A DNA stretch of 32,000 bases from Allobaculum fili. Its GTDB lineage: Bacteria; Bacillota_I; Bacilli_A; Erysipelotrichales; Erysipelotrichaceae. Below, one piece after another: positions 1-32,000 of this stretch (positions are counted from its first letter, which is position 1; each line of letters starts with the position of its first letter). The translations under genes were made by a program, and so were the position numbers. The notes under the pieces were generated by a model. That model saw nothing but the letters and a program-made list of their open reading frames with translations. It was not told where the DNA came from and did not search any database. The stretch spans positions 150,001 to 182,000 of the forward strand of contig NZ_JAHDSX010000001.1 of assembly GCF_020969955.1 (NCBI RefSeq), given 5' to 3'.

Positions 1-537
1 ATTGTGGATGGCTTCTGCATCTGCCATCCAGATTTCAAAGAGACGCGCCGCGGTACGCATCTCTTTGCCGTTTGGTGTGCAGCACAGAGCAAGGCAGATC
101 AGAATTTCGCAGCTTTGCGATTCGAGTTCATACGAGGTGAGTGAAAAATCCTTCAGAGCGATGACCAGCGTATCCATCAGCTCGAGTGCGGAATACTCCT
201 CCTCAGGGGCAGCCAGACGGGAAAACTGGGTGCTGAGTTTTTGAAACGAGGTGAGAAATGCCTGCGGATTTTGGAAATGCAGACAAATGGACGCAAATTC
301 TTTTTCCAGTACACGCCAGGTGTTCCAGAACTCGGCGGCATCTTTGTCCTTAAGATCAAACGGTCCGCACGTCAGACTCTCCATCCATTTCAGTCCGTCT
401 TCGCAGAACTGACGGGCTTTTTCATACTCCTCCAAAGCAGAACAGGCACGGGCGGCCAGAGAAAAGGAATCGGGCCAGCTGCACTGGCTGTTTAGCGGCA
501 GACCAAGAGAAGACGCGGTTTTACCGTGTTTGATGGA
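1..537 (-). CDS. Partial ORF of 179 codons that runs off the left edge and encodes helical TPR-like sequence. It is in frame with the 984-aa ORF upstream and separated from it only by TAG 538-540. The start is unresolved.
   Basis: My manual translation of the minus strand gives SIKHGKTASSLGLPLNSQCSWPDSFSLAARACSALEEYEKARQFCEDGLKWMES...RLFEIWMADAEAIHN with no stop over 179 codons. The first in-frame ATG is at 384 and an in-frame TTG lies further upstream; neither has a convincing RBS. The ORF track omits it, probably because it has no stop inside the window. Confidence 0.5.
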
Positions 538-3492
538 CTATAAGGCGTGGGCACAGGCCTGCGAATGATTTTCCTGCTGCAGATAAAGGCTTGCTATTTC
601 ATGATGAATCAAAGACAGTTTGTCTTCCTTCAGGGGATGGAGAGTTTCCGGATCAAAGCGCATCCAGATGTTCAGAGCTTCTTTCCAGGCAATAAGACTG
701 TCTTCCGGACGGCTGAAATAATCGATTCGCGCAAGATCCATCCAGCTTTCTGCATAGTTTCTGTACGTGGTTTCATCCGGGTGGATCTGGATGGCCTGCG
801 CATGCAGATCGATCAGGAGCTGAAACACAGACCGTCGAAGCGCTTCATTTTTGGAATCCCATACGGCATCTCGCAGCAGATTCGTCATGTCCAGCCAGTC
901 TTCGAGCTGCGCGGGGAATAAATCCGTATGGGAGAGGTACTTCACGGCGCTTTGGCAGGCTTCCTCCATCGCCTGATCCGCTTTTTGGGGCGCACCGGCT
1001 TCCAGATAGCACAGCGCCAGATGGGCCAGAAGCGCCGTCGGATGGTGTCCCGGATAGTTTGCAATTTCCTGTTCAGAATGAATGCGGGTCAGACTGACCC
1101 CTGTTTCCAGACTTCGGCAGGCGGCGTCGCAGTCTTCGAGCTTTTTAAGAATCCGTCGGGCGGCATCCCACAGCACTTCCTCAAATTGAACTGGAATACC
1201 GCTTTCCAGAAGCGAAGCAGGAAGAGACTGCGCTCGACTGGCGCCAATATGATCCAGAGCCAGATCGATCCAGGAGAGCGCGGTGTACAGCTTTCCCCGC
1301 TCTTCATAAAACTGAGCGGCATTGTACATATCCACCGCATTTTTCGGGATTCGAAGCGGCTTCCTCTCTTCTTTGATCTGTCCGTTTTTTACGGAATACT
1401 TCGGCCCGGTTAGTTTCTGAAGATGATTTAAAGCCCTCTGATAGCAGTGATCGGCCGAAAGCCAGTCGTTATTTTGTTCGCTGATCTCTGCACGGCAGAA
1501 CAGGCAGGCGATCATCTCCTTTCTGGCTTCCTGGGATTCCTTGAGCCGGACAAGAAGAGAATGCATAGCTGCATCCACGCATTTTATGGCTTCATCCGTC
1601 CGGTTCAGTTTACGGTACGCCTCGGCCATGGTTCTGCGAACAGCGGCCTGCAGAATATCCTGCTCCAGAGTAACTGCATCCGCTTCGAGAAAGCGCGAAT
1701 ACGTTTCGATGCAAAGACGGTACTGACCGGCCGCATATTCCTGGTCTGCCTGATTTAACAGCCTCTGATTTTCGATGGAACGCGCCTGCGTCTGAGAAAG
1801 AAAGCCGCTTTTGTCCGCCAGTTTCTCCATCTGCTTGCAAAGCTCGCTTTCTTTTCTGAAGTCCTGCTGTTCCTGGGCCAGCCGGACTTCCAGCTCCAGA
1901 ATCTGGTATTTCCAGCCGCAGGCAAGATCGGTCAGTTCCCTGGGAACCTTTTTCATCCAGCTCCAGAACTGCGCAATCGTCTTTTTTGCATCCTCTGGAC
2001 GGCTGTCGTTGATCTGAAGATTGGCAAGATAAAAAAAGCTGAAAAGAACGGTCGATAAAAGCGCCTCGTTGATCCCCTTCAGGGGACTGGCCATCTGAAT
2101 CAGATCGTCCAGGACAAGCATCGCGCCTTCCTTCTGGCCGGCATGAAGGCAGCAGTTTGCCATGGACGCATAAAAAAGGATTTTGAACGGAGTACTGTCG
2201 TATGGGCTGAGATCGTACGGAATATCTTCCAGGAGAAGAAGAATCGGATGCAGCACGCTGGCACACGTCGTGTTGAGTTCTTCAAACCAGCCCAGACGGG
2301 TCAGCGTGTTCAGATAGCGGATTGTGATGTCAAGCAGACGCTCAATCGTTTCCGTGGAGGGCTGGTCTTTGAAGGATTGGATCGTCTTTGCAAAATAACG
2401 TTTTAAAAACTCAACGCCTTTGCGCGGATCGACCGGAACGCCGTCTCCGTACAGGTAAATATCGGAAAGAACGAGAAGCGCCTGGTCTACTCCCTTTTCG
2501 GCCGCCTGATTCAGAAGCGGAATGGCGCGAGCGGGATTGCGTTTCGTGTCGACGCCTCTCAGATAGGCAAGGCCCAGATAGAAAAGCTTCTGGGGATTCT
2601 GCGGTTCTTGGCTCTGTGTTTTCGGATTTTCGAAAAGGGACTGTAAAGATTCACGAAGATCATCCGACTGGAGGGAAAAAACCGGCGGAAAGCCGGCATA
2701 CAGCAGCTTCAGGACATCTGTATTCGCTGGTTCCATCTGGACAGGAATGATTTTTTTGCGGTACTGGACGGCAGCCGGATATTCATATTCGCTTATATAA
2801 TTTTTTTCTTCGAGTTTTGGCGTTACGAGCAGCGTGATCAGCTCGCTTCGTTTCATCTGATCGAAAATCTGCTGGCTGAAATCTTCTCCCGGCATCAGAA
2901 AGTCGTCGTACCAGACCCCGACATCCCATGTGCATTCCAGAGACTGAACGAAATCCAGAAAATCCTGCGCATAAGCCCAGTCTTTCTTACGGTAGCTGAC
3001 AAAAATATACGAATGAAACGAGCTTCTTATTTTCTCGATCAGCGGGGGTTCCAGAATCACGGACTGAAGATATGACCGCATACGGCTTTCAAAATTCTGT
3101 CGTTTCAGAAAATCCGGCTGAAAATCCAGATACTGAAGATCTCCGAACAGCTGGGAATAGGCAGACAGATCGATACTGTCCAGAAGGATGGGAAGAAGAA
3201 GAACTTTACTTTCGCGCAGCGCCCAGATCAGTTTAAGCGTATTTTCCTGTTCAGAGCGAAGCAGTCGGGAAGAAACCGCAATGACGGCCAGCGTGAATTC
3301 CTGCAGCAGGCGCAGATCCTCTTCACTCCAGAGGGCATTTTCTGGATCCGGCGCAAGAATCAGGCAGTTGACCTGGTCGCGGATGGTTTGAATAATCTGT
3401 GAATCTGTCGAACGATCCCCTGAGGGGATAAACAGAACTTTGCTGAGTCCGCTTTCCTGAACGGTATTTTCTGGATAATATTTGAATTTCAT
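538..3492 (-). CDS. TIR-domain protein with Sel1-like repeats and a long TPR-like helical array (984 aa)
   Basis: RBS GGAAAGGAGA lies 4 nt before ATG 3492. Residues 161-275 (nt 2668-3012) carry bacterial TIR hallmarks: YIFVSYRKKD, VGVWYDD, PGEDFSQQIFDQMKRSELITLLVTP and ISEYEYPAAV (candidate catalytic Glu). Residues ~301-365 hold two Sel1-like repeats (LFYLGLAYLRGVDTKRNPARAIPLLNQAAEKG; ALLVLSDIYLYGDGVPVDPRKGVEFLKR). Residues ~370-984 are helical-repeat (TPR-like). Residues 17-125 form an alpha/beta-looking region with no motifs I recognise. Confidence 0.8.
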   Translation of the reverse strand: MKFKYYPENTVQESGLSKVLFIPSGDRSTDSQIIQTIRDQVNCLILAPDPENALWSEEDLRLLQEFTLAVIAVSSRLLRSEQENTLKLIWALRESKVLLLPILLDSIDLSAYSQLFGDLQYLDFQPDFLKRQNFESRMRSYLQSVILEPPLIEKIRSSFHSYIFVSYRKKDWAYAQDFLDFVQSLECTWDVGVWYDDFLMPGEDFSQQIFDQMKRSELITLLVTPKLEEKNYISEYEYPAAVQYRKKIIPVQMEPANTDVLKLLYAGFPPVFSLQSDDLRESLQSLFENPKTQSQEPQNPQKLFYLGLAYLRGVDTKRNPARAIPLLNQAAEKGVDQALLVLSDIYLYGDGVPVDPRKGVEFLKRYFAKTIQSFKDQPSTETIERLLDITIRYLNTLTRLGWFEELNTTCASVLHPILLLLEDIPYDLSPYDSTPFKILFYASMANCCLHAGQKEGAMLVLDDLIQMASPLKGINEALLSTVLFSFFYLANLQINDSRPEDAKKTIAQFWSWMKKVPRELTDLACGWKYQILELEVRLAQEQQDFRKESELCKQMEKLADKSGFLSQTQARSIENQRLLNQADQEYAAGQYRLCIETYSRFLEADAVTLEQDILQAAVRRTMAEAYRKLNRTDEAIKCVDAAMHSLLVRLKESQEARKEMIACLFCRAEISEQNNDWLSADHCYQRALNHLQKLTGPKYSVKNGQIKEERKPLRIPKNAVDMYNAAQFYEERGKLYTALSWIDLALDHIGASRAQSLPASLLESGIPVQFEEVLWDAARRILKKLEDCDAACRSLETGVSLTRIHSEQEIANYPGHHPTALLAHLALCYLEAGAPQKADQAMEEACQSAVKYLSHTDLFPAQLEDWLDMTNLLRDAVWDSKNEALRRSVFQLLIDLHAQAIQIHPDETTYRNYAESWMDLARIDYFSRPEDSLIAWKEALNIWMRFDPETLHPLKEDKLSLIHHEIASLYLQQENHSQACAHAL

Positions 3493-3600
3493 GCCGTCTC
3501 CTTTCCATGTCTTTCGTCCGTGGGATTTCGTCCGTGCATTTCTTCTGCGTGCATGCGCAGGCAGAATCGGATGCAGAATACTTTTTTACTTTTCTTCTTT

Positions 3601-3646
3601 ATTTATACCTATCGTATCCAGCGATTTATACCTATCGTATCCAGCG
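3601..3646. repeat. Perfect 23-bp tandem duplication (atttatacctatcgtatccagcg x2) in the intergenic region upstream of the TIR gene
   Basis: Read directly: 3601-3623 and 3624-3646 are identical. On the minus strand each copy reads cgctggatacgataggtataaat and ends in a TATAAAT (-10-like) element. The repeat lies 109-154 nt upstream of ATG 3492. Confidence 0.9.
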
Positions 3647-3701
3647 GCTTTCTTTGCGGGGTGTGTATTTCCCAAAACGGCCAAATCGGACATTCGAACG
3701 T

Positions 3702-3744
3702 ATAAAAAGTCCGCCGGACGGTCTTTGACCATCGGGCGGACTTT
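3702..3744 (-). terminator. Intrinsic terminator downstream of the MATE gene
   Basis: Stem aagtccgcc (3707-3715) pairs with ggcggactt (3735-3743). On the minus strand the hairpin is followed by TTTTTATA. It lies about 65 nt after the stop at 3809. Confidence 0.6.
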
Positions 3745-3808
3745 AAACATCTTTCTAAGGAAGAAAAGATGAATTCCCATTAAAGAAACGGGAGTATTGG
3801 AATATGGA

Positions 3809-5260
3809 TCAGGCTTTCTTTTTCGACGGGGCGAACGAATGATGAAGGCGCCACAGGAAAAGCAGACCGCGCGCGTCGAGTTCCACGCCCATCGCAACCC
3901 AGGCACCGGCCAGTCCAAAGGAGCGGGAAAGCCAGGCGGCCAGCGGAATACGGATGCACCAGATGGAGAGGAAGTTGAGGCAGGCAGGCCAGATCGTATC
4001 GCCTTTTCCGCGCAAAATGCCGGAGCAGACGATGGAAGCGCCATAAAGCGGTTCCGCAAACGCTTCGAGCCGAAGCATGGAAGTTCCGAGTTCAATGACG
4101 GCTGGATCCGGGGTGAGAATGTTCATCAGCCACGGGGCAAAGACGAACATGACGACGCCCGAAAGAGCCATCATGCCCATGCCGATGCGTACGATGCGCC
4201 AGCTGATTTCCCGGGCCAGATCGTGCCGGTTGGCGCCGGTACACTGCCCGATGATGGCGGTTGCGGCGGATCCGCAGCCGTAGCCGGGCATGTAACAGAG
4301 ACTTTCCGCGGTGATCGCAAAGCTGTTGGCCGCAATGGAAACCGAACCGAGAGAAGAGACGATGCGGGTAAACATGACATAGGAAGAGCCGGAAATCAGC
4401 TGTTCCAGACTGATTGGAACGCCGATGCGTACGGCTTTGGAAAGGGAATGACGGGTAAAGTGAATCCGGCATTTCCCTTTGAGAAATTCGTTTTTAAACA
4501 GGACGCGCCACGTGAGAAACAGGGACGCGCACGCCATGGCGGCGCCGGTTCCTAAAGCGGATCCGGCTACGCCCAGATTCATCGCGAAGATGAACAGGTA
4601 GTTGAACAGGACGTCGAGCATGCACATGACAATTTGCGTCATGCCCGGCAGCCGGGTATCGCCGGCCGCCTGCAAGGTCGCGATCGCCCAGGTGTTTAAC
4701 AGAGAAAACGGCAGACACAGACAGAAAATGCCGAGATAGGCGCTCGCATCCGCCAGAATGGCGTCTTCGCCGCCCAGCCAGACGGGAACCATTCCTGAAA
4801 GGCCAAAGCCGATGCTGCCGATCAGAAACGCCACGCCTAAAATGACGAGCAGACCCTGCCGGCTGCAGTTGCGGGCTTCTTCATTGTTTCTTGCGCCGAT
4901 CGCCTGCGCGGTCTGCACCGAAAAGCCGTAGACGGAGCCGGAACAGATGCCGTTGATCAGCCAGGTGCTCGAAGAGACCAGACCGATGGACGCGCCGGCC
5001 TGTACCCCGAGATGGCCGACCATCGAGGCGTCGATCATCTGCATGATGGTGACGGAAACCTGCGCCAGAATGGCAGGCCAGGAAAGCGATAAAATGAGTT
5101 TTCGCTGCATGGAGGCGTTGAGCGGTTTGTCCGCGCGCAGTGCGGATAATAATTGAGAGGAGTCTGTCATATCCGCTATTATCCATCGAATTGTTCCGGA
5201 ATGCCTGACCAAAGAAAACGTTCTGCCAAGTCTGTTCGAGAAATTTACTATCCTTTCCAT
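3809..5260 (-). CDS. MATE family multidrug/toxic-compound efflux transporter
   Basis: Polytopic hydrophobic profile. The N-terminal region LILSLSWPAILAQVSVTIMQMIDASMVGHLG is typical of MATE (NorM/DinF-type) proteins. The start is ambiguous: ATG 5260 has GAGGAG only 3 nt upstream, and ATG 5170 (MTDSSQLL...) is the alternative. Confidence 0.8.
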   Translation of the reverse strand: MERIVNFSNRLGRTFSLVRHSGTIRWIIADMTDSSQLLSALRADKPLNASMQRKLILSLSWPAILAQVSVTIMQMIDASMVGHLGVQAGASIGLVSSSTWLINGICSGSVYGFSVQTAQAIGARNNEEARNCSRQGLLVILGVAFLIGSIGFGLSGMVPVWLGGEDAILADASAYLGIFCLCLPFSLLNTWAIATLQAAGDTRLPGMTQIVMCMLDVLFNYLFIFAMNLGVAGSALGTGAAMACASLFLTWRVLFKNEFLKGKCRIHFTRHSLSKAVRIGVPISLEQLISGSSYVMFTRIVSSLGSVSIAANSFAITAESLCYMPGYGCGSAATAIIGQCTGANRHDLAREISWRIVRIGMGMMALSGVVMFVFAPWLMNILTPDPAVIELGTSMLRLEAFAEPLYGASIVCSGILRGKGDTIWPACLNFLSIWCIRIPLAAWLSRSFGLAGAWVAMGVELDARGLLFLWRLHHSFAPSKKKA

Positions 5261-5438
5261 TTTCTCCTCGGGTTCTGCTTTTTCCTTTTGATGAGATATG
5301 GCTTTTTATCCGCGGGAGAAACGAACCGGCAGATCCGCAAACGCGCCGTTTCAAAGCGGACTCGAATGTGGCTTTTCAGATTCGCCATCCTGAATTGGAA
5401 TTTGTCATCCGGAAAAAGGAAAAAGAAAGGAGGATGTC

Positions 5439-6317
5439 ATGATTGTTTCCGCAAGCTGCCGAACCGATATTCCCGCGTTTTACACGCCCTGGCTGCTCAA
5501 CCGCCTGGAGGAGGGCTTTGTGGACGTGCGCAATCCGTTTTATCCCAAACGGGTTTCGCGCATTTACTTTGAAGACGCGGATGCCTGGATGTTCTGTACG
5601 AAAAATCCGCTGCCGCTTATTCCGTATCTGGACCGGTTCAAGCAGCCGATCTTAATGGATGTGACGATTACGCCGTATAAAAAGGATCTGGAACCGGCGG
5701 TACCCGATAAAACGAAAATTATTGAAGCGGTCCGCTTCATGGGCGAAAAGCTGGGAAAGGATCATGTGTCGGTTCGCTACGATCCGATTTTGCTGAATCC
5801 AACGTATACGGTGGACTATCACATTCGGGCTTTTGAGCGGCTCTGTTCTCTGCTCGAAGGCGCGGTGGAGACGATTTCCATTTCCTTTCTCGACGACTAC
5901 AAAAACGTCCGCCGTCATGCCGGCGAACTGAATGCGCACGAACCGAGTGAAGCCGAATTAAAAGCTATTGGCGAAGCGTTCGCAAAATGCGCTGCGGATC
6001 ATGGCATTCCCGTTTTCACCTGCAACGAAAAGCAGATTCTAGCCCCGTTCGGCGTGCCTTCCGGCGCCTGCTTTCCTATGGAACTCGCGCTGGCCTGGAC
6101 CGGCCGCAAGTTTCGAAAGTGGAAAGCGCGCGACTGCGGCTGCGTCGAAATGGCGGATCTTGGCGTCTACAACACGTGTGCGCACCTTTGCCGCTACTGC
6201 TATGCCAACTTTGATGAAAAGCAGATCGCCCAAAACCGGCGTCTTCATGATCCCAGTTCGACGATGCTGGTGGGACATCTGGAAGCCGACGATGAAATCA
6301 TTCGCCGCAAACGATAA
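5439..6317 (+). CDS. DUF1848-family protein with a C-terminal CX3CX2C cysteine triad (292 aa)
   Basis: RBS AAAGGAGG lies 5 nt before ATG 5439. The segments IVSASCRTDIPAFYTPW, VRYDPI, DCGCVEMADLGVYNTCAHLCRYCYAN match my memory of the DUF1848 consensus. Cysteines C247-x3-C251-x2-C254 are at nt 6177-6200. Confidence 0.75.
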   Translation: MIVSASCRTDIPAFYTPWLLNRLEEGFVDVRNPFYPKRVSRIYFEDADAWMFCTKNPLPLIPYLDRFKQPILMDVTITPYKKDLEPAVPDKTKIIEAVRFMGEKLGKDHVSVRYDPILLNPTYTVDYHIRAFERLCSLLEGAVETISISFLDDYKNVRRHAGELNAHEPSEAELKAIGEAFAKCAADHGIPVFTCNEKQILAPFGVPSGACFPMELALAWTGRKFRKWKARDCGCVEMADLGVYNTCAHLCRYCYANFDEKQIAQNRRLHDPSSTMLVGHLEADDEIIRRKR

Positions 6318-6349
6318 ACTGCACGTAAAATTAAACCAGATCGAATCCA

Positions 6350-6372
6350 AATCGGATTTTCGAAATCCGATT
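6350..6372 (+). other. Intercistronic AT-rich hairpin without a U-tract, between the DUF1848 and helicase genes
   Basis: aatcggattt (6350-6359) pairs perfectly with aaatccgatt (6363-6372) across a 3-nt loop. It is followed by ccggtcgatcc, so it is not a canonical terminator. Confidence 0.4.
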
Positions 6373-6412
6373 CCGGTCGATCCTTAGCCAGACCGGCGGA
6401 AAGGAGAGAAGC

Positions 6413-9400
6413 ATGTCATCCAGCCCACTTTTTGAACAGGCACTCGACGAACTCGAACGTCTTCAGAAACTGTTAGAAGACCATCATCTGCCTTCTCAGA
6501 TTGCCGCCGACCTGCAGCTTGAGATTGACCAGAGAACAAAACGCCGCAAGGATGCAGCTGCTGTTTCTTCCAGAACGCCGGAGCGTACGCGGCGAGCCGC
6601 CGCTCCGGAACCGCCTCAAACGCATCCGACGCGGCCAGTTTCCCCAAAACCACAATCGGAAGAAGCGTTTTTCGCCCAGCGTGAACCGCAGCCGCCGGTC
6701 CACAATGAACAGGCTGTTGAGCACAAACGGGCTGCTTTTCAGCCCCGGGCGGAATTTTCAAAGCCGTCCGATTCGCAGACACAGTCGGAGACGGCTGCTT
6801 CCAGATCCGATGAGCCGGTCGAATCGCCCGTAAAACGAGGAAAACCTTCCGTTTCTTCCCCTTCCGCTTCACCGAAAAATCCGCTGGCGTATGCGGATCT
6901 GCTTGGCATCGCGTTTCCTTCCAATGGAGAAACGTATTTTGTCCGTTCCCAGAAAGGCTTCTTTTATCAGCCCTGTCCGATCCGTCTGCGGCCGGGCTGC
7001 CCGTACTTTCAGAAAAACGCCAAGCCGGAATGCAAAACCTGTACCGTTCGGCCCGCTATTTCGCTTGGACGAAGAGAAGTGCTCAATCATCTTCACGGAC
7101 AAAGTGAAATCGGGCTTTCGCCGTTAAGCCAGGATGGTCACATTGCCTACGCCTGTATCACGATCGAAAGCGGCCAGGGGCAGAAGGCTGCGCTTGAAGT
7201 TCAGAGGGCAGCTAAAGCGATTGGACTCGATGTTCTTTGCGAAGAACGCAAGGAAGACGGTGTTTTGTCGTGGCGCATCTGGTTTTTACTCGCGATGCCG
7301 GTGGACGCCTCCCGGGTTTCCCGCTTTTTGCGCGCGTTTCTGATCAACGGGTTTGCCAAAGGTGAGCTCAGGGATCTGCGCTTTCTCGATCAGACGTTCC
7401 CGCGTATTTTTGTCAAGGAACAGCCCAAGGAGCGGGGAATGGCGTTGCCGCTTCCGCTGTTTGGCTGGCTCGATGAAGCGCTGCGAAAACAGGGAAGAGA
7501 CGCCGATCGGTATTCCATTCTGATCGATGAAAAAGGCGAAGAAATTGCCGATCCGTTTGCGCAGATACAGTCGATTACCCGTGTGGAACCGGCCCAGATG
7601 GAGGCGCAGATTCGCGAATGCACCTCGCGCAAGCGGGAAGAACTGTTTGCGGGCGATCCGAAAAGCGAGCCGGACACGATGGAGTCCATGCGCCTGATCG
7701 CCGCGGACGACGATCCGTTTGTATTTGCGCCTTTGCAGGAATCCGGCGTGATCGAAGTGATCGAAAAAGGACGGATCTGGGTGTGCGCGGATGCGCTGCC
7801 CGCTTCTGTACAAAATCAGATTCTGGCGATGGGCAGCTACTGGAATCCGGCGTATCGCTCGCAGAAAAACAAGTTTGCGACCGGACCGCGCATCGTTTCG
7901 CTGGCTAGACGCGAAGCGCATGGACCGCAATCCGGTTCACAAAATGCCGATTCTGAAAATACTGAAAACAAAAACAATACGGGACTGGGCACGCGCTGGA
8001 TTTCGCTGCCCCGTCATTTAAAAGCGCCGCTTCTTTATCGGCTTTCTCAGGCTGGAGCGACAGTGGATCTGCAGGACTGGGAAAGCGAAGGGCAGTCGGT
8101 TCCGATGGAATTTAACGGCGAACTTCGTCCGGAACAGGTGTCGCTGGCTTCCGCTCTGTATCAGAAAGGGAGCGGCATTCTGGAAGCGGCAACGGGGACC
8201 GGAAAAACGGTCATCGGCGCAGCGCTGATCGCGCAGATTTCGAGAAGCACGCTGATTCTGGTCAATTCCAAGGAAATCTTGCAGGGCTGGGTCAGTTCGC
8301 TGAACCGCTTCCTGCATTTTTCCAGTCCGGAATGGGAAAACTGGAAGGCGCCTTCGAAAAACTATCCAGGAAAAATCGGGGTGCTGCAGGGCGCTACGCG
8401 TTCGCTTTCTGGGCGCGTGGATGTGGCCATGGTGCCTTCGCTGGTCCAGAAGGAAAATCTCGAAGAACTGCTTTCCGGCTATGGCGTCGTCTTTGTGGAT
8501 GAATGCCATCATGCCGGCTCGCCGTCCTATCAGAAAGTACTCGACGCGCTGCAGGCCAAACGCGTATACGGTCTGAGCGCGACGCCAAAGCGGACTGACG
8601 GCCTTTCGACAAGCATGTTCTGGCAACTGGGTGAAATCGCGGCTTCGTTCAGTTCGAAAGATCAGATGGCCAGTCAGACGTTCCACCGTCTGATCTGTCC
8701 GCGCTTGACACCCTTTGCGGGAAGCGACGCGGAAAACAATGACTTTACCCGTCTGGTGCAGGAAGCGGCTTCGCATCCGCTGCGCAATGAAATGATCGTG
8801 CAGGATATCCGCGAAGCGCTCGATAACGGGCGAACCGTTCTGGTGCTGACGCGCTTTATTGAACATGCCCATACGCTCGCTCGTCTGCTGGCCCCCGGAG
8901 ACGATACCGAACTGTTCGTCTACGCGGGTGATCCCAAACGCAAGCAGGAAAATACAAGACGCCTGCGCGAACTCGAAGATCCCAAAGTACGAAAAGATAA
9001 GAAAGTCGTGCTGATCGGCACGTATGCGAGCATCAGTGAAGGCTTTGACTTTCCGCTGCTCGATACACTCATGCTTGCGCTGCCGATTCGTTCGCAGATC
9101 ACCATTTCACAGTCGATCGGTCGAATTCACCGCCAGACGCGAAACAAGCAGATTGCCATCGTCTACGACTATGCCGACGTGCAGAACCGCATGCTGGAAA
9201 GCATGTATCAGGCAAGACTGAAAGAGTACGTCAATCAGGGCTATCAGATCGGCGAAGTACTCGATGAGCGAAAAGGCACGTCTTCGGGAAAGGTGTACCG
9301 GACAGAAGACTACATTTCAGCCTGTGTGCGCGATATCCGCCAGGCGAAAAAACGGGTGGCGCTCTGTATGCGCGCCTTTGAGGATGAGCAGCTGCAGACG

Positions 9401-9715
9401 CTGATCGATGTGGCCGGTCAGAAAGCGCTCGAAGGCGTTCGCTTTGATCTTTTTGTCGAAAACGCCTCCGATGAACAGGTACGCCGCATGCGCAATGCGG
9501 GTTTCCATGTTCATTTTCACGACCGCATCGTCGCGTGCTGTCTGATCGTGGATCAGGAAATTGTCTGGTACGGCAACGTGTTTTCTTCGCAGGCGGCCTC
9601 TTCCGGCATTGTGCGGATGGTGTCGAGAAAGGATGCCAACGAGCTGCTCGAAGCCAGACGCCGCGAAGAAATCCGGCAGCTCAGTCTCCAGCATGCTCAG
9701 GCTTCCCAGTCCTGA
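6413..9715 (+). CDS. Multidomain protein (1100 aa): disordered Pro-rich N-terminus, AEP (primase-polymerase)-like Cys-cluster domain, SF2 DEAD/DEAH (ResIII-type) helicase, and a C-terminal PLD-like module
   Basis: RBS AAAGGAGAGAAGC precedes the ATG. Helicase motifs: I ILEAATGTGKTV (nt 8186-8209 core), II VVFVDECHH (DECH at 8498-8509), III GLSATPKR, V/VI region GTYASISEGFDF and QSIGRIHRQ. Residues 158-355: YQPCPIRLRPGCPYFQKNAKPECKTC...HLHGQSEIGLSPL...AYACITIES...LSWRIWFLL...LDQTFPRIF...GMALPLPLFG. This resembles AEP-helicase fusions that I recall being labelled as conflict-system (TOTE) AEP in Pfam/NCBI; I have not verified that. Residues 962-1075 form a PLD-like fold candidate (FHVHFHDRIVACCLIVDQEIVWYGNVF). 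Confidence 0.75.
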   Translation: MSSSPLFEQALDELERLQKLLEDHHLPSQIAADLQLEIDQRTKRRKDAAAVSSRTPERTRRAAAPEPPQTHPTRPVSPKPQSEEAFFAQREPQPPVHNEQAVEHKRAAFQPRAEFSKPSDSQTQSETAASRSDEPVESPVKRGKPSVSSPSASPKNPLAYADLLGIAFPSNGETYFVRSQKGFFYQPCPIRLRPGCPYFQKNAKPECKTCTVRPAISLGRREVLNHLHGQSEIGLSPLSQDGHIAYACITIESGQGQKAALEVQRAAKAIGLDVLCEERKEDGVLSWRIWFLLAMPVDASRVSRFLRAFLINGFAKGELRDLRFLDQTFPRIFVKEQPKERGMALPLPLFGWLDEALRKQGRDADRYSILIDEKGEEIADPFAQIQSITRVEPAQMEAQIRECTSRKREELFAGDPKSEPDTMESMRLIAADDDPFVFAPLQESGVIEVIEKGRIWVCADALPASVQNQILAMGSYWNPAYRSQKNKFATGPRIVSLARREAHGPQSGSQNADSENTENKNNTGLGTRWISLPRHLKAPLLYRLSQAGATVDLQDWESEGQSVPMEFNGELRPEQVSLASALYQKGSGILEAATGTGKTVIGAALIAQISRSTLILVNSKEILQGWVSSLNRFLHFSSPEWENWKAPSKNYPGKIGVLQGATRSLSGRVDVAMVPSLVQKENLEELLSGYGVVFVDECHHAGSPSYQKVLDALQAKRVYGLSATPKRTDGLSTSMFWQLGEIAASFSSKDQMASQTFHRLICPRLTPFAGSDAENNDFTRLVQEAASHPLRNEMIVQDIREALDNGRTVLVLTRFIEHAHTLARLLAPGDDTELFVYAGDPKRKQENTRRLRELEDPKVRKDKKVVLIGTYASISEGFDFPLLDTLMLALPIRSQITISQSIGRIHRQTRNKQIAIVYDYADVQNRMLESMYQARLKEYVNQGYQIGEVLDERKGTSSGKVYRTEDYISACVRDIRQAKKRVALCMRAFEDEQLQTLIDVAGQKALEGVRFDLFVENASDEQVRRMRNAGFHVHFHDRIVACCLIVDQEIVWYGNVFSSQAASSGIVRMVSRKDANELLEARRREEIRQLSLQHAQASQS

Positions 9716-9752
9716 GCGTAAAAAGCAGGCGCTCCAAATACGAAAACGCAAC

Positions 9753-9825
9753 AGAAGGGAAGTACGAAAGGCACGTTTGCCGGTCGATTTTGACGGCGTG
9801 ACCTTTGTCTTCCCTTCTTTTTCTT
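9753..9825 (+). terminator. Compound hairpin plus T-run terminator after the helicase gene
   Basis: agaagggaag..aaagg (9753-9771) pairs with cctttgtcttcccttct (9802-9818). An inner cacg...cgtg hairpin sits between the arms. The structure is followed by tttttctt. Confidence 0.5.
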
Positions 9826-9838
9826 GAGCGTACCCGCT

Positions 9839-9847
9839 TGGTATAAT
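9839..9847 (+). promoter_or_regulatory. Extended -10 promoter element (TGgTATAAT) upstream of the UPF0158-GNAT gene
   Basis: The sequence ttggtataat has TATAAT at 9842-9847 preceded by TGn. There is no good -35. It lies ~95 nt upstream of ATG 9944 and immediately after the predicted terminator. Confidence 0.35.
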
Positions 9848-9943
9848 GAAAGCGTCCTGTCCAGAGTCCGAGCACGCAGGCAAGCAAAGAGAAAACCGTG
9901 TTCATAAGAGCCCTGGACAGATTAAGTGGAGGAAATAAAACTA

Positions 9944-10813
9944 ATGGTTATTGATCTTGACGATATTGTGGATGCCATTCAGGGCGGAAGCAATTCGGTT
10001 GAGTATTATCTCAATACCCGTACGGGAGAAATCATCATGCGTGATGATCGTCTTTCCGTAAGAGAGCTCAACGACATCGATGATGAACTCGACAAAGTCT
10101 ACGATTCCATTTTGCTGATCCCGACATCCCGCGATGCGGGCGACATCCGCATGATGCGTGAATTTACGTGGACACTCCCGGACGGTCAGGCCAAGGACGC
10201 GCTGACGACCGCTTTAGGCAACCGCAAAGGCATTTTCCAGCGTTTTCGCAACGCGCTGAACAGTTTCAACCTGCTCAACGACTGGTATGAATACGAAGAC
10301 GACCGCTACATGGAATTTGCACGCAACTGGTGCCGCGACAACGAAGTCGCTTTTGAAGAAGTCCCGAAAATTGTCTATCGCCGTGCGGTGCGCAGCGATG
10401 TGAAAACGATGGTTGAACTGCGCAAGAAAGAACTCGGTCTTGCGCCGGAGGACGATTCGTTCGATTTCGAACTCGACCGCTACTTTGCAGCGCAGATGCG
10501 AAACGGCGCGTTGTATGAAATTTTCGCCTGGTGGAAAAACCGTATCGTCGCGTGCGGCGCCATCGCCTGGGTCTTCACGCCGCCAACACCCGAACTGCCC
10601 GATGGCCGCAATGGCTATCTGTGCAACTTCTGGTGCGATGAAGAAGTAAAGGGAAACGGCTACGAAAAGGAAATTCTTTCCCGTCTGCTCGAAGAGGCAA
10701 AACGCCGCAAGCTGCCGGTTGTCCGCTCCTATGGACTGGATGCAGAACTCGTTGAATCCTTTGGCTTTAAGCCCGAAGACGATGTTCGCAAAGCCGTTCT
10801 GAAACTGAAATAG
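9944..10813 (+). CDS. UPF0158-like N-terminal domain fused to a GNAT N-acetyltransferase domain
   Basis: GGAGG at 9928-9932 lies 11 nt before ATG 9944; the ORF track starts it at GTG 9926. The N-terminus VIDLDDIVDAIQGGSNSVEYYLNTRTGEIIMRDD resembles UPF0158. The C-terminal half has a GNAT motif A-like segment, CDEEVKGNGYEKEILSRLLEEAKRRKL. Confidence 0.65.
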   Translation: MVIDLDDIVDAIQGGSNSVEYYLNTRTGEIIMRDDRLSVRELNDIDDELDKVYDSILLIPTSRDAGDIRMMREFTWTLPDGQAKDALTTALGNRKGIFQRFRNALNSFNLLNDWYEYEDDRYMEFARNWCRDNEVAFEEVPKIVYRRAVRSDVKTMVELRKKELGLAPEDDSFDFELDRYFAAQMRNGALYEIFAWWKNRIVACGAIAWVFTPPTPELPDGRNGYLCNFWCDEEVKGNGYEKEILSRLLEEAKRRKLPVVRSYGLDAELVESFGFKPEDDVRKAVLKLK

Positions 10814-10843
10814 AAACGAGATTTTTAACGATCCATAAAAATA

Positions 10844-10885
10844 AAACGCCGCAGGCGGAAACTGCTGTTTCCGCCTGCGGCGTTT
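10844..10885. terminator. Bidirectional intrinsic terminator between convergent genes
   Basis: A perfect 19-bp stem: aaacgccgcaggcggaaac (10844-10862) pairs with gtttccgcctgcggcgttt (10867-10885) across loop tgct. It has A/T-rich flanks on both sides. Confidence 0.8.
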
Positions 10886-10963
10886 ATCGTTTCAAAAATT
10901 TCGATTCGATCTTCGAGCCGGATTTTTCAGGCCCGGTTTTGCATAGGAATCTTCGGTCTGGGA

Positions 10964-11470
10964 TTATTCGTGAGAGTTGCAGCATCCGCCTTCGTGGTCA
11001 TGATCGTCGCCGTGGCAGCATCCGCCTTCGTGGTCATGATCGTCGCCGTGGCAGCATCCGCCTTCGTGGTCATGATCGTCGCCGTGGCAGCATCCGCCTT
11101 CGTGGTCATGATCGTCGCCGTGGCAGCATCCGCCTTCATGGTCGTGATCGTCACCGTGGCAGCATCCGCCTTCGTGGTCGTGATGGCCGCCGCATCCGCA
11201 TCCGCCGCCTTCGGCTGGCGCGAATACCATCAGTTCGCCGTTCTGCAGATCGACAAAAGCGTCATCGCAGTATTTGGCGGTATCTTCATCCATCAGCACT
11301 TTGATGCCGTTGATTTCCACCGGCTTGTCGCCTTCTTCGTAGCGAACCATCTGGAAAACGGGTGCTGCGGAGCAGCAGGTCTGATGAAGGGTAGCCATCA
11401 GTCCGTCTGCATGGTTTTCTTCCAGCATGGGTTTCAGCACGTTAGCGGCTGCATCTGTAATTGTTAACAT
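10964..11470 (-). CDS. HesB/IscA-like (A-type Fe-S carrier fold) protein with a repetitive Cys/His/Asp/Gly-rich C-terminal metal-binding tail (168 aa)
   Basis: RBS GGAGGCAGAAACAT precedes the ATG. The N-terminal ~90 aa (LTITDAAANVLKPMLEE...TCCSAAP...INGIKVLMDEDTAKY...GGGCGCGG) keeps the three-Cys layout of A-type carriers: one central Cys plus a C-terminal CGC. Residues ~95-168 are six GGCC-containing repeat units (consensus GGCCHGDDHDHE, the last truncated), ending in GGCCNSHE. Confidence 0.7.
   Translation of the reverse strand: MLTITDAAANVLKPMLEENHADGLMATLHQTCCSAAPVFQMVRYEEGDKPVEINGIKVLMDEDTAKYCDDAFVDLQNGELMVFAPAEGGGCGCGGHHDHEGGCCHGDDHDHEGGCCHGDDHDHEGGCCHGDDHDHEGGCCHGDDHDHEGGCCHGDDHDHEGGCCNSHE
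10979..11190. repeat. 36-bp in-frame tandem repeat, about 5.9 copies, inside the HesB-like gene
   Basis: The unit gcagcatccgccttcgtggtcatgatcgtcgccgtg is identical at 10979-11014, 11015-11050, 11051-11086 and 11087-11122. The copy at 11123-11158 has 3 substitutions, and a diverged partial copy follows. Confidence 0.95.
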
Positions 11471-11691
11471 ATGTTTCTGCCTCCATTTCTCCTCTATTTT
11501 AAAAGAGTTTCGGTTCAGGCGCTCGGTTTAGCCCTGTCTGTTTGAAATGTTTATAAGTCATAAAACAGAATGAGTGTCAAGAAATATTATTATGGGAATG
11601 TGGAATATTCTTACGAAATAAGGGGAAATACAGGCAAATGGGGTTCAGAAGGGGGTCTGGACGGTTAAGATGAAGGTGCGAGGTAATCTAT

Positions 11692-12222
11692 ATGAAACTG
11701 ATCACCCTCAGACAGCTTGAAGCACAGGCGCGCACCGGGGACGGAAAAGCCTGTCTGGCCTTGTACCAGGAGTATTCCAACAACACCCGGGATGAAAAAA
11801 CCGCCAGAAAGTGGCTGGATCTCGCTCTCGATTACGATGAGCCGAGAGCCCAGTTTCTCGAAGGCGTGTATTCGATGAAAGTCGGCGAAATTGCGCACGG
11901 CGTACAGTTTTTGAAGCTGGCCGCTTTTAACCGCAATACCGACGCCATGAATGTCCTGGCGATGTACTACCTGGGAAACATTCACGGAATCAGCCATACG
12001 GTCATTGATCTGGAGCTCGGGCTTGATTATCTCTATCAGGCCGCGAACGGCGGATGTCCGGATGCACAGATTGTTCTGGGAAAATGTTTTTATCTCGGAA
12101 AATGGGTAAGCCGCAACAAGTATCTTGCCCGCTACTGGATGGAAAAAGCCGCAAAGGCCAAAAGCCGGCTGGCCGCACGCATGCTCGAAGACATGCAGGC
12201 CGTCAGTGGCGCGCTCAACTGA
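11692..12222 (+). CDS. Sel1-like repeat (SLR/TPR family) protein, 176 aa
   Basis: RBS GAGGT lies 7 nt upstream. Repeated ~36-aa units carry the Sel1 signature, for example AQFLEGVYSMKVGEIAHGVQFLKLAAFNRNTDAMNVLAMYYL and DAQIVLGKCFYLGKWVSRNKYLARYWMEKAAKA. Confidence 0.75.
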   Translation: MKLITLRQLEAQARTGDGKACLALYQEYSNNTRDEKTARKWLDLALDYDEPRAQFLEGVYSMKVGEIAHGVQFLKLAAFNRNTDAMNVLAMYYLGNIHGISHTVIDLELGLDYLYQAANGGCPDAQIVLGKCFYLGKWVSRNKYLARYWMEKAAKAKSRLAARMLEDMQAVSGALN

Positions 12223-12248
12223 AAAAGCAGTGAATACCGTCTGAACCC

Positions 12249-12296
12249 CCGAAAAGCGAGACTTGATTTTTAAGTCGGCTTTTCGGCTTTTGTTTT
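12249..12296 (+). terminator. Intrinsic terminator after the Sel1-repeat gene
   Basis: ccgaaaagcgagactt (12249-12264) pairs with aagtcggcttttcgg (12272-12286) with one bulge. It is followed by cttttgtttt. Confidence 0.7.
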
Positions 12297-12438
12297 GGGA
12301 AAAAGGCGCCGACATAAGGGGATTGAATGTTGTTGAGAGCGCGTTCAGAACGATGGTTCCATACAATCCGCAGACGAAGGTGCAGACGAGAAAAAGGGAC
12401 GGTTCGGACGACTCTTTTCTGGTGCTATACTTCAAACC

Positions 12439-13158
12439 ATGAACGAAAATGAATCGCGCCGTCTTTTTCTGGACGGTATGAAAACTTCGATTCCCATTGC
12501 ACTTGGCTACTTCGCCGTCAGCTGCGCCTACGGCATGGCAGCCATTATACAGGGCATGACTGTAACCGAGGCGGCGATCACTTCGCTGATCAATCTGACG
12601 AGCGCCGGACAGTTTGCGGGAACGACGCTGATCTGCGCGGGCGCCAGCCTTTTTGAGCTCATTCTCACCGAGCTGATCATTAACGCGCGCTACTTTCTGA
12701 TGGCGATTTCGCTGGCGCAAAAATGCGGCGGATCGGTGCCTCTTGGCAAGCGTCTGCTCATGGCGTACGGGATTACCGATGAAATTTACGCGGCGGCCGT
12801 TTCCAAAAAAGGAAAGCTGTCCTTTGTCTGGTTCATGGGGCTGGTCGTCTTGCCGGTCATTGGCTGGACCGCGGGAACGATTGCCGGCGGACTGGCGAGC
12901 AGTCTGCTCCCTCAAAATCTGGTCAACGCGCTGGGACTGGCCATGTATGGCATGTTTATCGCCATTTTTGTACCGGCGGCCCGCAGGGAAAAAGCCGTGG
13001 CGATCTGTGTCCTGCTTTCCATTGCGCTCAGCTGTCTGTTTGCCTGGACGCCAGGTCTGAAAGAACTGTCCAACGGCTATGTGATCGTAATTGTGACCGT
13101 TCTGGCTTCCGCATTCTGTGCCTGGAAATTTCCAAGGAAGGAGGACGAACCGCAATGA
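12439..13158 (+). CDS. azlC: AzlC-family branched-chain amino acid exporter subunit
   Basis: Polytopic protein. The N-terminus FLDGMKTSIPIALGYFAVSCAYGMAA and the segment ELIINARYFLMAISL are typical of AzlC. It overlaps the following azlD by 4 nt (ATGA). An alternative start is the Met of MKTSIPIA. Confidence 0.8.
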   Translation: MNENESRRLFLDGMKTSIPIALGYFAVSCAYGMAAIIQGMTVTEAAITSLINLTSAGQFAGTTLICAGASLFELILTELIINARYFLMAISLAQKCGGSVPLGKRLLMAYGITDEIYAAAVSKKGKLSFVWFMGLVVLPVIGWTAGTIAGGLASSLLPQNLVNALGLAMYGMFIAIFVPAARREKAVAICVLLSIALSCLFAWTPGLKELSNGYVIVIVTVLASAFCAWKFPRKEDEPQ

Positions 13159-13469
13159 GAACGGCCGAGATGTATACCGGCATCGCGGTCATGGCACTGG
13201 TGACGTATGTCATTCGCATGATTCCGATGGCCCTGTTTTCCAGGCCGATTCGATCGCGCTTCTTTCAGTCCTTTCTCTACTACGTACCGTACGCCGTCCT
13301 TTCGGCGATGACCTTTCCCGGCGTTTTTGCGGGTTCGCTTTCGACTGCCGTCTGCTCGATCGGTGTACTGGCCGCAGTCATCAGCGCCTGGTTTGGCGGC
13401 AGCCTGCTTCAGGTGGCCTGCGCCGCAGCGGGCGCAGCCTGGATTGCGGGACTCGTTCCCGGTCTTTAA
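13155..13469 (+). CDS. azlD: AzlD-family small membrane subunit
   Basis: A 104-aa hydrophobic protein (IAVMALVTYVIRMIPMALF...), translationally coupled to azlC through an ATGA overlap. This is the canonical azlCD arrangement. Confidence 0.75.
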   Translation: MRTAEMYTGIAVMALVTYVIRMIPMALFSRPIRSRFFQSFLYYVPYAVLSAMTFPGVFAGSLSTAVCSIGVLAAVISAWFGGSLLQVACAAAGAAWIAGLVPGL

Positions 13470-13557
13470 TAATTCAGCTGGAGAGATCCAGACTGCCGGA
13501 TCTGGATGGAATCGCCTGCAGAAATGGATGCTGAAAAGCGATCGAAATTGAGACAGA

Positions 13558-13640
13558 AAAGGCGAAGGCTTACGCGGCTTCTTCCCTGTGGGAAGAGGCA
13601 TCTGGCGTAAGGTCCTTCGCCTTTATGTGTTTTGTTCTGG
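13558..13640. terminator. Long compound hairpin acting as a bidirectional terminator between convergent genes
   Basis: aaggcgaagg(c)ttacgc pairs with gcgtaagg(t)ccttcgcctt, with an inner hairpin cttcttccc/gggaagagg. It is followed by tttatgtgttttgtt on the plus strand and preceded by an A-rich run. Confidence 0.65.
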
Positions 13641-13667
13641 GCTGTTCTGGAGAATATTTTGAAGTTC

Positions 13668-14759
13668 TTACTGGTTTTGCGCCCGGTTCATGGTGCGCTT
13701 CTGCGTCTCGGGAAGGAAATGGACCATGATGAAGCGGTCATACAGCCAGTAAAACAGCATCGCGAACAGAACGCCGGCAATCGTCAGTCCAATGCGCAGA
13801 ATGACCGCGTCTTTCAGACCGTACAGTCCGGCCGCCAGCGACAGGGCACCAAAGCAGTTGAGCATCGTCTTGTGCCGGTATTCTGAACACAGGCCCAGAC
13901 ACAGACCGCCGACCGGACCGAGCAGCGGATACAGCTGGGGCGGAAGAATTTTATAGACGACATAAAACAGCAGGGAACCGGCGATGACGCCAAGAATCCG
14001 GTCGCGCTTCTTTTCGTGAATGCGGTTTTCAATCTGCGCATCCGAAAGCAGGGAGCCGCACGCAAAGCCGGCCCACATGTAGCGCGGAACGACAAAGAGC
14101 GAAAAGATTGTCAGAAGCAGGCTGACACCCAGCGTCAGACGCAGCTGCCACTGGCACTTGTAGTTGTACAAAGTGAATTCATGAAAGACCATGCCAAGCG
14201 TCCGGTCCGGATTGGCGTTTCGATGATTGCGCCACAGCACGATTGCACAAAGGACATAGCCCACAACCGTCATTTCCAGACGGCCGATCAGATCTTGTCC
14301 ATACACCGGATTGCCGCAAAGAAAAATGTAGGCAAAGGAATACAGGCCGCCGTTTCCAAGCGACGGATTTTCGCACGTCAGGGCGATGATCAGAAGCAGG
14401 GCGCAAAAATGAATGACAAACGTCAGCAGAGGACTGGGGCGGAGCGAAGCGAGAATCGGCGCGCCAAAAAGCAGGGCGAACGCGACAAACATCGCAAACA
14501 GGGAATCCTTGATCCGGTAGCCGAAGCCGACAAACCGGCTCGCCAGTAAAATGCAGAAAATGGAGACCGCCATGGAACTGTTGGCCGAACCGAAGAGTGC
14601 CGTCATAAGACCGATAAAGGCGATCGCAAAGACAACGATCAGAAGCGAACGGACAAACATAGCCAGACGCCATCGGCGCTTCTCTTCGGGCGCGTCCGTT
14701 TTCGCGATCATGGCGCGGATCGCGGCCGGATTATATTGAATCATCTGATAAAAGGTCAT
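13668..14759 (-). CDS. Polytopic integral membrane protein (363 aa), possibly FUSC/aromatic-acid-exporter-like
   Basis: RBS AAGGAGG lies 5 nt before ATG 14759. I count about 9-10 hydrophobic segments. The family call is weak and comes only from overall resemblance. Confidence 0.6.
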   Translation of the reverse strand: MTFYQMIQYNPAAIRAMIAKTDAPEEKRRWRLAMFVRSLLIVVFAIAFIGLMTALFGSANSSMAVSIFCILLASRFVGFGYRIKDSLFAMFVAFALLFGAPILASLRPSPLLTFVIHFCALLLIIALTCENPSLGNGGLYSFAYIFLCGNPVYGQDLIGRLEMTVVGYVLCAIVLWRNHRNANPDRTLGMVFHEFTLYNYKCQWQLRLTLGVSLLLTIFSLFVVPRYMWAGFACGSLLSDAQIENRIHEKKRDRILGVIAGSLLFYVVYKILPPQLYPLLGPVGGLCLGLCSEYRHKTMLNCFGALSLAAGLYGLKDAVILRIGLTIAGVLFAMLFYWLYDRFIMVHFLPETQKRTMNRAQNQ

Positions 14760-14989
14760 GGAAGCCTCCTTTTCTCAAAAGGGCATCGAGAACGTTCCAG
14801 AAGGCAGCCATTGAATACACGTTGAATACAAAGGTATGGAATCGGTATGAAAAGAATGTACATTCTCGATACGTTCATCGTTCCGTTTCATTGTAAAACC
14901 ACGGTAATAAAAATCGAAAAGGGATACCCGAACGAGAATGGACGGCGTAAAAGGGGGCGAGTGGAAACGGGTCAAATCGGGCTTGGTCA

Positions 14990-15017
14990 TTCCAATCGAC
15001 AGCCCTCCCCGTATAAT
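14990..15017 (+). promoter_or_regulatory. Candidate promoter for the MFS gene: perfect TATAAT with a weak -35
   Basis: TATAAT is at 15012-15017 and TTCCAA at 14990-14995, with a 16-nt spacer. It lies 27 nt upstream of ATG 15044, and the RBS GGAGG/AAGGAG sits between them. Confidence 0.35.
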
Positions 15018-15043
15018 GGAGGAAACAAAAGGAGCTTTTATTT

Positions 15044-16744
15044 ATGGTAAAAAAAGACCACCTAGCATATTTGAAAGTACTGATCAGCACGTGTCTGATG
15101 GTCGGTGCGAGCATCGGTCTGTGCTTTTATTCCGCCGGTGCGTTTTACAGCCCGCTTTCCGGCGGCCTGGGCATTTCCCTGGGTCAGGCTTCGGCCTCGA
15201 CGACCTGGATGCTCGTATTCATGGCGCTCAGCGCCCTGGCCGTCCCGTTTCTGCTGCGCAAGCTGCGGCTTCTGGACCTGCTTTTGATCGGTACCGCGCT
15301 TTGTGCCGGATCGGTTCTGATGATTGCCTTTTCCGTGAACGTGGCCTGGGTTTACATTTTCAGCGCCATTACCGGAATCGGCGCCGCGCTGATCGGCATG
15401 GTTCCGGCAAGTACGATCGTCCAGAACTGGTTTGTGAAGCATCGCGCCGGAGCGACATCGATCGCGCTGGCGGGATCGGCACTCGTGGCGGCGCTGTTTT
15501 CTTCCGTGTTCAGCTTTTCCATTTCCATGTTTGGCTGGCGCATGGGCTTCGTTCTGGAAGCTGTCCTCATTCTGGTGCTTATGCTTCCGGCGCTGCTCTG
15601 GAAAATTGATCTGACGCCGGCGCAGGCGGGCATGCAGCCGTATGGACATGAACAAGGCATTCCCGCAGAACCGGATGCGCGCAAGCTGTCCAACTCGGTT
15701 TTGTGGACATTCGCGCTGATCGCGATTCTGTCCGCCATTCTGATCGGTCTGCCGATGCACTTCTCTTCGCTGGCCGCCTCCATTGGCCGCACCACTTTGC
15801 TGGGGGCATCGATGCTGACGTATGCGATGCTTGGAAACCTCGTTTTCAAGCTGGTCGGCGGCTGGCTGTCCAACCGTCTGCAGCCGGTATGGACGATCGC
15901 CATTCTCGATCTCTGCTCGCTGATCGCTTCGATCGGCATTCTGATCTGCATTCTCAGCGGCGCAAGCGACGCCCTGTCCTGGCTGGCGTTCTTCCTTGGA
16001 AGCGTCTTTGCGTTAAGTGAACTTTCTCTGCCGCTGCTCGTTTCCGCCAATGCGGCACGCCGTCACTTCTCCGCGTTTTACGCCGTGCTCAACTGCCTTT
16101 CGACGATGACGACGGCTCTGTCGATCATGGTGATCGGCTACATGTATGACGGCCTGCACAGCTACGTATGGATGTACGTTCTGGCCATTGCAGCGGAAGT
16201 CCTGATTCTCTTCCTGCTCTGGCTGCTCATCCGCAGCGCGAAAAACGACGATCTGGTCACCAATGCGACAACCCGCTCGCTCGTTCTGAAGCTGCGTGAC
16301 TGGGAAAACAAATACCGCAGCGAACGTTCCCGCAAAGCGCAGGAACGCCGCCGCAAGGAAGAAGAACAGAAAGCGTATGACGAAGAAATGAAGCGTCAGG
16401 ATACGCCATCCGCCATGCGCGCGCATGTCGTGGCTTCTTCCATTGTCGTACCGTCCGAAAAGGAAACGGAAAAAGAAAACGCCCTCGAAGCCGAGCACGA
16501 AGCGAAAGAAGCTGCTGAAGTGAACCCGTTTGAAGAACCGGCCGACGCCAAAGAAAACGAACCGGTCGATGCCGAATACGTGGAACACGAAGGCGCAGCG
16601 CCGGACGAACATTCGCATACGGAAGACGAGGAAAAATCCAAACCGTCCGCCAAACCGGCAGACGAAAACGCTTCGGATCCCGCTACAGAGGAAAACGCAG
16701 CGCCTGCTGACGCTTCCAGATCCGAAGACGAAAAGAAAGACTAA
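15044..16744 (+). CDS. MFS transporter with a ~170-aa highly charged, low-complexity cytoplasmic C-terminal tail
   Basis: The first ~395 aa show a 12-TM-like profile. From nt ~16231 the sequence is IRSAKNDD...RKAQERRRKEEEQKAYDEEMKRQ...EKETEKENALEAEHEAKEAAE...SRSEDEKKD. Confidence 0.8.
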   Translation: MVKKDHLAYLKVLISTCLMVGASIGLCFYSAGAFYSPLSGGLGISLGQASASTTWMLVFMALSALAVPFLLRKLRLLDLLLIGTALCAGSVLMIAFSVNVAWVYIFSAITGIGAALIGMVPASTIVQNWFVKHRAGATSIALAGSALVAALFSSVFSFSISMFGWRMGFVLEAVLILVLMLPALLWKIDLTPAQAGMQPYGHEQGIPAEPDARKLSNSVLWTFALIAILSAILIGLPMHFSSLAASIGRTTLLGASMLTYAMLGNLVFKLVGGWLSNRLQPVWTIAILDLCSLIASIGILICILSGASDALSWLAFFLGSVFALSELSLPLLVSANAARRHFSAFYAVLNCLSTMTTALSIMVIGYMYDGLHSYVWMYVLAIAAEVLILFLLWLLIRSAKNDDLVTNATTRSLVLKLRDWENKYRSERSRKAQERRRKEEEQKAYDEEMKRQDTPSAMRAHVVASSIVVPSEKETEKENALEAEHEAKEAAEVNPFEEPADAKENEPVDAEYVEHEGAAPDEHSHTEDEEKSKPSAKPADENASDPATEENAAPADASRSEDEKKD

Positions 16745-16829
16745 GATTTCTCCGTTTTTAGTGGGGTAAGCGAAGACGAAGCGACTTTTCGTTCTTCTTT
16801 ACCAAGCAAAACGTTTTAGAAAAAACAAC

Positions 16830-16866
16830 AACGCCCTGGCTTGCCGCAAAGCCAGGGCGTTTTCAA
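16830..16866. terminator. Bidirectional intrinsic terminator between convergent genes
   Basis: aacgccctggctt (16830-16842) pairs with aagccagggcgtt (16849-16861). It is followed by ttcaatttc and preceded by aaaaaacaaca. Confidence 0.8.
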
Positions 16867-16973
16867 TTTCTGCAGTTCGGGTTACGCGAGGTAAACCCCT
16901 TCGGCAGAGGAAAAGCGATCCGCTTCCGGGATACGTTTGCCCGGACATGCGGATCGCTTTGTTATTTTGCGTA

Positions 16974-17594
16974 TTATTTCTCGCCCTCTTCGGGAAGAGG
17001 AACGGTGACGATGCAGCTTTCATAGGCGTTGATGACCGCAGTCTGATCGATCACATAGCGGCGGGGATAGTCGCCGTAATTGAGATGGATGTGGCCGTGA
17101 AAGAAAAACTGCGGATGGTAGCGTTCGATCAGCCGGCCAAAGCCTTCAAAGCCGGTATGACACGGATCCTTGCCGTCGTAATGGCCGGCAGCCGGGGCGT
17201 GGGTGACGAGAATATCAAATCCGCCATGTTTCCAGAAGAGCGGCCAGAGCTTGCGGATACGCCGGTCCATTTCCTTATTGGAATACTGATGCGGGCCGCC
17301 GTTGTAAAACATCGATCCGCCAAGGCCTAAAATGCGCAGGCCTTTCCAGACAAAGATTTTCTCGTCAATATCCACGCAGCCTAAAGGCGGATGGGAGGCG
17401 TAGCCGAGATCGTGGTTGCCTGGCACGTAAAGAACATAGCCGTCAAAGCGGTCGGCGATGAATTCAAGGTAGCTGGCGGGCAGATCACCGCAGGAAATGA
17501 TCAGATCGATTCCCTCAAACGTTTTCGGCGTCCACAGGCGGAAATACTGGGGAACGACTTCATCGGAAAGCAGAAGAATCTTGGCGGATTTCAT
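16974..17594 (-). CDS. Metallophosphoesterase (calcineurin-like phosphoesterase superfamily), 206 aa
   Basis: Motifs: ILLLSDE (the first His is absent), SCGDLPASY (GD), VPGNHD (GNHD), ILVTHAP and FFFHGHIH (GHxH). Its start overlaps the upstream gene's stop (ATGA at 17591-17594). Confidence 0.8.
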   Translation of the reverse strand: MKSAKILLLSDEVVPQYFRLWTPKTFEGIDLIISCGDLPASYLEFIADRFDGYVLYVPGNHDLGYASHPPLGCVDIDEKIFVWKGLRILGLGGSMFYNGGPHQYSNKEMDRRIRKLWPLFWKHGGFDILVTHAPAAGHYDGKDPCHTGFEGFGRLIERYHPQFFFHGHIHLNYGDYPRRYVIDQTAVINAYESCIVTVPLPEEGEK

Positions 17595-19615
17595 GAGCGA
17601 TCCGGGCTTTCCTGAAGGGAGCTCTTCCTGGCGTCGTTCGAACGATCCGGATTCTGGACATCCTCTCTGTTTTCAGCCGCTTCCGGATGGGCCTGCGCCT
17701 TGCTTTCAGAACTGTCGGCTTCCTCCAGATCCAGGCCGTGCAGGGTGACGAGCTTTTCGGCTTCGGGCATCAGATTGTCTTCATCGGGCAGATAGCCGAT
17801 AACGCCGTCCACAAACCAGTCCATATGCGCGATTTCTTCCATGCTTAGCGACTGGAGGCGATCGCGCTCGGAGGGCACGCAGGCGAGATCTTCAAAGACG
17901 AAGAAGCGCTGATCGGCAATATCGTCGCGGATCTGGCTGATCAGTCTTCGCGTCTGCAGAGGCAGATGATCGGAAAACTGAATGTCCATCAGGCCGTTGG
18001 AAAGGCCGAGCCAGTAGTTGATGGACGGGGTGTTGTGATGAATCTCGTCGCTGCGGTACGTGCGGTTGAGAATGGAATAAATGATGCGGGTGTAAAAGAC
18101 GTCCCACTTCTGAGCGACTGAAGAAATTTTGCAGAACTGGCCGCTGCGCACGTCGAACAGGCCAAACTGACGGCCGGAGCGGCTGCGCAGATCGAAATCC
18201 TGACCGCCGATGAAGATCAGGTCGATATCCATCGGAAATTCCCGGTTGGTCGCCGAATGGGTGGTGGACCAGTCGAGATACACTTTTGCATCGCTGCGCA
18301 CCGCTCTGGCTCCGAGCGCGAAGGCGTTGATGTCGGCGATGGCGCCGAAAATCGGGTAGTCGGCAATGTAGCCCAGACGGCCGTATGTGGAAAGGGCGCC
18401 GGCGGCCATTCCTTGCAAGTACTGGATTTCATAGCCGCGGGTGTAGTACGACCGAACGGCTGTGTTTTCCGGATTGAGCGAGCAGTTCAGGAACTTGATC
18501 TGGGGATAGCGGGCCGCAAACGCGTTGGTTTCCGGAAGTTCAATCGGATGGCTCGTAAAGACGACGTTCGCACCCCAGCTGACCGCTTCGCTCAGCGCGT
18601 CTTCGATTTCATAAGCCGTATTGACGTCGTTCCATATGCGGATGATGACTTTGTCGCCCAGCGTTCGCGCCATTTTTTCAAAGGCTTCTTCGTGGGCTCT
18701 GGCCCAGACGCTGTTTTGCGGATCGCCGGGCTGAATGAGCGCGGCTTTGACCGGCTCGCTTAAAAAGGAAAGAATCGGCTTTCGCTCCGATACATCGCTG
18801 GCGGTGAGCAGGGCGGCTTTCAGGCCGTGCGGATATAACTCGATGGCGGGAAGCAGTACGTCAAATTCCTTTTCCATTTCCGCGTGCGTCTGAACGCGGG
18901 AGACGTCGCTTCCAAATACTTCGAGAAAGAGCAGGAAGGCATCCGAGGCGGTCGCTTTGGTCCGCTCAGGAGCCCGTTGAACAAAAATACCTTCAAACTG
19001 CGCGTACAGGGCAAGCAGATCGTCCCGGCGCTGAGCGGAAAGCGGGTGGGACTCGCTGACATCGAGCAGCTTGAGCAGCTTTCGATAGTTGCGCTTGCGG
19101 CTCATGAGCAGCGTGGAAATCCCGGTCAGTTTTCGAAACTGAAGATACGCCTCATACAGGTCGCCGTCTTCCATCCCTTTGGGATCGAGAATCAGCTCGG
19201 TAATGCGCGCCCGGATCAGCGGATTGCCCAGGGCTTTTGTGACGGAAACGCGCTTGTTGCCTTCTTCGACAAAAAAGCGGCCGTACACTTCGTAAACCGT
19301 AATGGGATCGCGAAGGCCTTCTTCCATGGCGCTCGTATACAGATTCATCCACTTCGCCGCAAATTCGCTGTTTTCTGCCAGAAGCGGCATGAAATTAAAC
19401 GCGAACGCTTCGGTACGGCTGGCATGGACGGTACCGACGATATGGCTGACCTGAATTTCGTGCTCGTGCAGTACCTGGCGCGAGACGACCTGGAAATTTT
19501 TGAGATACGGATCGAGTACGGGCAGCGTCGGATCCAGACCGGCTTCTTCGCGCCGGGCGGTTTCGGCCAGCGCAGACTTGCGGGTGCGGGCATAGGCTTC
19601 GGATGCAGCGGACAT
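17591..19615 (-). CDS. Cytoplasmic fusion protein (674 aa): ParB/Srx-like N-terminal domain plus a BMP-family (PnrA/Med-type periplasmic-binding-protein fold) domain
   Basis: I place the start at ATG 19615 because GAGGTG lies 5 nt upstream; the track's 19855 start adds 80 implausible residues. The ParB/Srx-like segment is PITVYEVYGRFFVEEGNKRVSVTKALG (nt ~19211-19462). The BMP-like region is VKAALIQPGDPQNSVWARAHEEAFEKM...VVFTSHP...YEIQYLQGMAAGALSTYGRLGYIADYPIFGAIADINAFALGA (nt ~17771-18754). There is no signal peptide or lipobox. Confidence 0.65.
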   Translation of the reverse strand: MSAASEAYARTRKSALAETARREEAGLDPTLPVLDPYLKNFQVVSRQVLHEHEIQVSHIVGTVHASRTEAFAFNFMPLLAENSEFAAKWMNLYTSAMEEGLRDPITVYEVYGRFFVEEGNKRVSVTKALGNPLIRARITELILDPKGMEDGDLYEAYLQFRKLTGISTLLMSRKRNYRKLLKLLDVSESHPLSAQRRDDLLALYAQFEGIFVQRAPERTKATASDAFLLFLEVFGSDVSRVQTHAEMEKEFDVLLPAIELYPHGLKAALLTASDVSERKPILSFLSEPVKAALIQPGDPQNSVWARAHEEAFEKMARTLGDKVIIRIWNDVNTAYEIEDALSEAVSWGANVVFTSHPIELPETNAFAARYPQIKFLNCSLNPENTAVRSYYTRGYEIQYLQGMAAGALSTYGRLGYIADYPIFGAIADINAFALGARAVRSDAKVYLDWSTTHSATNREFPMDIDLIFIGGQDFDLRSRSGRQFGLFDVRSGQFCKISSVAQKWDVFYTRIIYSILNRTYRSDEIHHNTPSINYWLGLSNGLMDIQFSDHLPLQTRRLISQIRDDIADQRFFVFEDLACVPSERDRLQSLSMEEIAHMDWFVDGVIGYLPDEDNLMPEAEKLVTLHGLDLEEADSSESKAQAHPEAAENREDVQNPDRSNDARKSSLQESPDRS

Positions 19616-20082
19616 AAAATCACCTCGTTTAAATCGTACCGTGTTTTTTCCGGCCGCCCGAAGCGGACGCCTGAGCGAAACTTCTGCCGGTCGATATCCC
19701 TTCCAGAACAGGCGGGTCCCGATTATGGACTTTAGGACTAGGAATCTGACCAAAGGGGACAGACAAGCATCCACTCTGGACGCCTTGTTCATATTCCAGG
19801 GCAAACCTTCTAAAATAAGGGGTGCAAAGAAGGATAGAAGCCGGCGGCTGCACATGACGAGATCAGCCCAACGCTTCCTGTCCGACCATTTTTAGTACCG
19901 GAAACTGCCGGTCCATTTTCCGCGCACGCTTTGACCATCAAAAAAGCCAGACAATCGCATCGCGTTTCATTTTTTATTCATCCAAATCCAATAGGCTGAA
20001 AGGGTCAAAACCAGAACAATTTCGCGCGGCCTGCCCGATACGGGAACACTTGAAAATCTAAAAAGAAAAGAGGTTGGAAACC

Positions 20083-20583
20083 ATGAATCTTTCACGAGAG
20101 GAAATGGATCTGCTTGGGAAGCTGATCGGCCGTAAGGCGGAGCGCATCATCATGCCGACGCCGAAGGATTCGCTGACCAAGCCGGTTGAAATCGTGCTGG
20201 TTCTGTCACGCAACCGGGGAGTCCTGATTGACTCCTGCTACCGAACACAAAGGGCTGTGGAAACGCCGGAGGGCTATCCGCAGATGAGGGTGAGAATGAT
20301 TAATAAAATTCCAGAGTATGTGAACGGCGACACCATCGAACTGTCTGAGTTTGGCGGGGAAATTATCGCTTCGATTGAGGTGACCAGTGAAAACGTGCTG
20401 ACCTCGACGGAGCAGGCCACGTATACGAAGGCAGTTCACATCGAATTTACCGGACAGCGCGAAGTGACGATTACGCGGGAAACTTACCGGACTCCTTCGC
20501 TGGACGTTTACGAAGAGCGCCGCGAGCCGGCATTCAATTATGAACCGAACGCGAGCATCACAACGACTGTCCACAGTTTCTGA
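20083..20583 (+). CDS. Hypothetical protein (166 aa) with no recognisable family
   Basis: AGAGG lies 9 nt before ATG 20083; the track uses TTG 20074. The sequence is soluble and beta-rich in appearance (VEIVLVLS, GGEIIASIEVTSENVL, AVHIEFTGQREVTITRETY). Confidence 0.55.
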   Translation: MNLSREEMDLLGKLIGRKAERIIMPTPKDSLTKPVEIVLVLSRNRGVLIDSCYRTQRAVETPEGYPQMRVRMINKIPEYVNGDTIELSEFGGEIIASIEVTSENVLTSTEQATYTKAVHIEFTGQREVTITRETYRTPSLDVYEERREPAFNYEPNASITTTVHSF

Positions 20584-20610
20584 TAAAAATCAATAAGAAG
20601 AAATAAAATA

Positions 20611-20712
20611 GCGGGTTTTAGTCAGTTTATAAAGGGCTTTCAATCTAAAAAGGTAAAATAAACTACCAGAAAGTTGAAAGCGCTTATAATAAAACATTGA
20701 CTTAAAACCCGC
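20611..20712. repeat. Long imperfect inverted repeat (arms ~33-39 nt, ~30-nt loop) in AT-rich DNA after the hypothetical gene
   Basis: The 5' arm gcgggttttagtcagtttataaagggctttcaa (20611-20643) pairs with the 3' arm ttgaaagcgcttataataaaacattgacttaaaacccgc (20674-20712). The outer 10-14 bp and inner 8 bp pair well; the middle is imperfect. Confidence 0.6.
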
Positions 20713-20725
20713 ATTTTCTTATACT
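20697..20725 (+). promoter_or_regulatory. Near-consensus sigma-70-type promoter with no annotated gene downstream
   Basis: TTGACT (20697-20702), a 17-nt spacer, then TATACT (20720-20725). Each hexamer matches the consensus at 5 of 6 positions, and the spacing is optimal. Confidence 0.5.
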
Positions 20726-20920
20726 TTCAGTGTACTTTGGGTCTGCGTTGGGGGACGCGGTGCAGGGTACGGTGTTTATAAGGGCGAGACGTGACCATAA
20801 TTGCTTTTGTTCGATCGATGTGTTCTATAATTTTCAACTCTAATACCTTCTGATGTTCCAAACCATACATACCGTCCTTGTAAAACAGGCTGTTCTCTGC
20901 CTGCATAAAAAAAGTGAACG

Positions 20921-20946
20921 TGGAGCCTTCGGGCTCCATTTTTTTT
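20921..20946. terminator. Strong intrinsic terminator on the plus strand; usable in both directions
   Basis: tggagcc (20921-20927), loop ttcg, ggctcca (20932-20938), then eight T (20939-20946). The hairpin is preceded by ataaaaaaag. Confidence 0.75.
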
Positions 20947-21118
20947 ATACATCGATAAAAGCGAGCCATTCCAGGTATCTTCAGAAACTCTGAGTTTCGA
21001 AAACGATGACGCAGGAAAGAAGCCTTTGGACAGGAATTCCGTTTTCCGGACAGACGGCTCTAAGAGCCCGTCACCACAAGACGCCGAAAAATGGAAAGAC
21101 ATCATCCAGTCCGCCGCA

Positions 21119-21170
21119 TAAAAAGAAAACCAGAGATCGCTCGTTTAAAACGGAACGGTTTTCCTCTGGT
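21119..21170 (-). terminator. Intrinsic terminator downstream of the lipoprotein gene
   Basis: accagag pairs with ctctggt (21128-21134 with 21163-21169). On the minus strand it is followed by TTTTCTTTTTAT. Confidence 0.5.
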
Positions 21171-21222
21171 CTGAAATCTGAAAACTATTCATTCGTTTCT
21201 GCCGCAGCGGCTGAACAGGCAG

Positions 21223-22041
21223 CTACTCGCTGACTTTCCCGTCGACGACATCCCACAGATCGGATATATCTCCATTCTCATGGAAAAACAGAGGCTGAAC
21301 GCTGGGCGCATCGATAGCTGGATAAACGACCGTGCCGTCTTCGGCAATACCGTAGCTTTTTGCAACCTGAGATTCTGCCTTTAAAAAGGCTTCATCGTTT
21401 TTGAACGTGGTTTCATTAACGCCAAGGGTTACATAGAGGGTGGACGGAGTGTATTCGTACAGCATGGTCATAAGCAGTCCATCGTTTGCTTTTGCGCCAT
21501 ACGCGGTTGTTCCGTTATCGGAGCTTAAATTGGCCAGGTACGTCTCATACCGGTTGAAAGTATCCTGCGTCAGCTCATCCATGGAAGGATATCCTCCGTA
21601 AGCGGAAACCAGCGATCCCATAATCTTTCCGCCCAGCTCCGTGGTTTCAGAACTGTCATCGATTCCGTTTCTTGAGCGGATATGGATGTCGAGGGAACGG
21701 TAAGCATCATCCGAAAATTCGACAACGAGATTTTTGTTTAAAACATAGCAGGTTTCATCTCCCAGAGCGGACTTCATGACTCTGACTTTTCCATCGGCGC
21801 TGGTGATGTATTCGGAAAACTCCGTGTTCAAAATGTCTTCGATATCCCGATTTGCGTATTCAAATCGATACAAACCGTCCTTGTTGAAATGCCCGTATAC
21901 GGTTTTTTCTTTCTTCCCTTGAGCGGTCGCCGGCGCATTGGATGATTCACTCCCGCTCGGTTTAGCGCATCCTGTCAGGGTGAGAGAACTCATCCCGATG
22001 GAAACGGCAGTGAACAGGAAGAGCAGCTTGGATTTTTTCAT
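21223..22041 (-). CDS. Lipoprotein (272 aa from Met 22041), function unknown
   Basis: MKKSKLLFLFTAVSIGMSSLTLTGCAKPSGSES is a classical signal peptide with an L-T-G-C lipobox. The track start at GTG 22089 adds 16 residues. Neither start has a good RBS. Confidence 0.7.
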   Translation of the reverse strand: MKKSKLLFLFTAVSIGMSSLTLTGCAKPSGSESSNAPATAQGKKEKTVYGHFNKDGLYRFEYANRDIEDILNTEFSEYITSADGKVRVMKSALGDETCYVLNKNLVVEFSDDAYRSLDIHIRSRNGIDDSSETTELGGKIMGSLVSAYGGYPSMDELTQDTFNRYETYLANLSSDNGTTAYGAKANDGLLMTMLYEYTPSTLYVTLGVNETTFKNDEAFLKAESQVAKSYGIAEDGTVVYPAIDAPSVQPLFFHENGDISDLWDVVDGKVSE

Positions 22042-22544
22042 TTTCTTTTTTTGCAGCGGCAAGTATGGAAATCCAGATGTACGATTCACGCTTTGCGCGG
22101 ATACTCCTCAGTATGGATCTGCATGATCGCATCCCATCATAGGGAGTATCCCTTCGATTTCCGGGGATTCTCGCTCTGCTTTTCTCCTTTTTTATTCAAT
22201 TGTTTTTATTTCGTGGATTGGGGATCGCTGTAACCAGACATCTGGAGTTCCAGTCTCTTTTTTCATCTTCTGAAGGTTCAGAGGATGCGGAGTGTTTCTG
22301 AATACGGATTTTTCCGTTCTGTTAAGAAGCCTTTTTCCCTTCACCGGCATTTTTTACAGCAGCATCCTGCGCGCTCTCGAGTTTATTTTGTTCACAGCTG
22401 CGGTTATATTTATCGATCCCGGTTTTTATCAGTGTATACCAGGTGTCCGACCTGCCAAAGAAACGTACTGTTTTTTAAAACCAGACATCTGATCTGGATC
22501 AAAATGGTCACAAAATCCGATCCAGACCAGGATCTTCCCAAAAC

Positions 22545-22590
22545 GGGAAACGCAAAACCCCCGAAGCGCTCTGTATGGACGCTTCGGGGG
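22545..22590 (-). terminator. Intrinsic terminator downstream of kdpE
   Basis: ccccgaagcg pairs with cgcttcgggg (22559-22590). On the minus strand it is followed by GTTTTGCGTTTCCCGTTTT. Confidence 0.65.
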
Positions 22591-22659
22591 TATGAAGTTT
22601 TGAATGGGATCTATCCGTTTCAAGCCTGAGCTGGAAACGGGAAAGAAAATTGGATCGTC

Positions 22660-23364
22660 TTATTCCACTTTCATCATGCGGTAGCCGACGCCGATGTGGG
22701 TCTGGATGAAATGCGGACCCCCGGATCCGGATTTGGAATCGAGCTTCTTGCGCAGGGTGGCCATGAAGACGCGCAGGGAGGCGATTTCGTTATCGGAATT
22801 CGAACCCCAGATCTGCTGCGTGATGTAGTTGTGGGTCAGAACGCGGCCGACGTTTTTGGAAAGCAGCGTCAGGAGCTTGAATTCGATCGGGGTCAGGTGC
22901 ACTTCGTTGCCGTTGATCGTGACCTGATTGGATGCGTAGTCAATGCGAAGCGGACCGTTGGTGAATACCGAGGTCGATACGGAAGACTGCGGCTGGTTGG
23001 AAAGATGGCGTTCAACAACGCGCAGTCTAGCCAGCAGTTCCACAATGGAAAACGGTTTGGTCAGATAATCGTCTGCGCCCGCATCGAGCGCGGCGATTTT
23101 ATCTTCGTCATCGGTACGTGCGGAAATGACAACGATCGGGACATTCGACCAGGTACGAACTTTGCGGATAATATCGACGCCGTCCATATCCGGAAGACCC
23201 AGATCCAGGAAAATAGCATCGGGATTGTGTGTGGAGGCTTCCAGAATAGCGGTTTTGCCGTCGGGAGCCATCAGATACTTATAGTTATGCGACTTTAAAG
23301 TGGTACCAATCAGGTTGCGAATGGAATTGTCATCTTCGACGACCAGAACAGTTGTTGTATTCAT
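22660..23364 (-). CDS. kdpE: OmpR-family response regulator, KdpE-type
   Basis: The receiver domain VLVVEDDNSIRN...LDLGLPDMDGVDIIRKVRTWSNVPIVVISARTDDEDKIAALDAGADDYLTKPFSIVELLARLRVVERHL closely parallels E. coli KdpE as I recall it. A winged-helix C-terminus follows (IQTHIGVGYRM). I place the start at ATG 23364 (MNTTTVLVV); the track's 23415 start adds 17 residues. Confidence 0.85.
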   Translation of the reverse strand: MNTTTVLVVEDDNSIRNLIGTTLKSHNYKYLMAPDGKTAILEASTHNPDAIFLDLGLPDMDGVDIIRKVRTWSNVPIVVISARTDDEDKIAALDAGADDYLTKPFSIVELLARLRVVERHLSNQPQSSVSTSVFTNGPLRIDYASNQVTINGNEVHLTPIEFKLLTLLSKNVGRVLTHNYITQQIWGSNSDNEIASLRVFMATLRKKLDSKSGSGGPHFIQTHIGVGYRMMKVE

Positions 23365-23612
23365 AAGAGAATTACGTCTCCTTCCAGCGAATGGGATAAA
23401 GATACAGATTTGCACGATCTGCGCGACGGGGAAAATTTCCGTCTTTGGGATATGGAAATTTCGTATGAATCCACGCAGATATGCCTACATAAGTATAACA
23501 GATTGACCGGCGCCGCTGAATGAGGGGCAAGGCTGCCGGCGTGTTTGTTTTCGCAAAACGGCCGGAATGATCCGGGTTCAGACCCAGTCGAAGCGGGTAT
23601 ACGGCAGTGATG

Positions 23613-23641
23613 AAAAAGCCGCCGTAAGCAGCGGCTTTTCA
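23613..23641 (-). terminator. Weak hairpin, possibly a terminator, just downstream of the kinase gene
   Basis: aaaagccgc (23614-23622) pairs with gcggctttt (23631-23639). It lies 36 nt after the stop at 23677. The GC core is only 5 bp. Confidence 0.3.
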
Positions 23642-23676
23642 TTCAGAACAAACGGCTTGTTAGAAACAGGCTTGCT

Positions 23677-25683
23677 TTATCCCAGATCCGGCACATCGCC
23701 CGAGGGCATTTCGGCCAGGGGGAGCGCCAGAGTAAAGATCGAACCTTCTGGTGTATTGTCGCGGACAGTCAGCTTGCCCTGATGGGCATCGACAATCGAC
23801 TTGCACAGGAACAGGCCAAGTCCCAGATAATGGTTGGAGTCCACATTTCCCTTGCTTCCGGTATAAAACAGATCGAAGATCGCCGGCTTTTCCGCATCGG
23901 GAATGCCCGGGCCCTGGTCTTCGACGTCCACGATGGCCCAGCCGTCCTGTTCATAGGCGTGCAGACGGACTTGCGTGCCGGCTGGCGTGTGGTAGATGGC
24001 GTTGAGCACCATGTTCGTGATCGCCTGTGAGATCAGACCGTGATCGGCATTGACCAGAAGCAGATCGTCATCGATATCCACCTGAAGCGGATGAGTTTCG
24101 TTGGAAATTTTCGGGAAGTCGAGGCTGGCGTCAATAATTTCGCTGATCACTTCCAGCTGCGGATGCACCGGCATCGTGCCGTTGTCCAGACGCGCTGCGG
24201 TCAGCAGGTTTTCCACCATGCTCGACAGAAGCTGCGAATCGGCTTTGATCGTACGCCAGATGTCGGAAAGGTCTTCCCGCGTCAGGAAATCCTTGCCTTC
24301 TTCCGCCGCGGTGACGTTGCCGATAATGGACGTCAGCGGCGTACGCAGATCGTGCGAGATGCCTTTAAGAATATTGGAGCGCAGCCGGTTGGATTCGGCT
24401 TCGCGCTGGATCTGTTCGAACTCTTCGGAGCGGATGCGGTTTTCCAGCGCCTGGGCGCTTTCCTGAATGATGGAATCGAGGATCATGTATTCATAGCCTT
24501 CGATCACATCCGAACCGCCGTTGATGCCGACCAGTCCGATGACGTCCCCGTCCATTTTCCAGGGAAAATACAGATAGGCTGCATCGCTGAAATAGAGGGT
24601 GTGATTGCCGGCGGCGTCCTTGATTTTTACCGCTTCGTTTTGCGCGTCCCGGTCCGCCTGGCCGATCGGCAGATGGACGGGATACATCGAACTCGACGGA
24701 TAGGCGGCTGCTTCCTGAAAATCGAGACCGTCATACGGGATGAAGAGAATATCGCGGTGAATGCGTCCGGCGAGATGCGTACATACCGCGGGGATCAGCT
24801 CGCTGGTCTGTTCCGTTTCCTGAAGCAGCTGGCTGTTTTCGAGCAGCACCTGGGTGCGCCAGGACGATTTGTTGGCCTGATCGGATTCCTGATGCAGGCG
24901 CATGCCCATCGCGCCGGCGATGACCGAGGCGACAAAGGTAATCGCGAACACCAGGGTCAGATCAGTCTGGTAGTAGACGATGCTTCCGCGAGGCGACGCA
25001 AACAAAATGTTGAACAGAATAATCACTGCGGTCGACGAGAAAATCGGCCAGAACAGCGAAGTGGACGATACGGAACAGATCAGAACGCCAAGCATGTAAA
25101 TCGGCGCCAGGAGCGCTTCGTCCGCACCCGTGGAATCGACCAGGAAAGCGACGACCGTCGCCGCAAAAAGAACGAGCACGGTGATCGCGAGCTGACGGAA
25201 AAACTGGCTGGTGGAAAGCTTGACCAGTCCCTGCGTCTGAATGTGCGTGCGCTCTGCACTTGGCACGGTCACGATATGCACGTCCGGAAGACTGTCCATC
25301 AGCGAAACCGCAATCGACTTGCGAAAGCGATTCAGTCCCGTCTGCCGGACTGGCCTGGTAATGACCAGCTGGCTGACGCGCTTGGACTTGCAAAATTCGA
25401 CGATCTGATACACCGGGTCGGTTCCGGATAAAATTTCGATTTTGGCGCCGGCCTGCGCGGCGTAAATAATCGCGTCGTGCAGCTTGGTTTTGCGCGCTTC
25501 CGAAACGGATCGATAATACGGCGTGTCTACATACACGGCCGAAAACAGGGCGTCCTGTTTTTGGGCGAGCAGGGCTGCGCTGTCGATTGCCTGGCTGCAG
25601 GCATCGTCCGCTGTCAGAACAACAACCACATGCACATGCTTTGGCAAAGGCGTCTGTCCGATCACAGACTGCGAAAGGGCCAT
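23677..25683 (-). CDS. kdpD: KdpD-type sensor histidine kinase lacking the N-terminal KdpD P-loop domain (USP-like, 4 TM, GAF-like, HisKA, HATPase)
   Basis: RBS AAGGCGGTGA is present. The protein starts directly in the USP-like region (HVHVVVVLTADDACSQAIDSAALLA...VSQLVITRP), followed by 4 hydrophobic helices. The H-box is ISHDLRTPLTSIIGN, the N-box LSQAITNMVLNAIYHTP, and the G-boxes DQGPGIP and GLGLFLC. Confidence 0.8.
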   Translation of the reverse strand: MALSQSVIGQTPLPKHVHVVVVLTADDACSQAIDSAALLAQKQDALFSAVYVDTPYYRSVSEARKTKLHDAIIYAAQAGAKIEILSGTDPVYQIVEFCKSKRVSQLVITRPVRQTGLNRFRKSIAVSLMDSLPDVHIVTVPSAERTHIQTQGLVKLSTSQFFRQLAITVLVLFAATVVAFLVDSTGADEALLAPIYMLGVLICSVSSTSLFWPIFSSTAVIILFNILFASPRGSIVYYQTDLTLVFAITFVASVIAGAMGMRLHQESDQANKSSWRTQVLLENSQLLQETEQTSELIPAVCTHLAGRIHRDILFIPYDGLDFQEAAAYPSSSMYPVHLPIGQADRDAQNEAVKIKDAAGNHTLYFSDAAYLYFPWKMDGDVIGLVGINGGSDVIEGYEYMILDSIIQESAQALENRIRSEEFEQIQREAESNRLRSNILKGISHDLRTPLTSIIGNVTAAEEGKDFLTREDLSDIWRTIKADSQLLSSMVENLLTAARLDNGTMPVHPQLEVISEIIDASLDFPKISNETHPLQVDIDDDLLLVNADHGLISQAITNMVLNAIYHTPAGTQVRLHAYEQDGWAIVDVEDQGPGIPDAEKPAIFDLFYTGSKGNVDSNHYLGLGLFLCKSIVDAHQGKLTVRDNTPEGSIFTLALPLAEMPSGDVPDLG

Positions 25684-26103
25684 GAAATCACCGCCTTTCT
25701 AAACTTTCTTTTTTCCTCTTCCGCCTTTTTCCCGTTCCCCTGCTTTTTATAAAGAAGCCAAAGAGAAAGGAAAACAGGCCCTGGATGCGAAAAGAGTCCG
25801 CGCTGTCTACAGGGCATTCGCGGGCTTTTCAAAAAGATGCATCGAAAAGGTATTTGTAAAAGATGATTATCCATCCTTAACGCCATAGAGGCATTTCGAA
25901 TAAGATTTGGTGCAAACAAAATGAAAAAACGAACGAAGCCGTCTGTAAAAGCGGGAAGAAACCGGACCAGTATCGGTCCAAAACGGTTATGAATATTTGA
26001 ATAGTGTGATGGTATGAGTCCAGTATAGGCGAATTGACATAAAGGTGCCGTTAAGCATCGGTCAGCCGCATGGCTTTTGCGTAAAGAAAAAGCGAAAGCA
26101 GTC

Positions 26104-26541
26104 TTATTTGGCTGCTTTCGCCGTCTGGGCTTCCTGCGGTTTCTGAAGCACCAGAATTTTCCTGGCAAAGAGTTCATCGACCAGGACGTAGCGCATAGCC
26201 TGCCGGATCTGGCCGAGAAGCCGAATCAGGCGGAAACCTTCCGCGAACGTGAAGGCGATGATCAGAAGCAGACATACACCGGAAAAACCGGCGGGAAGGC
26301 TCGTCTGCAAAGCCGAATTGAAATAAATGCCGGCGAAACTGAGCGCGAGAATGTTCAGAATGCTGAGCGTGATCAGTCTTGGACAGATCAGCATGTTTAC
26401 GGCATGGGAATACGTTTTTGTGTCTTTGGTAGTACGAAGCAGAATGATCTGCTTATAAATTGAATGCAGTTCCGGGTTTTCGGAATCGATGATCTGATGA
26501 AGCGTCAAGATCAGCTGTTCCTTCGGAATATAGCGGCGCAT
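26104..26541 (-). CDS. Small membrane protein (145 aa, about 2-3 TM), function unknown
   Basis: RBS GAGG lies 8 nt upstream. Hydrophobic segments: LICPRLITLSILNILALSFAGIYF and GFSGVCLLLIIAFTFA. Confidence 0.55.
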   Translation of the reverse strand: MRRYIPKEQLILTLHQIIDSENPELHSIYKQIILLRTTKDTKTYSHAVNMLICPRLITLSILNILALSFAGIYFNSALQTSLPAGFSGVCLLLIIAFTFAEGFRLIRLLGQIRQAMRYVLVDELFARKILVLQKPQEAQTAKAAK

Positions 26542-26701
26542 CGCATTAACCTCAACTTCCAGGCAGGACCTGTAAAGACGGATTGTTCTGTCTTTATCGC
26601 CCCCCCCGCGACGATTAGGGTAAACCTTTCGAGAAAGGCTTTCAAGTAAAGAGGCCGCGGCTTTCCTGCGTTTTATTTGTCCTTTTTGGTTTCTTTTTTT
26701 C

Positions 26702-27259
26702 TTATCGAATTTTATAAAAGTGGGCGGTGGAAATTCCCCATTTTTTCGTGCGGTAACGGTGCAGCTTTACGTAGTCATCGCGCATTTCCTTCGTGTGAAG
26801 CGTACGGATCACCACTTCTCCATCTTCATTCAGAAGTTCTGCATCGCCAAGGGCTTCCATAACGGGGTGGAAAATGGAATCGACGGTATAGGGCGGGTCC
26901 AGATAAATCCGGTCGAATTTTTCGCCTTTCCTTTTGAGCTGTTCAATCGCCAGAAAGACGTCTTTTTCCAGAAGCGTACAGTTTTTGTTTTCGAAATGGC
27001 AGGCTTTCAGATTCCGTCGAATGACATCGGCGGCCTTTTTTCCTTTTTCGACCATGACGACCCGATCGGCGCCTCTCGAGAGGGCTTCGAGCCCCATGGA
27101 GCCGGAGCCGGAAAACAGATCGAGAAAGGAACTGCCGGGAATATCAAACTGCCAGATGTTGAAAAGAGCCTGACGAATTTTATCCGTAACGGGCCGGGTA
27201 TCCAGACCTTCGGGCGCTTCAATGATTTTGCCGCGCGCCGAACCGGAAATTATGCGCAT
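26702..27259 (-). CDS. rsmD: 16S rRNA (guanine966-N2)-methyltransferase RsmD
   Basis: MRIISGSARGKIIEAPEGLDTRPVTDKIRQALFNIW, the SAM motif LDLFSGSGSMGLEALSRGA and the DPPY motif (IYLDPPY) are all present. RBS AGGTGA lies 6 nt upstream. Confidence 0.9.
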   Translation of the reverse strand: MRIISGSARGKIIEAPEGLDTRPVTDKIRQALFNIWQFDIPGSSFLDLFSGSGSMGLEALSRGADRVVMVEKGKKAADVIRRNLKACHFENKNCTLLEKDVFLAIEQLKRKGEKFDRIYLDPPYTVDSIFHPVMEALGDAELLNEDGEVVIRTLHTKEMRDDYVKLHRYRTKKWGISTAHFYKIR

Positions 27260-27621
27260 AAGCTATCACCTGCTTTCTCTCTCCTGCTTTTTTCACGGCT
27301 TGCGATCGTATAAAAGAAAAGGCAAGCCGGCGCAGGGAACGCTTGAAATTCCTGTCGCCTTTCCTCTTTGTATCGTATCACACGTGCCCGTATAAAAAGG
27401 AATAGGGCTTTTTCCGGCCGGAAAGGTCCGCTTAGTCTATCCCAATTGCGAAAACGCTTCCATCCAGGCGGCCAGTTTGGATAGAAAATTGTCCTGTTCT
27501 GATGATTCTCGTTATAAAATTCTTATATTTTTTTCTACGACTAGTGGAATTGAAAATCCGCGATCACAATGGAAGTATCAAAGGATTGCCAGAAATAATG
27601 CCGCATAAAGGAGGCGATGAC

Positions 27622-27972
27622 ATGAATTCAAGGATCCTTCAGAAACATCTCGAAAGCAGGCTGATCATTCTTGTAAATGTCTGCGCCGCAAATCAGAAGC
27701 AGGATGACGGACTGATCTATGAAATTCTGACCGATACCCATATGGACGATCAGAGCCGTCTGAACTACATTGCGCAGATCGAATGCCGGCTGCCGCAGAT
27801 CCGGCTCATGCCCTGCAAAAACGAATGGAGCCTGAACTCCCGCTACGCAGAAGAAAGCGAAGAAAGCGACACCGCCTGGCAGCAGGTGCGCGCCATCGCC
27901 ATCTCGACCAAGGGCGATGAACACGGACTTGACTGTCTGACGTGCCAGAAAATCGCGAAAGCCTTAAGCTGA
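27622..27972 (+). CDS. Hypothetical protein (116 aa)
   Basis: AAGGAGG at 27608-27614 lies 7 nt before ATG 27622. The track start at 27502 adds 40 residues with no RBS. I recognise no family. Confidence 0.5.
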   Translation: MNSRILQKHLESRLIILVNVCAANQKQDDGLIYEILTDTHMDDQSRLNYIAQIECRLPQIRLMPCKNEWSLNSRYAEESEESDTAWQQVRAIAISTKGDEHGLDCLTCQKIAKALS

Positions 27973-28002
27973 AACGCAGCGTCCGGCTCACTCGGGCAGC
28001 AT

Positions 28003-28046
28003 CCATGAATCACCCATGAATCACCCATGAATCACCCATGAATAAT
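28003..28046. repeat. 11-bp tandem repeat, ccatgaatcac x3 plus a diverged fourth copy
   Basis: Read directly: 28003-28013, 28014-28024 and 28025-28035 are identical, and 28036-28046 is ccatgaataat. It is intergenic, 31 nt after the stop of the hypothetical gene and ~230 nt upstream of the hydrolase gene. Confidence 0.9.
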
Positions 28047-28277
28047 GAAACGCTTCACAGGCAGATTTGGTCTTTTTTCCAGACGGTAAGAACAGTTCAC
28101 CTTTTCTGGAAAGAAGATCCGATCTGCTTTTCTTTGCGCAAAAGGGAGCGGCTTTCGCATTGACGCGAAGAGCGGATACAATAGACAAGGCAGGAAAGTC
28201 CCGAATTCATACAAAGAATCGGGGAACATGCGAGTAAAACGAAACTACGCGTTAAGACGAAAGAGGGGTAAATAAAT

Positions 28278-29240
28278 ATGGAACAGTACAGAACCGTTCG
28301 TTCCCGGTATGATCAGCTTCCGCTCGATGTGGTCGAAGTCATTCCGGAAAACGGGGTAAAAGCCATTGTTCAGATCGTTCACGGCATGCAGGAACACAAG
28401 GAACGCTACCTGCATTTCATGGAATTTCTGGCGTCCAATCATATCGCCTGCGTAGCCGCCGATCATCGCGGCCATGGAAAATCCATTCGCGCTGAGCTCG
28501 ACCTGGGCTATTTTTATGACAGTACGGCGACGGCGATTGTTGAAGATCTGGATGCGGTCAATGCCGATCTTCGCGAGCGCTATCCAGACGTTCCCTTTTT
28601 CATGATCGCCCATTCCATGGGAACCCTCTGCGCCAGAAAGTATCTCAAGACGCATGACGAAGAACTGGACGGACTGATTCTGTCTGGACCAGTCTGGAGA
28701 AATCCGAAAGCAAAAGCCGGGCGGATGCTGGTGGATGTGCTCAGCCGTCTGTACGGGGATCGACACATTTCCAAACGTGTCGCCGGAATGGTCGAAGGCG
28801 CGTTTGATCAGGGAATTGAAGGCAATCAGACCAACCGCTGGCTCAGTACGGATACCGATGAAGTGGAAATGTTTAATAACGACCCGCTCTGCGGCAATCC
28901 CTTTACGCTGAACGGCTATCGAAATCTTCTTGTCATGATCGAAGAAGTGTACTCACCCAAAGGCTGGCAGATGAAAAACAAAAGCCTGCCGATTCTGTTT
29001 GCGGCCGGAGAAAACGATCCGGTGATCGGATCGCCAAAGGCGTTTGAAGAACAGAAAAAGGATCTGATGGCGCGCGGATATACGCATGTCCGCTCAAAGC
29101 TGTATCCGCAGATGCGGCATGAAATTCTCAATGAAATCAACCGCACGCAGGTTTACGAAGATTTTTATCATTTTTTAAATCGCATTCTGGAAGAAAAGAA
29201 AAAAGCTGCCGGGGCAGAAAAGGAGAAGAGCAATGATTGA
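28278..29240 (+). CDS. Alpha/beta hydrolase (lysophospholipase/monoacylglycerol-lipase-like)
   Basis: It has the HG oxyanion motif (IVHGMQEH), RGHGKS, the nucleophile elbow IAHSMG (GxSxG type) and a C-terminal MRHE segment holding the catalytic His candidate. An RBS is present. Confidence 0.8.
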   Translation: MEQYRTVRSRYDQLPLDVVEVIPENGVKAIVQIVHGMQEHKERYLHFMEFLASNHIACVAADHRGHGKSIRAELDLGYFYDSTATAIVEDLDAVNADLRERYPDVPFFMIAHSMGTLCARKYLKTHDEELDGLILSGPVWRNPKAKAGRMLVDVLSRLYGDRHISKRVAGMVEGAFDQGIEGNQTNRWLSTDTDEVEMFNNDPLCGNPFTLNGYRNLLVMIEEVYSPKGWQMKNKSLPILFAAGENDPVIGSPKAFEEQKKDLMARGYTHVRSKLYPQMRHEILNEINRTQVYEDFYHFLNRILEEKKKAAGAEKEKSND

Positions 29241-30015
29241 AGTTGGAATGATTGGTTTTGGAAAAATGGCGCAGGCGATCGCAGCCGGATGGCAAAATGC
29301 CGGCCTGCTCGATCGAATTCATGTGCAGGCGTATGCGCCGCATTATGACAAGCTCTGCCGCAACTGCAAAACATACGACGTAACGCCGATGAAGACGCTC
29401 CACGAGCTTTGCGAGGCAAGCCATGTGATTATCCTTGCCTGCAAGCCCGCGCAGGTCGAAGGCGTCCTGAGCGAATGCCGCGACTGGGTCGACGGCAAGC
29501 TCGTCATCTGTCTGGCCGCTGGAATCAATCACGAAAAGCTGGACGCCTGGCTGCCGTATGCGGCGCACGTATCGGTAATGCCGAACACCGCCATGATGGT
29601 TCAGGTCGGCTGCCTGATCGTGGAAGAACCGAACACGATGAGCGAACGAGATACAAAGGTTCTTGAAGACCTGTTCGAGCCGCTCGGCTCGATCGTTCCG
29701 GTTCCGGCAGCCCTCTTTGGCATTGCCGGAACTATTTCCGGATGCGGCCCGGCCTTTCTCGGTCTCTTTGCGGAAGCCCTCGCGGATGCCGGTGTGAAGT
29801 ACGGTCTGCCGCGCGCAACAGCAGCGTCTCTGGCTGCCCGCACCGTGTATGGAGCCGGAGCTATGCTGAGTCTGAATGAAATGGAACCGGCTGTCTTTAA
29901 AAATGAAATCTGCTCGCCGGGCGGAACGACCATTCGCGGTATCGTCACTCTGGAAAAAGACGGATTCCGCAAAGCGGTGATCGAGGCGATCGAAGCCATC
30001 GAGGAAAAGAAGTAG
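29233..30015 (+). CDS. proC: Pyrroline-5-carboxylate reductase
   Basis: It has the N-terminal Rossmann motif VGMIGFGKMAQAIAAG and the C-terminal signature EICSPGGTTIRGIVTLEKDGFRKAVIEAI. It overlaps the hydrolase gene by 8 nt. RBS GGAG lies 7 nt upstream. Confidence 0.9.
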   Translation: MIEVGMIGFGKMAQAIAAGWQNAGLLDRIHVQAYAPHYDKLCRNCKTYDVTPMKTLHELCEASHVIILACKPAQVEGVLSECRDWVDGKLVICLAAGINHEKLDAWLPYAAHVSVMPNTAMMVQVGCLIVEEPNTMSERDTKVLEDLFEPLGSIVPVPAALFGIAGTISGCGPAFLGLFAEALADAGVKYGLPRATAASLAARTVYGAGAMLSLNEMEPAVFKNEICSPGGTTIRGIVTLEKDGFRKAVIEAIEAIEEKK

Positions 30016-30045
30016 GAAATCGAAGCCGAAAAACAAATACAAACG

Positions 30046-30098
30046 AAAGCCAGCGCAGATCTGTCGTCGGGAAACGACGAAGCTGCGCTGGCTTTTCT
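30046..30098. terminator. Bidirectional intrinsic terminator between proC and the convergent PBP gene
   Basis: aaagccagcgcag (30046-30058) pairs with ctgcgctggcttt (30083-30095), with an inner hairpin tcgtcg/cgacga. It is flanked by T/A runs. Confidence 0.8.
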
Positions 30099-30158
30099 AG
30101 TTCAGTGTATCGAATTGTAAGCGTCTGGTTTTCGGATTTACGTGATCTGCTTTCCGCT

Positions 30159-32000
30159 CTATCCATTGGACGTTCCGCCGATTTCTTTTGGCAAAGAGGA
30201 CGATTGGGTGGAACTGGAAGAATCTGCGGAATCCGTCTGGGAATCCGGCTCTTTGAGCGGATTTTCCTGCTGCCAGAGCTCGACGCTGATCGTGTCGCCC
30301 TTATGCAGTGCCGTGCCTTCCGGGACGGACTGGGAGGCAACTTTGCCGGATCCGCTGACTTTGACCTGAATGTTGGTCAGCTGCCAGAAGGCAGTCACAT
30401 CCTTGAGCGTCCAGCCGGTCATATCCGGCATGACAATTTCATCGCCGTTCGTCATTAAGAGAACGCGGTCCTGCGAATTGACCGTGGAATCCGCTGCCGG
30501 ATACTGACCAATAACGGTATCGCCATTGCCCAGAATCAGGGATTTCAGACTCATTTCGCCCAGTTTCTGTTCGGCATAGCTGCGCGTGTGGCTGGTCAGC
30601 GTCGGCATGGTCCAGGACGTCCAGGTACTCTGATCTGCCGAATCGGACTGCTCATTGTCATAGTTGACGCCGGCAGTCTTCAGTGCGGCTTTCATGATGT
30701 CCTGGAAGTAGCTTCCCGAATAGTTCAGATAGTTCGGCCCCTGCATGCCCCAGAAAACCATCACCTGCGGATCGTCGGCAGGAGCGGCGCCCATGACGGT
30801 CGATGTGTAGTTGGTTTTGTCATAGCCGCCAATATTCGGATTGTAAATTTCACCCGTACCGGTCTTGATTGCAATGTCGATGCCGTCAATGGTGAATCGC
30901 TCACCGGTCATGCCGGCATCGCCGACATGGACCATGAGCTGACGGACTTTCTGTGCCGTTTGGGCTGAAATCGGATGGCCGGTGCATTCCGGAGAAAACT
31001 GTTCGATGACCTCGCCGGTATCGCTGTCGAGGATGGAGTCCACAAGATAGGGCTTCATCATTTTTCCATCGTTGAAGATCGCGGTATACGCCTGACAAAG
31101 TTCCAGGGCGGTCAGCGAAGAGGCCTGACCAAAACCAGTCGAAAGGTAGTCGGTGGCCTGCGAATAGTTGCCGACCCCGGTCAGTTCGTTAATGAACGGA
31201 GAGCCGACGGGCTTATACAGACCGAAGGCGTCGAGATAGCTGGCAAACGTCTGCTGATCGAGGTAATTGGTCAGCAATTCGCAAATCGCGATGTTAGAGG
31301 AGTGTGCAAGACCATCCGCAAAGGTCAGCGTACCGTAGTCTGTGCCCAGCGCATCGTTAATCGGCGGATACTGCGTTTCGGCCTGACTGCCGACGCGGGT
31401 GATCTTGTTTGTGACCGGATCGACGGTGTAGTAAAACGATCCGGCGCGATAGTAAGTATCTTCTGAGGGATAGACGCCGGAGTCGATGGCAGCTGCGTAG
31501 ACGAGCGGCTTTACAACGGAACCTGGCTCGAAGAGAGCCTGCGAAATGTTGTCGGCGGTTTCCGGCAGAACGAGGTGTGTGTTCTGGTCATAGGTCGGAT
31601 AGGAACCCCAGCCGAGAATCTTGCCGGTTTTTACCTCGACGACAATGGCCCACGCCTGGGAAGCATTGGATTCATTCATGGTTCTGGAAAGAACCGATTC
31701 GATCGTTTCCTGGAGGTTCAGATCAAGGGTCAGCTTGACTTTGTCGCCGTTTTCGCTTTCGCGCAAAATCGTTTCGCTTCCTGGCAGGATCTGGTCAGCC
31801 TGCGTAGCAGTGTACTGACGCAGCCCGTTCTTGCCGCTCAGATAGGCGTTCATCGTCTGTTCGAGCCCGAAGCGGCCGGTGATCGTACCGGTGTTGTCAT
31901 CGTTGGTCGCAAAGCCGATGGCCTGCGAAGAAAGCGGCGTGGTCGGATAGGTACGGCGAACGTCTTCGATAAAGCTCATGCCGGGAATTTTCATGGATTC
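30159..32000 (-). CDS. Class B penicillin-binding protein (transpeptidase; PBP2B/SpoVD/FtsI-like) with two C-terminal PASTA domains. The N-terminus lies beyond the right edge.
   Basis: Motifs: SxxK (GSVVKP), SxN (HSSN) and KTG (IKTGTG). Two PASTA-like units are present (MPTLTSHTRSYAEQKL...; MPDMTGWTLKDVTAFWQ...), followed by a Ser/Asp-rich tail. The frame stays open upstream of ATG 31994 to nt 32000, and that Met falls inside the dimerisation-domain region. Confidence 0.85.
   Translation of the reverse strand, partial: ESMKIPGMSFIEDVRRTYPTTPLSSQAIGFATNDDNTGTITGRFGLEQTMNAYLSGKNGLRQYTATQADQILPGSETILRESENGDKVKLTLDLNLQETIESVLSRTMNESNASQAWAIVVEVKTGKILGWGSYPTYDQNTHLVLPETADNISQALFEPGSVVKPLVYAAAIDSGVYPSEDTYYRAGSFYYTVDPVTNKITRVGSQAETQYPPINDALGTDYGTLTFADGLAHSSNIAICELLTNYLDQQTFASYLDAFGLYKPVGSPFINELTGVGNYSQATDYLSTGFGQASSLTALELCQAYTAIFNDGKMMKPYLVDSILDSDTGEVIEQFSPECTGHPISAQTAQKVRQLMVHVGDAGMTGERFTIDGIDIAIKTGTGEIYNPNIGGYDKTNYTSTVMGAAPADDPQVMVFWGMQGPNYLNYSGSYFQDIMKAALKTAGVNYDNEQSDSADQSTWTSWTMPTLTSHTRSYAEQKLGEMSLKSLILGNGDTVIGQYPAADSTVNSQDRVLLMTNGDEIVMPDMTGWTLKDVTAFWQLTNIQVKVSGSGKVASQSVPEGTALHKGDTISVELWQQENPLKEPDSQTDSADSSSSTQSSSLPKEIGGTSNG

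What the first reader, a model, noticed from the sequence alone, without database searches (positions are those of the whole stretch)
5439..9715. DUF1848 (CX3CX2C) gene coupled to a 1100-aa AEP-like / SF2 helicase / PLD-like protein: candidate uncharacterised nucleic-acid conflict module
Seen in the sequence:
- Two same-strand genes lie 95 nt apart. The only structure between them is an AT-rich 10-bp hairpin without a U-tract (6350-6372).
- A compound hairpin plus T-run follows the second gene (9753-9825), so the pair looks co-transcribed.
- Gene 1 is a DUF1848-type protein ending in C-x3-C-x2-C.
- Gene 2 contains, in order: a short helix, ~120 aa of Pro/Ser/Glu/Gln-rich sequence, a Cys-cluster alpha/beta domain, a linker, a complete SF2 helicase core (GTGKT, DECH, SAT, QSIGRIHR) and a ~110-aa C-terminal module.

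Established knowledge: ResIII-type SF2 helicases fused to primase-polymerase and PLD-type modules are characteristic of restriction, defence and conflict loci. DUF1848 has no assigned function.

Inference: this may be a helicase-driven DNA/RNA surveillance or processing system in which a DUF1848 Fe-S-type enzyme acts on the nucleic acid. No methyltransferase, integrase or known defence-system partner is adjacent, so it does not fit a classical R-M, DISARM or Druantia layout that I can recognise.
Basis: partly seen in the sequence, partly recalled or inferred. Interest (0 to 1): 0.75.

Follow-up and report, generated by a model that had tools for sequence, protein, structure and literature searches.

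The report
Eroded primase-helicase beside separable DUF1848 gene
The two genes are real and correctly described, but they are neighbours only in one small group of gut Erysipelotrichaceae and each occurs without the other there, so this is not a conserved two-gene conflict system; the large protein is a helicase whose primase-like and nuclease-like domains have lost their catalytic residues.

Summary
Gene 1 (5439-6317) is a full-length DUF1848. Gene 2 (6413-9715) has, in order, a Cys4 + AEP-TOTE domain, an XPB-like SF2 helicase and a PLD-fold C-terminal domain.

The proposed coupling does not hold as a family trait:
- No locus outside a narrow clade had the partner gene: 0 of 160 loci of the gene-2 family, and 0 of 110 DUF1848 loci.
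- Within that Erysipelotrichaceae clade, four lineages carry the pair. Four carry the helicase alone, with no DUF1848 remnant in the three searched for one. One carries DUF1848 alone.
- All of these sit in the same syntenic chromosomal block.

The wider gene-2 family is a stand-alone PrimPol-helicase-PLD protein, the non-CRISPR "CAPP-helicase" type. It occurs on plasmids, on prophage-like contigs and in variable regions, and its primase motifs are intact.

In the window's clade the DxD and His primase motifs and the PLD HKD motif are lost. The helicase core stays conserved (58-70% identity) while the AEP domain has drifted to 20-31%.

DUF1848 is a widespread single gene in housekeeping contexts. 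Its model gives weak matches to TIM-barrel folds, the best-superposing being spore photoproduct lyase. Its radical-SAM-type CX3CX2C motif lies at the C-terminus.

Verdict: an ordinary, lineage-specific gene neighbourhood. Gene 2 is a new, catalytically eroded member of a known family.

The parts
5426..5434 (+). Shine-Dalgarno-like AAAGGAGGA upstream of gene 1
   Evidence: Read directly from the sequence.
5439..6317 (+). Gene 1: DUF1848 protein of 292 aa, predicted alpha/beta fold with weak TIM-barrel-like matches
   Evidence: PF08902 E 1.9e-81, full length. AF2 model pLDDT 95. The best-superposing PDB match is spore photoproduct lyase 4fhc (TM 0.45, prob 0.99; rank 25 by E-value, E 0.011).
6177..6200 (+). 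Codons for C247-x3-C251-x2-C254 (NTCAHLCRYCYAN), a radical-SAM-type cluster motif near the C-terminus
   Evidence: Invariant in 40 homologues. Weak Radical_SAM PF04055 hit at aa 243-262 against model positions 3-20, E 0.086.
6350..6372 (+). Intergenic 10-bp AT-rich hairpin without a U-tract (extends imperfectly to 6339-6382)
   Evidence: Present. Folding of the intergenic RNA is not beyond chance (z -1.1), and the hairpin is absent from orthologous intergenic regions in L002, L004 and L202.
6413..9715 (+). Gene 2: 1100-aa multidomain helicase of the AEP-TOTE / CAPP-helicase family
6413..6568 (+). N-terminal helical hairpin (aa 1-52)
   Evidence: AF2 helices 5-23 and 32-52, pLDDT about 90.
6569..6871 (+). 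Disordered P/A/S/R/E-rich linker (aa 53-153)
   Evidence: pLDDT below 50; composition.
6881..7612 (+). Cys4 zinc-binding element (C188, C196, C207, C210) plus an AEP-fold domain that lacks its catalytic residues (aa 157-400)
   Evidence: PF22548 at 60.6 bits. Family profile hits the CAPP structures 7nqd/7nqf at E 2e-26. Motif I DFD reads ITIE and motif II GAH reads SWR; the Cys4 is invariant.
7730..8092 (+). Folded middle domain preceding the helicase (aa ~440-560), possibly equivalent to the XPB N-terminal domain
   Evidence: pLDDT about 90. Foldseek aligns about 520 columns, more than the 380-residue helicase core, to 437-aa XPB chains. The equivalence is an inference.
8093..9232 (+). XPB-like SF2 helicase core (aa 561-940) with intact motifs I, II, III and VI
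   Evidence: ResIII E 8e-24. G597, K598, T599, D696, E697, H699, T724, Q900, G903, R904 and R907 are invariant. XPB/XPBII are the top sequence and fold hits.
9281..9622 (+). PLD-fold C-terminal domain without the HKD motif (aa 957-1070)
   Evidence: Family profile hits Zucchini 4ggj at E 2e-4. 13 of 41 relatives hit PLDc_2, best 9e-11. P0144 and P0155 keep HxK(x)4D..GSxN; the window reads RIVACCLIVD..GN.
9753..9825 (+). Compound hairpin plus T-run: likely intrinsic terminator after gene 2
   Evidence: MFE -41.9 kcal/mol, z -3.6, 0 of 200 shuffles.
9926..10813 (+). UPF0158-GNAT gene, the more constant downstream neighbour of the helicase in this clade
   Evidence: Pfam. Present after the helicase in the window, L001, L002, L004, L200, L202 and L288, at 68-75% identity.

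Best explanation
These are two separable genes that lie side by side, and are probably co-transcribed, in a vertically inherited chromosomal block of an uncultured Erysipelotrichaceae lineage. They are not a conserved two-gene system.

Gene 2:
- It descends from a widespread, usually stand-alone family: an active PrimPol (AEP-TOTE/CAPP type), an XPB-like SF2 helicase and a PLD-fold domain. That family moves on plasmids, prophage-like elements and variable regions.
- In this clade the primase-polymerase site (DxD, His) and the PLD HKD site are both lost. Only the ATPase/translocase is constrained.
- The protein therefore most likely works as an ATP-driven DNA translocase or duplex opener. The Zn-ribbon/dead-AEP and dead-PLD domains would serve as nucleic-acid-binding modules rather than catalysts (inferred).

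Gene 1:
- It is an independent Fe-S enzyme with a radical-SAM-type CX3CX2C motif placed at the C-terminus, and the best-superposing fold match is spore photoproduct lyase.
- It is found as a single gene in core chromosomal contexts, once directly beside a uracil-DNA-glycosylase-family gene.
- It most likely acts on DNA or nucleotides on its own (inferred).
For: Domain identities.

Loss of catalytic motifs:
- AEP motifs are lost in the window and in P0124-P0132 but intact in the wider family; the Cys4 is invariant.
- HKD is retained in only a few relatives.
- Within the clade the helicase core is 58-70% identical, against 20-31% for Zn+AEP.

Adjacency:
- 0 of 80 genome loci.
- 0 of 80 viral-collection loci of the helicase family and 0 of 30 viral-collection DUF1848 loci.
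- 0 of 80 metagenome DUF1848 loci.
- The wider family has no conserved neighbour at all.

Clade table:
- Pair present in the window/L001, L002, L004 and L201/L202.
- Helicase alone in L087, L088, L200 and L288; no DUF1848 remnant in L087, L088 or L200 (L288 was not searched).
- DUF1848 alone in L005.
- A neighbour-joining tree of helicase cores interleaves the pair-bearing and pair-lacking lineages.

Synteny and vertical inheritance: flanking genes are 55-75% identical across these loci.

DUF1848 contexts elsewhere: RadC, MreC/D, PolA and Mur ligase, and UDG 23 nt downstream in Ileibacterium.

DUF1848 fold and motif.

Literature: non-CRISPR CAPP homologues most often carry a helicase domain and lie in mobile elements (PMC8211822).
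Against: - The pair has stayed on the same strand, with gaps of only 48-95 nt and no terminator between the genes, in four lineages that have diverged to 36-47% (gene 2) and 67-70% (DUF1848) identity. That fits an operon that matters in those lineages.
- A DUF1848 family is a recognised accessory of a candidate defence reverse transcriptase, UG25 (PADLOC RTasDUF1848 at 3.8e-30; PMC9226505).
- TIR-domain genes recur near the locus.
- Adjacency was tested only within 6-8 kb. Genome-wide co-occurrence was not tested.
- The genome scan pattern could not match the window's own clade, so GTDB members of that clade were not sampled.
- The radical-SAM assignment rests on weak scores.
Confidence: 0.65

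Rival explanations
1. Lineage-specific two-gene system. After losing its own AEP and PLD catalysis, the helicase uses the co-transcribed DUF1848 radical-SAM-like enzyme as a trans-acting effector on DNA or RNA that it tracks along. The role could be defence or repair.
For: - Same-strand pair with short gaps in four diverged lineages.
- The pairing occurs only in the clade whose AEP is inactivated.
- DUF1848 is an accessory gene of the UG25 reverse transcriptases.
- A terminator follows gene 2, with none between the genes.
Against: - Four clade lineages keep a full-length helicase with intact motifs but no adjacent DUF1848, and one keeps DUF1848 alone; three of the four were searched and hold no DUF1848 remnant.
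- The DUF1848 orthologues in the pair are ordinary 292-aa members with no added interaction module.
- No adjacency in 270 loci outside the clade.
Confidence: 0.15
2. DNA-repair neighbourhood. DUF1848 would be a lesion-reversing enzyme like spore photoproduct lyase, and the XPB-like helicase a damage-scanning or fork-remodelling translocase. They would share regulation because both serve genome maintenance.
For: - The helicase's best sequence and fold matches are XPB, RadD and UvsW.
- The DUF1848 model's best-superposing match is spore photoproduct lyase.
- DUF1848 lies next to a UDG-family gene in Ileibacterium, and near RadC and PolA elsewhere.
- The chromosomal context is core and syntenic.
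Against: - The helicase family is patchy, mobile and fast-evolving, unlike housekeeping repair genes.
- NCBIfam XPB and RadD scores are far below their cut-offs.
- The spore photoproduct lyase similarity is weak (TM 0.45).
- RadC, PolA and MreCD neighbours may be plain synteny within one lineage.
Confidence: 0.15
3. Gene 2 is a decaying relic of a once-mobile defence or replication gene that is heading towards pseudogenisation. Its adjacency to DUF1848 is accidental.
For: - Two catalytic sites are lost.
- Gene 2 is 36-47% identical across relatives while its flanking genes are 55-75%.
- The comparison with the 99% twin shows 11 non-synonymous against 7 synonymous differences.
Against: - The ORF is intact at 973-1174 aa in every lineage seen.
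- All helicase motifs are invariant and the helicase core is 58-70% conserved.
- The Cys4 is invariant and AF2 confidence is high in every domain.
Confidence: 0.05

Closest known systems
Non-CRISPR CAPP_A 'CAPP-helicase' proteins (Zabrady et al. 2021, PMC8211822); Pfam AEP-TOTE PF22548-containing helicases
   Same: - The AEP domain family is the same. PF22548 is hit by all 41 relatives, and the family profile matches the MpCAPP structures 7nqd/7nqf at E 2e-26.
- The AEP-then-helicase order is the same.
- Relatives occur outside CRISPR loci, on mobile elements.
   Different: - The window protein and its clade lack motif I (DxD) and the motif II His, so they are not expected to prime or polymerise.
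- They are vertically inherited in a syntenic chromosomal block.
TOTE conflict systems (TPR, OB, TBP, Effector; Aravind, Iyer and Burroughs 2022, as cited in PMC12458937)
   Same: The AEP domain carries the Pfam name of the TOTE effector AEP.
   Different: - No TPR-OB/cold-shock gene or TATA-binding-protein gene lies beside the gene, either in the window or in 80 family loci.
- The only TPR protein nearby is a TIR-Sel1-TPR gene on the opposite strand, two genes away.
Archaeal XPB-Bax1 helicase-nuclease machine and TFIIH XPB
   Same: - The helicase core and the preceding domain superpose on XPB (Foldseek E 1e-19, TM up to 0.67 normalised to the target).
- The sequence profile gives E 8e-32 to XPBII.
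- In both, a helicase is joined to a nuclease-derived module.
   Different: - The nuclease-like module here is a fused PLD fold without HKD, not a separate Bax1.
- There is an extra N-terminal AEP-fold domain.
- NCBIfam XPB scores 48.9 against a cut-off of 610.
SauUSI-type Type IV restriction enzymes (PLD nuclease + SF2 helicase; PDB 7clg)
   Same: An SF2 helicase is combined with a PLD-family domain. The PADLOC mREase_IV hit is 5e-17 and the profile hit to 7clg is 1.7e-27.
   Different: - The domain order is reversed.
- The PLD lacks its catalytic HxK.
- There is no target-recognition domain.
- The matches cover only the helicase part.
UG25 candidate defence reverse transcriptase with a DUF1848 accessory gene (PMC9226505; PADLOC RTasDUF1848)
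   Same: Gene 1 matches the PADLOC DUF1848 accessory model over its full length (3.8e-30).
   Different: No reverse transcriptase or methyltransferase-RT fusion is present in the window.
Spore photoproduct lyase / radical-SAM superfamily
   Same: - A C-x3-C-x2-C motif followed by Y-A-N.
- Weak TIM-barrel-like fold matches.
- 4fhc superposes best on the model.
   Different: - The motif lies at the C-terminus instead of after the first strand, which implies circular permutation.
- Pfam Radical_SAM scores 13.5 bits against a cut-off of 29.5.
- TM is only 0.45.
- Five further invariant cysteines suggest an additional cluster.

Membership tests
DUF1848 (PF08902) | Full-length match above the Pfam gathering score | tested here: met
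   274.2 bits against 30.5, covering aa 2-256 of model positions 1-262.
Radical-SAM superfamily (gene 1) | CX3CX2C cluster motif | tested here: met
   C247, C251 and C254 are invariant in 40 homologues.
Radical-SAM superfamily (gene 1) | Match to Radical_SAM PF04055 above its cut-off, with the motif at the N-terminal end of the barrel | tested here: not met
   13.5 bits against 29.5, covering the motif only, and located at aa 243-262 of 292.
Radical-SAM superfamily (gene 1) | Partial TIM-barrel fold like known members | tested here: inconclusive
AEP-TOTE (PF22548) | Pfam match above the gathering score | tested here: met
   60.6 bits against 27, aa 199-397. 41 of 41 relatives match.
Catalytically active AEP / PrimPol | Motif I DxD (metal binding) | tested here: not met
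   The family has DFD; the window has ITIE; clade relatives have FEFV, ITLK and IRLR.
Catalytically active AEP / PrimPol | Motif II SGxGxH (nucleotide binding) | tested here: not met
   The family has RSGxGAHxW; the window has DGVLSWRIW. The His is replaced throughout P0124-P0132.
Catalytically active AEP / PrimPol | Motif III Asp | tested here: met
   D326 is at least 90% conserved and present in the window (FLDQTFP).
TOTE conflict system | Neighbouring TPR-OB (cold-shock) and TBP genes | tested here: not met
   No such Pfam hits in the window's ORFs. No conserved neighbour in 80 family loci.
CRISPR-associated PrimPol (CAPP) | cas genes or a CRISPR array in the operon | tested here: not met
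   No cas Pfam hits and no spaced repeat array.
SF2 helicase (ResIII / XPB-like) | Motifs I (GxGKT), II (DExH), III (SAT) and VI (QxxGRxxR) | tested here: met
   All are present and invariant in 41 sequences. ResIII scores 84.8 bits against 22.5.
PLD superfamily nuclease | HxK(x)4D...GSxN catalytic motif | tested here: not met
   The window reads RIVACCLIVDQEIVWYGNV. Only a few relatives (P0144, P0155) keep HQK.
PLD superfamily nuclease | PLD fold or profile similarity | tested here: inconclusive
   The window alone hits PLDc_2 at E 0.044. At family level, 13 of 41 relatives hit PLDc_2 (best 9e-11) and the profile hits Zucchini 4ggj at 2e-4.
Known defence system in PADLOC-DB v2 | Full-length match of the components to one system's models | tested here: not met
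   Only domain-level hits: PbeA, mREase_IV and PrimPol for gene 2, and RTasDUF1848 for gene 1 without its reverse transcriptase.
   0 of 160 helicase-family loci and 0 of 110 DUF1848 loci outside the clade. Within the clade, four lineages have the pair, four the helicase alone and one DUF1848 alone.
   The gap is 95 nt with no terminator-like site between the genes and a strong one after gene 2. RT-PCR is needed.

The most novel reading that the evidence does not exclude
In this Erysipelotrichaceae clade, an XPB-like helicase has lost both of its own catalytic domains (primase-polymerase and PLD nuclease). It may have recruited the upstream, co-transcribed DUF1848 as its effector. DUF1848 would be a circularly permuted radical-SAM enzyme resembling spore photoproduct lyase. 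Together they would form a helicase-guided radical-SAM system that modifies or repairs DNA, a type not described before.
Probability: 0.1. Interest if true: 0.7.

Novelty: new member of a known kind. Interest (0 to 1): 0.28.

Why it matters
- It removes a plausible-looking but unsupported candidate defence system from the list.
- It shows that apparent operon coupling should be tested in sister lineages as well as across families.
- It documents a clear case in which a mobile PrimPol-helicase-PLD protein was fixed in a host chromosome and kept only its motor. Its two enzymatic domains survive as folded, fast-drifting pseudo-enzyme modules. This is a useful example for studies of how conflict proteins are domesticated.
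- It gives a first, weak structural lead for DUF1848: a C-terminal radical-SAM-type motif, a best-superposing fold match to spore photoproduct lyase, and a UDG-family neighbour in one genus. The family is large and has no assigned function.

Tried and rejected
- The word-indexed homologue search with gene 2 returned only its 99% twin and two helicases, because the candidate cap filled up. The exhaustive representative search was needed.
- The genome scan pattern [ML][VI][IL][VFC]DECHH cannot match the window's VVFVDECHH, so GTDB genomes of the window's own clade were not sampled. Clade members were reached through exact-protein look-ups instead.
- TOTE membership was rejected: no TPR-OB or TBP partners.
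- A CAPP/CRISPR context was rejected: no cas genes and no array.
- A SauUSI-like Type IV restriction enzyme was rejected: no HKD, and the matches cover only the helicase.
- No Rfam family or tRNA was found anywhere in the window.
- No sigma-70-like promoter lies between the genes.
- No DUF1848 remnants were found in the helicase-only loci L087, L088 and L200.
- PHROGs holds no DUF1848 family.
- No PDB sequence relative of DUF1848 was found.
- The Aravind 2022 review that defines TOTE is not held.
- No paper mentions PF08902 or IPR014998.
- The minus-strand ORF 11665-13155, first taken as a gene, is a shadow of AzlC/AzlD on the + strand.

Full report
**What is in the sequence**

Two + strand ORFs lie at 5439-6317 (292 aa) and 6413-9715 (1100 aa). 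Each is preceded by a Shine-Dalgarno-like site. Folding of the spacer RNA is not beyond chance (z = -1.1), and the hairpin is missing from the orthologous spacers of related loci. After gene 2, a compound hairpin followed by a T-run (9753-9825) folds far better than shuffled sequence (z = -3.6, 0 of 200). The scan found no terminator-like site and no sigma-70-like promoter between the genes on the + strand. Co-transcription is therefore plausible but untested.

**Gene 1**

- It matches DUF1848 (PF08902) end to end (E 1.9e-81).
- It also matches the PADLOC model for the DUF1848 accessory protein of a candidate defence reverse transcriptase (3.8e-30). That corresponds to the UG25 association reported in PMC9226505.
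- Forty homologues share eight invariant cysteines. Three of them form C247-x3-C251-x2-C254 within NTCxHxCxYCYAN.
- Pfam's Radical_SAM model aligns only to this motif: aa 243-262 against model positions 3-20, E 0.086, below the cut-off.
- An AlphaFold2 model is very confident (pLDDT 95). Its PDB matches are weak and TIM-barrel-like. The best superposition is spore photoproduct lyase 4fhc (TM 0.45, rmsd 4.5 over 230 columns, prob 0.99, rank 25 by E-value).
- I infer a radical-SAM-like enzyme whose cluster loop has moved to the C-terminus. This inference is weakly supported.
- No PDB sequence relative, PHROG family or paper on the family beyond UG25 was found.

**Gene 2**

- Pfam gives AEP-TOTE PF22548 (aa 199-397, 60.6 bits against a cut-off of 27), ResIII (aa 570-727) and a weak Helicase_C.
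- The exhaustive search of 1.84 billion representatives found 608 clusters at E <= 1e-30. Many are 900-1100 aa with matches spanning the same regions.
- A profile of 41 of them hits XPBII (8e-32), SauUSI 7clg (1.7e-27), the CRISPR-associated PrimPol structures 7nqd/7nqf (2e-26, on the AEP region) and the PLD nuclease Zucchini 4ggj (2e-4, on the C-terminal region).
- All 41 hit AEP-TOTE (best 4e-98), and 13 hit PLDc_2 (best 9e-11).
- The PADLOC CAS-associated PrimPol model scores up to 3.7e-88.
- The whole-protein model (pLDDT 83) shows an N-terminal helical hairpin, a disordered stretch (aa 53-153), a confident Zn/AEP domain, a folded middle domain (about aa 440-560), the helicase, a PLD-like domain and a terminal helix.
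- Its best fold matches are XPB helicases (E 1e-19).
The "linker" is a folded domain, and the helicase is specifically XPB-like.

**Catalytic status**

- The wider family has canonical AEP motifs: DFD, RSGxGAHxW, and YDRxxPxQD...GNLIALPLQ.
- The window protein reads ITIE and DGVLSWRIW at motifs I and II. Its nine closest representatives (P0124-P0132) have all lost the motif II His, and most have lost DxD. The Cys4 element (C188, C196, C207, C210) is invariant in all 41.
- In the C-terminal domain, a few relatives (P0144, P0155) keep a perfect HxK(x)4D...GSxN. Most lack H and K, and so does the window (RIVACCLIVD...GN).
- All helicase motifs are invariant.
- Within the clade the helicase core is 58-70% identical to the window protein. 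The Zn+AEP region is only 20-31% identical, no better than to outgroup members.
- The motor is therefore under constraint, and the two former enzyme domains persist as folded but fast-drifting modules.

**Is the pair a module?**

From the helicase side:
- 80 GTDB genome loci of the family come from Lachnospiraceae, Oscillospiraceae, Bacteroidales, Coriobacteriia, Erysipelotrichales and even archaea. None has a DUF1848 within 6 kb.
- 80 IMG/VR loci have none either.
- Clustering of neighbouring ORFs found no partner in more than 8 of the 80 genome loci. The recurrent neighbours are AAA_14/DUF4143, AlbA_2-HATPase_c_4, YhcG and an integrase-like protein (by eye, not Pfam-scanned), as is typical of variable regions.
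- Plasmid copies (Bacillus cereus group, Acinetobacter and others) are annotated only as "DEAD/DEAH box helicase"; the one neighbourhood inspected (Bacillus wiedmannii p94918) shows it standing alone.

From the DUF1848 side:
- 30 IMG/VR loci and 80 metagenome loci (47 of them with at least 3 kb downstream) contain no AEP or helicase of this family.
- Their neighbours are housekeeping genes: RadC, MreC/D, PolA, Mur ligase and a thioredoxin-like protein.
- In Ileibacterium the next gene, 23 nt downstream, belongs to the UDG family.

**The clade that does have the pair**

Exact-protein look-ups gave this table:
- DUF1848 followed by the helicase: the window and its 99% twin L001, L002/L003, L004, and L201/L202.
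- Helicase without DUF1848: L087 (the window's closest relative, 52%), L088/L089, L200 and L288. A lenient search of L087, L088 and L200 found no DUF1848 remnant; L288 was not searched.
- DUF1848 without the helicase in the 1 kb of contig that follows it: L005.

A neighbour-joining tree of helicase cores interleaves the two states. The simplest history is an ancestral pair with at least two or three independent losses of DUF1848, while the helicase stayed intact.

All these loci share one syntenic block. Hexapep, Peptidase_S58, MatE and HAD lie upstream. UPF0158-GNAT, a small Fe-S_biosyn-like gene, a Sel1 protein, AzlC/AzlD, MFS, Metallophos and Bmp lie downstream.

Flanking genes are 55-75% identical across these loci, and DUF1848 is 64-70%. 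Gene 2 is only 36-47% identical.

The PBP at the window's end places the organism in the Erysipelotrichaceae. It is 53% identical to Faecalicoccus, 52% to Faecalibaculum and 51% to Ileibacterium. Its closest relatives, at 64-66%, are unnamed.

**Interpretation**

I conclude the following:
- Gene 2 is a chromosomally fixed, catalytically eroded member of the stand-alone PrimPol-helicase-PLD family. Zabrady et al. describe this architecture as the most common non-CRISPR CAPP type and place it on mobile elements (PMC8211822).
- Gene 1 is an independent Fe-S enzyme.
- The most likely activity of gene 2 is ATP-driven DNA translocation or duplex opening. The dead AEP/Zn and PLD folds would act as nucleic-acid-binding modules. 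This step is inferred, not shown.

Three things keep a lineage-specific functional link alive at about 15%:
- The pair has persisted with short gaps in four diverged lineages.
- DUF1848 has a precedent as a UG25 accessory.
- TIR-domain genes recur near the locus.

A shared DNA-repair role is about equally likely. It would fit the XPB-like helicase, the best fold match of DUF1848 to spore photoproduct lyase, and the UDG neighbour in Ileibacterium.

**Limits**

- Adjacency was tested, not genome-wide co-occurrence.
- The genome scan could not sample the window's own clade.
- The TOTE review could not be read. The TOTE definition is taken from PMC12458937.

Noticed in passing
window 538-3492 (- strand); L001 2956-7103; L004 13856-14830: A 984-aa TIR_2 + Sel1 + TPR protein lies two genes upstream on the opposite strand (TIR_2 E 4.7e-12; ThsB-like 3.6e-7). 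In the 99%-identical twin L001 the same region is called as two genes (800 aa and 541 aa), so a frame difference separates the strains. In L004 a different TIR_2 gene lies downstream of the block. This slot may collect conflict genes.
   Followed up: partly
window 9926-10813 (+); L002, L004, L200, L202, L288: A UPF0158-GNAT fusion gene follows the helicase in seven of the nine clade lineages seen (68-75% identity; it is absent in L088, and the L087 contig ends before the position). It is a more constant neighbour than DUF1848. One of the 41 family members carries a fused GNAT domain. Its function is unknown.
   Followed up: partly
L203/L204 7001-8531 (Ileibacterium): A DUF1848 that is 61% identical to the window's is followed 23 nt later by a UDG-superfamily (PF03167) gene. 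This echoes known pairings of radical-SAM and UDG-like genes and hints at a DNA-repair role for DUF1848.
   Followed up: no
L091 7075-7995, L092 421-1341, L093 7075-7995, L095 1989-2901, L097 7111-7995, L099 7089-7994: In six IMG/VR contigs a conserved protein of about 300 aa with no Pfam hit ends immediately before a DUF1848 gene (about 37-39% identical to the window's). Large serine recombinases lie nearby in at least five of the viral-collection DUF1848 contigs (L091, L093, L094, L095, L098). This may be a different, mobile DUF1848 pairing.
   Followed up: partly
window 10979-11206, inside ORF 10964-11470 (- strand): A 36-nt tandem repeat (6.3 copies, 94% matches) lies within the small Fe-S_biosyn-like gene and encodes a 12-aa repeat.
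   Followed up: no
window 11665-13155 (- strand) versus 11692-12222, 12439-13158 and 13155-13469 (+ strand): The long minus-strand ORF (496 aa, no Pfam hit) is a shadow ORF. The real genes are a Sel1 protein, AzlC and AzlD on the + strand, matching the synteny in L088 and L200.
   Followed up: yes
L005 and L200 (both from assembly GCA_029782595.1): A contig with DUF1848 alone and a contig with the helicase alone come from the same assembly, each near a contig end. They may be one genome in which inserted genes split the pair, or they may be two organisms.
   Followed up: no
window 30159-31994 (- strand): The PBP2B-like gene runs off the window. The listed ATG start is internal, since the full-length relative P0273 is 828 aa.
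   Followed up: no
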